NCBI GenBank assembly: GCA_963675665.1
Contig: OY776510.1
Coordinates: 608,001 to 672,000, forward strand
Length of the DNA stretch: 64,000 nt
Reading direction: 5' to 3'
Source of the DNA: Spirochaetia bacterium
GTDB lineage: Bacteria > Spirochaetota > Spirochaetia > UBA9216
In this document: piece after piece, positions 1 to 64,000 of the stretch
How the letters are laid out: each line of letters starts with the position of its first letter
How positions within the stretch are numbered: position 1 is the first letter of the stretch
The notes under the pieces: generated by a model
The model's input: only the letters and a program-made list of their open reading frames with translations
Databases searched by the model: none
What the model was told of the DNA's origin: nothing
Made by a program: the position numbers and the translations under genes

Positions 1-840
1 TTTTCGAATTCTGAAAGATATATTATTAATATTCGGGGGGCCGCAGAGATCTTCCGCTTCAAAAACTACATCTTCGGACGGTTTAGCCTTTCTTTCAGTA
101 TAAAACCTGTTCAGCTCACGACCGACCATCAGTGATATCAGTTTCTGCTCATCAGCTTCTTTTGTCAAAATATTTCCGGCATTTTCACCATCCCGGAGGA
201 TAACGACCCTGTCCGTTATTTCAAGAACTTCTTCAAGTTTATGTGATATAAAAATAATTGATATTCCCTGTGCTTTTAAATCGCGCATAATTTCAAACAG
301 GTTTACTATCTCTTTCTCGGCAAGCGCGGATGTGGGTTCGTCCATAATCAGAACCTTTGTTTTATATGCAAGGGCTTTGGCTATTTCTATCATTTGCTGC
401 TGGGCAACGCCAAGACTCCCCACAAGGTCATCCGGATGAATATCTATTTTTAATCTTGAAAAGAATTCCTCCGCTCTCTGCCGGGTGTCTTTATAAGAAA
501 ACAAACCGCCTTTCGTCCTGTTTTCATTTCCGAGAAAAATGTTCTCCATGGCCGAAAGGTTCGGACAAAGATTGAATTCCTGGAAAATAATATTTATGCC
601 CTGCTCGTATGCATCCCGCGTGGAATGCAGATCCAGAACCTTGCCGTTATAATAGATGTTTCCGCTGTCGGGTTTATAAACCCCGGTAAGCACCTTCATC
701 AGTGTCGACTTACCGGCCCCGTTTTCTCCCAGCAAACAGACAATTTCATTTTCTCCGATATTGAAGTCTACATCAGACAGAGCTTTTACTCCCGGAAATT
801 GTTTGCTGATCCCTTTCATTTCAACAAGATATTCACCCAT
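1..840 (-). CDS. Sugar ABC transporter ATP-binding protein (RbsA/MglA family), runs off the window edge
   Basis: Hand translation from ATG at 840: MGEYLVEMKGISKQFPGVKALSDVDF...LLGENGAGKSTLMKVL (Walker A), later LIMDEPTSAL and ISHKLEE. Missing from the ORF track because it has no stop inside the window. Confidence 0.92.
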   Translation of the reverse strand, partial: MGEYLVEMKGISKQFPGVKALSDVDFNIGENEIVCLLGENGAGKSTLMKVLTGVYKPDSGNIYYNGKVLDLHSTRDAYEQGINIIFQEFNLCPNLSAMENIFLGNENRTKGGLFSYKDTRQRAEEFFSRLKIDIHPDDLVGSLGVAQQQMIEIAKALAYKTKVLIMDEPTSALAEKEIVNLFEIMRDLKAQGISIIFISHKLEEVLEITDRVVILRDGENAGNILTKEADEQKLISLMVGRELNRFYTERKAKPSEDVVFEAEDLCGPPNINNISFRIRK

Positions 841-846
841 AACAGC

Positions 847-1824
847 CTACCTGTTCTTTATTCTGTCGATTACCGCCGCAATTACAATAATAAGGCCCAT
901 GATTGCAGTCTGCCAGTATGCTGAAACCTTCATCAACACCAAACCGTTTCTGATAACTCCCATAATTGCTGCGCCTATCACTACGCCAAGAACAGAACCG
1001 GACCCGCCCATCAGCGAAGTACCCCCTATTACAGCTGCAGCAATTGCATCAAGTTCCCAGCCGTCTCCGGCTGATGTCTGTGCCGAACTGAAGCGGGCGA
1101 CAAGAATAATTCCTGTAATTGAAGACATCAGCCCCGAAATTCCATATGCCAGGCATTTAATCCTTTTTATATTAATTCCGGAAAGCCTGGTTGCTTCTTC
1201 GTTTCCTCCGATCGCATAAATCCTTCGTCCGAACACCGTAAACTTCAAAATGAAATTCATAACTATTGCAACAACTATTGCTATGATGACCGGAACCGGA
1301 ATTCCCAATAAAGAGCCCTGTCCTATAAACATGAATTTTTCATTAATCTCTTCAACCGGCCAGCCTTTTGTAATAATCCAGATTGCCCCCCGGGCCATAC
1401 TTAGCATGCCGAGAGTGACAATAAACGGGGTGATCCCCACATATGAAACAAGTATCCCGTTTATCATTCCTACACCGAAACCGGTGCCCATTCCTACAAG
1501 TACAGCCGCAAACGGACCTGCGCCCGCAGCCATTGCAAGGCCGCAGGTAACCCCGCTGATTCCTATTATGGAACCGACGGAAAGATCTATTCCCGCTGTC
1601 AGAATAACAGTAAATACACCGAAAGCTGTAATGGCGACAAACGATATCTGCCGGGCGACCCTGTAAAGGTTTCCCGCTGTAGCAAATTTCGGTGCGATTA
1701 TAGTAATAATCAGCATAATTCCCAGCAAAGCCAGAAAAATCGCTGATTCTTTTTGTCTGATAAATCTAATAAGCAGGTTTTCTTTTTTAACCTGCGCTTG
1801 TATCCCGGCTTTGTTTTCAGCCAT
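847..1824 (-). CDS. Sugar ABC transporter permease (RbsC family)
   Basis: GIDLSVGS, GRRIYAIGGNEEATRLSGI and ELDAIAAAVIGGTSLMGG motifs; hydrophobic; GGAGG SD. Confidence 0.95.
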   Translation of the reverse strand: MAENKAGIQAQVKKENLLIRFIRQKESAIFLALLGIMLIITIIAPKFATAGNLYRVARQISFVAITAFGVFTVILTAGIDLSVGSIIGISGVTCGLAMAAGAGPFAAVLVGMGTGFGVGMINGILVSYVGITPFIVTLGMLSMARGAIWIITKGWPVEEINEKFMFIGQGSLLGIPVPVIIAIVVAIVMNFILKFTVFGRRIYAIGGNEEATRLSGINIKRIKCLAYGISGLMSSITGIILVARFSSAQTSAGDGWELDAIAAAVIGGTSLMGGSGSVLGVVIGAAIMGVIRNGLVLMKVSAYWQTAIMGLIIVIAAVIDRIKNR

Positions 1825-1941
1825 TATAACCTCCTGAAGACACCCGTCACGGATGACGGAAAACGGAAGAGAAGTATGAAAACCTGGTTTTCATACTTCA
1901 GAAATAATTGAACATGGAAGTTCAATTATTTCCATCCTCCC

Positions 1942-1974
1942 AAAAAAGAGGGGAACGGACATTCCGCCCCCCCC
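1942..1974 (-). terminator. Intrinsic terminator/attenuator between the solute-binding and permease genes
   Basis: Minus strand GGGGGGGCGGA-ATG-TCCGTTCCCCT-C-TTTTTT: 11-bp stem (with G-U pairs) followed by a U-run. Confidence 0.7.
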
Positions 1975-2044
1975 GATAACTTTTAATGGTCAATGGACGT
2001 TTGCCGGTAATACCGGCAAACTCCGGAGGTTCAGTTACCGAAGG

Positions 2045-2992
2045 TTACTGAACCTCAGCTTTAACTGCTGCCATGTATGAATCTACATTATCTTTTGTTA
2101 CGATAATAACTCCGGTATCCGTTACAGGAGGAACACTCTTGCCGTTCATCAAATCAAGCATTTGCTCAATCGACAACCAGCCCATTTTATATGCTTTCTG
2201 TACGAGACAGAAATTAATTGATCCGTCTTTTATTCCAGTGATTGTTTCAGGAAGATCATCAAAACCGCCGATTATGATATTTCCCGCTATACCCTGCTCT
2301 TTTACAACAGTTGCAGGAGCTACGGGACCATATGCGGAAACACCGAAAATAGCATCCAGGTCAGGATAAGCTTCCAGAAGAGCTTCGGTTTTGTTTACTC
2401 CCATTGCAAGATCAGCCTGAAAATCTTCAAAGGCTACGATTTCGACATTTGTCTTTGCTGCGGCCTTTCTGAATCCTTCCTGCCTCTGGTTGAGGTTCGG
2501 AGCAAGTCCTCCCTGAAGGATAGCTACATTACCTTTACCTCCCATCAGATTAAACATATATTCTCCCGCGGTTGCACCGGCTGCCTCATTTACAGTTCCG
2601 ATATAACATGCCCGTTTTGTACTTGGGGCATCGGCATCAAAACAAATAACGGTTATCCCTGCTTCTACCGCTTCATTTACAACAGCAACAAGACCCTTGT
2701 CATCCACTGCCGAAATGGCAATACCGTCAACACCTCTGGCTATAAGGTCTTCAATTACCTTTACCTGTAACGAGATATCAAATTTCGGCGGGCTTTCCAC
2801 TTCTGCATTTACACCGTATTTGGCTCCTGCATCTTTAAAACCTTCGATACAAGGTTCATAAAAGGGGTGTACCAGCTTGGGTACCATAACGAAAGTGGGC
2901 TGATCCGAACCTTCCTGCTGACCCCCGGCAAATACAGCCGGAGCAATTACAATGGCCAGAAGCAGCAATGCTGCCATTAGTTTTTTTCTCAT
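2045..2992 (-). CDS. Sugar ABC transporter periplasmic substrate-binding protein (Peripla_BP_4)
   Basis: Signal peptide ending AVFA-GGQQE; IEDLIARGVDGIAIS, GFDD and Q-x-x-YKMG motifs of type I sugar-binding proteins. Confidence 0.93.
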   Translation of the reverse strand: MRKKLMAALLLLAIVIAPAVFAGGQQEGSDQPTFVMVPKLVHPFYEPCIEGFKDAGAKYGVNAEVESPPKFDISLQVKVIEDLIARGVDGIAISAVDDKGLVAVVNEAVEAGITVICFDADAPSTKRACYIGTVNEAAGATAGEYMFNLMGGKGNVAILQGGLAPNLNQRQEGFRKAAAKTNVEIVAFEDFQADLAMGVNKTEALLEAYPDLDAIFGVSAYGPVAPATVVKEQGIAGNIIIGGFDDLPETITGIKDGSINFCLVQKAYKMGWLSIEQMLDLMNGKSVPPVTDTGVIIVTKDNVDSYMAAVKAEVQ

Positions 2993-3024
2993 AAAAAAAC
3001 CTCCAAATTTTATTTATCTATAAA

Positions 3025-3042
3025 TTGCAAGGTTTATGCCAA
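3025..3042 (-). promoter_or_regulatory. Sigma54 (-24/-12) promoter of the sugar ABC operon
   Basis: Minus strand TTGGCAT-AAACC-TTGCAA, exact GG-N10-GC spacing, about 30 nt upstream of the SBP start and just downstream of an NtrC-type activator gene. Confidence 0.85.
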
Positions 3043-3200
3043 ACTCTCCGATGTTTTTCCCTTTTTATATTTTGTTATATTATATAAACTTAGTCTGATT
3101 TAATTTTTCAAAATTACCTATGGAAACCGGCAATCTGAAACAGCTCTACCCATTTTGAGTAAAACTGAGTAATTCCATTCCGGGGTCCGGCTTAACACAA

Positions 3201-4520
3201 TCATTCCAGCGAGTACTTTTTAATCTTGTTGTATAAAGTTTTTCTTGAAATATTAAGCTCTCTTGCGGCAAGAGTACGGTTGAATCGGTTTTTTTCCAGA
3301 GTTTTAAGAATGAAACTTCTTTCCAGCTCGTCTATATAACCTTTTTCTTCAGCTACTGATGCTTTTTCATTTTCAATTCTGAAGTGATCGGAAAGCAACA
3401 ATGAATTATCATCTGCAAGAAGAACTGCTGTCTCTACAACATTTCTTAATTCCCGGATATTTCCGGGCCATTCGTACTCTTTTAAAACATTTACCGCCTC
3501 AGACGATACGGAAACCTTTTTATTGTAATTCCTGGAATACATCGCAACAAAGTTGTGTATCAGGGCATCAAGATCCTCGGGCCGTTCTCTCAGAGGCGGC
3601 AGCACTATTTCAATACCCCGTAATCTGAAATAAAGATCCGACCTGAATTCATTATTCCGAATCATCGTTTTAAGATCCCGGTTTGTCGAGGCAATAATCC
3701 TGGCGCTGAATTCCTTGGACCTCAGGCCTCCAATACGCTCGAAAGTTTTTTCTTCAAGGACCCGGAGTAACTTTGATTGAAGCTTGTACTCCATGTCTCC
3801 TATCTCATCCAGAAAAAGGGTCCCCCCTGCTGCAGCTTCAAATTTCCCCGGCTTCTCGGATGCCGCACCGGAAAAAGAACCTTTTTCATATCCGAAAAGT
3901 TCAGATTCAAGCAATTCCGATGGTATTGCACTGCAGTTAATACCGACAAACGGACGGCTTTTTCTTTCACAGTTTTCATGAACCAGTCGCGCAAATACCT
4001 CCTTTCCCGTTCCGCTTTCGCCGAGAAGGAGAATCGGTATGTTACAATCCTTTACTTTGTTAATGGTATTATAGGCATCGATACTTTTTTTGCTTTTAAA
4101 AATTATACTGGAAAATTTTTCCGACGCAAGCTCCACATCTGCTGCCATTTCTGATTTTTCGTCGTAAAATCTGTCGGCAATCGCTATTATATCGCTGTTG
4201 TCAAAGGGCTTTTGTATGTAATCAAGGACCCCTATCTTCATAGAATTAACGGCGGACTCAATACTTGCATAGGCTGTCATTATAACTATCGGAGTAACAT
4301 TGGGCTGGATAGCTTTAACCACTTCAATACCGTCCATATCTCCCAGCTTTAAATCCAGAAACACCAGATCATACTTATCGTTTAACAGAACATCTACTGC
4401 AGATCTGCCGCTTGATGCCGTATCTATCCGGTAACCTTCCAGCTCAAGTGTCTTCGACAAACCCTCGAGTAATCCGTCTTCATCATCAGCCAGCAATATT
4501 CTGAATTCACTCTTATCCAT
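3201..4520 (-). CDS. Sigma54-dependent response regulator (NtrC/AtoC family: REC-AAA+-Fis HTH)
   Basis: REC (LADDE, FLDLKL), Walker A GESGTGKE, GSFSGA loop, FLDEIG, WPGNIREL, C-terminal AARELNISRKTLYNKI. Confidence 0.95.
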   Translation of the reverse strand: MDKSEFRILLADDEDGLLEGLSKTLELEGYRIDTASSGRSAVDVLLNDKYDLVFLDLKLGDMDGIEVVKAIQPNVTPIVIMTAYASIESAVNSMKIGVLDYIQKPFDNSDIIAIADRFYDEKSEMAADVELASEKFSSIIFKSKKSIDAYNTINKVKDCNIPILLLGESGTGKEVFARLVHENCERKSRPFVGINCSAIPSELLESELFGYEKGSFSGAASEKPGKFEAAAGGTLFLDEIGDMEYKLQSKLLRVLEEKTFERIGGLRSKEFSARIIASTNRDLKTMIRNNEFRSDLYFRLRGIEIVLPPLRERPEDLDALIHNFVAMYSRNYNKKVSVSSEAVNVLKEYEWPGNIRELRNVVETAVLLADDNSLLLSDHFRIENEKASVAEEKGYIDELERSFILKTLEKNRFNRTLAARELNISRKTLYNKIKKYSLE

Positions 4521-6732
4521 AAAACGCCTCTCTGTCGGGAAACAGCAAAGTCACAGTCGTTCCTTTTTCTTTTTCACTGCTGATCCCTATTTCACCGCCC
4601 ATATTGTTCATTAATCGTTTGCATAAAGGAAGCCCGAGCCCCACGCCGCCGCCGGGTTTGCCCTTTGTATAAAAAAGTTCAAACACGTTTGAAAGTTCAT
4701 CTTCATCCATCCCGCATCCGTTGTCTTTTAGAATAATCTTCGTTCCGCCTGAAACCTTTTCCAAATCCGCGACCAGAATAACATCTTCATCGCCGCAGGT
4801 CTCGATTGCATTCTTGATTATGTTGAAAAGCACCTGCTTTAAACTGTCTCTGCTGCAAAACAGTTCGCTCCTGCTCAATGTATGCAGTATATAAAAACTG
4901 ATTTTCCTTTTTTTGAATTTCAACCTGAAGAAATCAGCATGCTGCTTTTTTATTTCCGTTCCATCATAAAATTCCTGAACAATCTTGTTCGAAGCCTTGG
5001 GATCAAAAAACCATATGACCTCTGAAAAGATCTCGCCGAGATCAATAAGTTCCGGTTGAATTTTTTCATCACGTGAAAATTTCAAGAGATTGTTTATCAA
5101 TCTGCTGACCCTTTTAATTTCGGATTCTATCCTTCCTATGAAACGTTGTTCTTCCTCCTCAGAAAGAGCATCAGTCTGAAGCAGCTGAACATGGTTTAAA
5201 ATAATGCTCATCGGATTGTTAATCTCATGCGCCAGCCCTGCCGCCATCTGCCCTACCGAAGCCAGACGATCCGAATGGATCAGCGCCCTCTCCATATCCA
5301 TATGCTCGGTAACATTATTCAGCACCAGAACCACGGCGCTTAAAGAGCGATCGGTTTCTATCACCGGATAGAAATCCATCTCATATGATGTTATTCCGAA
5401 TTTAACCGAATAAAGACGTATAAAACTCTTGCTTTCCAGCACATTTTCAATCGTTTTCTTAAGCAGCTGTTTCTCCTGCAGAAAAGGCTCGGTTTCAAGA
5501 AGGTCTTTTCCATACTGTTCTTCTGTCAGCTCCAGCCTGCTTGAAACATTTTTACTGACGACTTTAATTTTCCTTTCCGGATCAAGCACAATAATATTGA
5601 TTCGCAGGCTCTGGAAAACCGCGTCAATATAAGTGTTTTTAACCGCAAGTTCTTCGTTCTGACGCTGCAGCTCGTCCCGGTTTCGCTTGAGAACCTCAAC
5701 CATATCGTTGAAATTCCTGTTCAGCAAACCAATTTCATCACGGCTTCTGACATCCACCCTGCTGTTGTAATTGCCGGACGATATTGCATCGGTTGCAGTT
5801 AAAAGCGAATTTATAGCTCTGATAAGCCTGATTTCCTTTATAAAAAAGGTGACTACCGGAATCATTATACACAATAGCGTTATCGCCATCAGGCGCTGCA
5901 TCAGGTATGATTCGCCGCCGAAAAGACTTGCCCGTTCAATATACAAAACCAGATCCCCTACAGCTTCTTCCCCCAGTTCAAAAGGAATCACCACCCCGGA
6001 GTAGGTTGTACTGCCGACCCTGAAACTTTTTCGGGGATTGTTTTCTGCATCTGAAACGGTATTTTTGACGGCTTCAATCGCAGCTTCCTGAGAATTGAAC
6101 ATCACTGCATTTCTGGAGATAAGCGCATATTCTATTCCAAAGGTTTTCGCATATTCCAGTAAAAAATCTTCATTGTAGCTGTGAATAAACTGAACAAGCC
6201 CGACCAGCCGTCCGTCTGAAAAGATTGGATAAACAATATCAAGATATATTCCGTCGGGGTATCGTCTGTAGGTAATTTTGTTGTACAGGGTCTGCACCAG
6301 ATCTTTATAGAGAACAGACGGCAGATATTGACTGTTTCCGTGGACGGCAACCGGATAAAAGCTTGTTTTATCACGTCTGTAAAGTGCAATAACTTCAATA
6401 TTGCTGTCGTGAGAAATGTTTTTCAGAAAATCAGCTACCGGTTCAAGATCATAAGCAATAAGACTCTCTGTAAGCTGATTCCAGTATTTTTCGTATACAT
6501 AAAACTTGTCCCGCAGCAACTTCGTATCAGCTGCCTCTTTGATGGTAGTAATATATATTTTTTCAGTTTCAATAATCTCGTTTTCCAGGTTATCTCTTAT
6601 ACTTTCAAGATATTCCCATTGGGATATTGCACTGCTCTGATAAATCATAAAAGCTGAGAAAAATACAATTATCAGCATCGGAATCAGAATTGTGAAAAAG
6701 GAAAGTATTAAAAGCTTGGTTACGAGCTTCAT
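4513..6732 (-). CDS. Sensor histidine kinase (TM-periplasmic sensor-TM-HAMP-PAS-HisKA-HATPase)
   Basis: Two TM segments, HAMP DEIGLL, H-box AHEINNPM, N-box QVLFNIIKNA, DNGCGM, GLGL; overlaps the regulator start. Confidence 0.93.
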   Translation of the reverse strand: MKLVTKLLILSFFTILIPMLIIVFFSAFMIYQSSAISQWEYLESIRDNLENEIIETEKIYITTIKEAADTKLLRDKFYVYEKYWNQLTESLIAYDLEPVADFLKNISHDSNIEVIALYRRDKTSFYPVAVHGNSQYLPSVLYKDLVQTLYNKITYRRYPDGIYLDIVYPIFSDGRLVGLVQFIHSYNEDFLLEYAKTFGIEYALISRNAVMFNSQEAAIEAVKNTVSDAENNPRKSFRVGSTTYSGVVIPFELGEEAVGDLVLYIERASLFGGESYLMQRLMAITLLCIMIPVVTFFIKEIRLIRAINSLLTATDAISSGNYNSRVDVRSRDEIGLLNRNFNDMVEVLKRNRDELQRQNEELAVKNTYIDAVFQSLRINIIVLDPERKIKVVSKNVSSRLELTEEQYGKDLLETEPFLQEKQLLKKTIENVLESKSFIRLYSVKFGITSYEMDFYPVIETDRSLSAVVLVLNNVTEHMDMERALIHSDRLASVGQMAAGLAHEINNPMSIILNHVQLLQTDALSEEEEQRFIGRIESEIKRVSRLINNLLKFSRDEKIQPELIDLGEIFSEVIWFFDPKASNKIVQEFYDGTEIKKQHADFFRLKFKKRKISFYILHTLSRSELFCSRDSLKQVLFNIIKNAIETCGDEDVILVADLEKVSGGTKIILKDNGCGMDEDELSNVFELFYTKGKPGGGVGLGLPLCKRLMNNMGGEIGISSEKEKGTTVTLLFPDREAFYG

Positions 6733-6828
6733 TTGCTATCCGAAAAATACATATGGTGTGCACATCCAAAAAAACATTCTGTAATACTAGGGCCCGTTTG
6801 TGCAATTGTCAACCGGGAAATTATGAGA

Positions 6829-7680
6829 TCAATCCGGCCAGACAGTTCGCATATGTCGTTCTACAAATTCACGGGCTTCTTTTACTTCATCGAACGTGTC
6901 TTTCCGTTCATTTGCCCACATCTCAAGAATAAACATTCCTGTATATCCGGTATTCCTTACAGCCTCGAAACATTTCGGAAAATCAACCGTTCCGTCGCCG
7001 AAGGATATGTTTCTTACTATCCCGGGTTTTGTATCCTTGATATGCATTGCAGCGATATGCCCTCCTGCCGATTCAATATCCGCTTCCACATCCTGTCCCA
7101 TTGCCGTACTGTTGCCGATATCGACATACGCCTGAAGATACGGAGAATTAATCCGTTTTACGTGTTCCATAACCTTCTGTATTGAATCCATAAACGGAAC
7201 GCCCATATTTTCAATTGCAAGCGTTACTCCAAGCCCGGCTGCAAATTTAACGCTTTTATCAAGATTACCGGAAAAATAAGCTGCTGACTCTTCCGTACTT
7301 TCATGCCCTTCCAGTTCATCATAACCGGCCACCTGCACAACCCGGATCCCGAGATCCGACGCCAGAATTATTGCCTTTTTCATTATTTCCATGGCTTTCA
7401 ACCTGACGCCGTCATCAGTACTTCCGAGCGGAAAGCGATGGTTCCCGCTTAACGCCATGGTCGGAACATAGAGGCCGGAAGAATCTTTCTGTGATCTGAA
7501 TTCTTTTCTTTTCGCAGCCGACCAGTCAAGTCTGGCCTGACGTTCATCGCTGTCGTCCACCGAAAATTCTACAAATTTATAGCCGGCCTGCGCAGCCTGC
7601 TCAAAGCGCTCCGGCCAGCTTAAATGCCCCGGCAGCGCCTTTTCGTACAGGCCCAGTTTGAAATCAGCAAAGCAACTCAT
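6829..7680 (-). CDS. ulaE: L-ribulose-5-phosphate 3-epimerase (UlaE/SgbU family)
   Basis: LGLYEKALP, E-x-SVDDSDERQARLDW, HRFPLGS, QVAGYD, DIGN, H-x-KDT, FG-x-G-x-VDF, EMW. Confidence 0.9.
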   Translation of the reverse strand: MSCFADFKLGLYEKALPGHLSWPERFEQAAQAGYKFVEFSVDDSDERQARLDWSAAKRKEFRSQKDSSGLYVPTMALSGNHRFPLGSTDDGVRLKAMEIMKKAIILASDLGIRVVQVAGYDELEGHESTEESAAYFSGNLDKSVKFAAGLGVTLAIENMGVPFMDSIQKVMEHVKRINSPYLQAYVDIGNSTAMGQDVEADIESAGGHIAAMHIKDTKPGIVRNISFGDGTVDFPKCFEAVRNTGYTGMFILEMWANERKDTFDEVKEAREFVERHMRTVWPD

Positions 7681-8321
7681 TATTTTTTCTGACCGTAATC
7701 CTTGAAGACATCAATAGCTTCCTGATACTGCTCATCAGTAAGAAGAACCGGGTCTCCCATCGCTTTGGCTATAAATAATGTTTTAAGTGCATCTTCCATA
7801 TATACTGCAGCGTAAAGCGCTTCTTTTATTGTTTTACCAACCGTAATTACGCCGTGATTTTTCAGAATAACCGCGTTTGCATCGCCGATGTTATTTACTG
7901 TTTCTTCCCCCATCGCCAGACTTGCTGCCGAACTGAACGGAGCTACATTAACAACCCCTGCACATGCATTTGCAAGAGTAGTCACTGCTGGCGGAACCTG
8001 ATCGTAAACCATTCCTATTGCGGTTGCATAAGGCTGATGTGTGTGGATGATCGCATTTACCCTGCTCATATTCCTGTAAACATGCAGCAAGGCTATAGAA
8101 TCTACCGAAGGCCTTCTTGTTCCTTCAATAACGTTACCGTCAATATCAAGAGTGACAATATCGTCGGTAACCATACCCTCATATGCCATTCCCGAAGGCG
8201 TTACAAGAATTTTGTCGCCCGGAAGCCTGCAGCTTACGTTTCCGCCCGACAGAGAAATCAGTTTATTTTCTTTCAAAGCCAGACCGGTTTTGATTAATTC
8301 ATTCTTTTCCTGTTCGTACAT
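7680..8321 (-). CDS. Class II aldolase/epimerase, probable L-ribulose-5-phosphate 4-epimerase
   Basis: SGGNVS, TPSG, PSVD, HTH and NHG zinc ligands, C-terminal YGQ; coupled to ulaE; ATG at 8321 has a GGAGAG SD. Confidence 0.82.
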   Translation of the reverse strand: MYEQEKNELIKTGLALKENKLISLSGGNVSCRLPGDKILVTPSGMAYEGMVTDDIVTLDIDGNVIEGTRRPSVDSIALLHVYRNMSRVNAIIHTHQPYATAIGMVYDQVPPAVTTLANACAGVVNVAPFSSAASLAMGEETVNNIGDANAVILKNHGVITVGKTIKEALYAAVYMEDALKTLFIAKAMGDPVLLTDEQYQEAIDVFKDYGQKK

Positions 8322-8449
8322 AATTCTCTCCAAAATCGAATAATTTCATGACATATTACAATTAACATATTTTTTGACGTTTGTCAAATTGAATTCCTGC
8401 AAACCGGCCACGGCAAAACAGACAGGGTACTGAATAACAATTTACCCTC

Positions 8450-8479
8450 TTGCATAACAGCCCTTATCACTGCTATAAA
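8450..8479 (+). promoter_or_regulatory. Sigma70-type promoter of the leader-asd transcript
   Basis: TTGCAT (8450-8455), N18, then TATAAA (8474-8479) preceded by TG-n (extended -10). Confidence 0.6.
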
Positions 8480-8487
8480 TATTACAA

Positions 8488-8559
8488 ATGCAGATAATAA
8501 CAGTTACAACAACAACCAAACCAGTTCTCTTTTTGATCCGTTCGGTGGTTGTTCCGTAA
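8488..8559 (+). CDS. Thr/Ile-rich attenuator leader peptide (ThrL-like), MQIITVTTTTKPVLFLIRSVVVP
   Basis: 23-codon ORF with 5 Thr and 2 Ile in the first 10 codons, directly upstream of an antiterminator/terminator pair and asd. Confidence 0.8.
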   Translation: MQIITVTTTTKPVLFLIRSVVVP

Positions 8560-8584
8560 ACTGCAATTTGAATATTGCAATTTC

Positions 8585-8613
8585 AGCCCCGCCGAAAAGG
8601 CGGGGCTTTTTTT
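8585..8613 (+). terminator. Attenuator terminator upstream of asd
   Basis: AGCCCCGCC-GAAAA-GGCGGGGCT then a T-run; its 5' arm can alternatively pair with TTCGGTGG (8541-8548). Confidence 0.9.
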
Positions 8614-8630
8614 ATATCTGGAGGTATAGA

Positions 8631-9716
8631 ATGAATGAAAAAATTCCCGTAGGAATTCTCGGCGCAACCGGAATGGTCGGACAGAATTATGTTTCCCTGT
8701 TGGAAAACCACCCATGGTTTGAAGTCACCTTCCTGGCAGCCTCAGAACACTCGGCAGGACAGGAATATGCTTCTGCAATCAAAAAGCGGTGGAGAATGCC
8801 GGGCAAACCGCCCGAAGCCGTCGGAAAGCTTCCGGTATTTAATGTGAAAGACACAGCATCGGCCCAAAAAAAATGTCGATTGGTCTTTTCCGCTTTCTCC
8901 ATGAGCAAAAACGAAACCCTTCAACTGGAGCGGGAATATGCAGCAGCGGGAATGGCGGTGATATCGAACAATTCCGCGCACCGGTTGAAGGACAATGTTC
9001 CCATCATAATGCCCGAAGTTAATCCCGAACTGCTGGAAATTATCCCCGGACAACAACAGAAAGAAGGCTGGAACAAGGGCTTTATCGTTACAAAACCCAA
9101 TTGCGGGGTCCAGAGTTATGTTCTTCCTGTAGCGGCCCTGAAAAAGAGCGGACTGAAGATAGATCAGATTATCACAACCAATCTCCAGGCCCTGTCCGGT
9201 GCGGGTTATCCCGGACAATCCGCCCTGGATGTACTTGATAATCTCATTCCGCTTCCGTCGGAGGAAGAAAAGGCTTTTAACGAACCGCAAAAAATCTTCG
9301 GAAAACTGGAAGGAGACCGTATAGTCTCCGATCAGAATCTGAAGATATCATCCAACTGCGTCCGCGTCCCCGTCATAGACGGACACAGCAGCTGCGTCTG
9401 GTTCTCGGTTCAGGGAGCCCAACCGGAAATAGCCGAAATCGAGGATATTTTCCGAAATTTCCGGGGTGTACCCCAGGAACAGAACCTTCCTTCCGCGCCC
9501 CAACCGGTTCTGCGTTACACTCGCGATCCTTCACATCCCCAGCCCAGACTGGATCGAAACGCGGGAAACGGTATGGCCGTTACAATCGGCAGGCTTCAAA
9601 AAGCCCCGGTATTGGGATACCGCTTTACAGCCCTCTCCCACAATACCCTAAGAGGGGCTGCCGGAGGAGCAATTCTTACGGCAGAATTGCTGGTTTCGAG
9701 AGGATATGTTGCTTAG
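8631..9716 (+). CDS. asd: Aspartate-semialdehyde dehydrogenase
   Basis: GILGATGMVGQ, catalytic PNC, QALSGAG, RVPVIDGH, HNTLRGAAGGA; ATG at 8631 with a GGAGG SD. Confidence 0.96.
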   Translation: MNEKIPVGILGATGMVGQNYVSLLENHPWFEVTFLAASEHSAGQEYASAIKKRWRMPGKPPEAVGKLPVFNVKDTASAQKKCRLVFSAFSMSKNETLQLEREYAAAGMAVISNNSAHRLKDNVPIIMPEVNPELLEIIPGQQQKEGWNKGFIVTKPNCGVQSYVLPVAALKKSGLKIDQIITTNLQALSGAGYPGQSALDVLDNLIPLPSEEEKAFNEPQKIFGKLEGDRIVSDQNLKISSNCVRVPVIDGHSSCVWFSVQGAQPEIAEIEDIFRNFRGVPQEQNLPSAPQPVLRYTRDPSHPQPRLDRNAGNGMAVTIGRLQKAPVLGYRFTALSHNTLRGAAGGAILTAELLVSRGYVA

Positions 9717-9759
9717 GTTGAAGAAAGAATGCTGTTAAAACTCTTTCAAGACAGATAAA

Positions 9760-9791
9760 ATAAGCCCGCAGAATCCTGCCTGCGGGCTTAT
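9760..9791. terminator. Probable bidirectional terminator between convergent asd and the dehydrogenase gene
   Basis: ATAAGCCCGCAG...CTGCGGGCTTAT 12-bp stem flanked by A- and T-rich runs. Confidence 0.8.
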
Positions 9792-9814
9792 GCTTTTTAG
9801 ACAAAGACTCCCAA

Positions 9815-11089
9815 TCAGAATCCTGCTTTCAGACTCTTATCGTCAATAGCTTTCTTATATTCAGAATCCAGTTCCATCATTCCAACCGGAAACTTATAAC
9901 GTTCCATCCTTTCCATAAAAGGCTCTGAAGGAAAATTTTCCGGTCCAAGAACTCCCGCATCCTTCCAGATTCCCTTTGCTACCAGTTCCATCATAATAAC
10001 CGGGTTGAAAGCAGTCTGGGCAACAACAGCCTGGCTGCCGTACATCTTCATTGCTTCTTCATTATCAACAAGCTGGTAGATATAAACGGATCGTTCCTTT
10101 CCGTTTTTTATTCCCTTAATCCAGATTCCGGCGGACAACTGCCCTTTCATCAAATCGCCTATCTTTGCCGGGTCGGGTGAACATGCAGCAACAACATCGC
10201 GGGGAGAAACCTCAACCCCTTTAACATTAACTTTTTCAGTTTTATCAAGGCCAAGGGCTTCCAGGGTTTTCAGCACCCGTCTCATGTCACGGTCAACACC
10301 GAATTTAAAAGTTGCGCGCCTGAGTCCTTTTCCGGCAAAATAGCGCGGCAGCATCAAAACCTCTTCATGTTCGATATTAATAACCTCCTGATCGCCTACC
10401 GGTTCGGGGAATCTGAAGATCTCCGGCTCGGAAAAGGATTCGGTAACAAACCATCCCTTTTCTTTTTCCCATATTACCGGCGGGTTAAGACACTCTTCTA
10501 TCGTTGTCCAGATAGAAAAACCGAAAGCTATATCCAGCCCTTCAACCGTGAGATTATCAGCATCACGAACATTCAGCTCATGAATCTCGTCAAAAAGATG
10601 ATCATCCGCGTACCGGGAAAAAACATTTACCATTCCCGGTTCAACGCCTGAACCGCAGATAGCCATAAGGCCTTTCTTTTTCCACTCCTCATGCTTTGCA
10701 TACTGCAGGTCTCCAAGTTTAAGCGCTATAGTTCCATAAGGATCATTCGCATCTCGAACCGATAAACTCATTGCCATATCCATATACGTACAGCCGTATT
10801 CATAGGCCGCGTCAAAAATCGGCATATTAAAAACCGGATCACACGCATTCATAATAAAATCGACGCTGTATTTCTCAGCAAGCGCTTTAACCTCATTCTT
10901 GTTTCCTGCATCGATCTTTTCGGCCGTAAACCTGTCGTCTTTCAGCCCGGCAACAACCTCCTGCGCTCTTGCAAGGTTATAGTCGCAGACTATCATCTTT
11001 TCCATCCATTCAGCTTTTGTATCATTTTTTGATGCGATTGATGCAATCGCTGTTCCTACGCCCCCCGAACCTACCAATAATATCTTCAT
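9815..11089 (-). CDS. Saccharopine dehydrogenase-family oxidoreductase (polyamine/lysine-related)
   Basis: MKILLVGSGGVG Rossmann start with a GGAG SD; YMDMA, GSGVEPG, FSIWTTIEECLNPP, EHEEV. Confidence 0.88.
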   Translation of the reverse strand: MKILLVGSGGVGTAIASIASKNDTKAEWMEKMIVCDYNLARAQEVVAGLKDDRFTAEKIDAGNKNEVKALAEKYSVDFIMNACDPVFNMPIFDAAYEYGCTYMDMAMSLSVRDANDPYGTIALKLGDLQYAKHEEWKKKGLMAICGSGVEPGMVNVFSRYADDHLFDEIHELNVRDADNLTVEGLDIAFGFSIWTTIEECLNPPVIWEKEKGWFVTESFSEPEIFRFPEPVGDQEVINIEHEEVLMLPRYFAGKGLRRATFKFGVDRDMRRVLKTLEALGLDKTEKVNVKGVEVSPRDVVAACSPDPAKIGDLMKGQLSAGIWIKGIKNGKERSVYIYQLVDNEEAMKMYGSQAVVAQTAFNPVIMMELVAKGIWKDAGVLGPENFPSEPFMERMERYKFPVGMMELDSEYKKAIDDKSLKAGF

Positions 11090-11105
11090 ATTTATACTCC
11101 TGTTT

Positions 11106-11125
11106 TTGTTTGTATGTACAAACAA
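11106..11125. promoter_or_regulatory. Probable TetR (BetI-like) operator 1
   Basis: Perfect inverted repeat TTGTTTGTA-TG-TACAAACAA just upstream of the dehydrogenase SD. Confidence 0.7.
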
Positions 11126-11154
11126 TATTAAATCGAAAAAGAACCGATCCCCGG

Positions 11155-11757
11155 TCAATTCTTTTCAAGTTTCTCAAAATAAGAAATAAACATTTCCTTA
11201 ACAACAGAGGCAGCTGCATCTGTTTTTTTATCATCATTCAGAATTGAGTAATAATAACTGATTCCTTCACTCATCATGATAACAGCGGCTGAAACGGCTT
11301 CCGGATCCGCATCAATTCCGGAGTCTTTCAGTATTATATCCATTTCCCGCTTTACCGCAGAGGTGTCCCTGTTATAAAGATCTTCAAAACACTTGTTTAT
11401 CCGCTTGTTTCTCAAGCTCAGATTATATACATCATACCATACCCGGTCTTCAACAACCTGTCGGGAGAATTCCCACAGTCTTGCATCAAGTATTGCTTCT
11501 ATACGTTTTCGTGAATCAGTAATTTTATTATAATCGAGCATTACAGACTCATCATAGATTTCAACCATATAATCCGCAAGTGATTCAATAATATCATCTT
11601 TGGATTTAAAATAATGGGTAAGAAGGCTGGTCGCCACTCCCATATGTTCAGCAATCTTGGCCAGGGTTGTATTTTCCAACCCTTCTCTGCTTACTACCTC
11701 ATACGCGCTCTTTAAAATCTCGGGCCTTCGCTCGTCAGCCTTACTCTTTCGTCCCAT
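11155..11757 (-). CDS. TetR-family transcriptional regulator (BetI-like)
   Basis: MGRKSKADERRPEIL...TTLAKIAEHMGVATSLLTHYFKSKDDI TetR HTH. Confidence 0.92.
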   Translation of the reverse strand: MGRKSKADERRPEILKSAYEVVSREGLENTTLAKIAEHMGVATSLLTHYFKSKDDIIESLADYMVEIYDESVMLDYNKITDSRKRIEAILDARLWEFSRQVVEDRVWYDVYNLSLRNKRINKCFEDLYNRDTSAVKREMDIILKDSGIDADPEAVSAAVIMMSEGISYYYSILNDDKKTDAAASVVKEMFISYFEKLEKN

Positions 11758-11777
11758 TTACAACCGTCTATTATATA

Positions 11778-11825
11778 TTGTTTATACGTTCAATCTATTT
11801 TAATCTCTGCTTCGAGGATTGTCAA
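11778..11825 (-). promoter_or_regulatory. tetR promoter with adjacent operator 2
   Basis: Minus strand TTGACA-N17-TAAAAT (11825-11797), followed by TTGTTTATACGTTCAATCTA (11778-11797), 15/20 identical to operator 1. Confidence 0.68.
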
Positions 11826-11869
11826 GATTGTTTTCAAATACTATTCTATTATACACGAGGAGTTGATAT

Positions 11870-12685
11870 ATGAAAACAGAATTTACCTTATCTAACGGAA
11901 ACCTTATGCCTGCAATAGGCCTTGGCACATTCCGGATAGAAGACAACAGGATTGCTGCAGAAACGGTAAAAGCAGCCGTCGAGACAGGTTACCGTCATAT
12001 AGATACCGCCGCCGTCTACGGAAACGAAGAAGGGGTCGGCAAAGGTATAAAGGAGTGCGGCATAGCCCGTGAAAAAATATTTATTACAACCAAAATCTGG
12101 AATGAAAACCTGAGATCGGGGAAAATAAAAGAGGCTTTTCAGGAGAGCCTTAACCGGCTTGATACTGATTACGTTGATCTTTTACTTGTACACTGGCCAA
12201 CCGGAAACTACACCGAATACTGGAAACAGTTTGAGGATTTACACAGGGAAGGCCTGGTCAGGAATATTGGTGTTTCAAATTTCACCGTAAACATGCTGAA
12301 TGAGCTGCTGGACAGCTGTGAGATAAAACCAGCAGTAAACCAGGTTGAGCTGCATCCGCTTTTAACCCAGAAACCGCTTCTGAAGTACTGCAATAAAAAC
12401 AGGATTACATTGACCGCATGGTCCGGGTTCATGGTAGGCGAACTTCTGGAAAACCCTCAGATTTTAAAACTTGCTGAAAAATATAAAAAAACAGCAGCCC
12501 AGGTTATTCTAAGATGGAACTTTCAGAACGGGATTATAAATATACCAAAATCAGTACATAAAGAAAGAATGGCCGAAAATCTGAACATATTTGATTTTAC
12601 CATGGAACAGGACGACCTTTCACTAATCGACTCCATGAACCGGGACTTAAGAAAAGGTCCGGATCCCGAGAATTTTGGTTTCTGA
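11870..12685 (+). CDS. Aldo/keto reductase (2,5-diketo-D-gluconate reductase-like)
   Basis: GLGTF, GYRHIDTAAVYGNE, TTKIW, LLLVHWP, IGVSNF, VNQVELHP, IPKS. Confidence 0.95.
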   Translation: MKTEFTLSNGNLMPAIGLGTFRIEDNRIAAETVKAAVETGYRHIDTAAVYGNEEGVGKGIKECGIAREKIFITTKIWNENLRSGKIKEAFQESLNRLDTDYVDLLLVHWPTGNYTEYWKQFEDLHREGLVRNIGVSNFTVNMLNELLDSCEIKPAVNQVELHPLLTQKPLLKYCNKNRITLTAWSGFMVGELLENPQILKLAEKYKKTAAQVILRWNFQNGIINIPKSVHKERMAENLNIFDFTMEQDDLSLIDSMNRDLRKGPDPENFGF

Positions 12686-12762
12686 ACCCCTTAAATGTCA
12701 AAAGAGAATGAGTTTGCGGATCATAACTTGCTTTTCAGCATATTATTTATTATCTATAGATT

Positions 12763-14187
12763 ATGACTAATCCGTTAAGGAGGACATCCCGTTCTCTTTT
12801 GATTCTGATATTTTTAAATGTTGTTCTCATCGTTCTGTTCTCATTTCGACTTCAGTCGCAGTTTGAGCAATCAAGTATTGATCTCAGGAAAAAAGAACTT
12901 AAAAGACTGGTAACCGTAGGTCTTCACAGTATAGAAAATTATCGTAATGATTATGCCGCCGGTCTTTTAACCAAAGAAAAAACACTTGAACTAATCACTA
13001 ATCATGTAAGAAGTCTTACATACGACGATGAACTGCAGCCGAATTATCTTTTCATGAGCAGTTATGACGGAATTATGCTGGTTCAACCCTTTGAACCCGA
13101 AAAGGAAGGCTCTAATCAATGGAATTTAAAAGATTCCGACGGCGGGTTTATTATCCGGAAACTGATTGACCAGGCAAAACGAGAACCGGGATATGTGTTT
13201 TATAATTACTTTCCGCCTGGTTCTGAGGTTCCGCAGATGAAGATTTCATATGTGGAAGGCCTGCAGGAACTTGAATGCTATATAGGAACAGGAATGTATA
13301 TATCGGACATAAAAACTCTTGTTAATGTTCACTTCAGGCAAACACTGCTTTTATACCTGCTGGTTTCCGGAATACTGATAATCAGCGCAATAGTTTATAT
13401 TCTGCCGCTGATTAATTCGGTTCAGTATATTGCCCGAAAGTTTGTGAACCTTGGAGAGGGTATTTTAACCGAAGCCCCGGAAATTTCTCCTGAAAGATTC
13501 AGAAAGGGCAGTGATTCTTACCGATTGGTGGAAGAGTTTTCAAAGATTACAGAACAGCTTGTTAACAGCAATAATAAATTATTAAAAACCACCGAAGAAC
13601 GCGGGTTTCTTGTAAAAGAAATGAATCACCGGGTTAAAAATAATCTTCAGATCATCATTTCACTTCTCAGGATACAGCAGGAGCAGAACGAAGATGAAAC
13701 AATAAAAAAAGCCTTTCTCGAATCAATCACAAGGCTTGAATCGATCAGCATCATACACAAGATGCTTTATTCCGGCGGAGATATCTCGACAATATCAGGC
13801 GAACGTTATCTGAAAGAACTGGTCGGTTTTATGATTCACAGCTATGGAGCCGAGGACAGAGTTGCTGTTGAATATGATACCGACAGCACGCTGTTGTCAA
13901 TGGAAAAAGCCGTACCGCTGGGAATAATTACCAACGAGGCCGTCACCAATTCAATTAAGTATGCTTTTCCTTCAGGCGGAAAGGGATCCATAAATATCCG
14001 GCTGAAATCGGAAAACAATAAAAAACATTATACAATCAGTGATAACGGGCCGGGCATTGATCTGACCCGGCTAAAAGAAAAAAGTTCCAGCCTCGGGATC
14101 AACCTGATCAGAAACCTGGCTAAACAGCTGAACGGAGAACTTACAATGAACACCGACGGAGGAACATCGTACACTATTGTATGGTAA
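12763..14187 (+). CDS. Cache-domain sensor histidine kinase (HisKA_2 type), no cognate regulator nearby
   Basis: TM-Cache_2 (YLF...MLVQP...D.DG.FII)-TM; EMNHRVKNNLQ H-box; NEAVTNSIKYAF; DNGPG. Confidence 0.9.
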   Translation: MTNPLRRTSRSLLILIFLNVVLIVLFSFRLQSQFEQSSIDLRKKELKRLVTVGLHSIENYRNDYAAGLLTKEKTLELITNHVRSLTYDDELQPNYLFMSSYDGIMLVQPFEPEKEGSNQWNLKDSDGGFIIRKLIDQAKREPGYVFYNYFPPGSEVPQMKISYVEGLQELECYIGTGMYISDIKTLVNVHFRQTLLLYLLVSGILIISAIVYILPLINSVQYIARKFVNLGEGILTEAPEISPERFRKGSDSYRLVEEFSKITEQLVNSNNKLLKTTEERGFLVKEMNHRVKNNLQIIISLLRIQQEQNEDETIKKAFLESITRLESISIIHKMLYSGGDISTISGERYLKELVGFMIHSYGAEDRVAVEYDTDSTLLSMEKAVPLGIITNEAVTNSIKYAFPSGGKGSINIRLKSENNKKHYTISDNGPGIDLTRLKEKSSSLGINLIRNLAKQLNGELTMNTDGGTSYTIVW

Positions 14188-14197
14188 AATACCTGTT

Positions 14198-15085
14198 ATG
14201 AAAATATTACTGACCGGCGCTTCCGGATTATTAGGCCGAACTCTATTAAGGGATCTGAAAGCCTCGAAAAAACCGTTCGACGTTACAGGCGCAGCTTTCT
14301 CAAGAGCTGCAGAACCTCTAAGAAAAATTGATCTTACCGACAGGTCTTCTACATTGAAATTCATCGCCGGGCTGTCCCCGGACCTGATTATCCATGCTGC
14401 CGCCGAACGAAAACCGGACATAGTTCAGGCCCGGCCGGAAGCGGCTAATAAAATCAACGTTGAAGCTACCGAAACTGTAGCGCTGGCTGCGGAAAACTGT
14501 GGCGCGGCTGTTTTATACATGTCGACAAATTATATTTTTGACGGTAAAAATCCGCCTTATTACCCCGAATCCGTTCCGAATCCGCTTAATGCATACGGCA
14601 GAATGAAACTGGCCGGGGAAAAGAAAATACTGGAATTATGCTCAAAACCGGTCATTCTGCGCATACCGGTACTGTACGGCAATGTCGAGTATCCCGGAGA
14701 AAGTCCGATAACAATAATTGCGGAGAACATGAAACCGGACAAAGCTACCTTTTTTGATAACACTTTGATGCGTTATCCGACCCATGTCGCAGATGTTTCC
14801 GGGGTTATCTGCGGTCTTGCATACATGCTCAGCGAAGGCAAAAACATTGAAGGGATCTACCACTGGGGAAGCAGCAAGGCTTATACAAAATTCGAAATTG
14901 CACAAATTATTGCCGAAATTTCGGGAATAAATAAGGATCTAATCAGGGAAGCAGCTCCTGATCCGAATGCGGCCCCCCGTCCGAAAAACGCGGAACTTAA
15001 TACGGAACGGCTTCGCAGCCTTGGTCTTGGCAGCGAAACCGATTTTGTTTCAGCCATAAAAAGCATACTGGATGATTTTAAATGA
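14198..15085 (+). CDS. RmlD/MAT2B-like extended SDR (dTDP-4-dehydrorhamnose reductase family)
   Basis: LTGASGLLG, HAAAERKPD, STNYIFDG, YGRMK (YxxxK), RIPVLYG, RYPTHV. Confidence 0.87.
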   Translation: MKILLTGASGLLGRTLLRDLKASKKPFDVTGAAFSRAAEPLRKIDLTDRSSTLKFIAGLSPDLIIHAAAERKPDIVQARPEAANKINVEATETVALAAENCGAAVLYMSTNYIFDGKNPPYYPESVPNPLNAYGRMKLAGEKKILELCSKPVILRIPVLYGNVEYPGESPITIIAENMKPDKATFFDNTLMRYPTHVADVSGVICGLAYMLSEGKNIEGIYHWGSSKAYTKFEIAQIIAEISGINKDLIREAAPDPNAAPRPKNAELNTERLRSLGLGSETDFVSAIKSILDDFK

Positions 15086-16020
15086 ATAAAAATCCGGACA
15101 TTATCTGCTGCGGTCACGCTGCATATGATCTCAATTTCATAATGGATGAATATCCTGTTGAAGATGAAAAATACAAGATTGACGAATTAATTCAAACCGG
15201 CGGCGGGCCGGCGGCAAACGCCGCAAGCCTGCTGGCCTTATGGGGCGTTAAGACAGCCTTTGCCGGTCTTGCAGGAGACGACATTTACGGCCGGCTGATA
15301 AAAGAAGAACTGGTTGAAGCCGGTGTAGATATATCTCTTCTGCAGCTGGATAAAAATAAAAACACCCCGTTGTCGGCTGTAATTGTAAACACTGCAACCG
15401 GCAGCCGGACCCTTCTCAACCGCCGCAATTCCACGGACCAACCCGCGGTATCTGCCGAAACAACGGCATTGTTGTCGCAGATGACGCCGACGGTTCTTCA
15501 TTTTGACGGACATGCTCTTGATCTGAGCTTAAAAATGATTAAACTTTTTCCGGAGGCAAAGATTGTAATGGATGCGGGATCTCTCCGTCCTTCAACAGAT
15601 CGCCTCTGCGCCGCAGCCGATTATGCTGTCTGCAGCAGGAAATATGCTGAAGAAGCCTCCGGCCTGGAAGACATTGTAAGCGAAGAAGGTCGAAGACGCT
15701 GCCTTGGTATGCTTTCAAAAAAATATCCGGGCTGCATAATCGTCACCCTGGGTGCCAAAGGCCTGTTTTGCGGAAATCGCAATGCCTCGGGAGAGCCGGT
15801 TCTGCAAAGTGTTAACGCGTTCAGAGTAAAGGCCGTCGACTCAACCGGCGCAGGGGACATATTTCACGCAGCCTTCTCCTACGGCCTGCTGAAAGGTTTC
15901 AGCCTGGAGAAAAACCTGCGTTTCTCATCCGCTGCAGCCGCGTTATCAGTTACAAAACCGGGCGGCAGAACATCCATTCCGTCACTTGAAGACACTGCCG
16001 CGCTTGCCGGACGGACGTAA
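15082..16020 (+). CDS. PfkB-family carbohydrate kinase
   Basis: GGGPAANAA, GDD.YG, VTLGAKG, DSTGAGDIF. Confidence 0.92.
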   Translation: MNKNPDIICCGHAAYDLNFIMDEYPVEDEKYKIDELIQTGGGPAANAASLLALWGVKTAFAGLAGDDIYGRLIKEELVEAGVDISLLQLDKNKNTPLSAVIVNTATGSRTLLNRRNSTDQPAVSAETTALLSQMTPTVLHFDGHALDLSLKMIKLFPEAKIVMDAGSLRPSTDRLCAAADYAVCSRKYAEEASGLEDIVSEEGRRRCLGMLSKKYPGCIIVTLGAKGLFCGNRNASGEPVLQSVNAFRVKAVDSTGAGDIFHAAFSYGLLKGFSLEKNLRFSSAAAALSVTKPGGRTSIPSLEDTAALAGRT

Positions 16021-16027
16021 AAGCAGT

Positions 16028-18025
16028 TTACGGAATTATCGAGATGCCGCCTGTCAGGCCGCCGGAAAGGCTGTCGAAACCGGCGAAAGAAGCAATTTTC
16101 AGCGGTTTAAGTCCGATCAGCGACAAGTCCATGGACAACGACAAGCCCGAACTCCACAGATACTGATCAAACCATCCTGTTTCGGTAAATATTCCAATTT
16201 CTATTTCCTTAAACATAAACAGTTCGGCAACCGCCGGTCTGAAATTATAAGGGTTCAGGACTATTTCGGCTGACGCAAAATTTACGCTTGTATATTCGCC
16301 CGGATTAACCGTTGAGCGCATTCCGTCCCGCAGATAATATGAGGAAACTCCTCCGGACACAGGTCTGCGTGTAAATCCGCGGCTGTCTACCCGAAAAAGG
16401 CCCGAGGTTCCCGGAACAGGTACTGAAACTTCAAGATCAGCAAAAATTACTGCATTGTCGGCATTGAACACTCCAGCCTGATTGGGCAGCTGTCCTCCGA
16501 AAAACAGGGCAGCGCGGTAATTTTCTTCGGAGATTTGATTTGAATCAGCCGAAAAACCGGCCTGCAGCGTAAGAAGCGAATCAGCCGGAACAGAAACCCC
16601 GTTAATTGCAAGCTCTCCCGAGCCGAGCAAAGCAAGGCGGAAATGTTCTGTTGCAAGCGGAACAAAGTCTATCCCTGCATAGACATCGGATGAATTCCAG
16701 AAATCCTGCAGGGTTTTCGTGTCATCAAATAATACTGCCGGATTTCCAAGCCGCAATGTATATTCTGCATCAATCCTTATCGCATGGGCAATATCCCGGG
16801 AAATGTTAAAATCAACAACCGGAAAAATCTCCGAAAACTGCGACATATCTATTCCTGCACCGGCAGACGCTGCCGCCGAGAAATATCCGTACGAAAAATC
16901 AATTCCCGCCGTCAGATGGAGGTCATCATTCAGATACCTCGGGCTTCCCGGACTGCTGAAAATTCCAAGCCCGGCTGTAACAAGAGCTGTCGGTTCAAGT
17001 ACCGGTATTGATTCAAGTTTTCTGTAACGTTCAACTGCTTCTTGTATCCTGACGGAAAGACCCTGACGGATTTCTTCAAGTTCTTCCGTCATACCCGACG
17101 CGTCCAAAGACAGAAGACGGCTGCTCATGTCATACGCGGATTCATACCCTGCAGCCTGAATCTCAACCAGACTGCCGAATTCCATGAATGAAAAAGACTC
17201 CACATTGCAGCGGATAAGCAGAGGCTCATATTGTTTTATCTGTGAAACCCCGGTTCTGCTTTTACCGATATCCAGGGCCACGTTTATATTGGTAATAGGG
17301 TTTCTTAAATTCAGCTTCGGGTTCTGATAAAACGCAGTTGAGGCTATCACTGTATCAGAATATTCATAAGCCGCATCCAGCGGCACAAGATTTGCAATTC
17401 CGCCGTCTATCAACAGGTGATCACTATATTCAACCGGATCAAAATATACCGGCAGCGCATATGCAGCCCGCATAACCTTCATAAAATCGCCTTCCGCAAT
17501 TCTGACAAGACGCTTGGTTTTAAGATCCTCGCAGAGAACCATTACCGGAATCGGCAGATCCTTCAGATCAATATTTCCGGTATAGTTGTACAGCAAACCG
17601 GAAAACCTGCTCACATCTATAATTCCGCCTTTAACCGGCATTGCAACCCTGAAAAGTTCCGCTATGTCCGTAGACTGAATAATCTCAGAAATCTGATCCG
17701 GAGAAAAGCCTGCTCCGTAAAGCAATCCCACTATTGAGCCCATGGAATTGGCAATAATAAAATCCGGAACAATACCAAGCTCTTCCATACGCCTGAGAAC
17801 GCCTATGTGAGCAAACGCCCTGGCTGACCCTCCGCTGAGAACGAGTCCGACAGGTTCACGACCTTCAGCCTTCCTGGTTATACGGCTGATAAATTGATCT
17901 TCTCCATATGTAAAAGGAATATCCGCCATCATGATTTGATCGTTATCCGGTGTTTCCGCAGAGATGTAAACTGAACAGACAACCGCGTTAATTAAAAGCA
18001 ATATAATTACTATTCTGTTTTTCAT
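16028..18025 (-). CDS. Secreted patatin-like phospholipase with a C-terminal beta-rich domain
   Basis: Signal peptide; LSGGSARAFAHIG; nucleophile elbow ANSMG; DGG. Confidence 0.85.
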   Translation of the reverse strand: MKNRIVIILLLINAVVCSVYISAETPDNDQIMMADIPFTYGEDQFISRITRKAEGREPVGLVLSGGSARAFAHIGVLRRMEELGIVPDFIIANSMGSIVGLLYGAGFSPDQISEIIQSTDIAELFRVAMPVKGGIIDVSRFSGLLYNYTGNIDLKDLPIPVMVLCEDLKTKRLVRIAEGDFMKVMRAAYALPVYFDPVEYSDHLLIDGGIANLVPLDAAYEYSDTVIASTAFYQNPKLNLRNPITNINVALDIGKSRTGVSQIKQYEPLLIRCNVESFSFMEFGSLVEIQAAGYESAYDMSSRLLSLDASGMTEELEEIRQGLSVRIQEAVERYRKLESIPVLEPTALVTAGLGIFSSPGSPRYLNDDLHLTAGIDFSYGYFSAAASAGAGIDMSQFSEIFPVVDFNISRDIAHAIRIDAEYTLRLGNPAVLFDDTKTLQDFWNSSDVYAGIDFVPLATEHFRLALLGSGELAINGVSVPADSLLTLQAGFSADSNQISEENYRAALFFGGQLPNQAGVFNADNAVIFADLEVSVPVPGTSGLFRVDSRGFTRRPVSGGVSSYYLRDGMRSTVNPGEYTSVNFASAEIVLNPYNFRPAVAELFMFKEIEIGIFTETGWFDQYLWSSGLSLSMDLSLIGLKPLKIASFAGFDSLSGGLTGGISIIP

Positions 18026-18065
18026 GCAGAGACTATATCATAAATATGTTATAATATTCAGACCT

Positions 18066-18938
18066 ATGAACGCGTTTTATACCGAAAGAATAAGAGCAGC
18101 ATTCGAATATATAAGAAATAATCTCGATAAAAAATTAAGCCTGAAATCCGTTTCGGAAGCAACAGACCTTCCCAGACTTCATCTCCAGCGGATGTTCTAT
18201 TTTCTAACCGGTGAAAACATAGTTGAGGCCGCTGAAAGACTTAAACTGGAAAGAGCCGCTGAAATTCTTGTGTCCGAACCGGGAGCTACAATCTCGGAAC
18301 TTGCAGTTTTATCCGGTTACCAGTCAAAAAAAGAATTCAGCAGGGCGTTCAAATCCAGGTTTTCATTCTCGCCAACAGCCTGGAGAAACGGTAAAATGAA
18401 AATCCCTGTTGATGAACCCGGTGTTGTTTCCAACAAGGAATATATCGTTAATCTTTTGAACGCCGAAGTTAATACAATAGACGATTTTTACATAGCATAT
18501 TTAAAATATGCCGGCGCATATGCCGGAGATACTGCCCTGTTTATCTATTTATACAATAAGCTTACAGCATGGGCGGCTTCACGCGACCTGCTCGCCCCTG
18601 AATGTGAGAACATTGTGGTCTATCATGATCCTGTAAGTATTGTACCTAACCCCCGTCAGAAAATCTCTCTCGGGATCTCGGTTCCGGAAGATACAAAAGG
18701 CGGCCGGGACATAGGAAAAATGAAAATCAGGGGCGGTAATTACCTTGTCTGCAGATACAATATTGGAGAGGATGAAGACACCGAAGCATGGAAACACACA
18801 TACCGGGCAATCCTGCCCGAAATGAACCTTGTTCCGGAAAACGCTCCGGCCTTCGAACTTTATCCTGCTGCAGTAAAAAGTCCGGACAGGCATAAAAATA
18901 TTGTGGATATTTATATCCCTGTTAAACCGGCAGAGTAA
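18066..18938 (+). CDS. AraC-family regulator with a GyrI-like effector domain
   Basis: Double HTH (...GYQSKKEFSRAFKSRF.FSPTAWR) plus GyrI-like C-terminus (YHDP, GGNY, FELY, DIYIPV). Confidence 0.9.
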   Translation: MNAFYTERIRAAFEYIRNNLDKKLSLKSVSEATDLPRLHLQRMFYFLTGENIVEAAERLKLERAAEILVSEPGATISELAVLSGYQSKKEFSRAFKSRFSFSPTAWRNGKMKIPVDEPGVVSNKEYIVNLLNAEVNTIDDFYIAYLKYAGAYAGDTALFIYLYNKLTAWAASRDLLAPECENIVVYHDPVSIVPNPRQKISLGISVPEDTKGGRDIGKMKIRGGNYLVCRYNIGEDEDTEAWKHTYRAILPEMNLVPENAPAFELYPAAVKSPDRHKNIVDIYIPVKPAE

Positions 18939-18946
18939 CCCCCCTG

Positions 18947-20401
18947 TTATTCAGTTTTCCGGTTGCTCTTTTCCATTCTTTTTACGATCCTGCCGCATTT
19001 ATCCAATATTCCCTTTTCCATTGCAAAGGTCAGGAACAACCCTGCAAGAATCGCCCAGGTTGCCCCATAAAACGATAAAATTATTCCCACAAGAATACCG
19101 ATAGTACGTTTCATCCTGCTGTCGGCTATTTTCAGGCCGAGGGAAAAGCTTGCAAATCCCTGAAGAACCATTAATACACAAAGTATCGGAACCCGGAAAG
19201 GAAGGATAAAGGTGATAAGCGGCAAAAAAGTCATCATCACAACCCTCATGATGTTGAAAGACGCAGCACCTCCGATAAGAGAATACATGGCCTCTTTTCC
19301 CTGTTCATACCTTCTGGCAATTACCATTGTCATGGCTGCCCAGTTCGGACCGGCCAAACCGCCGTTCGGAGCTATAAGTGCATGTATTATGTTCCTTATA
19401 CCTGTTATTAAATTAAGTCTGCCGCTGTCAAACCCGACATCTTCATCAGGACGATATTCTCCCGCTTCTTCGATGGTTTCAGCAGCAAGAACTGTTTCGC
19501 CGAAAGCCATGATATACGCGGCAAGGGCAACAGGAATCGATGACAAAAACATTTCCGCATCAGGAAAACCTACTGCAAAAAGTGACCAGCTTTCAAACAT
19601 TTTACCGAACTTCGGAATAAAAAACCCGAAATCTATTTTACTTAATTCCGCTTCTCCGGCAATAATTGCGATTATTATTACCAGAATCAAGCTGGGGAAA
19701 ATTCCGTATTTTGACAGACGGCCCAGAAGGCCTTTCGGTTTTTCTTTTATTAAGGATTTTACCCGATCAGAATAAATAAGGAACAGAACAATCGGCATGC
19801 CTATTATAAGAACAAAAAAGTAATTCTTATATAAAAGACCTGAAGGAGTTATACCGTATTCTCCAATTAAAACGCTCAGCCCGGCGCCCATAATAAGACC
19901 CGCTTTCAGAGAGTCGGGAATAACCTTCATCATTCGGGAGGCCAGGCCTGAAACACCAAAAAAAATAAATATAATGCCTACTACTATCTGGAGAGCCATA
20001 TAAGCCTGAAGTCTCTCTGCTCCGGCCGGATAGCGGGCAATAAATGTCATTATCAGCGGGACAGCGGGAGTAAGCCATCCCGATATTGTTGTATCGCCAA
20101 GAAACTGATGAAGATAATATCCAAGCTGCTGTACAATTATTATAGTCAATGCTATTTCATAGGGTATTCCGAAAAGATCTTCCAGCAACGCCACCAGCCC
20201 GAGGCCGGTGGCCGTCATTATTATTCCCTGAAAAAGCTCGGACGGTTCCAGTTGATGATGGATAAGGGGAATTCTTATAACAAACGGACCGGCTTTAATC
20301 CCTGGTTGACTTTTACCCTTTATCCTTCTTCCGGTTTTAAACATCCATGTATGCTTGTTGGGCTGCAAAAGTCCTGTATCAGCTTTTTTTCCGATCCCCA
20401 C
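18947..20401 (-). CDS. Multi-pass membrane transporter (NCS2/SLC23-like, substrate unknown)
   Basis: About 12 hydrophobic segments; SGWLTPAVP, AYIMAFGE, GGLAGP; last gene of the tct-aroA run. Confidence 0.6.
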   Translation of the reverse strand: MGIGKKADTGLLQPNKHTWMFKTGRRIKGKSQPGIKAGPFVIRIPLIHHQLEPSELFQGIIMTATGLGLVALLEDLFGIPYEIALTIIIVQQLGYYLHQFLGDTTISGWLTPAVPLIMTFIARYPAGAERLQAYMALQIVVGIIFIFFGVSGLASRMMKVIPDSLKAGLIMGAGLSVLIGEYGITPSGLLYKNYFFVLIIGMPIVLFLIYSDRVKSLIKEKPKGLLGRLSKYGIFPSLILVIIIAIIAGEAELSKIDFGFFIPKFGKMFESWSLFAVGFPDAEMFLSSIPVALAAYIMAFGETVLAAETIEEAGEYRPDEDVGFDSGRLNLITGIRNIIHALIAPNGGLAGPNWAAMTMVIARRYEQGKEAMYSLIGGAASFNIMRVVMMTFLPLITFILPFRVPILCVLMVLQGFASFSLGLKIADSRMKRTIGILVGIILSFYGATWAILAGLFLTFAMEKGILDKCGRIVKRMEKSNRKTE

Positions 20402-20404
20402 ACC

Positions 20405-21700
20405 TTACTCCTTGTCCGTATGGACATACTCGATATCTGCACCCATATCTTTCAAAGCCTTGTCAAATCCCGGAAAGGATATGGAAGCCGATTCGACCTT
20501 ATCAACAATCGTTTCTTCTTCCGCCGTTAAGCCGGCAATACACAAAGCCATTGCTATACGGTGATCGCCGTAACTGTTAACCTGCGCACCGGTCAGTTTG
20601 GATTGTCTTATTATTAATTCCCTGTCGGTAAGTTCGATTTTTGCTCCCATCTTTGTTAACTCCCTGACCATCAGCAGGGGTCTGTCGGTTTCTTTTATCC
20701 GTGAACTTTCAATATTGTATAATCGCGTTTCTCCCTCGGCAAAACAGCCCAGAATCGAGAGAATAGGAATGGAATCCGGGGTCGGCGAACAGTCTATTGC
20801 CCGGCCTTTCAGGGGGCGTCCTCCGTTTATTTTTATGCCTCCGGCTCCCTGCTCCGCAATACTGATGTCGGCGCCCATATCCTTCAGGATATCGATCAGA
20901 ATCTTGTCTCCCTGCACATCATTTATATCAAGCCCCCTGAGAATCACCTCAGAATCAGTGATAGCCGAACCTATAAGCGGAAATGACGCCGAAGAAAAAT
21001 CTGCCGGAACCTGCCGATCAAAACAGGAATAATCCTGGCCGGCTTTAACAAAATAACGGTTAAAATCGTTTGAAGCATCTACCTTTACATTCAGGGCTTT
21101 CATCCATTCCAGAGTCATTTCTATATATGGAATTTCATTGGCAGCATCAACAACTATTTCTGTGTCAAGCTCCGCAAGCGTTCCTGCGAGAATTGCAGAA
21201 CTCACATACTGCGATACTATTCCATCAACATAACACTTTCCGCCTTTTAACGGACCTTTTACAATAAACGGTGCACTGCCGTTGCCTCTGACTGAAAAGG
21301 CTTCGGCTCCGAGAAGTTTCAGCGCATTAAGCACAGGCTGCATCGGCCGGGATCGGATTTGTTCGTCTCCGGTAAATACCGTCATCCCGTTCAGGGAGGC
21401 TGCCAAAGCCGAACCTGAATACATTGATGTACCGGAATTTCCAACGTCCACAATATCTTCAGGTACGTGAAGCTCTCCGCCCTCCACGGTCCAGTAGTCG
21501 TCCCGTTCCATATCCAGCGGCACACCCATTGCCTTGATTAATCCTGCAGCAGAAAGTGAATCTTTCGAACGAACAGGTTTTCTGATTATGGATTTTCCTT
21601 TACCCAGAGCTCCAAAGTACAGAGCCCTGATCATGTGTGATTTGGATCCGGGTATCCACACCTCACCCGTCAGACCTGATTTTCGTATTTTGGCCAGCAT
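20405..21700 (-). CDS. aroA: 3-phosphoshikimate 1-carboxyvinyltransferase (EPSP synthase)
   Basis: PGSKSH, GNSGT, RPM, SQY, DFSSA, PD, RIKETDR, DHRIAM, SFPGF. Confidence 0.92.
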   Translation of the reverse strand: MLAKIRKSGLTGEVWIPGSKSHMIRALYFGALGKGKSIIRKPVRSKDSLSAAGLIKAMGVPLDMERDDYWTVEGGELHVPEDIVDVGNSGTSMYSGSALAASLNGMTVFTGDEQIRSRPMQPVLNALKLLGAEAFSVRGNGSAPFIVKGPLKGGKCYVDGIVSQYVSSAILAGTLAELDTEIVVDAANEIPYIEMTLEWMKALNVKVDASNDFNRYFVKAGQDYSCFDRQVPADFSSASFPLIGSAITDSEVILRGLDINDVQGDKILIDILKDMGADISIAEQGAGGIKINGGRPLKGRAIDCSPTPDSIPILSILGCFAEGETRLYNIESSRIKETDRPLLMVRELTKMGAKIELTDRELIIRQSKLTGAQVNSYGDHRIAMALCIAGLTAEEETIVDKVESASISFPGFDKALKDMGADIEYVHTDKE

Positions 21701-21733
21701 ATTTTTCTCCAGAAACTGTAATTATTTTTATTT

Positions 21734-22174
21734 TTACGGCAATCTTACGTTTAGCAGATATCTGAACAGATAAAAAACTCCCAGAGCCGTTACAACCGAT
21801 ATTATCGGGATTTTCCAATAAAACTTTTTGTACAGAAAGAGCATGGCCATACAAAGAAAAATAATGGTTGAAGCAATAAAATGCAGATAGTTAAGCATCA
21901 GCAGATATAAAAGGAAAATACCTGTAATAATAAATATATTTCTTTTTCCTGCTTCTTCATTGTCTGAAGAATCATCATTTTCCTGCCCTGAGCGAAAAAG
22001 CTGAACAAGTCTTATTCCACCCAGAACGGCCATCAGCAGAGAAACAAAACCGGGAAAGAGTCCGGGGCTTAAAGCGGCAGGCCCCATCAGAGGCAATTTT
22101 ATACTGTATATAAAACCCGCCACCCCCGCAACTGCAAGAATGATCATAAACCATCTTTCTCTTTTATTCGTCAT
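21734..22174 (-). CDS. tctB: Tripartite tricarboxylate transporter small membrane subunit
   Basis: Four TM segments, PGLFP, C-terminal F.YLLNVRLP; lies within the tct cluster. Confidence 0.85.
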   Translation of the reverse strand: MTNKRERWFMIILAVAGVAGFIYSIKLPLMGPAALSPGLFPGFVSLLMAVLGGIRLVQLFRSGQENDDSSDNEEAGKRNIFIITGIFLLYLLMLNYLHFIASTIIFLCMAMLFLYKKFYWKIPIISVVTALGVFYLFRYLLNVRLP

Positions 22175-22218
22175 TAACAATCTCCCGGTTATTTGTTTAT
22201 CCTGAAATACAGACTGCC

Positions 22219-23244
22219 CTATTGTCTGGCAATTCCGAATTCTTCAGGTGATTTTGTAGCCACTCCCGAATCATATAAAAGCCAGGTCGTCAGCGGCTTC
22301 CATGCGTCGACTCTCTTGCGGAATTCATCACCTGTTTCACCAATAATCTGAAGGTAGTACTTGTCACAAAAGGTTTTCCATTCGGGGTTGGCGGAAGCTT
22401 TTAATGCGGCATCTGAGAGTTTGTCTACTATAGCTTCCGGAGTATCCTTATGTACAAGCATCATTACCATTACACCGTAAGGCATTACCTTTTTAAAGGC
22501 AGGCACCTCAGCTCCGAGCGCGGGAACGCCCTCAACTATTTCATCGTTTGTAAAAGTAGCCAGCAGCTTGATTTTTTCGGCCTTGTAGTTTTCCATAATG
22601 GAGACAAGCGGATTAAAAGCTACTTCAACATGTCCGCCCAACAGCGCAGCCATAACCTTTCCGCCTCCACCGAACGGAACCATATTGAATTCACTTTCGG
22701 AATACTCCGAAAAGAGCAGACCGGAAACATGCCCGAGAGAGCCTGGCGATGCAAAACCGGAGATAATCTTGCCGGGTCTTGACTGGGCATCGTTAATCAG
22801 TTCTTCCACAGTATTCCACGGAGCATCCGATCTGACGTAGCATGTCGGATTAAGCCCGGTCATAATTATCACCGGAGTGAAATCATTTATATCCATATCC
22901 GAAGTACCCATTACATTCCAGACTCCGCATGATTCAGTTGTTGTTATAAGAACTGTATAACCGTCAGCCGCCTTGTTCATAACATATTGGCTTCCTACCG
23001 CACCGCTTGCTCCTGCTTTGTTCTGGGGAACCATACTTACATCGCCCAGTTCCTTTTCCATCAGCGGCAAAAAATTTCTTGCTATATTATCAGTAAGACC
23101 TCCGGCCCCCCATGTAATTACAGCTTCTATTTCCCTGTCAGGATAGGTATCTGTATTTACCTCCTGACTTCCTTCAGCAAAAGAAACTCCAACTGCCAGC
23201 AATAATAAAACACCCGTCAGAATTACTTTTCCAACCATTTTCAT
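22219..23244 (-). CDS. tctC: Tripartite tricarboxylate transporter substrate-binding protein
   Basis: YPDREI, WGAGGLTD, NKAGASG, ADGYT, VPFGGGG...ALLGGHV. Confidence 0.92.
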   Translation of the reverse strand: MKMVGKVILTGVLLLLAVGVSFAEGSQEVNTDTYPDREIEAVITWGAGGLTDNIARNFLPLMEKELGDVSMVPQNKAGASGAVGSQYVMNKAADGYTVLITTTESCGVWNVMGTSDMDINDFTPVIIMTGLNPTCYVRSDAPWNTVEELINDAQSRPGKIISGFASPGSLGHVSGLLFSEYSESEFNMVPFGGGGKVMAALLGGHVEVAFNPLVSIMENYKAEKIKLLATFTNDEIVEGVPALGAEVPAFKKVMPYGVMVMMLVHKDTPEAIVDKLSDAALKASANPEWKTFCDKYYLQIIGETGDEFRKRVDAWKPLTTWLLYDSGVATKSPEEFGIARQ

Positions 23245-23339
23245 AATCTCCTCCTGATTTTGAATATTTATTAATATTCTCTGGCGCTACGCGCTCTGAC
23301 AACCTTGTTTGATAGTTAACCAATTCTGCCTTTCCGGTT

Positions 23340-24857
23340 TCATACCGTCTTTCTTTTAAAATTACCCGCAACCTTTGAGATAATCTTCTTTCTCCAGTTT
23401 TTGAAAGCTTTTATCTGATCCAGAATCTGAAGTAAGGCAAAGAAAAAAATCAGAATAGCTATGGGACGGGTAACAAGCATCCCCAGGATATTTCCTTCCG
23501 ATATCATTGATACCCTTCTCATCTCCCCGTCGGCCATGCCTCCAAGAACAAGACCTATTACCACCGGTCCTATAGGGAATTTTATTAACTTGAAAAAATA
23601 ACCCAGCAACCCGGCGCAAACCATAATGATAATATCTGCAACCGAATTTCTTATGGCGTAAGCTCCTACAAAGCACAATACTGAAACAATCGGCATAAGG
23701 GTTTCCGGGCGAATGGAAAGGATTTTCGGAAAAAATTTCGTTACAAAAAGACCGATAAAAAGAAACAGCACATTTGCAAGAACAAGCAGGATGATTATAT
23801 ACCAGAACAGGTCTGCGCTGTTGACCATCATCATGGGCCCGGGCTGCAGCCCGTGTACAATGAATGCTCCCATCATTATCGCAGTAACCGCATCACCTGG
23901 AATTCCGAGGGTTAAAAGCGGAATCATGGCTCCGCCTACCATCGCGTTGTTCGCAACCTCAGGAGCAACCACTCCTTCATAGGCTCCCTGGCCGAAAGGC
24001 TGACTGGGGTTTTTAACGGTTTTTTTCGCATTGTCATAGGCAAGAAAAGATGCAATTGTTCCCCCTACTCCGGGAAGAGCTCCTATCCAGGCTCCCAGTA
24101 CTGAAGATCTGATTATCACGGGGATCATTTTTAAAAATGTTTTCATTTTAGGTATGACTTTTCCCAGCTGTTTTATTATCTGATGTTCATGAGACGGAGT
24201 TCTCATCTGCACAATGACTTCCGACAAACCGAAAAAGCCGATTAAACTGGGAATAAGGCCTATCCCCGACATCAGATGCATACTGCCGAATGTAAACCTG
24301 GGAATACCATAAACCGGATCCATTCCAACCGTAGACAACAAAAGCCCGCACAAACCGGCCAGAATTGCCTTTATGAACGAACCCTCCGACAGGTTTCCGA
24401 TTGTTACAAGTCCCAGAAAAATAAGCCCCAGGTACTCGAACGGACCGAAACTTAACGCAATTGTGGATATCGGAGGCGCAAAGAGAGCAAGAAAAAAGAC
24501 GCCGATAAGCCCGCCGATAAACGAGCCGATTCTGGCCAGCCCAAGGGCCATGGCAGCCTTGCCCTGTCTGGCCAGGGGATATCCGTCAAAACCTGTGCAT
24601 ATGGCCGCCGGCGCTCCCGGAATATTCAGAAGTACAGCTGAAATTGATCCTCCGAAGACCCCCCCGCAGTAAACGCCGATAATCATGGCCAACGCGTATT
24701 CCATCGACCAGCTGAAGGTCAATGAAACCAAAAGGGCTGTAGCCATTGTGACTGAAAGACCAGGAAGCGCGCCTATTATAACGCCGCTTAAACTGCCCAG
24801 TGCTGTAAGAAGAATCACATTAATATCAAAGGCATTCAGTAAAGCTTCAAAAAACAA
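23340..24857 (-). CDS. tctA: Tripartite tricarboxylate transporter large permease
   Basis: GALPGL, GGSISAVLLNIPGAP, DGYPLA, PEVANNA, PLLTLGIPGD, GLQPGP; TTG start with a GGAGG SD. Confidence 0.95.
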   Translation of the reverse strand: MFFEALLNAFDINVILLTALGSLSGVIIGALPGLSVTMATALLVSLTFSWSMEYALAMIIGVYCGGVFGGSISAVLLNIPGAPAAICTGFDGYPLARQGKAAMALGLARIGSFIGGLIGVFFLALFAPPISTIALSFGPFEYLGLIFLGLVTIGNLSEGSFIKAILAGLCGLLLSTVGMDPVYGIPRFTFGSMHLMSGIGLIPSLIGFFGLSEVIVQMRTPSHEHQIIKQLGKVIPKMKTFLKMIPVIIRSSVLGAWIGALPGVGGTIASFLAYDNAKKTVKNPSQPFGQGAYEGVVAPEVANNAMVGGAMIPLLTLGIPGDAVTAIMMGAFIVHGLQPGPMMMVNSADLFWYIIILLVLANVLFLFIGLFVTKFFPKILSIRPETLMPIVSVLCFVGAYAIRNSVADIIIMVCAGLLGYFFKLIKFPIGPVVIGLVLGGMADGEMRRVSMISEGNILGMLVTRPIAILIFFFALLQILDQIKAFKNWRKKIISKVAGNFKRKTV

Positions 24858-24869
24858 TCGGCCACCTCC

Positions 24870-24913
24870 GTAAACGTTTTCTCAATATTAAGGGCGCCGG
24901 GTTAAATTGTCAA
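24870..24913 (-). promoter_or_regulatory. tct operon promoter with proximal LacI-type operator
   Basis: Minus strand TTGACA-N17-TAATAT (24913-24885); operator GTAAACGTTTTC at 24870-24881. Confidence 0.78.
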
Positions 24914-24984
24914 GAAAAAATCATCATTATCTGTGAAATTTAACAAATTTGTTATTTTTACCCCTTATTTAGGGCATTTTTTGT

Positions 24985-24996
24985 GTAAACGTTTAC
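24985..24996. promoter_or_regulatory. Auxiliary LacI-type operator
   Basis: Perfect palindrome GTAAACGTTTAC with the LacI-family central CG; 11/12 identical to the proximal site. Confidence 0.75.
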
Positions 24997-24999
24997 TTG

Positions 25000-26067
25000 T
25001 CAGGCATTTCTTCGGGCCGTCGACTGACGAATATGCAGTTTAACCCCGATTGTTTCGTCGCCGGCTGTTTCACCCGCGATGATTCGATTTAATTGAATCA
25101 CCGCTTCAACACCGACATTATATCTGTCGTGAGCAATGGCTGTGATCGGTATGGTTAAAAGTTTGCCCATGCCCATATCGTCCATTGCGACAACCGAAAC
25201 ATCTCCCGGAACCGCTATTCCCTGCTCATGAAGAAATCTGAAAACCCCGCGGGCAACTATACAGTTCGGCACAATCAAAGAATCAATTTCATCCAGCCGA
25301 CTGAAAATCTCTCTTGCAGCAGAGTAACCGCTGTCTTCATTAAAACTGCAGAATATCATTTTATTTTCTTCAGTTTTCATACCGAACTCCTCAAGAGCTC
25401 TTCTGTATCCGTGAAGCCTGTCCAGTGATGAATAATACCCGCTTAACGGCGAATCAATTGCCGCAATTAATTCTCTGTAATTTTTAAATGGGGGTGATTC
25501 CCAAAACCCCGCCATATATCCGATTCTGTTTCTGCCGAGATTAAGAAGGTATCTGGCGGCAAGATATCCCGCATTTTCTTCGTCGGTATTAATATGGGGA
25601 ACACCTTCAATAACCTTTCTTCTTCCTGCAATCACCATCGGAATATTAAAAAAATCCGTCTCGTCGGGCAAAGGGGCCGATGAAACAGGGCAGTGAATAA
25701 GTCCGTCGAGCATATATCCTGAAAGCTTTCGAAGGTATTCCTTCTCGTTTCCGGTTTTTCCTTCAACAGCCCCGACGATAACAAGCTGTTCATATTCCCG
25801 TGCTTTTTTAATAGCCCCGTTTACAATATCACTGAAATAACTGACGGAAAGATCCGGAACAACAATGCCGATAAGACCGGACTTCTTGCTCCTCATATAT
25901 CTCGCTGCCGGTGAAGGCTGATATCCAAGATCCTTGGCAACCTCCAGCACCCTTTTTGACAATTCCGGATTAACCTTGCTGTTTCCGTTCAATACCCTGG
26001 AAACGGTTGCCGTGGATACTCCTGCAACTTCTGCGATTTTCTTAATTCCCGATCTCTTTTCAGTCAT
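25000..26067 (-). CDS. LacI-family transcriptional regulator
   Basis: IKKIAEVAGVSTATVSRVLN...LGYQPS, sugar-binding domain, VPGDVSVV. Confidence 0.95.
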   Translation of the reverse strand: MTEKRSGIKKIAEVAGVSTATVSRVLNGNSKVNPELSKRVLEVAKDLGYQPSPAARYMRSKKSGLIGIVVPDLSVSYFSDIVNGAIKKAREYEQLVIVGAVEGKTGNEKEYLRKLSGYMLDGLIHCPVSSAPLPDETDFFNIPMVIAGRRKVIEGVPHINTDEENAGYLAARYLLNLGRNRIGYMAGFWESPPFKNYRELIAAIDSPLSGYYSSLDRLHGYRRALEEFGMKTEENKMIFCSFNEDSGYSAAREIFSRLDEIDSLIVPNCIVARGVFRFLHEQGIAVPGDVSVVAMDDMGMGKLLTIPITAIAHDRYNVGVEAVIQLNRIIAGETAGDETIGVKLHIRQSTARRNA

Positions 26068-26168
26068 GAAACAAATATTACTATGATTATCGCTTTGAAA
26101 CAATAAGCTCCTGGAAACAATATGCCAGCCTGCTTCAAACATCCCCCTGCCGTATGTTATACTCCAGT

Positions 26169-26921
26169 ATGGAACAACAGATAACGGAAATAATCACCGA
26201 AACCTCAGCAGCCCGAAACGCCGAAGGCGTAAAACGGTGGAGGACGCCTCTTGTTTCCTTTGCGGATGCTGACGATCCGTTGATGCCCGAACTAAAAAAA
26301 TGGGTTGCCCCCGGACATCTGCTGCCCGGCGACCTGCAGCCGGGCGCCCGCTCCGTAGTATGTTTCTATCTTCCTTTTAATCCGGAAATCCCGAAATCGA
26401 ACCGTGCCGGACGGCTTGCCTCAGAAGACTGGGTTGACGCATACATTGAAACAAACAAACTAATCACGGAAATCAATAAAAACCTGAAAAACTTCATCGA
26501 ATCGGAAGGGCATCAGTGTGCAATCACTCCGGCAACGCATAATTTTGATCCGGAAGAATTGATAAGCTACTGGTCTCACAGGCATCTTGCATATATTGCA
26601 GGACTGGGTACTTTCGGCATTAACAACATGCTCATAACGGAAAAGGGAACAGCCGGCAGGTTCGGAAGCTGCGTAACCGACCTGAAGCTGACAGCAGGAG
26701 TGCGTCCGGATACGGAATATTGTCTCTATAAAGCAAAAAAGACATGCGGGGCCTGTATAAAAAGATGCGTCAACGGAGCACTTACAGCAAACGGATTTGA
26801 TCGCTTTAAATGTTACCGGATGTGCATGGAAAACGACAGACGTTATAATACCGGCAGTCTTGCCGATGTCTGCGGAAAGTGCGTTACGGGAGTTCCCTGT
26901 ACCAACAGGAAACCTGAATAA
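26169..26921 (+). CDS. QueG-like (epoxyqueuosine reductase-like) 4Fe-4S protein
   Basis: WSHRHLAYIAGLGTFGINN, GRFGS.VTD, CxxxxxxxCGACIKRC, CY..C, CGKC...PC. Confidence 0.75.
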   Translation: MEQQITEIITETSAARNAEGVKRWRTPLVSFADADDPLMPELKKWVAPGHLLPGDLQPGARSVVCFYLPFNPEIPKSNRAGRLASEDWVDAYIETNKLITEINKNLKNFIESEGHQCAITPATHNFDPEELISYWSHRHLAYIAGLGTFGINNMLITEKGTAGRFGSCVTDLKLTAGVRPDTEYCLYKAKKTCGACIKRCVNGALTANGFDRFKCYRMCMENDRRYNTGSLADVCGKCVTGVPCTNRKPE

Positions 26922-26984
26922 TTTGTTGGAATTCTCCCCGGATTTAAATTAAAATTAAAACATCACTAGGAACGAGGTGAAACA

Positions 26985-28046
26985 ATGGCTTCCAGTAAAG
27001 GGATGAAAATTGGAATACTGACTGCCGGCGGAGACTGTCCCGGACTCAACGCCGCAATAAGAGGCGTAGGAAAAACAGCAGCTCTGCAATACGGCATGGA
27101 GGTCTACGGGTTTTCTTCCGGGTATCTCGGCCTGGTTAACGGAGAATACAAAAAACTTTCCGTACGTGACCTCTCGGGCATTCTCACTCTCGGCGGAACA
27201 ATTCTGGGAACCTCCCGCGAAAAACCGTTTAAAAGCAAGGAATACAACAGGTACGTCAGAAGTAAACCCGAACAAATCCGGGAAAACTATGAGAAACTGG
27301 GCCTGGACTGCGTCGTATGCATAGGCGGGAACGGCACAATGAAAACCGCCTGGAAACTCCAGCAGCAGGGGATAAACGTTGTAGGAGTACCTAAAACCAT
27401 CGATAACGACATATGGGGAACCGACCGCACCTTCGGATTCGATTCAGCTGTAAATATTGCAACCGAAGCAATCGACCGAATCCATACTACTGCAAACTCG
27501 CACAAGAGAATAATGGTTGTCGAAGTAATGGGCCATGATACAGGCTGGCTGACTCTTTATTCAGGAGTAGCGGGAGGGGGAGATGTTATACTTATACCCG
27601 AGATTCCGTATAAACGCAAAGTTGTTAAAGAATACATTTTAAAACGATCCGAAGAGGGAAAACCCTATTCCATCGTTGTAGTAGCCGAAGGGATCAGGAT
27701 TCCCGATAAAAAAGACGGGGAGAAACGTAATAAATCAGCCGGTACATACATCTCTGAAATAATACAGAAAGATACCGGTCTCGAAACCCGGCCGACCATT
27801 CTGGGCTACATCCAGCGCGGGGGCTCTCCAACACCTGCCGACAGAATTCTCGCATCAGAATTGGGCGCATACACAGCCCAGATGATTTCGGAAAAGAAAT
27901 TCGGCGAAATGGCGGCATCAAGAAACGGAGTAATCACATCGATCCCCCTGAAAGAAGTAGCAGGCAAACTGAAGCTTGTGCCGCCTGATCTTCCCCTTAT
28001 AAACCAGGCCCGCGCCCTTGACACCTGTTTCGGGGCCAGATTGTGA
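26985..28046 (+). CDS. pfkA: 6-phosphofructokinase (PfkA family, group III-like)
   Basis: TAGGDCPGLNA, GGTILGTSR, GGNGT, PKTIDND, EVMG, GYIQRGG. Confidence 0.95.
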   Translation: MASSKGMKIGILTAGGDCPGLNAAIRGVGKTAALQYGMEVYGFSSGYLGLVNGEYKKLSVRDLSGILTLGGTILGTSREKPFKSKEYNRYVRSKPEQIRENYEKLGLDCVVCIGGNGTMKTAWKLQQQGINVVGVPKTIDNDIWGTDRTFGFDSAVNIATEAIDRIHTTANSHKRIMVVEVMGHDTGWLTLYSGVAGGGDVILIPEIPYKRKVVKEYILKRSEEGKPYSIVVVAEGIRIPDKKDGEKRNKSAGTYISEIIQKDTGLETRPTILGYIQRGGSPTPADRILASELGAYTAQMISEKKFGEMAASRNGVITSIPLKEVAGKLKLVPPDLPLINQARALDTCFGARL

Positions 28047-28119
28047 GTATTAGTATAGGGTTAAATCTCTCACATGCCCTTGATACTTGTTTCAGAGCCG
28101 GACTATAATATTTATAGAC

Positions 28120-30183
28120 ATGGATACTTCGGATCAATTCATTAATAAAGAAATAAGCTGGCTTGCCTTCAACGAGAGGGTTTTGCAGGAAGCAGAAGAC
28201 AAACGCAACCTTCTTGGAGACAGAATAAGGTTTTTAGGCATCTTCTCTTCAAATCAGGATGAATTTTTCCGTGTAAGAGTAGCAATGCTGAAAAAATTCT
28301 GTCTGATGAGCAAAAGCAACAGACAATACCTGCTGGAAGATCCGGAACGGATAATGCACGATGTTCAGGAGATAATTCACAGGCAGCGCACAAGATCTGA
28401 AAAACTGTATGCCGAACTGATTGCCGAATTAAAAAATGAAAATATTTTTATACTTCATAAAAATGATCTAAGCCGGGAACAGCGGGAATATGTTCTGGAA
28501 TATTTTTACAACCATGTTCGCTCCCAGATATTTCCGATGATGCTCAATGCCCGGCTTGATTTTCCGTACCTGAAAGACAATTCTCTGTACCTTGCAGTTG
28601 AGCTGAAAAAAAAGAACAAGGAAACAATTCGTTACAGCATAATCGAAATACCGACGAGAACACTTCCGAGGTTTGTTAAACTGCCGCATTCAGGTGACGA
28701 CACTCATATTATCCTTATTGATGAAATTGTTCGTGTAGGACTTCCGAGCATTTATGCAGTCCATAATTTTGAAAGTTTTCATGCCTACAACTTCAAAATA
28801 ACCCGTGATGCCGAGATTGAAATTGATGAGGACGACATTTCAATAAGCTATCTGAATAAAATTTCCGAAGGGGTAAAAAAACGAAAAGAAGGCGGAATCA
28901 TCCGAATTGTTCATGATGAAAAAATGCCGCAAAAGATGCTGACCATGTTTATCAAAAAGAATCATATTCACCGTCTTGATACACTTTCCGCCGGCGGCCG
29001 TTACCATAAACTCAAGGATTTTCTAAGCTTTCCGGCTGTAGCCGGGCTTCCGACAACAGAACCGAATCCTCCTTTCAGACATGCTGCAATTGATCAGAAC
29101 AGAAGGATTTTCAGTTCAATAAAAAAAGGGGATATGCTTCTTTATTTCCCCTACCATACCTTCAGCACTATAATCGATTTTATTCGTGATGCTTCGATAG
29201 ATCCTTCAGTAGAAATCATAAAAGTGACTCTTTACCGTGTAGCAAAATTTTCAAGTATAGCCAATGCGCTGATAAATGCCAGTCGTAACAGTAAAGATGT
29301 CACAGTTCTGCTGGAACTGCAGGCAAGATTTGATGAAGAGAACAACATCTACTGGGCAAATCGTCTTAAAAGCGAAGGCGTTAAGGTTCTGTTCGGTATA
29401 ACAGGGCTTAAGGTCCACTCAAAGCTTTGCTTGATAAGCCGCAGGGAAAAAAAGGAACTGCTGCATTATTGTGCTGTCGGAACAGGCAATATGAATGAAG
29501 AAACGGCCAGACTCTACACGGACTGCTCTCTTCTGACTGCAGATCAGCGGATAGGCAAAGAAATAAACAATCTTTTTGATTTTCTTGAACGGAATATAAA
29601 ATACAACGGGACCTTTGAGCACCTTATGGTGTCGCCGATCAACACAAGAAGCCGCCTTAATGAACTGATTAATTTTGAAATAGCCGAAGCAAAAAAAGGC
29701 AACCCGGCGTGGATAAACATTAAAATTAATAATATGGCAGATAAAGACCTGGCAGCAAAACTGTATGAAGCCGGAAGGACCGGCGTTAAAATTAGACTGA
29801 TATGCCGCAGCCGGTTTATCATGAAAACCGGAATTGAGGGACTGAGTGAAAATATTGAGGCAATCAGTATTGTAGACGGGTACCTGGAACACGCAAGGTT
29901 CTTTATCTTTCATCACGGCGGAGAAAACATGACATTCCTCGGCTCGGCGGACTGGCAGACAAGAAATATCGACCACCGCGTAGAGGTCACCTGCCCGGTT
30001 TACCGCAAAAGGCTGAAAAAGAAACTTCTGGATATTTTCGAGATTCAGTGGAGCGATAATTACAAGGCAAGAATCCTTGATCCCGATATGAAAAACGAAT
30101 TCGTACAGAAAAAGGCCAACTGTAAAATCATCCGTTCTCAGAACGCGGTATACGAATATCTTATAGCAAACAATAATATATAA
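28120..30183 (+). CDS. ppk1: Polyphosphate kinase 1
   Basis: EISWLAFNERVLQEA, DEFFRVRVA, TLYRVA, ELQARFDEENN, KVHSK (phospho-His), GTGN, YLEHAR, GSADW. Confidence 0.97.
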   Translation: MDTSDQFINKEISWLAFNERVLQEAEDKRNLLGDRIRFLGIFSSNQDEFFRVRVAMLKKFCLMSKSNRQYLLEDPERIMHDVQEIIHRQRTRSEKLYAELIAELKNENIFILHKNDLSREQREYVLEYFYNHVRSQIFPMMLNARLDFPYLKDNSLYLAVELKKKNKETIRYSIIEIPTRTLPRFVKLPHSGDDTHIILIDEIVRVGLPSIYAVHNFESFHAYNFKITRDAEIEIDEDDISISYLNKISEGVKKRKEGGIIRIVHDEKMPQKMLTMFIKKNHIHRLDTLSAGGRYHKLKDFLSFPAVAGLPTTEPNPPFRHAAIDQNRRIFSSIKKGDMLLYFPYHTFSTIIDFIRDASIDPSVEIIKVTLYRVAKFSSIANALINASRNSKDVTVLLELQARFDEENNIYWANRLKSEGVKVLFGITGLKVHSKLCLISRREKKELLHYCAVGTGNMNEETARLYTDCSLLTADQRIGKEINNLFDFLERNIKYNGTFEHLMVSPINTRSRLNELINFEIAEAKKGNPAWINIKINNMADKDLAAKLYEAGRTGVKIRLICRSRFIMKTGIEGLSENIEAISIVDGYLEHARFFIFHHGGENMTFLGSADWQTRNIDHRVEVTCPVYRKRLKKKLLDIFEIQWSDNYKARILDPDMKNEFVQKKANCKIIRSQNAVYEYLIANNNI

Positions 30184-30211
30184 TCCGGGAATAATTCAAA
30201 ACCCCGACGGT

Positions 30212-30613
30212 TCAGGAACCCTTCTTTAAAAATACCTCGAGAGCTTCAGAATAAGGATTTTTAACAAGCAGCTTTAGGGCTTTTTTTGATTTGACAAACT
30301 GCCTTTTTCGGATTTTACGTTCAGGCCATTTCCGACATATTCTGCTTATTTTGAAAGGATACAGTTTATAGGTTATCGATTCCGTTTTTTTTATTACTGT
30401 TATTTTAACGGCTTTGCCCTTGAGAGCACCGATTATTCCGGCTTCTTCAAAGGCTTCATTTACAGCTACCTCACGGTCTTTCTTGTCTTCTTCCTGCTGT
30501 CCCTTTGGAAAAATCCATTTCGACGGATGCTTTCTGCTGGTAACAATTATAAAGCGGTAAGAATTATTTCTTACGATGTACGGTATAACGCCGACCTGAA
30601 TCTGTTCAGTCAA
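30212..30613 (-). CDS. Nudix hydrolase (DIPP/Ddp1-like subfamily)
   Basis: VTSRKHPSKWIFPKG...EAFEEAG Nudix box, WPE...R.R. Confidence 0.82.
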   Translation of the reverse strand: MTEQIQVGVIPYIVRNNSYRFIIVTSRKHPSKWIFPKGQQEEDKKDREVAVNEAFEEAGIIGALKGKAVKITVIKKTESITYKLYPFKISRICRKWPERKIRKRQFVKSKKALKLLVKNPYSEALEVFLKKGS

Positions 30614-30632
30614 TCACTTCTCCTGAATCCTT

Positions 30633-31199
30633 TTAAATATCAATATGGTAGAGTTTGTCAATAATCACTTCCGACGGCGTCCCGGCTTCAAGCAGTTTTT
30701 CAAGTTCCCGAAAAAAAACGGTTTCTGCATCAAGCCTCTCCTTCAGGTTTTCCGGCGGACGCCAGCCGGGAAGATCTGCCGCTTCATTGCCGCTGCACCC
30801 GGGACAACCCTGAAGAGGTGGTAAAAACCCCCAATCTTCCCGGCCGGAACCGGTGTCCACTTCCCGGCAGAACGGAGCAAGCAGACAGACAAGCGGTTTG
30901 GAATCAGGGTGAAGCCTGCACTGGCCTGTCAGCCTGGTTTTACCCGGTTCATCCTCGATTAATCTGTTCTCAAGGAATGGGCAGCATCCGGCCGGCCCCA
31001 GACTGAAGCGGATTCTCGGCAGCGGCGCGTTGTTGCGTTCATAATCAATTACAAGGTAAGAGTGCTCAAACAATTCATACGTGTCAGAAAAACCTAGGAA
31101 CCGCCCCATCAGGACCAGGTCCTGCGGATTCAGAAAAACATGCATTCCGCCGCGGCAACATTCGCCGCAACAGAGGCAGTCAATAGATTTCATACTCAA
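30633..31199 (-). CDS. YkgJ-family (CxxCxxCC) cysteine-cluster protein
   Basis: CLCCGECC, CPFL, CRLH..KP.VC..APF, CPG. Confidence 0.85.
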   Translation of the reverse strand: MSMKSIDCLCCGECCRGGMHVFLNPQDLVLMGRFLGFSDTYELFEHSYLVIDYERNNAPLPRIRFSLGPAGCCPFLENRLIEDEPGKTRLTGQCRLHPDSKPLVCLLAPFCREVDTGSGREDWGFLPPLQGCPGCSGNEAADLPGWRPPENLKERLDAETVFFRELEKLLEAGTPSEVIIDKLYHIDI

Positions 31200-31872
31200 G
31201 AATTTCTTCCAGTCTTAAAGTCACTCTGGCCTTGCAGATATAATTTCCGGCATCCATTGTAATATACGGGACTTCCGACAAACGGGCAAGGCCGGAAATT
31301 CTGCGCGGTTTATCATAAATACGGGGACGAAGATAGTTTCTGAGCGATTCCTTGACGGAATTTCCTATAGCTTCTTTTTTCCCTTCTATACCGGAGAACA
31401 GGGGGCCTTCTCCGACTGCAGTCACTGCAGGCAGAACACTGGTTTCCCAGCTTACCACCCAGGGCACCTGGTCTTCACTGATTTCATATGAAATTTCGGC
31501 ATCGTATCGGCCGTTTTTATAACGGCCGTCCGTCACCCGGAGCCCTGAATCGCCCCATGGAATTGTATGTACCGGAGCAAAGCTGAATTCCTCTTCTACC
31601 CCCCTCAAACTGTCTTTCGGTATATACACAAAATTAAATCCGTATATCATGGCTGAAAAAACGTATTGCGCTTCTTCGAGAAGCTGTCTGATCGCTTTTT
31701 CTTCATCATATACCTCCAGCTCGAAGGGCCCTGCAGGTTCAAGCAGGACAAAAAAACCGCCCCGGATGGTTATGGTGTCATATTCCGGATCAGTATATGA
31801 AAATACGGCAACTGAGGATAAAAAGAATACTGATGTAAAAATCAGGATTCTTACGACATTACTTTTTAACAT
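31180..31872 (-). CDS. Hypothetical exported protein (spirochete-type)
   Basis: Signal peptide; lies between the rhomboid and YkgJ genes on the same strand; SAMIYGFNFVY.P.D motif. Confidence 0.7.
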   Translation of the reverse strand: MLKSNVVRILIFTSVFFLSSVAVFSYTDPEYDTITIRGGFFVLLEPAGPFELEVYDEEKAIRQLLEEAQYVFSAMIYGFNFVYIPKDSLRGVEEEFSFAPVHTIPWGDSGLRVTDGRYKNGRYDAEISYEISEDQVPWVVSWETSVLPAVTAVGEGPLFSGIEGKKEAIGNSVKESLRNYLRPRIYDKPRRISGLARLSEVPYITMDAGNYICKARVTLRLEEILEYEIY

Positions 31873-31884
31873 CAATACTGCCGT

Positions 31885-32514
31885 TTACCGGTTCTTTCCG
31901 GTAAAAACATTGATTGGATTTATTCCCAGCCTGATAACAAAATACAGAAATGCAAATCCGAATCCGGCAAGATGGGTCAGATGCGCAACCCCGCTGCGGT
32001 AACTGCCGAACTGCGACAACAGCTCAATTGCGGTATAAATCATAACCAGCATTGCCGCCTTTACCGGAATTATCCCGAAAATGAAAATCCTCGAATCAGG
32101 GAAAAAAACCGCGTATGCAAACAATACTGCGTAAACAGCCCCGGAAGCGCCTAGAAGAACAACATTTGTTCCGGTCATAAAATACACTATAAACGAAAAA
32201 ACTCCGGCGAGGGTTCCGGTTAAAAGATAAAACAACAGGAATTCCCGGCTGCCCATCTGCCGCTCAACCGCCTGGCCGAAAAAAAACAGCGCCAGCATGT
32301 TGAATGCAATGTGGGTTATTCCGGAATGAACAAACATATAGGTCATAAATTGCCAGACGAAACCGTTTAAAACAAACGAAGGAATCATAGCAAGATAATA
32401 CATCGTTTTGGGGGCAATCATATTCACGATAAAAACCGCCAGGTTAAGACCTATCAGGATGAATGATACATTCGAAAATGTATACCTGAACTGTTTTCTC
32501 AGCAAATTATTCAT
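31885..32514 (-). CDS. Rhomboid-family intramembrane serine protease
   Basis: WQFMTYMFVH, HIAFNM, GASG (catalytic Ser), AHLTHLAG (catalytic His). Confidence 0.95.
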   Translation of the reverse strand: MNNLLRKQFRYTFSNVSFILIGLNLAVFIVNMIAPKTMYYLAMIPSFVLNGFVWQFMTYMFVHSGITHIAFNMLALFFFGQAVERQMGSREFLLFYLLTGTLAGVFSFIVYFMTGTNVVLLGASGAVYAVLFAYAVFFPDSRIFIFGIIPVKAAMLVMIYTAIELLSQFGSYRSGVAHLTHLAGFGFAFLYFVIRLGINPINVFTGKNR

Positions 32515-32640
32515 ACTAAATAAGGTATAGCTTTTAGTTCATACGGTCAAGGAACAAGGCTGCAGGGAAAGACTGTTGGACAGCTTTATCGGGCCGGAAA
32601 TAACCTTGATGCCTTTCCGCAGCAGTGCTATGTTTTTAAT

Positions 32641-33954
32641 ATGAGGTTTTACAGATTGCCGGCAATAATCCTGATCCCGTTTATTATTTTTATGTCCTGC
32701 AATCATTCCGAAACTCCGACCGGATTCGGAGATCCCCCGGTTCCGGAAACCTGCTTCTGTGACCCCGACGGAGTGGAAGCCTACCTGCAGTGGATCAGTC
32801 AGAATTACACCGGTATAACAGAGCTCAGAACAATCGGATACTCCGAAAACGACAGAAGTCTTTTCGTCCTTGAAATATCCGATAAACCCGGAATTACTGA
32901 GGATGAACCTGCTGTTCTGATAAACGGAGGAATTCACGGCCATGAACAGATAGGCACAGGCATACCCATGAAACTGGCTGAATATCTGGTACAGGCTTAT
33001 TATACCGGAGACGCCGGGGCCGAATACATTGTCGACAACCTGAAACTTCATATTATGCCGACGCTGAACCCCGACGGACTGGCTGCATCACGCCGCTACA
33101 ACAGCAACTTCGTTGATCTTAACCGCAATTTCGGCTGGAACTGGGACAGCTCGCAATCCAACAATGGCGAATACCCCTTTGATCAGCGCGAAAGCCGGGC
33201 AGTCAGGGACGATTTTGCCGACTACGGATACTGCCTGTCTTTGAATCTTCATACCTCTTACAGCTGGGGAAGCTCAGGCACAACCGACGGTGGCGCAGGC
33301 ATTTATGCGCCGTGGGATGCAATTGAGACGAGCGAAACTGATTTTGAAAATCAGTATTTGCAGAATTATCCCTTTATAAAAACACTCGGCGAAGACTATG
33401 CCGACAGGGTTGTCGCTTCAGATATCTATCCGTTTGATTATTATTTCCATTACCAGGAAGGCGCCGACTGGTATCCGTTCTGGGGGTCAATGGGCGACTG
33501 GGCCCTTGGAGTACACGGCACGGCATCCTATTCAATCGAACTTTACGGAGATCAGTATTTTTCCGTCGAAGACTCGGATATTCTTGATTCAACCTGGGAA
33601 GCACATAAAGAGGCGCTTATTAATATAATCTTGTCTGCTGAAGCCGGCACCGGCGGGATTGTAGTTGATACGAACGGGCAACCGGTTGCCGGAGCAGAAA
33701 TAACTCTCGACAACACTTCAGGCAGCCGGAGTCTTGAGCCAATCCCGTATCCGGATTTGAAAACCCTGTCGGACGCCTCGGGACAATTCAGACTGCTGAC
33801 TGACGACGGTTCTTACAGCCTTACAATTTCCAAAAGCGGTTATGCCGATCTTTCAACCCAGATAACTGTATCAACCTCCAGCTCGAGAGGATTAACAGAT
33901 ACAGGCAGCGGAACCGATTACTTCTACCCTGAATACATCCTTTATGCTGATTAA
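32641..33954 (+). CDS. M14 zinc carboxypeptidase lipoprotein with a C-terminal beta-sandwich domain
   Basis: Lipobox FMSC, HGHE, NPDG, RRYN...DLNRNF, NLH, catalytic SIEL; C-terminal G.VVD..G.PV.GA...G.Y.LTISK.GY. Confidence 0.88.
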   Translation: MRFYRLPAIILIPFIIFMSCNHSETPTGFGDPPVPETCFCDPDGVEAYLQWISQNYTGITELRTIGYSENDRSLFVLEISDKPGITEDEPAVLINGGIHGHEQIGTGIPMKLAEYLVQAYYTGDAGAEYIVDNLKLHIMPTLNPDGLAASRRYNSNFVDLNRNFGWNWDSSQSNNGEYPFDQRESRAVRDDFADYGYCLSLNLHTSYSWGSSGTTDGGAGIYAPWDAIETSETDFENQYLQNYPFIKTLGEDYADRVVASDIYPFDYYFHYQEGADWYPFWGSMGDWALGVHGTASYSIELYGDQYFSVEDSDILDSTWEAHKEALINIILSAEAGTGGIVVDTNGQPVAGAEITLDNTSGSRSLEPIPYPDLKTLSDASGQFRLLTDDGSYSLTISKSGYADLSTQITVSTSSSRGLTDTGSGTDYFYPEYILYAD

Positions 33955-34029
33955 TATTGTTTACATTTACTTCGATTTGCTCTAAGCTCTTCGGTTGGTG
34001 ATAAGCATAAATGGTAATTGGAGAATTTC

Positions 34030-35304
34030 ATGAATAAATATGACGTAATCATCGTCGGTTCGGGACCGGCCGGTCTGGGGGCCGCATTCCACCTGGCAAA
34101 AAAGAACGAGAAACTGAAAATTCTTATGCTGGAAAAGGAAAAGGTTTCCACCGGCGGACTTCGGAACGATTGTAAAATGAATTTCACCTTTCCCATAGGG
34201 TTTCCCCTCGAAAACTGGAACAGGGAGCAGGCCGAACATTACCTGGATGAAGTAATCAAAAAACTGAAACCGAATATGCTGGGCAAGAAAAACCTTTCCA
34301 CCTACTTTAAACGGGCACAAAACCTCGGAGTAGAGATGCTTGACATCAGGCAGACCCATCTGGGCACCGACGGTGGCCTGCAGCTTATAAAACAGCTCAC
34401 ATCGGAACTCGAACAGTTGGGAGTTGATATAAAACTTGAAACAGAGATGACCGATATCGATCCGTCTGGAAAAACAATTGTCACTGATCACGGGAATTTC
34501 GAATATGTAGACCTGATAATAGCGCCCGGACGCAAAGGTTTCCGTTTTCTTCAATCCGTTATGGACAAGCTTAAAGTCTCTTATATAGACCATATTGTCG
34601 ATATCGGCATCAGGATAGAAACAAGAATTGAAAATTACCCGATAGTCTCCGACTATTATGACCCCAAGTTTATTTTCCCCGATAAAGTACGAACGTTCTG
34701 CACAAACAGCGGCGCAGCCCACGTTGTTCGTGAGAAGTATATAACCGCATCCGGCAAACCTTATTTCAGCGTAAACGGCCATGCTTTTTCCAGCAACAAG
34801 GCTCCGAACGGCCTTGTAAATTTTGCCATGCTGAAAACGGTCACCTTTACCGAACCCCTTGCAAGCGGACAGGAGTTTGCTGAAAATCTGGGACTGCAGG
34901 CAATGCTGATGGGCGGAGGAAAACCCATAATGCAGCGGGTGGGAGATTTCAGGCTCGGTAAAAGATCAAAAGCCGAATCATTCAACGACGATCTTTACGA
35001 TTTTAAACCGACGCAGCCTGGATGTACCCCTGGAGACATCAGTCTTTCAATGCCGGCCAAAATTCTGAGGGGAATATGGAAATCGATGAAGGCGCTTGAC
35101 ACCATTATTCCCGGGGTCCTTCATCCGGGGACAATCATGTATTATCCCGAAATCAAGCTGTATGCCAATAAACCTGAATATCTCAACAGCAGTTTTAAGG
35201 CCTACGATAACATATACTTCGCCGGAGACGGGGCAGGCACCAGCCGCGGAATAACCGCAGCCTGGGCAAGCGGAATAAGGGCGGCGGAAGGAATTATCTG
35301 CTGA
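34030..35304 (+). CDS. NAD(P)/FAD-dependent oxidoreductase of unknown function
   Basis: IIVGSGPAG, HLGTD, APGR.G, VRTFCTN, VNGH, AGDGAG.SRG. Confidence 0.85.
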   Translation: MNKYDVIIVGSGPAGLGAAFHLAKKNEKLKILMLEKEKVSTGGLRNDCKMNFTFPIGFPLENWNREQAEHYLDEVIKKLKPNMLGKKNLSTYFKRAQNLGVEMLDIRQTHLGTDGGLQLIKQLTSELEQLGVDIKLETEMTDIDPSGKTIVTDHGNFEYVDLIIAPGRKGFRFLQSVMDKLKVSYIDHIVDIGIRIETRIENYPIVSDYYDPKFIFPDKVRTFCTNSGAAHVVREKYITASGKPYFSVNGHAFSSNKAPNGLVNFAMLKTVTFTEPLASGQEFAENLGLQAMLMGGGKPIMQRVGDFRLGKRSKAESFNDDLYDFKPTQPGCTPGDISLSMPAKILRGIWKSMKALDTIIPGVLHPGTIMYYPEIKLYANKPEYLNSSFKAYDNIYFAGDGAGTSRGITAAWASGIRAAEGIIC

Positions 35305-35345
35305 GCCTGAAAAGCTTAAATATTCAAAAATAAATATTAAAACTC

Positions 35346-35374
35346 TTGAATTATCACCCCGGCGGAATTAGATT
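35346..35374 (+). promoter_or_regulatory. Sigma70-type promoter of the putative small RNA
   Basis: TTGAAT-N17-TAGATT with an AT-rich tract upstream. Confidence 0.6.
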
Positions 35375-35380
35375 TAAAGC

Positions 35381-35506
35381 AGAAGTACATACAGTCTTCA
35401 GCGCAGGGAGAGCACCGATTTCGGATCATTCCGGTTGTTACCCGGAGGATCAGGTTAAACTCGTCGGTGGTAAATCCTCCAAATAGTCTCCCTGCGCGTT
35501 TTTTTT
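35381..35506 (+). ncRNA. Candidate structured small RNA or cis-regulatory leader (family not recognised)
   Basis: 11-bp closing stem GCGCAGGGAGA/TCTCCCTGCGC followed by T8; nested helices CACCGA/TCGGTG, GATC/GATC and TCCGG/CCGGA; promoter upstream; no ORF. Confidence 0.6.
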
Positions 35507-35549
35507 ATATTTTATTATTTTTCCGCCGGTTTTTTATTATATTAAAAAC

Positions 35550-37763
35550 ATGATTTTCAGACACCGATACAACATGCTCTTTGAATTCAGTGAACTGGAC
35601 TGGCTTTTTCATGATTCAGAGGATATTGAAACATTTTTAAAAAGAGTAATTGAATTAATATACAAACATATGAGCATAAGCGGATGTTCTGTCTACCTGC
35701 TTGACGAAAACTCCGATCAGCTTGTCTTTATGGCATCTGAAAAAACAGTTAACAAAGACAGCTCTGAAACTGACCGCCAGCCGCTTCATCTTAAAAAAGG
35801 CGATAGCCTGTGCGGAACAGCCGTTGAATCCGGAAGGATTCAATACGGTTCAAAACGAAGACTTACAATGGCCGTCCCGATTAAGCGCGGAAATATTCCG
35901 GTCGGCGCCCTGTTTCTGGAAAGAGTCAAGCGGTCGTTTAACAGGATCGATGAAGGAACGATAAGGGTATTAACCTCCCAGCTGGCGAACATTCTGGAAA
36001 ATGCAAGAATATTCTATACGGAGGCCATGAATACCAGCCTGGAACCCGGTGAAGGATCGCTGGAATTCAACACCCAGATGCTCCTTCAAGGAACAGGAGC
36101 CTCTCCGGGGCAGGCATTCGGAGAAAGCTTTATTCTCGACCGAAAGCGGAGTTTTACCGAGCTCAGACGCGTCAGGTTTGATCACATCTACACAAGCAAA
36201 GAACTGGAACAGGCTATCAGAAAAACCGAGAAACAGCTTCTTGATCTTCAGGAAGGTGTAGAAAAAAATCTGTCGGACAGTGCATCATTAATCTTCACAT
36301 CACATCTTATGATTCTGAAGGATCGAAGTTTTAACAATGAAATTAAAAACCGGATAAGCACCGGAATAAATCCCCCGACAGCACTATTGAACGTTGCAGA
36401 AAATTATATAAAAATCTTTATGGAGAGCGAGAATCCCTTTGTAAGAGAAAAGATCGAGGACATTGAAGATCTTGTTCAAAGAATCTTTTCCAACCTTCTT
36501 GGCGAAGAAACCGCTCCGGTAAATGCAAAGGGTAAAATTGTCATAACGAAGAAACTCTATCCGTCGGACATTCTGATGCTTGCAACCGAAAAGACTTCCG
36601 GCATTCTGATGGTATCCGGAGGGCTGACCGCCCACATCTCAATTCTGGCACAATCTCTCAAGTTGCCGCTTGTAATTGCAGATTTTCCGGATTTAATAAA
36701 AACAGACAGGCCTCTGCCGGTTGGAATTGACGGAGATTCAGGGAAAATCTGCATTAACCCTTCGCCGGAAATTATGAAGGATTTCAGAAATTTACAAAAC
36801 AGAAACTGGTCGAAAGAAGAAAGATTTCTGTCCGATGAAACCCGTACCCGTTGCGGGAAAAAAATCGGGCTGCTGACAAATATTAACCTGATACCGGACC
36901 TTGAAGAAGCTGTCAGATTAAACGCAGAAGGGATAGATCTTTACCGGACCGAGTTTCCATTTCTGCTTAGAAACAGCTTTCCGACCGAAGAGGAACAATT
37001 TTCAGTTTACAGGCAGATTATTGATCTTGCCGGAGACAGACCTGTAACATTCAGGACCCTGGACGTCGGCGGAGACAAGGTTTTATCCTACTATCGTGAT
37101 TATAACGAAGAAAATCCGTTTCTTGGTTTAAGATCGATTCGCTTCAGCCTTAAGAACCCGGCAATATTTCGTTCGCAAATTCGGGCCATTCTCCGGGCAG
37201 CAGGAAACCGGCGGATAAAACTTATGTTTCCGATGATTTCTACCATGGAAGAACTTAAAACGTCAAAAGAACTGGTCCTTCAGTCTTTTGAAGATCTTAA
37301 AAACAGCGGAACGGATGTTGTTATGCCGGAAATAGGCGCAATGGTGGAAATTCCGTCGCTGCTTGCAATACTTGATCATGTATGCACGGAAGTGGATTTT
37401 CTTTCCGTCGGTACAAACGATTTTATTCAGTATATGCTGGCAGTAGATCGAAATAATGAGAAGCTGAAAGATTATTATAATCCGCATAACCCGTCTGTTC
37501 TTCGGGGGCTGAAACATATTGCCGACGCAGCCGGAAGGCATAAGGTTGAACTGACATTATGCGGAGAGATGGCGCACCAGAAAGAATATATCCCGTTCCT
37601 GCTGGGCATCGGAATTGAAAACCTGAGCGTCTCAACAAGTTTTCTTTATGAAACCCAGAAGGCTATCGCAGAAATCGGGATGGTTGAAGCAAAAGCATTG
37701 GCTGATGAGATCCTGAACCACAGTTCCGTTAATGAGATTGAGCGATCCCTGGGAATCATATAA
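35550..37763 (+). CDS. ptsP: GAF-domain PEP-protein phosphotransferase (EI-Ntr-like)
   Basis: N-terminal GAF, phospho-His GGLTAHISIL, LYRTEF, RTLDVGGDK, NPFLGLRSIR, SVGTNDF.QY, CGEMA. Confidence 0.92.
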   Translation: MIFRHRYNMLFEFSELDWLFHDSEDIETFLKRVIELIYKHMSISGCSVYLLDENSDQLVFMASEKTVNKDSSETDRQPLHLKKGDSLCGTAVESGRIQYGSKRRLTMAVPIKRGNIPVGALFLERVKRSFNRIDEGTIRVLTSQLANILENARIFYTEAMNTSLEPGEGSLEFNTQMLLQGTGASPGQAFGESFILDRKRSFTELRRVRFDHIYTSKELEQAIRKTEKQLLDLQEGVEKNLSDSASLIFTSHLMILKDRSFNNEIKNRISTGINPPTALLNVAENYIKIFMESENPFVREKIEDIEDLVQRIFSNLLGEETAPVNAKGKIVITKKLYPSDILMLATEKTSGILMVSGGLTAHISILAQSLKLPLVIADFPDLIKTDRPLPVGIDGDSGKICINPSPEIMKDFRNLQNRNWSKEERFLSDETRTRCGKKIGLLTNINLIPDLEEAVRLNAEGIDLYRTEFPFLLRNSFPTEEEQFSVYRQIIDLAGDRPVTFRTLDVGGDKVLSYYRDYNEENPFLGLRSIRFSLKNPAIFRSQIRAILRAAGNRRIKLMFPMISTMEELKTSKELVLQSFEDLKNSGTDVVMPEIGAMVEIPSLLAILDHVCTEVDFLSVGTNDFIQYMLAVDRNNEKLKDYYNPHNPSVLRGLKHIADAAGRHKVELTLCGEMAHQKEYIPFLLGIGIENLSVSTSFLYETQKAIAEIGMVEAKALADEILNHSSVNEIERSLGII

Positions 37764-37772
37764 AATAGGCAT

Positions 37773-38195
37773 ATGAAAATAATTCAGAAAGAAGCGTCGC
37801 TGAAAGCCCGAAGCAGGGGATTTCATCTTGTTACAGCGGAAATTGAATCGCTGATTCCGGAAATTCGCGCCGTCGAAAAAGGTCTTGCATTCATTCACCT
37901 TAAACATACTTCAGCGTCTCTTACCATGAATGAAAACGCGGATCCGGATGTACGAACAGATATGGAATCAATATTCAGTAATTTAATCCGGGAAAACGAA
38001 CCATGGTATGAGCATACGCTTGAAGGTCCCGACGACATGCCTGCGCATGCAAAAAGTTCCATTCTCGGACCGCAGCTGACTGTTCCGGTAACAAACGGAA
38101 GGTTCAATATGGGCATATGGCAGGGAATATACCTGTGCGAACACCGCAACCGCGGAGGGTCACGAAAGGTAGTAATTACAATTCTGGCGGATTGA
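37773..38195 (+). CDS. yjbQ: YjbQ/UPF0047 family protein
   Basis: HTSASLTMNENADPDVR.D, EGPDDMPAHAK, G.WQGIYLCEHR. Confidence 0.93.
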   Translation: MKIIQKEASLKARSRGFHLVTAEIESLIPEIRAVEKGLAFIHLKHTSASLTMNENADPDVRTDMESIFSNLIRENEPWYEHTLEGPDDMPAHAKSSILGPQLTVPVTNGRFNMGIWQGIYLCEHRNRGGSRKVVITILAD

Positions 38196-38233
38196 TATCT
38201 CAATCCGCCCGGAATCGGCGAGTATTTAGTTTT

Positions 38234-40744
38234 TCAGATAAAAAGATTAACGTTGGCATCCTCTGCGGCATCCAGATAGGCTGCAACTCCTCCGAATTCA
38301 ATTCCATTAATCAGTTCTTCCGCTTTTATCCCCATAAGATCCATACTCATGTTACAGGCAATAAGCTTTGCTCCGCCGTCAACAGCCTGCTGAATTAATT
38401 CCTCAAGAAGCGGAACATTATGTTTGGTCATCAGCCCTTTAATCATTCCCGCGCCCATTCCGCCCATATTCATTTTGGACAGCTTCAGATTTTCAGCGCC
38501 CCTGGGCATCATTCCGCCGAACATTTTGCTTACAATATCCTTTTTTACAGGAACCTTTTCGGATTTTCGTATTATATTCAGCCCCCAAAAGGTGAAAAAC
38601 ATTGTAACCTTGCGGCCCATTGCAAGCGCGCCGTTTGCAATAATAAAAGATGCAATTGCCTTGTCCAGATCTCCGCTGAAACAAACCATAGTTTTGTCGT
38701 TTAAAACAGGCCGGGATTGTACCTGGTGGCGCCCGCCCAGATCGTGCAGAGCCTGATTAAGATCGCCCTTTCTGATTCTTGCCACAAAGGCCTTGTCCCG
38801 TTTTTCTATGTTAAGAAGCGTGTTCCCGGTTCGTTTGCACCAGGCGGCTATGTCGGATTTAAATCCCGGGTCGGTAACATGGATCTCAAGAACATCTCCC
38901 TCTTCAATATCAGCAATCTTCTCGTAGACCTTCTTTATAGGACCCGGACATGCAAGCCCGCATGCATCAATAACCAGTACGTTACCCTTATGTATATCAG
39001 CCATTTTTCCTGCTACCTCCTTTAAATCGACAGTTTTAAGTCCCGCATCCGCCGGACCGCATGTATCCGTTTTGTTCCACATTGCCGGCTGCCATGTGCT
39101 GAATCCGCCGGCCAGATTTTTAATATCTTTAAACCCGTGCTGGGTCATCATTCTGGCGGCAATATAACCGCGAAGCCCGGCGGCACAGTAAATTATGTAT
39201 TGCTTCTCCCTGTCCAGTTCTCCAAGCCTGCTTCGCAGTTCATACAGGGGAACAAGCACCGAACCGGGAATTGCGCCGAGTTCCTGCTCTTCCGGATCAC
39301 GAATATCAAGCAATACAGCGTCGGTGAAATTGTCCAGCTCGTTCCAGTTAACATTTTCAACAAGCCCTTCCAGCATATTCTCAGCAACATATCCGGCCAT
39401 ATTCACAGGATCCTTGGCTGAAGAGTAGGGAGGCGCGTAAGCCAGTTCAAGCTCAATCAAATCATCTATGGTGCCGCCCATGCGGATAACCGCTGCAAGT
39501 ACGTCGATTCGTTTGTCTACGCCTTCCCATCCGACAATCTGGGCTCCAAGGACCTTCCGGCTTGCAGGCTCAAAAATCATTTTCATATCCAGCGGAAAAG
39601 CTCCCGGATAGTAACCGGCATGTGATTTCGAATGGGTCATCGTAAAGAGGTAATCCTTGCCGTATTCTTTTCCGCCTGCTTTCAGGGCCTTCTCGTTCAA
39701 CCCGGTCGAAGCAGCAGTTATATCGAAAATCTTGACAATACTTGTTCCCTGGGTTCCGCTGTATTCTTCAGATCCTCCCAGAATATTCGCCGCTACCATC
39801 CTGCCCTGTTTGTTGGCAGGCCCGGCCAGGGGAATCATTGTAGGTTCACCGGTAATGAAATTTTCTATTTCGACAGCATCGCCTACGGCAAAAATATCCG
39901 GATCTGATGTTCGGAGGTTCTTGTCGACGACAATTCCGCACCGCTGGTTCAGCTTCAGGCCTGCAGCCTTCGCCAGATCCGTCTGGGGCTGGACGCCTAT
40001 TGCAAGCATTACAATATCCGCTTCCATCCTTGCGCCGTCGGCAAGCACAACAGCTGTTTTCCCGGGATCATCACAGGCTTCAAATGCTTTAACCATACTG
40101 CCCAGATGAACATCAACACCTTCTTCGAACAGGTGCCGATGGGTTATCTGCGCCATCTCAAAATCAAGCGGGGCCATTACCTGCTGCGCCGCTTCAACAA
40201 GTGTTACCTGGATGTTTCGCTCAACAAGGTTTTCAGCCATTTCAAGGCCTATAAACCCGCCGCCAACAACAACCGCGTGACAGGGTTCTTCCTCATCCAG
40301 CCAGGTCTTTATTTTATCAACATCCGGCACGGTCCAGAGCGTATGTACGTTATCACGGTCTATTCCCGGAATCGGCGGTTTCATCGGTTTTGAGCCCGGA
40401 GAAAGAATAATTTTATCGTAACTTTCGGTGTACTTTCTGACTATTTCACCTTCTGGGGTTTTTTCTTCTACCGAAACTTCTTTTGCTTCGCGGTCAATTG
40501 CGACAACTTCGTTTAAAACCCTTACGTCTATATTGAATCTTTCATTGAAGCTTTCCGGTGTCTGAAGAAGAAGGTTTTCCCGTTCTGAAATAGTCCCGCT
40601 TATGTAATACGGAAGCCCGCAATTCGCATAGGAAATGTACGGTCCCTTTTCAAACATTATTATTTCGACATGCTCATCAAGCCGCCTCAGTCTTGCGGCA
40701 GCACTTGCACCGCCTGCGACGCCTCCGATAACTATTACTTTCAT
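38234..40744 (-). CDS. CoA-disulfide/persulfide reductase fused to rhodanese, TusA and DsrE domains
   Basis: GGVAGG...SYANCGLPY, GGGFIG, YAPPYS; rhodanese CAAGLRG; TusA DACGLACPGP; DsrE FFTFWGL...ACNMSM. Confidence 0.93.
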   Translation of the reverse strand: MKVIVIGGVAGGASAAARLRRLDEHVEIIMFEKGPYISYANCGLPYYISGTISERENLLLQTPESFNERFNIDVRVLNEVVAIDREAKEVSVEEKTPEGEIVRKYTESYDKIILSPGSKPMKPPIPGIDRDNVHTLWTVPDVDKIKTWLDEEEPCHAVVVGGGFIGLEMAENLVERNIQVTLVEAAQQVMAPLDFEMAQITHRHLFEEGVDVHLGSMVKAFEACDDPGKTAVVLADGARMEADIVMLAIGVQPQTDLAKAAGLKLNQRCGIVVDKNLRTSDPDIFAVGDAVEIENFITGEPTMIPLAGPANKQGRMVAANILGGSEEYSGTQGTSIVKIFDITAASTGLNEKALKAGGKEYGKDYLFTMTHSKSHAGYYPGAFPLDMKMIFEPASRKVLGAQIVGWEGVDKRIDVLAAVIRMGGTIDDLIELELAYAPPYSSAKDPVNMAGYVAENMLEGLVENVNWNELDNFTDAVLLDIRDPEEQELGAIPGSVLVPLYELRSRLGELDREKQYIIYCAAGLRGYIAARMMTQHGFKDIKNLAGGFSTWQPAMWNKTDTCGPADAGLKTVDLKEVAGKMADIHKGNVLVIDACGLACPGPIKKVYEKIADIEEGDVLEIHVTDPGFKSDIAAWCKRTGNTLLNIEKRDKAFVARIRKGDLNQALHDLGGRHQVQSRPVLNDKTMVCFSGDLDKAIASFIIANGALAMGRKVTMFFTFWGLNIIRKSEKVPVKKDIVSKMFGGMMPRGAENLKLSKMNMGGMGAGMIKGLMTKHNVPLLEELIQQAVDGGAKLIACNMSMDLMGIKAEELINGIEFGGVAAYLDAAEDANVNLFI

Positions 40745-40844
40745 TGAAACCTGCCTATATACAAAGATTGTGATATTAATATATAGGCAGATTATTACGC
40801 TGTCAAGTTATCGATAAAAAAATCTCCAAATCGTCAGCCGATAT

Positions 40845-42062
40845 TCAATTTTTTTCAAAAATCAGATCTATTGCTGTCGCCGCAAGAATCCTTGCCGCCC
40901 TGAACATGGCATCCGCAGCTTCTGCCGAATTTGCCGTATCTGCCGCCGCACGCGAATGCCAGCATGTTTGCTCATCATGAGTCTTATAAAGCAGAGAAAG
41001 AGAAGGAATCATCCGGCTTACATCACCAAAGTCGGATGAAGCTTCCCATACAGGCAGCCGTTCAAGCGTCTCGCCTGCGGCATTCATATTGGCTGCCGCA
41101 AGCTCAAAAAGTTTCGGGTTGAAAAGAATCGGTTTTACAGCTGCCATTGATACCAGATTATGGCTGCACCCGGCGCAAGCGGCAGACGCCGCTGCGCAAT
41201 CCCTGATCATGTTTTCACCGGTTTCCAGGTCTTCTACTTCGGTTGAGCGCAGCATCACCTCTGTTGCTGCGCTTTCGGGAATAATATTCAACAGTTTTCC
41301 GCCTTCAGGAATAATACAGTGAAGCTTCAATCCTTTCGGCAGCTGTTGCCGCATCATGCTTACCGAGTTATAAAACATAACTGCGGCATCCAGGGCATTA
41401 TGTCCGTTCCATGGGTCAGCTGCGGCATGGGCAGCTTTTCCCGAAAATTCTATCCTGAAGGCTTTTCCCCCAAGGTCCTTAACGGCGACGCCGGTTCTAA
41501 TCCAGGGATGAAACATCAGGCAGTTTCCGATATTGTTAAAAACCCCGGCTTCAATAAGCCTGTTTTTTCCTGCTGTTTCGGTAAGAACCTCTTCAGCCGG
41601 AGTACCAATTACCTTGAAAACAGGTCCGTTAAATTTGGGAAGATATTCATTTTCAGCAGTACGCCGAAAAGCCTTTAAAGCTGCCGCTGTACCGGTCGCT
41701 GCAGCCGCGGCGGCGGCCGCTATCAGGTTATGACCACAGCCGTGACCGATACCTTCAAGAGCATCATATTCCGCAATAAATGCAACCGGTGTTATATGCT
41801 CTTCTGCTGTATCCCGTCTTCCGGAGCCGGAAGTTTCTTCCGTATGGAAACAATCGGCAATAAAAGCCGTTTCAAGCCCCCCGGCCGGTGTAGTTATCCT
41901 GAAGCCCCGGGCTTCCAGATACCCGACAAGCGCAGCTGATGCCTTTTTTTCTTTATACGCTGTTTCGGGGTTTTCATTTATATATCTGCTCAGAGCAATC
42001 AAGGAATCCCGTTCGGACTCTATTGCTTCGGATGCCGCCTGTTTTATCCCGGAATGTTTCAT
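40845..42062 (-). CDS. M20 amidohydrolase (Acy1L2/AbgB-like)
   Basis: AEYDAL, HGCGHN, GTPAEE, MFHP, G..AHAA..PW.G.NALDA, SSDFGDVS. Confidence 0.9.
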   Translation of the reverse strand: MKHSGIKQAASEAIESERDSLIALSRYINENPETAYKEKKASAALVGYLEARGFRITTPAGGLETAFIADCFHTEETSGSGRRDTAEEHITPVAFIAEYDALEGIGHGCGHNLIAAAAAAAATGTAAALKAFRRTAENEYLPKFNGPVFKVIGTPAEEVLTETAGKNRLIEAGVFNNIGNCLMFHPWIRTGVAVKDLGGKAFRIEFSGKAAHAAADPWNGHNALDAAVMFYNSVSMMRQQLPKGLKLHCIIPEGGKLLNIIPESAATEVMLRSTEVEDLETGENMIRDCAAASAACAGCSHNLVSMAAVKPILFNPKLFELAAANMNAAGETLERLPVWEASSDFGDVSRMIPSLSLLYKTHDEQTCWHSRAAADTANSAEAADAMFRAARILAATAIDLIFEKN

Positions 42063-42077
42063 ATTTATATTTTGCTT

Positions 42078-44087
42078 CTAACAGCGTTCAATGTCAACAA
42101 AAGTTGAATGAGTTCTTGAGCCGCCGGAAGGCATTGTCGGTTCTGTTGAAGTAAGTATATTTGAATAACTGCAATCCAGGCAGGCTGTTCCGGGAATAAT
42201 ATCTTCCGAAAGTTCTACGCCTATAGTCAGGCATCCGTCTTTGCTCTTAACTTCTACCGTATCTCCATCGACAATTCCCCTCGCCAGTGCGTCGGTAGTA
42301 TTCATAAGCAGCAGCGGCTGATTTTTTTCCATTATTATAAACTGCGAATTGATCCGTTTTCGCTGGTGCGGCGTGATCAGCTGAATTTTACCGGGCGGCC
42401 GGTAATCGGTGTAAACAGGAAACGGGCTTCCGCCGAGTTTAGAATATTCACCTGAACTTATTTCAATCCTGCCCGAGGGAGTATTCAGCGGGGAACCGTC
42501 CGGATCGGCTATAAAATCCGCGAGCGCAACGCGGGAATCATCCGCGCCGAACCAGATGCCGCGTTCTTTAAATTCGTCCGGTTTGTCAACTTCCGAATTC
42601 CTTAAAAAATGATCCAGCCATGCGGCTTCATCGCGGCCTTCGGTAAACAAGTCCCTGAAGCCGAGCCGTTCAGCGAGCAGGCTGTATATTTCATAATCGG
42701 TCTTCACCCCGGGCGGCGGCTCAACGGCTTTTGCAGAATACAAGAGGAAATTGCCTTCGGGAAAGACTATATCATTGCGTTCCAGAAAATCAGCCGCGGG
42801 CAGCACAACATCGGCCAGTTCGGCGGTCGGGGTCAGAAACATATCATGGGTTACAAAAAAATCAAGCGACGTCAGCGCCTTTGCTGATTTTTTGCTGTCG
42901 GCTCCCTGAAGCATATAATTTCCGCCGCAGTTATAAGCCGCCTTTACAGGAGGACCGTCCGGCAGCCCGGTTAAAACTGCATCCGGCCAGCTGTAAACCG
43001 GAACATACCGCATGTCGGCAAAAGATCCTTTCGGCACGGAGCTGATTTTTCCGCATCGGACCTTTGTCATAGGCCCCCAGATGTTTGCACCGCTCGATCC
43101 GCCTTTTACGCCGGTATTTCCCGTAACAGCCTGCAGAACCATTGCCGACCTGGCTGAATCCTCCCCGCCGAGGGTCCTCTGAATCGACAGACCGGGAATT
43201 AAGGCGGCCGGCTTGTATCGTCTGTAGCAGTCGGCAACCTCCCTGACCGAATCTTCGGATGTTCCGCAGACGACTGATGCCCATTTCGGACTTTTCACCG
43301 GATGCTCGTAGAGCCATTCTTTATATTCGCTGAAACCATGGCAGTATTTGGATATAAAGGCTGAATCTGTTCCGCCGTCCTCGCAGAGATCATATATCAC
43401 CCCGGCAATAAAGGCCGAATCTGTACCGGGTCTGATTGGTATCCATTCGGCATTCAGAGCATCAACCGTGCGGCTTTTTCTCGGATCAACCACAATCATT
43501 TTTACACCCTGATTTCTCAGGAATTTCAATCGGTTAAAAAGCTCGCATCCGAAACGCAGGTCGGCGATATTGGCCCCAAGCAAAAGTACAAAGCGCGTCT
43601 GCATCAGGCTGCCGGCGTCTATTGCGGCATTTGAGGTTCCAAACACATAGGGGGTTACAAAACTTGCCGCGGCGGAACTGTATGACGCCGTTGTTTCGGT
43701 ATATCCGCCGAAAAGTTTCAAAAACCGCTGCGTCAGCGTTGAGGTATTATGAAGCGCGCCCCTGCAGGACCCGCTGCCTCCCAGTCGTATTACCGTAGAG
43801 GCCCCGTAAAGCTTTCGAAGCTGCAACAGCTTTTCCGCAGTATAATCAAGAGCGGCATCCCAGGAGGCCTTTTCCAGCCGGTCCGTTCTGCGGTTAAGCA
43901 AAAGGGGGCTGACGAGACGTTCCGGATGATTTGTAAGCCTGTGTGCATTGTATCCCCTCGCACAGCCGCTCATCCACCTGCCCTTGCGGGGATTGTCGGC
44001 AATTCGTATAACTCTGTTGTCTTTTATTTCGGCAACAAGAGGACAACCCGCCCCGCAGTCTTTGTTGCAGCTAACCGGAACCTTCAT
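42078..44087 (-). CDS. Molybdopterin (bis-MGD) oxidoreductase, DMSO-reductase family, probably cytoplasmic
   Basis: CNKDCGAGC...C.RG Fe-S motif, YSSAA, PIRPGTD, D.FLTPTA..AD.VLP, L.TPSGRIE, TPH...RINSQ; no Tat signal. Confidence 0.9.
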   Translation of the reverse strand: MKVPVSCNKDCGAGCPLVAEIKDNRVIRIADNPRKGRWMSGCARGYNAHRLTNHPERLVSPLLLNRRTDRLEKASWDAALDYTAEKLLQLRKLYGASTVIRLGGSGSCRGALHNTSTLTQRFLKLFGGYTETTASYSSAAASFVTPYVFGTSNAAIDAGSLMQTRFVLLLGANIADLRFGCELFNRLKFLRNQGVKMIVVDPRKSRTVDALNAEWIPIRPGTDSAFIAGVIYDLCEDGGTDSAFISKYCHGFSEYKEWLYEHPVKSPKWASVVCGTSEDSVREVADCYRRYKPAALIPGLSIQRTLGGEDSARSAMVLQAVTGNTGVKGGSSGANIWGPMTKVRCGKISSVPKGSFADMRYVPVYSWPDAVLTGLPDGPPVKAAYNCGGNYMLQGADSKKSAKALTSLDFFVTHDMFLTPTAELADVVLPAADFLERNDIVFPEGNFLLYSAKAVEPPPGVKTDYEIYSLLAERLGFRDLFTEGRDEAAWLDHFLRNSEVDKPDEFKERGIWFGADDSRVALADFIADPDGSPLNTPSGRIEISSGEYSKLGGSPFPVYTDYRPPGKIQLITPHQRKRINSQFIIMEKNQPLLLMNTTDALARGIVDGDTVEVKSKDGCLTIGVELSEDIIPGTACLDCSYSNILTSTEPTMPSGGSRTHSTFVDIERC

Positions 44088-44163
44088 CCTGCTAATATAC
44101 ATTCATTTAAATATCAAAGCAATCTCGACAAAGTCATCCAGCCTTGGTAATATAAGCGCGGAT

Positions 44164-46101
44164 ATGAATACAAGAATTAACAAAGCCTATTTTCTGATCC
44201 CGATAGTATATATTGCGGTGATCGGTTTTTTATTATACATGCAATTTTCCGGTTCCAGATCTTTTCAGGCGGAGGTTTCCGGAATATCGATGAACGGCAG
44301 AACACATGCCGGGGCTCCGGGCAAAGATGATGAAATTACCGAACTGTCGGTCCACTGTAACGGTATTAATTTTTCTTTCGGCAAAAACAACCCGCTGCTG
44401 GTGTTCTCGCAGGACGGACTTACCCACAAAACAGTACCGCAGGATTACCGTGTTACAGCATCCGGAATTGACATCAGACTTACAAAAGGCATCAGCGTCA
44501 GCTTTTATTATTCTCCGAACGACAATGAAATAATTCATATATCCATTACGGCAGAAGATCCGGAATCTATTAAGTACATACATCTTCCGGTAGCTGAAAA
44601 GGAAACCGAACTCAGTTCCATGGAGGGCGTTCCGGTACTCTCGGCCGAATCGGAGACTCTCGGAAGCTTTTTTCTCACCCTTCCGGAATCAGGTACATTC
44701 AATGCTGATAATAATGTCATCGTCATATATCCTGAAGAAACGGAAACAAATGAACTTACCTTTGAAAAAGCTTCTGTTTCAGGACTGGACGCCTTCACCT
44801 ACTGGGTAAGCGGAAATGCCGATCTCATTACGCCGGAACAGCTCTCGCTTAAAATAACCGCCTATATTGAAAATGCCAACGAAAAACTTATGAACGCCCG
44901 TTACAACCAGACCAGGGGCACATGGGCAACCGGAACAGGATTATCCGCTTTCAGTGAAAAAGCGCTGATCATGGCCGCTACCGAAAGCATAGGGACCGCA
45001 TCATATGCCCGCACCATGGAGCTGCTTAACCAGGCGGCGGCAAGCCACAGCCGCGAACTTACCGGTTACAGCTCCGCGCTGTTCGGAAATATAGTAAACA
45101 CAATATGGAGTTACGACGAAGAACTTGATGATAAACCTGCGGAATTGCTGAGAAAAACTGATTCATTTGATTATTCCGTTTTTGAAGAAGACAAACTGAC
45201 GGCTGCTGTTCTGACGGAAGATTCCGCAAAACTGATTGATTCTCTTGTAAAAATGTCTGAAGAGATTAACGGGCACGATCTTACACTTGGCCAGGCCGCA
45301 GCAATGCTTGCCTTTTACTCGGAACTCTCGCTAAAGCAGCCGGAACTTGCTTTGCGCTTCGATAATCTTGAAAATATAATTGAATTATCGATTCTGCCTT
45401 CTCTTAAGGTGCTTTCAGACAGGCTTTTCATAGCAAACAGCAATAATACTTCACAGGTGTATCTTTCACTCAAAACCGGAATGCTGCTCATGAATATGCC
45501 CGGCAAAGATTCCGAAAATAAATATCAGTCAATAGGAGGGGAGCTTGTAAATTCGGTATTGCAGCTCTCGAATGATGAAGGGTATCTGCCTGAAACTGTA
45601 AGCCTGTCCGATACCGGCGATCTTCTTACCGAGGGAATTATTACCCCGGAAACGGTATATCCGCTTTTATCCGGCAGTCCGTACGCTCCGGCTGAAGATT
45701 ATTTTTACGCGGAAACCGGAGAGAAGATCTGCGTGCTTAACCAGGCTGAAACCTTTACTGTTGAGAAAAATGAAACCGGCTACAGAATAGCTTTCGATTT
45801 CCCTGCCGGGCTGACCCATACTTTCGCCGTCAGAAACATCCCGCCGTTCTACCAGATGAATATGCTCGGATACCGATGGAACTCTGATCATCGTTTTCAA
45901 AATTATTCAAGCGGCTGGTGGTATGATCGACAGCACAATACATTATTTGTTAAAATCCGTCACCGGGAAAAAACGGAAGAGCTGGTGATACGAACAGAGA
46001 GACCGCCCGAACCGGCGGCGCCTCCCGTTTCTGAAACTGAAACTCCGGAAACCTCTTCCGGAAATGAAGCAGGAACTGATGCTGCAGAAGCCAACGGCTA
46101 A
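44164..46101 (+). CDS. Hypothetical membrane-anchored periplasmic protein
   Basis: Long ORF with an N-terminal TM segment (FLIPIVYIAVIGFLLYMQF) and an acidic Pro/Glu/Thr tail; no recognised catalytic motif. Confidence 0.75.
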   Translation: MNTRINKAYFLIPIVYIAVIGFLLYMQFSGSRSFQAEVSGISMNGRTHAGAPGKDDEITELSVHCNGINFSFGKNNPLLVFSQDGLTHKTVPQDYRVTASGIDIRLTKGISVSFYYSPNDNEIIHISITAEDPESIKYIHLPVAEKETELSSMEGVPVLSAESETLGSFFLTLPESGTFNADNNVIVIYPEETETNELTFEKASVSGLDAFTYWVSGNADLITPEQLSLKITAYIENANEKLMNARYNQTRGTWATGTGLSAFSEKALIMAATESIGTASYARTMELLNQAAASHSRELTGYSSALFGNIVNTIWSYDEELDDKPAELLRKTDSFDYSVFEEDKLTAAVLTEDSAKLIDSLVKMSEEINGHDLTLGQAAAMLAFYSELSLKQPELALRFDNLENIIELSILPSLKVLSDRLFIANSNNTSQVYLSLKTGMLLMNMPGKDSENKYQSIGGELVNSVLQLSNDEGYLPETVSLSDTGDLLTEGIITPETVYPLLSGSPYAPAEDYFYAETGEKICVLNQAETFTVEKNETGYRIAFDFPAGLTHTFAVRNIPPFYQMNMLGYRWNSDHRFQNYSSGWWYDRQHNTLFVKIRHREKTEELVIRTERPPEPAAPPVSETETPETSSGNEAGTDAAEANG

Positions 46102-46113
46102 ACGCCGGTTAAG

Positions 46114-46440
46114 TTAATCAGTTTCACAACTGCATTTTACATTGCCTTTTATAATTTCTTTCCAGTCGCCTAAAACATCATGAGTCCAGCAGTCATCTGC
46201 GCCGGCAGCTTCCCTCATTACCAGCGCAAGGATATAAGACAATTCCTTGACTGTTGCCCCGGCGTCAAGGGCGCCTTTAAAATGCTTTAGCACACAGGGT
46301 TTTGATCTTGCCTTTATCGATAATGCAAAACAGATAAACTGATAGGTTTTTTCATCAATCAGTCGTTTTTCCTTATATAATGCATCTATATCGTCCAGCT
46401 TCTCGCTAAATTCGGGAAAAAAATTTTCCAGCATTCTCAT
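46114..46440 (-). CDS. Carboxymuconolactone decarboxylase/AhpD-family protein
   Basis: IDEKTYQFICFALSI...PCVLKH..GALDAGAT.KE; AGGAG SD. Confidence 0.82.
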   Translation of the reverse strand: MRMLENFFPEFSEKLDDIDALYKEKRLIDEKTYQFICFALSIKARSKPCVLKHFKGALDAGATVKELSYILALVMREAAGADDCWTHDVLGDWKEIIKGNVKCSCETD

Positions 46441-46508
46441 TTCGTTTCTCCTTACAGGGTTCTTTTTGCTGGTTATATAATATATTACATGAGCATTTTG
46501 GTATACTA

Positions 46509-47282
46509 TTATTTTCGTTTCAGCAACGGATTTATGAAGGCTTTGATTCTGCTGTATGTCGGCTGAACCTTTGATTTCTGCTGATTAAGATCTTTAAGCT
46601 TGCCGGCAAAAAAACTTGTTTCGAATTCCCATATACAGAATTGAACCGAGTTGTTCCTGTCGAAAACCGGGGTACAGATTATTCCGGAATCTTCAGATTC
46701 TTTCCATGACGCTCTCTGCTTTTCCATAAACACAAGAATTTCCGAAAGTTTCAGATCGGATCTGAGTTCAAGAATGTTTCCAATTAATTTGCCTTCATTG
46801 TCCTTCAGTATACGGCTTTTCAGCTTGTTGCTTATTGCAAACAAAACACCGTTTACATCAGTAACGGCGACAGGTTCGGAATAGCCTTCGCACAACGAGC
46901 CGGCAAGGCTGTTTAATGCCGAGATTCTTTCGGATCTCATGGCCGACAACTGGTTTTCATGCTTCAGAACCTTTTTTATTTCTTCTCCCAGAGAACCCAT
47001 TTCCCTGAATGCCTTCTCTGCATTTGCGCTGTGTATTTCGTCGAACGAGGTCAGCCTTCTGATAGTCTTCAATATTTTTTTATGATTTAACAGAAGAGAA
47101 ACTCCGACCCAAACCTGTATGATGAGCGCCGCCAATCCCCAGAAGAAAAAATTCTGAAGTTCAAGATCAAGAGACCATGATTTTCCGCCGTTTATGGAAA
47201 GCCCGGATACAACCAGCAGAAGAGTAACCAGGATAATAATAACTAAAGATATTACCAATCGTTTTAACCGTACTACAATCAT
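46509..47282 (-). CDS. Hypothetical 2-TM protein with a cytoplasmic PAS-like tail (third gene of the ktr operon)
   Basis: Two TM helices, a helical linker, then EPVAVTDVNG...PVFDRNNSVQF; starts 2 nt after the ktrA stop. Confidence 0.65.
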   Translation of the reverse strand: MIVVRLKRLVISLVIIILVTLLLVVSGLSINGGKSWSLDLELQNFFFWGLAALIIQVWVGVSLLLNHKKILKTIRRLTSFDEIHSANAEKAFREMGSLGEEIKKVLKHENQLSAMRSERISALNSLAGSLCEGYSEPVAVTDVNGVLFAISNKLKSRILKDNEGKLIGNILELRSDLKLSEILVFMEKQRASWKESEDSGIICTPVFDRNNSVQFCIWEFETSFFAGKLKDLNQQKSKVQPTYSRIKAFINPLLKRK

Positions 47283-47283
47283 A

Positions 47284-47979
47284 TCAGTTGTCCGTACTCT
47301 TTTGGAATGCTTCAAGATCTTCTTCGGTCCCTATTAAAATAAGAACGTCCCCTTCCAGAAGCTTGTCTTCCGGATCAGGGAAAAGCAGTGACTCCTTTCT
47401 TACCGCCGAACCTTCGGTATTCAATTCGGACACTGTTCTCCTGACACTGGTAAGCCTGAGATGAAACCGGTTAACAAGATCCAGTGAAGCCACACTGCTG
47501 TTTTCCAGCCCGTCGGGAAGATACATCTCGGCCAGAAAGATATGCTTGGAGAGCGCAACCTTTTCCATTACCGACGGCGCAATCAGGTTCAAAGCGACTC
47601 GCCGGCCCTGTTCCTCTTCGATATTTATTACCTCGTCGGCGCCCAGCTGTCTCAGTACCTGGAAATGAGTTTTGTTTACCGCCCTTGCAACAATATAAGG
47701 AACTCCGGTTTGTTTAAGAAGGTTTGTTGTGAGTATGCTTGCTTCTATATTGTCGCCTATTGCAACTATTGCGGCATCAACCTGATCAAACGGGGCCTCT
47801 CTGATTGAGTCTTCATCGGTTGCATCAAGCAGAATGGCCTGCGTTACGGAGTCCCTGATTTTATTAATCTGTTCAGGCCGGTTGTCGAGGGCTATAACCT
47901 GCCCGCCCTTCTCCATCAGGACCTGGCAGACTTTCCATCCGAACATTCCCAGGCCTATTACAGCAAAGGTTTTTTCCAT
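47284..47979 (-). CDS. ktrA: Ktr/Trk K+ uptake regulatory RCK subunit
   Basis: FAVIGLGMFG, DATD, VAIGDNIEASIL, LGADEVI, C-terminal RCK_C. Confidence 0.92.
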   Translation of the reverse strand: MEKTFAVIGLGMFGWKVCQVLMEKGGQVIALDNRPEQINKIRDSVTQAILLDATDEDSIREAPFDQVDAAIVAIGDNIEASILTTNLLKQTGVPYIVARAVNKTHFQVLRQLGADEVINIEEEQGRRVALNLIAPSVMEKVALSKHIFLAEMYLPDGLENSSVASLDLVNRFHLRLTSVRRTVSELNTEGSAVRKESLLFPDPEDKLLEGDVLILIGTEEDLEAFQKSTDN

Positions 47980-47990
47980 ACCCTAACCTC

Positions 47991-49691
47991 CTATCCTATT
48001 AATATCGAAGCTTCAGGAAAAGTTATATTGGATTTCTTCTCCCGGCCTGAAGATGCCGTTAATAATGTCAGCGGGCCAATTCTGCCGGCGAACATAAGGC
48101 ATATTATACATATTTTACCGGCAATACTTAAAAACGGCGTTAATCCGGTTGATAATCCGACTGTTGCAAATGCCGACACGGTTTCAAAAATGATATTTAT
48201 CGGTTCAGCATTTTCAGTGATCATCAGAATAAATGAAACAGTAAAAATTGATACTACTGCAAAAGCAATAACAATAAACGCCTGCTGTATTTTAACCTGG
48301 GCAACCTGGTGTTTATACAGAAGTATTTCATCTCTTTCTCGTCGAAATGAATGAATGTACGCCCAGACAACACCGAGAGTATTAACCTTTATGCCCCCGG
48401 CTGTGCTTCCGGACGCTCCGCCGATAAACATTATGCCTATCATAAACATCAGGGTGCTGCTTCTAAGTACTCCGAAGTTGACAGTATTGAAACCGGCGGT
48501 TCTCAGTGTTACGGCCTGAAAAAAGGCGGAAAGGTATTGCCGGCCCAGGTCAATACCGTACAACAGGGATTCATGCTCAAGCTTGTATATAAAAAGCATT
48601 GATATTAATATCAGCCCTCCGGAAACCTTGAGGACAACCCTGGTATTGACCGAGAATGCCGGCTTATCACCGGAAAACAACTTTTTAAGACCCGCAGCCG
48701 TATCAATAATAACTATAAAACTGATGCCTCCGAGAATAATCAGCGCAGAGATAATCAGATTCAACGGTATGTTTCCCTGTAAAGATTCGAAACTGTCCGA
48801 ATAAAGAGAAAAGCCGGCGTTGCAGAACGCGCTGATTGAGTGAAAAACCGAATAAAAAACGGCCGAACCGGGAGCAAGGTCCGTATTTATAAAAACGGGA
48901 AACAGCAACACCGCTCCGGCGGCTTCTATAGAAAAGGTTAATGTTATTATTCTTTTTACGCTTTTTCTGATTGAGGCGATGTCCTTTTCTTCAAGCATAA
49001 AACTTAAAACGCTCCTGTCTTTCAGGCTTACCGAGCGCCTCAGCATAAGCACCATAAAGGATGAAAGAAGCATTATACCCAGGCCCCCTATCTGAATAAG
49101 CAGCATGATTACGGTTTTTCCCCAGATTGTGTAATGGGACGCTGTATCAACTACGGCAAGCCCGGTTACGCACACGGCTGAGGTAGCAGTAAAAAGAGCA
49201 TCAATAAGCCTTATGTGGCCTGACGTACTCATAAACGGCAGCAACAGAAGCAGCGCACCGGCCAGTATTACAATAAAAAAACTGAGAACTACCGTCTGCG
49301 CCGGTTTTGTAGCTATTGAGTTAAGGTATCCTGTAAATTTTCTGAATCGTCCGTACATTTTAAGTATCAGAAGAATATTTCTTATAATGATAAAGAAAAA
49401 ATTCAGCCCTGATGTTGTATCGGGAGAGAAGATCAGATTCAGTTTGTTAACAATAAAGAAGAAGCTGTATACGCCCAGAAAAACAACCGAGGGCAGATGG
49501 GCTTTGATATATCCTGATTTATACGGCGATTTTATGAAGCTGACAGCAGTTTCCGATATGATAAACAAAAACAGCAGATAATCAATCAGATTCACAATCC
49601 AGGGAAAGCCGGAGACAACATACGGCTGTTGCTCAAGATAAAGGCCTGCGACTCCCAGAAACAGAAGCAGAAATACGCCGAGTTTACTCAT
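47991..49691 (-). CDS. ktrB: Ktr/TrkH K+ transporter membrane subunit with a ~130-aa N-terminal extension
   Basis: Four pore loops SAVCVTGL, SAFCNAGF, RTAGF, SAFATVGL; MFIGGASGSTAGGIK; GRIGP. Confidence 0.93.
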   Translation of the reverse strand: MSKLGVFLLLFLGVAGLYLEQQPYVVSGFPWIVNLIDYLLFLFIISETAVSFIKSPYKSGYIKAHLPSVVFLGVYSFFFIVNKLNLIFSPDTTSGLNFFFIIIRNILLILKMYGRFRKFTGYLNSIATKPAQTVVLSFFIVILAGALLLLLPFMSTSGHIRLIDALFTATSAVCVTGLAVVDTASHYTIWGKTVIMLLIQIGGLGIMLLSSFMVLMLRRSVSLKDRSVLSFMLEEKDIASIRKSVKRIITLTFSIEAAGAVLLFPVFINTDLAPGSAVFYSVFHSISAFCNAGFSLYSDSFESLQGNIPLNLIISALIILGGISFIVIIDTAAGLKKLFSGDKPAFSVNTRVVLKVSGGLILISMLFIYKLEHESLLYGIDLGRQYLSAFFQAVTLRTAGFNTVNFGVLRSSTLMFMIGIMFIGGASGSTAGGIKVNTLGVVWAYIHSFRRERDEILLYKHQVAQVKIQQAFIVIAFAVVSIFTVSFILMITENAEPINIIFETVSAFATVGLSTGLTPFLSIAGKICIICLMFAGRIGPLTLLTASSGREKKSNITFPEASILIG

Positions 49692-49801
49692 AGACTAAGT
49701 ATACTCTTTTTATTTTGCAGATCAATAAACCATTCCTTCATTTTTATTTTAACAGGTTTCACACCGCTTGATATACTTATGCTGAACGAGGATAAATAAC
49801 A

Positions 49802-49828
49802 CGGGGCATCGTCAAGCCTGATGCCCCG
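49802..49828 (-). terminator. Probable terminator after the LapA-like gene
   Basis: CGGGGCATC...GATGCCCCG 9-bp stem followed by a T-rich tract on the minus strand. Confidence 0.6.
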
Positions 49829-49856
49829 GTTAACAGAATTATGAAGATATTATAAA

Positions 49857-50051
49857 CTATCTTATTCTTTTTCTTTTCAGGCCTATTATCAGCCCGCCGG
49901 AAATAAATCCCAGGATAAATATTATCAGGTACATTACCGCTCTCGACATGCTGAACGTCCATGCCAGAAATGTAATATCAACAACCTGCGGATTCTGCGC
50001 CATAAAGATCAGAACCAGTATTCCAAAGATTATTCCAAGAATAAATTTCAT
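49857..50051 (-). CDS. LapA/DUF1049-family small membrane protein
   Basis: IFMAQNPQVVDITFLAW motif, two TM segments, basic tail; GAGG SD. Confidence 0.8.
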   Translation of the reverse strand: MKFILGIIFGILVLIFMAQNPQVVDITFLAWTFSMSRAVMYLIIFILGFISGGLIIGLKRKRIR

Positions 50052-50066
50052 GTTCGATACACCTCT

Positions 50067-52517
50067 CTATTTTTTTATCAGTATAAACTCTACCCTCCGG
50101 TTTTTCCACCTGTTTGTAATATCACTGTGCGGAACTACCGGCCTGTTACCGCCGTATCCCATGGTTGTAAGTCTTGTTGCATTGATTCCCCTTGCAATAA
50201 GAGCTTCCTTTATTACTTCAGCTCGTTCTACAGAGAGCGGCAGGAGGACTTCGTCCTGTTCCGTTTGAAGCCTGGCGGGATTGTCCCAGTAAACCCTGGC
50301 TGTATGCCCTTCAAGACGAATACGGTATTGGCTGTATTTCTTCAGAATCTCGGCAAGCCTGTCAAGTGTGGCAAGATTTTTCATCTTCTCTTCCGGATCA
50401 ACATTCAGATAATCCGCCTTGTTGGGTACAAAGTAAATGCTTGATATTATTATCTTTAAATTCTCACCATCCTTCATAACCAGAATATCTATGGGAACAG
50501 TGGTTTCGGCCACAGTTGAATTTCCCATTTTATCGGTTACGGTATACTGAATTGAATAATCAGACGCAGATTGAACCAGCTCGTTTTTATCGGAGAGGCC
50601 GTTCCATTTTATGACATCCCTTGATTCGCCGGTCCCTGCAAAAGTACGAAAGTTGTTTCCGGCAGGATCGATTATCCTGATTTTCCAGAAATCTATTCCG
50701 GAGACGTCTTTTGCCGTCGCTTTAATACTCAGAATATCATCAACACCGTCCTGATCCGGGGAGAAAATTGCAGGAGAAACCGATACTTCAGCTTCCGGCC
50801 CGGTAATATCCACTCTGAAGGTTTTTTCCGTTATTGAAGTAATATAGTTTCCTTTAAGATACTCAACATTTAACCGGGCTGTATATTCATCCTCCCGGAT
50901 AATTCCTTTTTCGTCTACACCGTCCCAATCAATACGGGAAGGAAGCGCACTGGTAATTTCATTTGAACCAAATGATTTCGTCAGATCTCCGTTATGGTTT
51001 ATAATCTCCAGACCCCAGGTCCCAATTTCTTCAGGCATATTGGTAGTGAGATCAAATGATATAAAGTCGTTCATACCGTCGCCGTCGGGAGAAGCACCCT
51101 TGTTATTCGAAGAAATCCTGACCACGGGAATTCTTGTATCTACCCTGATACTCTTCAGCTCTTTCACAGTCTGATTATCTGCTTTGTCGGTGCATTCAAT
51201 CCGATAACTGTAAGTACCGTCCGGAACCTTAATCCCGTTACTGTCCAAAGCGTTCCATTCAAACTGAGATGCCCGGCCGGTCCAGGTTTGTTTTCTTATT
51301 TCATTTCCCGAATTATTAAGAATTGATGCAGACCACAGATCTTCCTGGCTTGTACTCTGGTTAATTTTCAGCGTGTCGCGTCTTCCGTCTCCGTCAGGTG
51401 AAAATAAAAGGTAAGCTGCAGATAAATAAACAAGCGGCGGGGCATTGTCTATTTCGAAAAGCTGTGACACATTCTCCGGCATACTACCGTTTTTAAAAGT
51501 AAGGCTGATATGCCCTTTATAGAAGCCGTCGGGAAGGATTCTGCCGTTATTATCTTTACCGTCAAAAAGGATTGACGCTGGAAGAGATTTTTCACCGCTA
51601 TAGCTTCTGACCGTTTCGCCTTTACTGTTATGGATCGAAACAGTCCATGAGGTTAAATCCGTTGTGCTTACTGCATCAGTTGTCAGCAACAGGGTATCTT
51701 TCTTTCCGTCGTTATTCGGCGAAAATGATTCAAGATTCCTGCTGATTGAAACCGGGGACCTTTCGGTATTCACGGTTATTCCATCCAGACTGAAAACAGA
51801 CTTGTTTGAAGCCTCGTCAGTACTGCTGATAATATAGGAATACTCGCCGTCCGGAACATATTTCTCGCTTGTGTCTTTACCGTTCCAGACAAAATCGGTG
51901 GCTATTCCTTTCCAAACAAAAGTCTTAACGCTTGTTCCGGCGCTGTTGATTATTTTGCCTTCCCATTTAGCTTCGATACTTGAAAACCGCTGAAATATTC
52001 TAACTGTATCCAGCCGGCCGTCGCCATCGGGAGAAAATAACGGATATGCAGCGGAAATTTCAACTGAAGGCGCGGTATTGTCTATTATCACCATGAAGGA
52101 TGGAGATTTGTAAGATTGTTCATTTCCGTAGAAAATATCGATATGATAGAAATAATCTCCGTCCGGCAGATATTTTCCATTTTGATCTACCCCGGCCCAG
52201 CTGAAACTTTCGGGTATTTTCACTCCGGGTTTTTTCTTTCTGGCTGATACTTCACCCTGTTTGTAGACGGTCTTTCCGGTCTGATCTTCAATGATGATCC
52301 TGTATTCTGAAATTACAAGATCCTTATAGGGCGGGAGGCTGAACTCTACCTTAAGTTCATCATTAAGCCCGTCCTGATTAACTGGCGAAATCCATGTAAC
52401 ATCTTTAGGCAGATTTTCCAGGTCTATTTGACCTTCAAACGTTGCGCAGCCGGCAATTACTGATATTGCAGTTATTGCAACCATAAATTTCAGATATTTT
52501 CTTAGTCTATTAGTCAT
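50067..52517 (-). CDS. OmpA-family lipoprotein with tandem FlgD-like Ig repeats
   Basis: Lipobox IAGC; six S-P-[DN]-x-DG-x-x-D-type repeats with W.G.D..G...DG.Y segments; C-terminal OmpA domain (EGHT, LS.ERA, NRRVEF); GGAGG SD. Confidence 0.88.
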   Translation of the reverse strand: MTNRLRKYLKFMVAITAISVIAGCATFEGQIDLENLPKDVTWISPVNQDGLNDELKVEFSLPPYKDLVISEYRIIIEDQTGKTVYKQGEVSARKKKPGVKIPESFSWAGVDQNGKYLPDGDYFYHIDIFYGNEQSYKSPSFMVIIDNTAPSVEISAAYPLFSPDGDGRLDTVRIFQRFSSIEAKWEGKIINSAGTSVKTFVWKGIATDFVWNGKDTSEKYVPDGEYSYIISSTDEASNKSVFSLDGITVNTERSPVSISRNLESFSPNNDGKKDTLLLTTDAVSTTDLTSWTVSIHNSKGETVRSYSGEKSLPASILFDGKDNNGRILPDGFYKGHISLTFKNGSMPENVSQLFEIDNAPPLVYLSAAYLLFSPDGDGRRDTLKINQSTSQEDLWSASILNNSGNEIRKQTWTGRASQFEWNALDSNGIKVPDGTYSYRIECTDKADNQTVKELKSIRVDTRIPVVRISSNNKGASPDGDGMNDFISFDLTTNMPEEIGTWGLEIINHNGDLTKSFGSNEITSALPSRIDWDGVDEKGIIREDEYTARLNVEYLKGNYITSITEKTFRVDITGPEAEVSVSPAIFSPDQDGVDDILSIKATAKDVSGIDFWKIRIIDPAGNNFRTFAGTGESRDVIKWNGLSDKNELVQSASDYSIQYTVTDKMGNSTVAETTVPIDILVMKDGENLKIIISSIYFVPNKADYLNVDPEEKMKNLATLDRLAEILKKYSQYRIRLEGHTARVYWDNPARLQTEQDEVLLPLSVERAEVIKEALIARGINATRLTTMGYGGNRPVVPHSDITNRWKNRRVEFILIKK

Positions 52518-52737
52518 TGAAATCCTCCTGAATTTCTTTTTCGTTAGATTCAACTTTCAGTATCCTGATCCCAAGATTCCTGAATCTGTTCAAAACACCG
52601 AAAAGCTCCGCCTGGTCCCTGACAGAGCCTTTAATTACAGTTGTCCCTTCCGGGGTTTTAAGAGTTTTTGCATCATCAAGCCATTCTTTCCAATCCCTTT
52701 CAATATGGCCTTTTACAACAATTTCTATGTTTTCCAT
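52510..52737 (-). CDS. Small ACT-like hypothetical protein associated with the MalT-like regulator
   Basis: EIVVKGHI...W.EW...T.I.G.V.DQAELFGVLNRFRNLGIRILKV; overlaps the ompA-like start. Confidence 0.75.
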   Translation of the reverse strand: MENIEIVVKGHIERDWKEWLDDAKTLKTPEGTTVIKGSVRDQAELFGVLNRFRNLGIRILKVESNEKEIQEDFND

Positions 52738-52832
52738 ATAGATCTCTTCATAGGTAATATTGATAATACGTCAGATTTGGATGAGAGAACCCTGCCGAAA
52801 GTTAGGTTTTTTGATTGTTAAGGTATGGTTTT

Positions 52833-54944
52833 TTAACGAATATTCAGGTTGCCGGCTTTCAGGATAGCCTGCATTCTGCTGTCGACATTCAATTTTCCGA
52901 AAATATTATTCAGGTGCCATTTTACGGTTCCGGTACTTATATAAAGAAGTTCTCCGATTTCCCTGTTTGAATGACCCCTGGAAAGCAGGGTAAGGATTTC
53001 TTTCTCTCTTTTACTGAGTTCTTCAACCGGCGGAATATCATTTTTCATCCGTCCGTCCGGATCAGGGCTGTTATTTTTATATTTTTCCCTGATGTCATCC
53101 AGAAGAACAGTGCTGTCTTCTACAAGAAACCTGCAGACTTCCATTAAATGAATGGATTCCAAAGCCTGCTCAGCATATTCAGCCGCCTTCTTTAAATTTC
53201 CGCTGTCCAGGCAGATTCTTGCCATGGCAGTCAGGATAAAACTTTCTTCGGGTATATAGGCTGTATCAGAAATTTCACCGGACAAGACTCTTTCTCCAAT
53301 TTTCAAAGCCGCCCCGGAATTTCCGGAAGCTGAAAGAGCATACATCAGGTTGTTTATAACAACGCAGTAAATGAAGATCTTCCCCGAGTCTTTCAGTTCC
53401 GCTGCTGCTGCTGATAATATTTCCGCCGCTTCTTTAGCCCGGCCGGAAAGGAAAAGATTCTTTCCATGAAGAATTATTGCCATATAAGAGTAAAATGTTT
53501 TTTCACTTCGTAAAAGTAAAAAGCTGTCTTCAGCATATTTTTTAAATGACGAATTGCCTGTTCTGTAAAGAACCCAGGCTTTAAGACATAAAACAGGGCC
53601 GGGTATTTCGGAATTTGTAAAATCAAAACTTTCATCCAGATGTTCATTAAAGATTTCCATGCTGATAAAATTGCCTGCAAGATAGTCAGCCCAGAGTTTA
53701 ACCTTTAAAACTGACGGATTATTTAAAAGAGCTTTTTCTGAATCATCCAGAAAATCGCTTATAATTTCAAATTTTCCAGTCAGAAACATGTTCTCAGACT
53801 CTCTGACCGTCAGTTCCTCAATTCTTGATGATCTGCCTGACAAAACTGCGTATTTAAATGCCGCATTAAGATGATTGTGATTTTCAAACCATTCCGAAGC
53901 CCGAAAATAAATCCCGTATTTATCAGGGTTTTTATATCTTGAATTTATGTATTCTGAAAAAAGCGTATGGTACCTGTACCATTGCTGATCAGTTTCCTGA
54001 ACAAGAAACGGAAGATGCTTCTTTTTTAGCTGCCGAATCACTGATTCGCTGTCTGTTTTCTGTCGCACAAAATCCGCTAACGTTGAATTAAAAGATTCCA
54101 TTAAAACCGTATCAACAATAAAATCCAGCACATCTTTGTCAATGTCCGATACAATCCAGTCGGAAAAGTAATCAATAACATAGTTATAACTGGCTAATGA
54201 ATTATCAATAGTTTTCATCCGGCTTTCGTCATCAAGTTTTAAAAGCGACAATGCGCATAATGACACGGCCGCCGGCCAGCCTTCAGTTTTCTTTTCAATT
54301 TTCCTGATATACTCTTCCGAAAGTGAAACACCCGCTTTATTAGTAACAACATCATTAATTTCTTCTAAACTGAAAACAAGATCATCTTGCCGCAATTCAT
54401 TAATACTCTGCGTTAATCTTCGCCTGGAAATGGAAAACTCGGGATCTTCCTGTGATAACACCATAAAATTAAGGTTGCCCGGCATATTATCCAGAATGGA
54501 TGAAATAAACTCCGTTATCCTCCCGTCATTTATATCCTGATAATTATCAATTACCAAAGTCAGATTATCGTTCAGTTTTTCAATTTCATAGGCAAAGACT
54601 TCCGAATAATATTCAGGCGTCCTGCTTATCGGAGAAGCGGCCGTCATTGAAATCAAATCACCGAAATCAGGAAAAGGCCTTCTTATACTTGAATTGAGAT
54701 AGCGGATAAATGAGAGAAAAATATTATCCGCCTTGCCTATGGTTAGCCATGCACAGTGAGAGTTCTCCGAAATCCAGGAAGAAACCAGCGAAGTTTTTCC
54801 GTATCCGGGAGGCGCAATTACCAGCGAAACGGACGGCGGATCTGAAATAAACCCTGTAAGTTTCTCTTCAAGTTTTTTCCTTGAAATAAATATACCGCGC
54901 GACTTCGGCGGAGTAACTTTTGACAATAAAACAAAAGAATTCAT
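52833..54944 (-). CDS. MalT-like LuxR-family STAND regulator
   Basis: K.TPP...R, Walker A APPGYGKT, WLT, TEGWPAA, WYRYH.LF, C-terminal LSKREKEIL...SNREI...TVKWHL.NIFGKL.V.SR. Confidence 0.92.
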   Translation of the reverse strand: MNSFVLLSKVTPPKSRGIFISRKKLEEKLTGFISDPPSVSLVIAPPGYGKTSLVSSWISENSHCAWLTIGKADNIFLSFIRYLNSSIRRPFPDFGDLISMTAASPISRTPEYYSEVFAYEIEKLNDNLTLVIDNYQDINDGRITEFISSILDNMPGNLNFMVLSQEDPEFSISRRRLTQSINELRQDDLVFSLEEINDVVTNKAGVSLSEEYIRKIEKKTEGWPAAVSLCALSLLKLDDESRMKTIDNSLASYNYVIDYFSDWIVSDIDKDVLDFIVDTVLMESFNSTLADFVRQKTDSESVIRQLKKKHLPFLVQETDQQWYRYHTLFSEYINSRYKNPDKYGIYFRASEWFENHNHLNAAFKYAVLSGRSSRIEELTVRESENMFLTGKFEIISDFLDDSEKALLNNPSVLKVKLWADYLAGNFISMEIFNEHLDESFDFTNSEIPGPVLCLKAWVLYRTGNSSFKKYAEDSFLLLRSEKTFYSYMAIILHGKNLFLSGRAKEAAEILSAAAAELKDSGKIFIYCVVINNLMYALSASGNSGAALKIGERVLSGEISDTAYIPEESFILTAMARICLDSGNLKKAAEYAEQALESIHLMEVCRFLVEDSTVLLDDIREKYKNNSPDPDGRMKNDIPPVEELSKREKEILTLLSRGHSNREIGELLYISTGTVKWHLNNIFGKLNVDSRMQAILKAGNLNIR

Positions 54945-55027
54945 AATCGATTATATATTTTCAGTCAGTTTTTAGCCTGTGTCAATCCAAAAACAGAGTA
55001 AATAAAAAAGAGCTGATGTTTTTGCTG

Positions 55028-56056
55028 TTATACGGCAAAAGCAAGCTTAATATTGGCTCCCGGGCCATCCCGTACTTCAACAGCAGCCTTCAGCTGATTT
55101 GACAGCATTTTTACCAGGGTAATTCCGAAACCGCTACTGGAACCTGTAAAAATATCCTGAGGAATACCGATTCCGTTGTCAAAATATTCTATATACACCA
55201 TGTTTTCTTTCTGTGTGATTTTCACATGTATTTCACAGTCGCACTGATCTTTAAACGCATGCTTAATGGAATTGGTGGATAATTCATTTATAATTATCCC
55301 TATATTGGATGCAATATTAGCATCAAGGTTTATATCATCAATTTCTGTCTTAATGGTGATGGGGTTCTCTTTTGATATTATATTTTCCATTTCAGCCATC
55401 AATGAATCAATATAAGTCTTTAATGAAATATCAAGAAAATTTTCCGACTGATAGAGCTTTTCATAAAGAACCATCATACTCTGAATTCTCACTGCGGCGT
55501 TATTCAGAATGCTCCTGGCCCGATCGTCAGTCTGGGATTCGGATTGAAGTTTTAATAATGAGTAAGTGATATTCATGTTGTTTTTTATTCTATGATGTAC
55601 TTCTTTCAAAATCAGAGTCTTTTCCTCAAGAAGCATCTTAACCTTTTCTTCAGCCTGTCTTTGCTTTGTATTATTCAAAACAAAGCATGATAAACCGATA
55701 ACTGAACCGTCAGGCAAAATCAGCGGAGAATAATAATCGATCCAATAAAGACGGGAGAGTTTATCGTCGCCGTATACTTCTTCCAAAACAAAAGATTCTC
55801 CGGCAAGGGCACGATCAAAGTTGGTTTTTGCATTTTCTCGGTCAGATTCCAGGCTGATAACCTCAAGCATATTAATACCTGTTGAAATATCTTTTCCCCA
55901 TATCTGTTTCATGGTTTTTTTATGATTTTCATTAAAGGAAATATATTTGTATTCTTTATCCAAAGCAAAAACAATCACGTCCGGAGAGCTTTCAATGATT
56001 GCATCCAGCATGCTGTTTTTCTGAATCAGAAGTTCTTTAATTTCTTCAGTTCTCAT
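55028..56056 (-). CDS. Cytoplasmic PAS-domain histidine kinase (HisKA_2)
   Basis: PAS (IVFALDKEY.Y..FN), EVHHRIKNN, NELSTNSIKHAF, DNGIG. Confidence 0.88.
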   Translation of the reverse strand: MRTEEIKELLIQKNSMLDAIIESSPDVIVFALDKEYKYISFNENHKKTMKQIWGKDISTGINMLEVISLESDRENAKTNFDRALAGESFVLEEVYGDDKLSRLYWIDYYSPLILPDGSVIGLSCFVLNNTKQRQAEEKVKMLLEEKTLILKEVHHRIKNNMNITYSLLKLQSESQTDDRARSILNNAAVRIQSMMVLYEKLYQSENFLDISLKTYIDSLMAEMENIISKENPITIKTEIDDINLDANIASNIGIIINELSTNSIKHAFKDQCDCEIHVKITQKENMVYIEYFDNGIGIPQDIFTGSSSGFGITLVKMLSNQLKAAVEVRDGPGANIKLAFAV

Positions 56057-56196
56057 AACTAAATCTTCCGTCCTGCCTAAAACCGTTGGAATCGTTTACT
56101 GCATCCGGTTAAAATTACTGTTCTTTTCCACAAATGTAATTCTATGTAATTCAAATTATAGTCTATTCATATTTCATAATCAAATCTGCTCATGGA

Positions 56197-57078
56197 TTAT
56201 TTCGCCAGCTCGTCTATTACAAGTGAAGCAATTCCAAGCACGCCTGCATCATTTTTATTTTCCGCATTAAGAAATTTTACATTTTCCCCGCTTACAGAAA
56301 AGGCTTTTTTCTTAACTTCCTTTTCAAGCGGCTTCAACAGGAAATCTCCGAGATTTGACAGCCCGCCGCCGATAATAACCGCCCCGGGATTAAACAGCGT
56401 TACCGCGTTTGCGATGCCTATGCTGAGATAATGTAAAAGATGCTCATACGCCTTTACGGCTGTTGAATTTCCACTGTTGTACTGATCTTTCAGCTCTTCG
56501 GCAGGAATGGAAAAAAGATTCTGCAAAGCCTTTCCCGAAGCAAGAGAATAAAGTTCCCGACCGTCAGAAAAAATAACATGACTGAGTTCTCCGGCAGCGC
56601 CGTCGGCTCCCCGGTACAATTTTCCGTCGATTACAACCCCGCAGCCGATACCTGTGCTTATAGTGATATAAAGAAAATTCCTGATGTTTTTTCCGGCCCC
56701 GCAACAGGCCTCTCCTGCAGCGGCAGCCCGCGCATCGTTTTCAATAAAAACAAATGTTCCGTATTTTTCCTGCAGTATCTTTTTTATCTCAACATTTACC
56801 CAACCTTTCAGATTCGGGCATTCAAAAGAGATACCGGAACCATTATCAACAGGACCCGGCAGGGCAATCCCAATCCCGGATAAATCATTTTCCGTCAAAT
56901 TACATCTTTTTAAAATAAAATCCACGGAACCGAAGATATTTTCGATAATATGCGCCTTGCCCTTTTCTGCTTCGGTATTTATCCTGTTTTTACCCAGTAC
57001 TTTGAGGTTTCGTTCAGGATCAACAAGTATCGTAGCAATTTTCGTCCCGCCAACATCTATTCCGAGGATTTTATTCAT
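56197..57078 (-). CDS. ROK-family sugar kinase (gluco- or beta-glucoside kinase)
   Basis: GIDVGGTK, PGPVD, ENDARAAA.GE, STGIGCG, GELSH, GGGLS. Confidence 0.9.
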   Translation of the reverse strand: MNKILGIDVGGTKIATILVDPERNLKVLGKNRINTEAEKGKAHIIENIFGSVDFILKRCNLTENDLSGIGIALPGPVDNGSGISFECPNLKGWVNVEIKKILQEKYGTFVFIENDARAAAAGEACCGAGKNIRNFLYITISTGIGCGVVIDGKLYRGADGAAGELSHVIFSDGRELYSLASGKALQNLFSIPAEELKDQYNSGNSTAVKAYEHLLHYLSIGIANAVTLFNPGAVIIGGGLSNLGDFLLKPLEKEVKKKAFSVSGENVKFLNAENKNDAGVLGIASLVIDELAK

Positions 57079-57101
57079 ATGTCTCTCCTGTTGAAACCCA
57101 A

Positions 57102-58433
57102 CTACAGTTTATTCTTTTGATTAAACTGAGGCAGATATTTCTTATGTGCTTCCAGCATTTCATTATAAATCTTTTTAGCCATTTTATCATTGGAAACAAG
57201 CGGATTTATTACCAGTGCAAGCAGCCCGGTATTATAATCCCCGGTTACCGCAGCTTCTGCAGAAAGCCTTTCAAAGGATTTTATCTGCTGAATAAGCCCT
57301 TTAACAGGAACAGGAAGCTCACCTACCGGAACCGGAATTGGACCCTTGTCAGTTATTTTACAGGTTATTTCTATTGCAGATTCATCCGGAAGATCCGAAA
57401 TGGCACCATTATTCATTGTATTGACGGTTTGCAGATCGCCCTTGTTATTGTATATGGAATTGATCAAACTGCATGCCGCATCACTGTAATAAGCCCCGCC
57501 CCTGCTTTCCAGTTGTTTCGGTTTTTCAGCAAGCTCAATGTTTTTATAAATCTCAAACAGTTCGCCTTCCATGGCTTTAACCTTTTCCGCTCTTGTTCCG
57601 TTATGCTTATACTCTTCAACAGCTTCCTCAACCATTTCTGCTGTTTTGTAGTAATATCGATGATACGGACAGGGCAGAATCTTAAGCGCTTTTAAAAACT
57701 CCGGTTCCCATTCTACCGGAGGAATATTACTCATGGTAATCTTCCCTTTCGATTCAATCATTATTTCGGGCACCTGATCAGAAATATCCTTTCCGTCCAG
57801 ATATGTTTTCAATCCGTAAACCATATGGTTCAATCCGGCAAAATGAATTTGAAGACGTTCCGGCTCAATATTCATGACTCCGGCCATGGCCCGATGAACA
57901 CCGACGGGGACATTGCAAAGGCCTATTACTTTTTTATGCACCGAATATCTTAAAAGCGCCTCGGTGACCATGCCCGCCGGATTGGAGAAGTTTATAAGCC
58001 ATGAGTCCGGACAAAGCTCTGCCATATCTTTTGCTATTTCAAGAATCACAGGAATTGTTCTAAGCCCCAGGAAAAGGCCGCCGGCGCCGTTTGTTTCCTG
58101 TCCCAAAACACCGTATGACAGGGGAATTTTTTCATCCTTTATCCGGCCGTCCATTCCGCCGACCCTGATCTGTGTAGTAACAAAATCAGCGTCTTTCAGC
58201 GCGGCCCTTCTGTCTGTTGTAGTGAAAATTTTCATCGGAACTTCTGCTTTTTTAACCATTCTTTCCGCCAGGGCCCCGATGATCTCCAGTTTTTTTTGGC
58301 CTTCTTCGATATCCACCAGCCAAAGTTCTTTTACCGGCAATTCATTATATCTTTTTATGAAACCCTCAATCAGTTCGGGAGTATAGCTGGATCCCCCTCC
58401 GATTGTTACAATTTTAATTCCGCTATCGTTCAT
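57102..58433 (-). CDS. licH: 6-phospho-beta-glucosidase, glycoside hydrolase family 4
   Basis: KIVTIGGGSSYTPELIEG, GQETNGAGG, NFSNP, GLCN, GLNH, RGGAYYS. Confidence 0.93.
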   Translation of the reverse strand: MNDSGIKIVTIGGGSSYTPELIEGFIKRYNELPVKELWLVDIEEGQKKLEIIGALAERMVKKAEVPMKIFTTTDRRAALKDADFVTTQIRVGGMDGRIKDEKIPLSYGVLGQETNGAGGLFLGLRTIPVILEIAKDMAELCPDSWLINFSNPAGMVTEALLRYSVHKKVIGLCNVPVGVHRAMAGVMNIEPERLQIHFAGLNHMVYGLKTYLDGKDISDQVPEIMIESKGKITMSNIPPVEWEPEFLKALKILPCPYHRYYYKTAEMVEEAVEEYKHNGTRAEKVKAMEGELFEIYKNIELAEKPKQLESRGGAYYSDAACSLINSIYNNKGDLQTVNTMNNGAISDLPDESAIEITCKITDKGPIPVPVGELPVPVKGLIQQIKSFERLSAEAAVTGDYNTGLLALVINPLVSNDKMAKKIYNEMLEAHKKYLPQFNQKNKL

Positions 58434-58465
58434 ATAAGCTCCTTATATTTATTATTTCATATTCA

Positions 58466-58522
58466 ACAAATGTGACCGCACACATTTGTGTATAATATTA
58501 TCATTTTTTTCAAACATGTCAA
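58466..58522 (-). promoter_or_regulatory. GH4 operon promoter with a lac-like operator
   Basis: Minus strand TTGACA-N16-TAATAT with TG-n extension; operator ACAAATGTG-ACCGCA-CACATTTGT (58466-58489), core resembles TGTGAGCGCTCACA. Confidence 0.78.
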
Positions 58523-58562
58523 CAGGAAGAATTGGTTTGGTCTGAATTTTGGCTTGAAACAA

Positions 58563-59579
58563 TCATATTGCAGGTATTTCTTTACATGAACTTCTGATTA
58601 TAAAATCGGAATCAAGAATGACTTTTTTCAATTCATAATCTTTATTTTCAATGCGGTTTACAATCATATCCGAGGCCTCTACCGCCATCCCCCCGATTGG
58701 CTGGGACATTGTAGTCAAAGCCGGGGTAATGAATGATGAATACTGCAGGTCATCAAACCCGACAACTGAAAGATCTTCCGGTATTAAAATATTCCTGTCA
58801 TGGGCGGCTTTTATCACTCCCATTGCCATATAGTCGTTTGAGCAGAAAATTGCCGTAGGGGGATTTTCCAGATCCATAAGGGAGTTTAATGCATTATACC
58901 CGCTTTCCAGAGACCAGTCGCCGTAATAAACCAGATCTTCTCTGTATACAATACCGTTGGCTTCAAGCTCAGTTCTATAACCGGTCAGCCTGTCTGCTGC
59001 ATTAACTTCAATCAGATTTCCGCTGACAAACCCGATTTTTCGGTGGTTAAGCCCCAAAAGGTATCTGATTATTGTTGCCGCACTTTTCAGGTTATCTACG
59101 TCGACATAGCCGTATTCAACGTCATCACTTCTTCCGAGAACAACAGTAAAAGGAATATCATCTTCAACCAGTTTTGTTATAAACGGATCATTTCCCGCCG
59201 GTGCGAATACAATAAGCCCGTCAACTTTCCCTTCCTTATACAAACTGGAACAATCCTTTGTCTTTTCGTCGCTGTGCATGGAGCCGAGAAAAAGACTGTA
59301 GCCCTTAATTCTCAGATGCATCTCAATTGATAAAAGCAATTCAATATAAAAAGGGGCGGTTAACAGGTATTCCTTTTTCGGCAGAATTATTCCTATGTTA
59401 TTCGTTCTTTTTTTATTAAGCGCCCTTGCGGCGGCATTCGGGTAATAGGAAAGTTCCTTGATTGCCGCAAGAACCCTGTCCCTTGTTTCAGGCCTGACGT
59501 TGTCGGTCCCGTTAACAACTCTTGAAACCGTCATATATGAGACATTTGCCATTTTTGCGACATCCTGTTGTGAAGCCAA
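58563..59579 (-). CDS. LacI-family transcriptional regulator
   Basis: TTG start with an AGAGG SD; DVAKMANVSYMTVSRVVN, Y.PN..AR.L, IPEDLSVVGFDD. Confidence 0.93.
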   Translation of the reverse strand: MASQQDVAKMANVSYMTVSRVVNGTDNVRPETRDRVLAAIKELSYYPNAAARALNKKRTNNIGIILPKKEYLLTAPFYIELLLSIEMHLRIKGYSLFLGSMHSDEKTKDCSSLYKEGKVDGLIVFAPAGNDPFITKLVEDDIPFTVVLGRSDDVEYGYVDVDNLKSAATIIRYLLGLNHRKIGFVSGNLIEVNAADRLTGYRTELEANGIVYREDLVYYGDWSLESGYNALNSLMDLENPPTAIFCSNDYMAMGVIKAAHDRNILIPEDLSVVGFDDLQYSSFITPALTTMSQPIGGMAVEASDMIVNRIENKDYELKKVILDSDFIIRSSCKEIPAI

Positions 59580-59836
59580 GCGAAACCTCTTTATACGAAT
59601 ATTAAATATAGAATACCATATTTCAATATTCAATTCGATAGCTATATTCTTTTCGGATAACTCTTTTATCCCGACAGCCGATGCAATATCTCTAATTTCT
59701 GTTCCCTTGTTACTCTGCTGCAAACCCGGGATGATCGGCAATCTTTGCTGCAGGGCCCGGATTCGCCGAAACGCAAGCTATTTATTAATAATAATAAAAG
59801 TGTTATCGTATAATGTTTTTTTTTGGGGAGTATACT

Positions 59837-60589
59837 ATGCCTTCTTCTTATAACATACCGGTTCTGGTAAAAACCTTTTCAGTAATTAAATGTATCTCAG
59901 AGTATAACAATGGTTTAACCCTAAGCGATATATCAAAAAAAATAGAAACTCCCAAATCTACAGTATTCAGAATACTTTACACTTTACAAAAAGAATTGAT
60001 TATTGAAAAAAAGAATGATTTATACTTCCTGGGAAGTATGTTGATCCATTTCGGCCTTCACACGCTTTCACAAAGAGAGCTCAAAGATATTGCGAGACCC
60101 TTTTTAATTTCCCTGATGGAAGAAACCGGAGAAACGGCTCACATTGCAATACCAGTGGGAACACAGAGCATGATACTGGACGTAGTACTGACAACGCATT
60201 CAATCCGGTTCTCGTCGCCTGTGGGGAGCCTTTTTCCCCTGTATTGCACATCTCACGGAAAGGTCTTTCTGGCCTTTTCAGATCACCTGGATTTGGACAG
60301 TTATTTGGAAGTTGCGCCGCTTCAGTATCGTACTGATAAAACATTAATAACCCGTGAGGCCCTGTCGGCCGAATTGGACAAAATCCGTGACCAGGGATAT
60401 TCCATGGATGAACTTGAATTCACCGATGATATAAGATGCTGTGCGGCTCCGGTTCCGGACAAGGAAGGCCGTTGCGTCGCTGCAGTCGGCGTTACGTCTA
60501 CAACAATTACATTTAAAAAGGAACGTATTAAAGAAATATCTGATGCTGTGAAAAAATACGCATTGAAGATATCTGCCGAATTGGATTAA
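59837..60589 (+). CDS. IclR-family transcriptional regulator
   Basis: LTLSDI...PKSTVFRIL.TL, ETGETAH, PLYCTSHGK, GYSMDELE, CCAAPV. Confidence 0.93.
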   Translation: MPSSYNIPVLVKTFSVIKCISEYNNGLTLSDISKKIETPKSTVFRILYTLQKELIIEKKNDLYFLGSMLIHFGLHTLSQRELKDIARPFLISLMEETGETAHIAIPVGTQSMILDVVLTTHSIRFSSPVGSLFPLYCTSHGKVFLAFSDHLDLDSYLEVAPLQYRTDKTLITREALSAELDKIRDQGYSMDELEFTDDIRCCAAPVPDKEGRCVAAVGVTSTTITFKKERIKEISDAVKKYALKISAELD

Positions 60590-60631
60590 ACAGGTTAAAC
60601 CGATTCGACAGATTATTTAATTCTGATTCTT

Positions 60632-60756
60632 TGAAGAAAAAAATTACAATTTTAAGTTATTATATACAGCATAAGAAGTTGTAATTTTTTCTTCAGTTAC
60701 ATTATGGAAACTCTTTCAGAAACTCTGAGACTAAAGTCTCTTGAGTTTTGAAAGAG
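60632..60756. terminator. Two stem-loops between convergent iclR and uxaA-like genes
   Basis: TGAAGAAAAAAATTACAA...TTGTAATTTTTTCTTCA and CTCTTTCA...GAGACT-AA-AGTCTC...TGAAAGAG inverted repeats. Confidence 0.55.
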
Positions 60757-60762
60757 CCTCCT

Positions 60763-61938
60763 TTAATTTTTATTAATAAAATATTCCAGTCTCGGGTCTT
60801 TTTTATATATTGCAAATCCTGAATAGCCTAAACCTTCCAGTTTTGTTTTTTCACCTTCGGCAACCTTTATGACCTTTTCAAGAATATATTCAGATACTGA
60901 ATCCAGTGAGTCTTCACCTGTAATTATCTTTCCTGCATTTATATCCATATCTTCTTCCATTTCAATAAATGATTCAGGATTTCCGCATACTCTGATTGTC
61001 GGCATTAATTGACTGTTCACCGACGCGCCTATTCCCGTTGTGAACAGCATTAATTGACACCCGGCTGCAGCCAAATGTGTTATGCAGTGTGAAAAAAGCA
61101 TTGTTCCGTCCTGCAGATAGACTCCGCCCTTTTCCGGTTTTTCCAGAATTCTGTCGCTGTATTCCAGAACTCCCTGTATGGGGCGTGTTCCTGATTTATG
61201 AATTGCACCGATGGATTTTTCTTCAATTGTAGACAACCCTCCCTGAACATTGCCTATACACATAAACTCCACTTCTGTTCCGGGAACCGTCCATCTTTTC
61301 TGCTCTAATTCAATCGTTTTTTTGATTTGGTCAGCAACTTCCGGATTGACGGCCCTGGAAATCAACTCTTCTTCACCGCCGATACATTCAATCGGTTCGG
61401 TAAAAATAACCGTTGCACCAAGATCCGCCAATTTGTCCACTGCCGCGCCGACACTTGTATTTGAAGCAATACCGGAAGTAGTATCCGATCCGCCGCACTT
61501 TACAGCAACGGACAATTTATCAATACCTACAGGAACTCTTTCGGGATTGCCGAAGTCGGCTTTCATTTTTTTGATTATATTTATACCTTTTTCTATTGTT
61601 TTCCTTGTTCCCTTTTCTTCTACAACCTCAATTACCTCAACCGGCTTTTTAGTATTAATCAGTTCTATAATCATCTCCGGTTTGACCCCTTCGCAACCGA
61701 TACCAATGATAATAACTCCCACAACATTCGGATTGTTGGCCAGTCCGGCAAAATTATTTATCACCTGCTCGTTTCCGGCGGCGGGACATCCGTGCGCCGA
61801 AGTAACTGTAATCACATCGTCAAATTCTTTGGCTATATTTCTTACTATTCCTTCGACGGCATCACATACGCCCAGAACAAGATAGTTGTTCCTTACACCC
61901 ACTGAACCGTCTTCTCTTAAATATCCTTTGAACTGCAT
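60763..61938 (-). CDS. UxaA/GarD/SuyB-family dehydratase, large subunit
   Basis: F.GY.R.DG.VGVRN, HGC, NPNV.G...IG.GCE, KCGGSDTTSG.ASN, GN..GGLSTIEEKS.G, FTTG. Confidence 0.9.
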   Translation of the reverse strand: MQFKGYLREDGSVGVRNNYLVLGVCDAVEGIVRNIAKEFDDVITVTSAHGCPAAGNEQVINNFAGLANNPNVVGVIIIGIGCEGVKPEMIIELINTKKPVEVIEVVEEKGTRKTIEKGINIIKKMKADFGNPERVPVGIDKLSVAVKCGGSDTTSGIASNTSVGAAVDKLADLGATVIFTEPIECIGGEEELISRAVNPEVADQIKKTIELEQKRWTVPGTEVEFMCIGNVQGGLSTIEEKSIGAIHKSGTRPIQGVLEYSDRILEKPEKGGVYLQDGTMLFSHCITHLAAAGCQLMLFTTGIGASVNSQLMPTIRVCGNPESFIEMEEDMDINAGKIITGEDSLDSVSEYILEKVIKVAEGEKTKLEGLGYSGFAIYKKDPRLEYFINKN

Positions 61939-61991
61939 GAAGATTCCCCCTTGCTATTTGTTTCTTGCTGTTTATACTTTATCTGAAAAAC

Positions 61992-62321
61992 CTAGATCCC
62001 CATGCCTTTAATCATCGAATCTATTCTATCCCTTGGAATACCGATACGGTCGCTTTCAATATTTTGTATATGAACCATCTCGCCTTTTTTGATGTCCCTG
62101 TAGCACAGACCAATTTTTGATCCGTACTTAATTATTTTCTCTCCTGTTGAAATATCATCAAGTGATATCTTGAAGCCGAACCTGTTATCCTGTTCGGCAA
62201 TTATATTTTTAACAACTTTCCCGTCGCTGTATATTATGGAGACTTCTTCTCCTTTTTTTACTTCCGCCAATACGGTTGCAACGTTGTCCTTTTCATTCAT
62301 CATTAATGCTTTCTTTTCCAT
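61992..62321 (-). CDS. UxaA/SuyA-family SAF-domain small subunit
   Basis: KDNVAT.L, GFK.SL.DI..GEKIIKYG..IG....I..GE.VH.QN.ES. Confidence 0.88.
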   Translation of the reverse strand: MEKKALMMNEKDNVATVLAEVKKGEEVSIIYSDGKVVKNIIAEQDNRFGFKISLDDISTGEKIIKYGSKIGLCYRDIKKGEMVHIQNIESDRIGIPRDRIDSMIKGMGI

Positions 62322-62351
62322 ACGTCTTTATCCTCCCGGTCTTTTATTTAT

Positions 62352-63623
62352 CTACCCCATAAGCAGGTTTGGTACGAACAGTATTATTTGAGGAAAAATT
62401 ATTAATAATACAAGAACACCAAACAGCAGAAGATAGAAAGGCAGCAATTCCTTGATCAGATTTTCAATCTTGACCTTGCCGATGTTCGCGACAGTGTACA
62501 GGCTCATACCCACAGGAGGGGTCAAAAGTCCGATCATAAGATTCAGAATCATTATTATTCCGAAGTGAACCGGATCAATTCCGACATTAAGAATAATCGG
62601 CATTATTATGGGTGTAACTATCAATATTGAAGCAGTAGGATCCATAAACATCCCCAGTATAAAAAAGAAAACATTCAGAATAAGCAGGATCAAAATCGGA
62701 TTTGTTGTAACGCCGGTCAGCACCCCAGCCAAAGTCTGCGGGACCTGGCTTAAGGTTAAAAGAAAGCTTAATCCGAATGAAACTGCAATAATACAGCCTA
62801 CAACAGCGGATGTAACCAAAGAATTCAACAGGATTCTGTAAAGCTTCTTTAAATTAAGCTCTTTATACACAAATTTGGATACTATTAAAGCATATACTAC
62901 TGCCACCGCAGCAGCTTCCGTCGGCGTAAAAATCCCGCTGAAAATTCCTCCCAAAAGGATAACCGGTGTCAATAAAGCCCAGAACGCGTTTACAAAAGAT
63001 GAAACCAGTTCCCTGAAAGCAACCTTGCTGTTGCTTCCGTAGTTTCTTTTGACCGAGATATAATAAACCAGCCCCACCATCAGCAACGCTATCAGCAGTC
63101 CCGGTAAAAATCCTGCAAGAAACAATCTTCCTACTGAAACGCCGCCGCTTGCAGCATATATAACCGCCGGAACACTGGGCGGGATTATCGGCCCTATAGT
63201 AGCCGACGCTGCGGTTACAGCCGACGAGAATTCAGGCTCGTAGCCGTTATCGTTCATCGCCTTAATCTCAATCGAACCAAGTCCCCCCGCGTCCGCAATA
63301 GCCGAACCCGACATGCCGGCAAAGATTATGCTGCACAGAATATTTGTATGCGCAAGCCCTCCGCGAATATGACCAACCGAACAATTGGCAAAATTAAAAA
63401 GACGTTTTGTTATTCCGCCCTCATTCATAATATTGCCGGCCAGGATAAAAGCCGGCACCGAAACCAGCACAAAACTGTCAAGGCCTCTTACCATCTGCTG
63501 CAAAAGGGCGTTGAGAGGCACCTGATTGGTAATGGCGTTTATAAAAACCGGCGTGCCTATAGCAAAAAAGACAGGAATTCCTATTATAACTCCTGCAAGT
63601 AATAATATTAGCAATAAAACCAT
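62352..63623 (-). CDS. dctM: TRAP transporter large permease
   Basis: PAFILAG.IM, GMSGSAIADA, GPIIPPS, FTPTEAA, GIDPVHFG, GLLTPPVG. Confidence 0.95.
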   Translation of the reverse strand: MVLLLILLLAGVIIGIPVFFAIGTPVFINAITNQVPLNALLQQMVRGLDSFVLVSVPAFILAGNIMNEGGITKRLFNFANCSVGHIRGGLAHTNILCSIIFAGMSGSAIADAGGLGSIEIKAMNDNGYEPEFSSAVTAASATIGPIIPPSVPAVIYAASGGVSVGRLFLAGFLPGLLIALLMVGLVYYISVKRNYGSNSKVAFRELVSSFVNAFWALLTPVILLGGIFSGIFTPTEAAAVAVVYALIVSKFVYKELNLKKLYRILLNSLVTSAVVGCIIAVSFGLSFLLTLSQVPQTLAGVLTGVTTNPILILLILNVFFFILGMFMDPTASILIVTPIIMPIILNVGIDPVHFGIIMILNLMIGLLTPPVGMSLYTVANIGKVKIENLIKELLPFYLLLFGVLVLLIIFPQIILFVPNLLMG

Positions 63624-64000
63624 TATTTATTTTCCTTTTGGGCAATGAAATCAAGAATGATAAAATTGATTTGATTTATCATCATAACAACAGCTGCAAT
63701 AGGAATTGCTATATACACATATAACTGCGATATTCCTGTTGTCGACATCGATACGGTTCTCAGCCTGGTTGCCAGATTAAATCCGTAAACCATCATAAGA
63801 ACAAGAAAACCCAGTATAGAGACATTCAGTAAAATCTTTATGAAGATTTTTGTGAAATTTGGGAAATACCGTTCTGTAAAAAACTCAACCCTCGGATGGG
63901 CCAGTTTACTATGCGCGACGATGCTCCCCATAAAAATCATCCAGATAAAGAAAATTCTGGTAACTTCCTCAATCCATATTAAAGGGTTCCTGAGAACATA
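63623..64000 (-). CDS. dctQ: TRAP transporter small permease (5' end outside the window)
   Basis: Frame extends to the window edge: P.IWIEEVTRIFFIWMIFMGS...H.RVE...Y.AIP; stop overlaps the dctM start. Confidence 0.88.
   Translation of the reverse strand, partial: YVLRNPLIWIEEVTRIFFIWMIFMGSIVAHSKLAHPRVEFFTERYFPNFTKIFIKILLNVSILGFLVLMMVYGFNLATRLRTVSMSTTGISQLYVYIAIPIAAVVMMINQINFIILDFIAQKENK

Follow-up and report, generated by a model that had tools for sequence, protein, structure and literature searches.

NfeR1, of the alpha-r14 family, is a small RNA (sRNA) of alpha-rhizobia that acts in trans and is transcribed from its own promoter, and in which the stems vary in sequence but an ultraconserved anti-Shine-Dalgarno (anti-SD) motif is kept in unpaired regions (PMC10746234). 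NfeR1 is described as made of three hairpins, each bearing CCUCCUCCC in an unpaired region, is reported to be independent of Hfq, and occludes the ribosome-binding sites of transporter and nitrogen-regulation mRNAs (PMC10746234). By analogy with the system as described there, NfeR1/alpha-r14 appears to be the closest described logic to an RNA that we predict in the window (the whole 64,000-nt stretch of DNA analysed here, from a Spirochaetia bacterium). Like NfeR1, the window RNA has a conserved unpaired anti-SD motif and a predicted promoter of its own, in a genome in which Hfq was not detected. Unlike NfeR1 with its three CCUCCUCCC hairpins, the window RNA carries one UCCUCC, set in an internal loop on the 3' side of its predicted terminator hairpin. 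The two also come from different phyla, and the window RNA is a prediction from sequence. No sequence or covariance-model match to alpha-r14 was found for the window RNA, with only noise from Rfam at E <= 10, and membership of NfeR1/alpha-r14 was excluded by this and by the architecture (one UCCUCC against the three hairpins of the published description).

A second comparison is with the C-rich-seed sRNAs of Firmicutes (RoxS/RsaE and the hairpin loops of RNAIII), in which a C/U-rich unpaired motif pairs with G-rich ribosome-binding sites without Hfq. The seeds of these RNAs read CCCC or UCCC and lie in hairpin loops or linkers. The window RNA resembles them in having a short C/U-rich unpaired motif, but its UCCUCC belongs to an internal loop, and we do not propose that they share an origin; neither the RoxS/RsaE nor the RNAIII family matched in the Rfam scan of the region. 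To our knowledge, regulation by small RNAs is almost unexplored in free-living spirochaetes, and a full-text literature search found no paper on the window RNA or on any sRNA adjoining ptsP.

The initial annotation had been unable to match the stretch to a known RNA family by eye, and the covariance models of Rfam 15 bore this out. No match at gathering score was obtained over the whole 64-kb window, only noise was observed between 35250 and 35600 (best E 0.51, 18.5 bits against a cut-off of 155), and four homolog loci gave no match at E <= 1. The SRP RNA and 6S RNA of the genome were found at other loci, in canonical form. A search of the genome for siblings of the same architecture (terminator strands pairing over a long range, and CCTCC in the loop on the 3' side) returned one other locus besides the RNA itself. 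The window RNA would represent a new family within a kind of sRNA that is already known, and its distribution is narrow.

The flagged stretch is a real conserved non-coding element and, from its sequence features, very probably a single-copy gene for a small non-coding RNA; we hold with good confidence that the conserved element would be transcribed independently as an sRNA. The GC content of the RNA region is 0.48-0.58 against 0.16-0.32 in the flanks, and the TTGAAT-N17-TAGATT promoter lies at its 5' side, so that the initial annotation had correctly described both a GC-rich island in an AT-rich gap and the promoter. The window promoter agrees with the consensus at 8 of 12 positions, and was left unlisted in a promoter scan of the window because this match falls under the scan threshold of 9. 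The architecture TTGAnn-N17-TAnnnn, 15-26 nt 5' of the stem, was observed in all six homologs, in which the sequence of the spacer varies; the -10 elements of the homologs read TAAATT, TAAGTT, TAAGTC and TAAAGT, all with the identical 17-nt spacing. The promoter of the upstream FAD-oxidoreductase gene, T(A/T)GACA-N17-TAAGCT, is of the same local style as the sRNA promoter, and the ATG of that gene at 34030 is preceded by GGAGA. The start of the predicted transcript was placed 7 nt past the -10 element and its end at the U-run (Table 1). None of the listed sequencing runs that contain this DNA is recorded as RNA. A C/U-rich stretch directly 5' of the outer stem was aligned in all homologs, reading CUUCAGC, CCUCCAGC or CCCCUGGC. 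A gene for a small protein was rejected, as the window RNA contains no AUG and the lengths of the homologs (126, 114, 121, 161 and 88 nt) preserve no reading frame.

Table 1. Features of the sRNA locus and its neighbours, in coordinates of the window.
Feature	Position	Strand	Basis or remark
FAD-dependent oxidoreductase gene, upstream	34030..35304	+	Pfam Pyr_redox_2, DAO, HI0933_like
-35 element TTGAAT, sRNA promoter	35346..35351	+	direct sequence reading; TTGAnn with 17-nt spacer in 6/6 RNA-bearing genomes, 0/2 remnants
-10 element TAGATT, sRNA promoter	35369..35374	+	direct sequence reading
Predicted sRNA transcript, ~126 nt	35381..35506	+	inferred from promoter and terminator
Single-stranded 5' tail, 3' end C/U-rich UCUUCAGC	35381..35400	+	alignment
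Outer stem P1, 5' strand GCGCAGGGAGA	35401..35411	+	100% complementary to 35487-35497
Inner stem P2, 5' strand CACCGA	35413..35418	+	inverted-repeat search; kept in all homologs
Variable hairpin domain, including GGAGGAU at 35444-35450	35419..35463	+	varies in sequence and length from genus to genus
Inner stem P2, 3' strand TCGGTG	35464..35469	+	inverted-repeat search; pairs with 35413-35418
17-nt 3' internal loop with invariant UCCUCC (35475-35480), proposed seed	35470..35486	+	UCCUCC in 6/6 homologs
Outer stem P1, 3' strand TCTCCCTGCGC	35487..35497	+	inverted-repeat search; kept with T-run even in G004 remnant
U8 tract, with P1 an intrinsic terminator	35499..35506	+	sequence reading; T-runs after P1 in all homologs
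TATATT-N6-ATG, read as leaderless-type ptsP promoter and start	35538..35552	+	outside the RNA; 8/8 genomes
GAF-domain enzyme I gene, ptsP (EI-Ntr type), downstream	35550..37763	+	Pfam GAF, PEP-utilisers_N, PEP-utilizers, PEP-utilizers_C

The outer stem P1 is perfect over its 11 bp and is followed by a single G and then by T8 at 35499-35506. This terminator was not listed by a terminator scan of the window because its 75-nt "loop" exceeds the loop limit of the scan (8 nt). The minimum-free-energy fold is a rod with the 17-nt 3' loop open, and it reproduced the inner hairpin (35424-35427 with 35448-35451, and 35430-35434 with 35442-35446). Each of the stems of the rod fold had been placed correctly in the initial annotation, as judged by inverted-repeat search and by the minimum-free-energy fold, and the 17-nt 3' bulge that it described corresponds to 35470-35486, which is open in the predicted fold. 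Its proposed alternative pairing of GGAGGAT with ATCCTCC was found to be complementary in the window (35444-35450 with 35474-35480), but the GGAGG partner was present in just one of the six homologs and in none of the five outside the window genome, so the "switchable fold" is a peculiarity of that genome; even in a close strain, known from public contigs, a G>A change at 35445 destroys the GGAGGAU segment. The + strand folded with an energy of -44.2 kcal/mol (z = -4.3), and an equally good energy was obtained in 0 of 200 shuffles. Since the opposite strand folded equally well (z = -5.3), energy cannot decide between the strands, and the RNA was assigned to the + strand from the promoter, the T-run and the G-U pairs observed in relatives, those in G008 and G010 being compatible with the + strand only.

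The family/order of the window genome within Spirochaetia is represented in our collection by 11 genomes from five genera, its own included, and homologs were searched for with BLAST and with a covariance model, R1, built from five sequences. R1 matched the window RNA at 35388-35504 with 123.8 bits. Matches were obtained in six of the 11 genomes, four of genus g1 (G000, G001, G002, G003) and two of genus g4 (G008, G010), and in each of the six the RNA sits between the FAD-oxidoreductase gene and the GAF-domain ptsP (GAF-ptsP). Two more g1 genomes retain remnants at the RNA site, consisting in G004 of the 3' strand of the outer stem and the T-run only, and in G005 of a short degenerate hairpin, both UCCUCC and the promoter being absent. 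The RNA has therefore decayed in two species of g1 and is dispensable there. Neither the RNA nor GAF-ptsP was detected, with the queries used, in the remaining three family genomes (81-97% complete). The initial annotation had asked whether homologs stay beside ptsP or move, and the answer is that the six copies and two remnants all lie directly upstream of ptsP.

Against the 5.15-Mb single-contig genome of the window organism, BLAST found one full copy, the other 16 matches being 14-39 nt long with E of at least 0.026, and R1 likewise gave one match. The RNA is single-copy and hence not a repeat, and a dispersed MITE/REP element, which the initial annotation had named among the outcomes that would count against its reading, was rejected since no dispersed copies occur in the genome. 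Strong R1 matches in a scan of the class (151 genomes) were confined to family f1. Three weak matches were observed outside f1 (E 0.006-0.07, in G078, G096 and G034); the one inspected, in G078, was ORF-like sequence without a T-run. A scan of the phylum (151 genomes) gave one weak R1 match, again in ORF-like sequence. The pattern TCGG..TCCTCC..CCCTGYGCRTTT, which is strict and may miss variants, was met at 24 metagenome loci, none of which (0/24) matched R1 at E <= 1, and these loci are taken as chance. Among the genomes searched, the RNA family is confined to two genera of little-known spirochaetes.

Within the RNA, the ACCGA/UCGGU inner stem, the 11-bp terminator stem with its U-run, the promoter and UCCUCC were conserved in all six homologs. 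UCCUCC itself was invariant, whereas the flanks of the loop differed between species, and its mean unpaired probability was 0.77-0.97 in five of the six homologs and 0.41 in G003. The hairpin between the P2 strands varies between genera and is missing from the 88-nt form of G002, which is the minimal form and consists of the promoter, P1, P2, the UCCUCC loop and the U-run. In two close strain variants from public contigs the listed RNA differences are at 35421, 35427, 35428, 35445, 35451 and 35452, and every difference among those listed falls within the variable hairpin. Over the 17 pairs of P1 and P2, 96.4% of cells were paired across five distinct sequences, and sliding of the pairing partners lowered this to 33-51%. 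Compensatory changes were observed in two of the 17 pairs (a G-C to A-U exchange in P1 in two sequences, and one P2 pair in G002), and one further pair had a G-U variant (in P1, in genus g4). The check for covariation proposed in the initial annotation was thus answered in part, with two compensatory pairs on one side and 11 invariant pairs among only five distinct sequences on the other, and we regard this covariation as modest support for the predicted stems. The limits of the sRNA family are clear, and so is its smallest form, in which a promoter, two stems, the UCCUCC loop and a terminator remain; g1 also offers two natural knock-outs (G004, G005). The family is of use for annotation and as a system in which tests should be tractable; it opens no new principle and is of modest interest as a putative regulator of an ordinary kind.

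The element might instead be an elaborate terminator or 3'-UTR element of the FAD-oxidoreductase gene, in which case the "promoter" would have arisen by chance and the RNA itself would regulate nothing. We consider this unlikely, although from the stop of the FAD gene (35304) to the element the window offers no other terminator, and although the parts surviving in G004 and G005 are a terminator-like stem strand and T-run. A plain terminator would need neither an invariant unpaired UCCUCC nor a conserved inner stem, and no 75-nt insert, even if loss of the RNA in two species suggests that its inner parts are dispensable. The -35 and -10 elements are held at a fixed 17-nt spacing in 6/6 homologs although the spacer sequence varies, which argues against a fortuitous promoter, and in G002 a separate A/T hairpin lies between the FAD gene and the promoter.

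The reading that we favour, at a little better than an even chance and from features of the sequence, is that the window RNA would be an Hfq-independent, trans-acting anti-SD sRNA. The sigma-70-type promoter TTGAAT-N17-TAGATT would initiate an RNA of ~126 nt, and the 11-bp G+C-rich stem with U8 would terminate it and enclose the whole folded body. This body would comprise the inner ACCGA/UCGGU stem, the dispensable variable hairpin and, on the 3' side, the 17-nt loop, which would display an unpaired UCCUCC complementary to a GGAGGA ribosome-binding site. Perhaps aided by the C/U-rich 5' tail, UCCUCC would then pair with the SD regions of a subset of mRNAs, blocking the entry of ribosomes and repressing translation. 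Transcription with this start and end, action in trans, translational repression and the affected mRNAs are what we infer from the sequence. Hfq was not found in the genome (Pfam), so the RNA would act without it, which fits the Hfq-independence reported for NfeR1 (PMC10746234). The initial annotation had offered a trans-acting anti-SD sRNA as one of two readings; this would fit the promoter, the terminator and the unpaired UCCUCC in 6/6 homologs, the single copy and the lack of an Rfam family, and is not helped by matches to SD regions, which are at chance level. CsrA is present in the genome and the conserved GGA motifs of the RNA are paired, in the outer stem; a CsrA sponge was rejected on account of this pairing, despite the presence of CsrA.

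The other reading in the initial annotation was a riboswitch or attenuator for ptsP. As a leader acting in cis, transcription from TTGAAT would stop at U8 and read through into ptsP on a signal from a riboswitch or an antiterminator protein; in another version, initiation at TTGAAT would disturb the ptsP promoter, which lies 30-50 nt further downstream. We rate such a role as improbable, and what weight it has comes from the invariable position of the RNA next to ptsP and from the two occurring together. All six copies and both remnants directly precede ptsP, the end of the terminator is only ~43 nt before the ptsP ATG, and the RNA was detected only in genomes with GAF-ptsP, which is itself rare (13 of 401 genomes in the class); there was no RNA match in the three family genomes in which the ptsP query found nothing. 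A cis element would give a pattern identical to the one observed, with the RNA always directly upstream of ptsP, and in this respect the pattern speaks against a reading in trans.

The fold and the ptsP start, however, give little room for a leader. There is no conserved antiterminator pairing, the GGAGGAU partner being present in 1/6 homologs and lost in the close strain, and the terminator stem encloses the entire fold, so that no upstream element competes with the terminator. Conservation among unpaired letters is limited to UCCUCC and those beside it, too few for a ligand pocket, and nothing comparable lies upstream of the five GAF-ptsP genes examined outside the family (no R1 match in these regions with filters off). 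TATATT was observed exactly 6 nt 5' of the ptsP ATG in 8/8 genomes, with a varying 6-nt spacer, and it persists in G004 and G005, which have lost both the RNA and its promoter; with such a signal of its own, ptsP is unlikely to be governed by a riboswitch. Genome-wide, TAnWWT peaks exactly 6 nt before ATG (141 occurrences against ~60 at neighbouring distances, 4391 ORFs), which is, on sequence grounds, a leaderless-mRNA signature that the predicted ptsP start fits. With the GGAGG partner in one homolog of six, the inner hairpin absent in G002 and ptsP carrying its own signal in all eight genomes, the riboswitch/attenuator claim of the initial annotation is not borne out, and a ptsP attenuator in particular is unlikely, as we found no conserved mutually exclusive terminator and antiterminator folds and the ptsP signal appears independent of the sRNA promoter. 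Antitermination of the RAT/PRD type (BglG/LicT) was rejected. No RNA-binding domain of the BglG/LicT type was found in the genome, a profile search for CAT_RBD (PF03123) being negative here and scoring in control genomes; UUGUUAC...CAGG, which by eye we take to resemble a RAT site, lies in the variable hairpin and is not kept in homologs.

For the favoured anti-SD sRNA, the question is which mRNAs might be paired. Across the genome, SD-like 4-mers have a strong peak 5-9 nt upstream of ATG starts, and a leaderless-type -10 signal adds only ~80 ORFs over background among 4391; the initial description of a cell rich in leaderless mRNAs was therefore overstated. With SD-led translation common and the 16S rRNA of the genome ending in GGAUCACCUCCUUUCU, a free UCCUCC has many possible partners. 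An SD site was taken to be a GGAGG with a start codon behind it that opens an ORF of 80 or more codons. The genome has 1013 such sites, and a match of at least 9 nt to the loop complement was observed at 53 of them, the two sites of the initial annotation included. Control seeds with A/T flanks matched a mean of 41.9 sites, and 27% of them reached 53. Extended complementarity to SD regions was above that of uniform-random flanks (~2-3% reach it) and weakly above shuffles of the seed's own flanks (3-10%), but was not above that of A/T-flanked seeds (27-53% reach it). The two 9-nt SD matches singled out in the initial annotation are both real, one preceding a Peripla_BP_4 binding-protein (SBP) gene (at 2992) and the other an OmpA/CHU_C gene (at 52517), but matches of this kind are at chance level.

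The best SD match, of 13 nt, belongs to a xanthine/uracil permease encoded in the G000:3266660 region, and 43% of the A/T-flanked controls also reach 13 nt. This was the one candidate target followed across five relatives: its 5' UTR is identical around the SD in all five, including the RNA-less G004, the match shrinks to 6-8 nt in G008 and G002, where the seed flanks differ, and no co-variation between the 5' UTR and the seed was observed. A GATase1-like candidate target had an ortholog in only one of the five relatives, and the SD region of the FAD gene showed no consistent extended pairing with the RNA. On these sequence comparisons the conserved putative seed is simply the anti-SD core, and no specific target can be named. 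Chance-level SD matches, thin covariation, decay in two species and a promoter with 8/12 consensus positions all weigh against the trans reading.

The same pattern, in which the conserved core is exactly anti-SD, the flanks are free to vary and no specific mRNA target stands out, would be given by a decoy directed at a protein or at the ribosome. Such an RNA would titrate a factor that recognises the 16S 3' end, or would serve as a general SD sponge, instead of repressing particular genes. Its hairpin followed by single-stranded (G)AUCCUCC resembles the 16S 3' end (helix 45 and then GGAUCACCUCCUUUCU); the 16S 3' end of the genome reads GCGGCUGGAUCACCUCCUUUCU and the G002 form reads UCGGUUGAUCCUCCAUUUU directly after the P2 hairpin. 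The likeness is short, however, being a 4-5-bp stem motif and CCUCC judged by eye, and the distance between stem and CCUCC is anywhere from 3 to 6 nt. We found no candidate for the binding protein, and a single-copy RNA with a weak promoter could hardly titrate partners on the scale of ribosomes; a decoy accordingly seems to us very unlikely.

Slighter still is the prospect that the RNA would be devoted to the GAF-type enzyme I (PtsP) module, so that the sensing of nitrogen and PEP would move translation globally between its SD-dependent and leaderless modes. As the RNA was detected only with the rare GAF-ptsP and by a leaderless-looking start, its anti-SD loop could damp SD-led mRNAs and spare ptsP, and ptsP could further be tuned by the transcription and termination of the sRNA right beside its promoter. 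The RNA was always observed 20-50 nt upstream of the leaderless-looking ptsP start.

The RNA gene predicted between the FAD-oxidoreductase gene and ptsP, the gene for a GAF-domain enzyme I, was found to have decayed twice independently within a single genus, in the relatives G004 and G005. The G004 remnant kept the 3' strand (TCTCCCTGCGC plus a T-run). A 7-bp pairing is possible between this strand and GCGCAGG in the last part of the FAD-oxidoreductase gene, and this pairing may have re-created a terminator. GAF-domain PtsP was itself rare in the class, observed in 13 of 401 sampled genomes, with 8 of the 13 belonging to the window's own family.

Downstream of the RNA locus, TATATT precedes the ptsP ATG by exactly 6 nt in all eight related genomes. 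Across the 4391 ORFs of the window's own genome (G000), the TAnWWT motif also peaked at 6 nt before the ATG (141 occurrences vs a background of ~60), and together these observations suggest that this spirochaete has a class of leaderless mRNAs from about 80 genes or more. A promoter conserved between G000 and its relatives G001, G002 and G003, T(A/T)GACA-N17-TAAGCT, precedes the FAD-oxidoreductase gene. A related -10 element, TAATCT or TAAGCT, was observed in G008, G010 and G005, hinting that -10 elements of the TAAGnT type are typical of the window's clade.

Two large paralogous surface-protein genes have SD regions that match the RNA loop (the 17-nt 3' internal loop with UCCUCC), over 9 nt and 11 nt. 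Both proteins carry FlgD_ig, CHU_C and Big domains, with an OmpA domain in one. A 35-nt stretch within a 521-codon ORF was 79% complementary to positions 35447-35485 of the RNA (E = 0.026 in the genome), a match that probably arose by chance, since it involves the non-conserved hairpin. Only one other locus in the genome shared the generic architecture of the RNA: a long-range stem of 9 bp encloses a region that has CCTCC within its final 30 nt, and a T-run follows. CCUCC motifs were also present at two further loci, whose sequences are unrelated to the RNA.

A xanthine/uracil permease showed 89-94% identity in five relatives, far above the 57-73% observed for PtsP. Its 5' UTR is almost invariant, with a CAGAAT...ATTCTG hairpin followed by a U-run and then TTTTGGAGGATTTATG. 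The permease could either have a transcription attenuator in this 5' UTR or be a recently spread gene.

Coordinates of the loci compared (C1, the single contig of G000; L, loci from relatives)
Feature	Coordinates	Strand	Position relative to window
FAD-oxidoreductase promoter	33960-34030 and homologous loci		inside
TATATT and ptsP start	35538-35552		inside
Surface-protein gene	50070-52517	-	inside
Surface-protein paralogue	G000:C1:352160-354643	-	
Shared RNA architecture	G000:C1:503594-503702		outside
Complementary stretch	G000:C1:2957583-2957617		outside
CCUCC locus	G000:C1:3193156-3193376		outside
CCUCC locus	G000:C1:3814261-3814440		outside
Xanthine/uracil permease	G000:C1:3266660-3266745; L082-L086		outside
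G004 remnant	L014 about 1480-1640		
G005 remnant	L070 2150-2215
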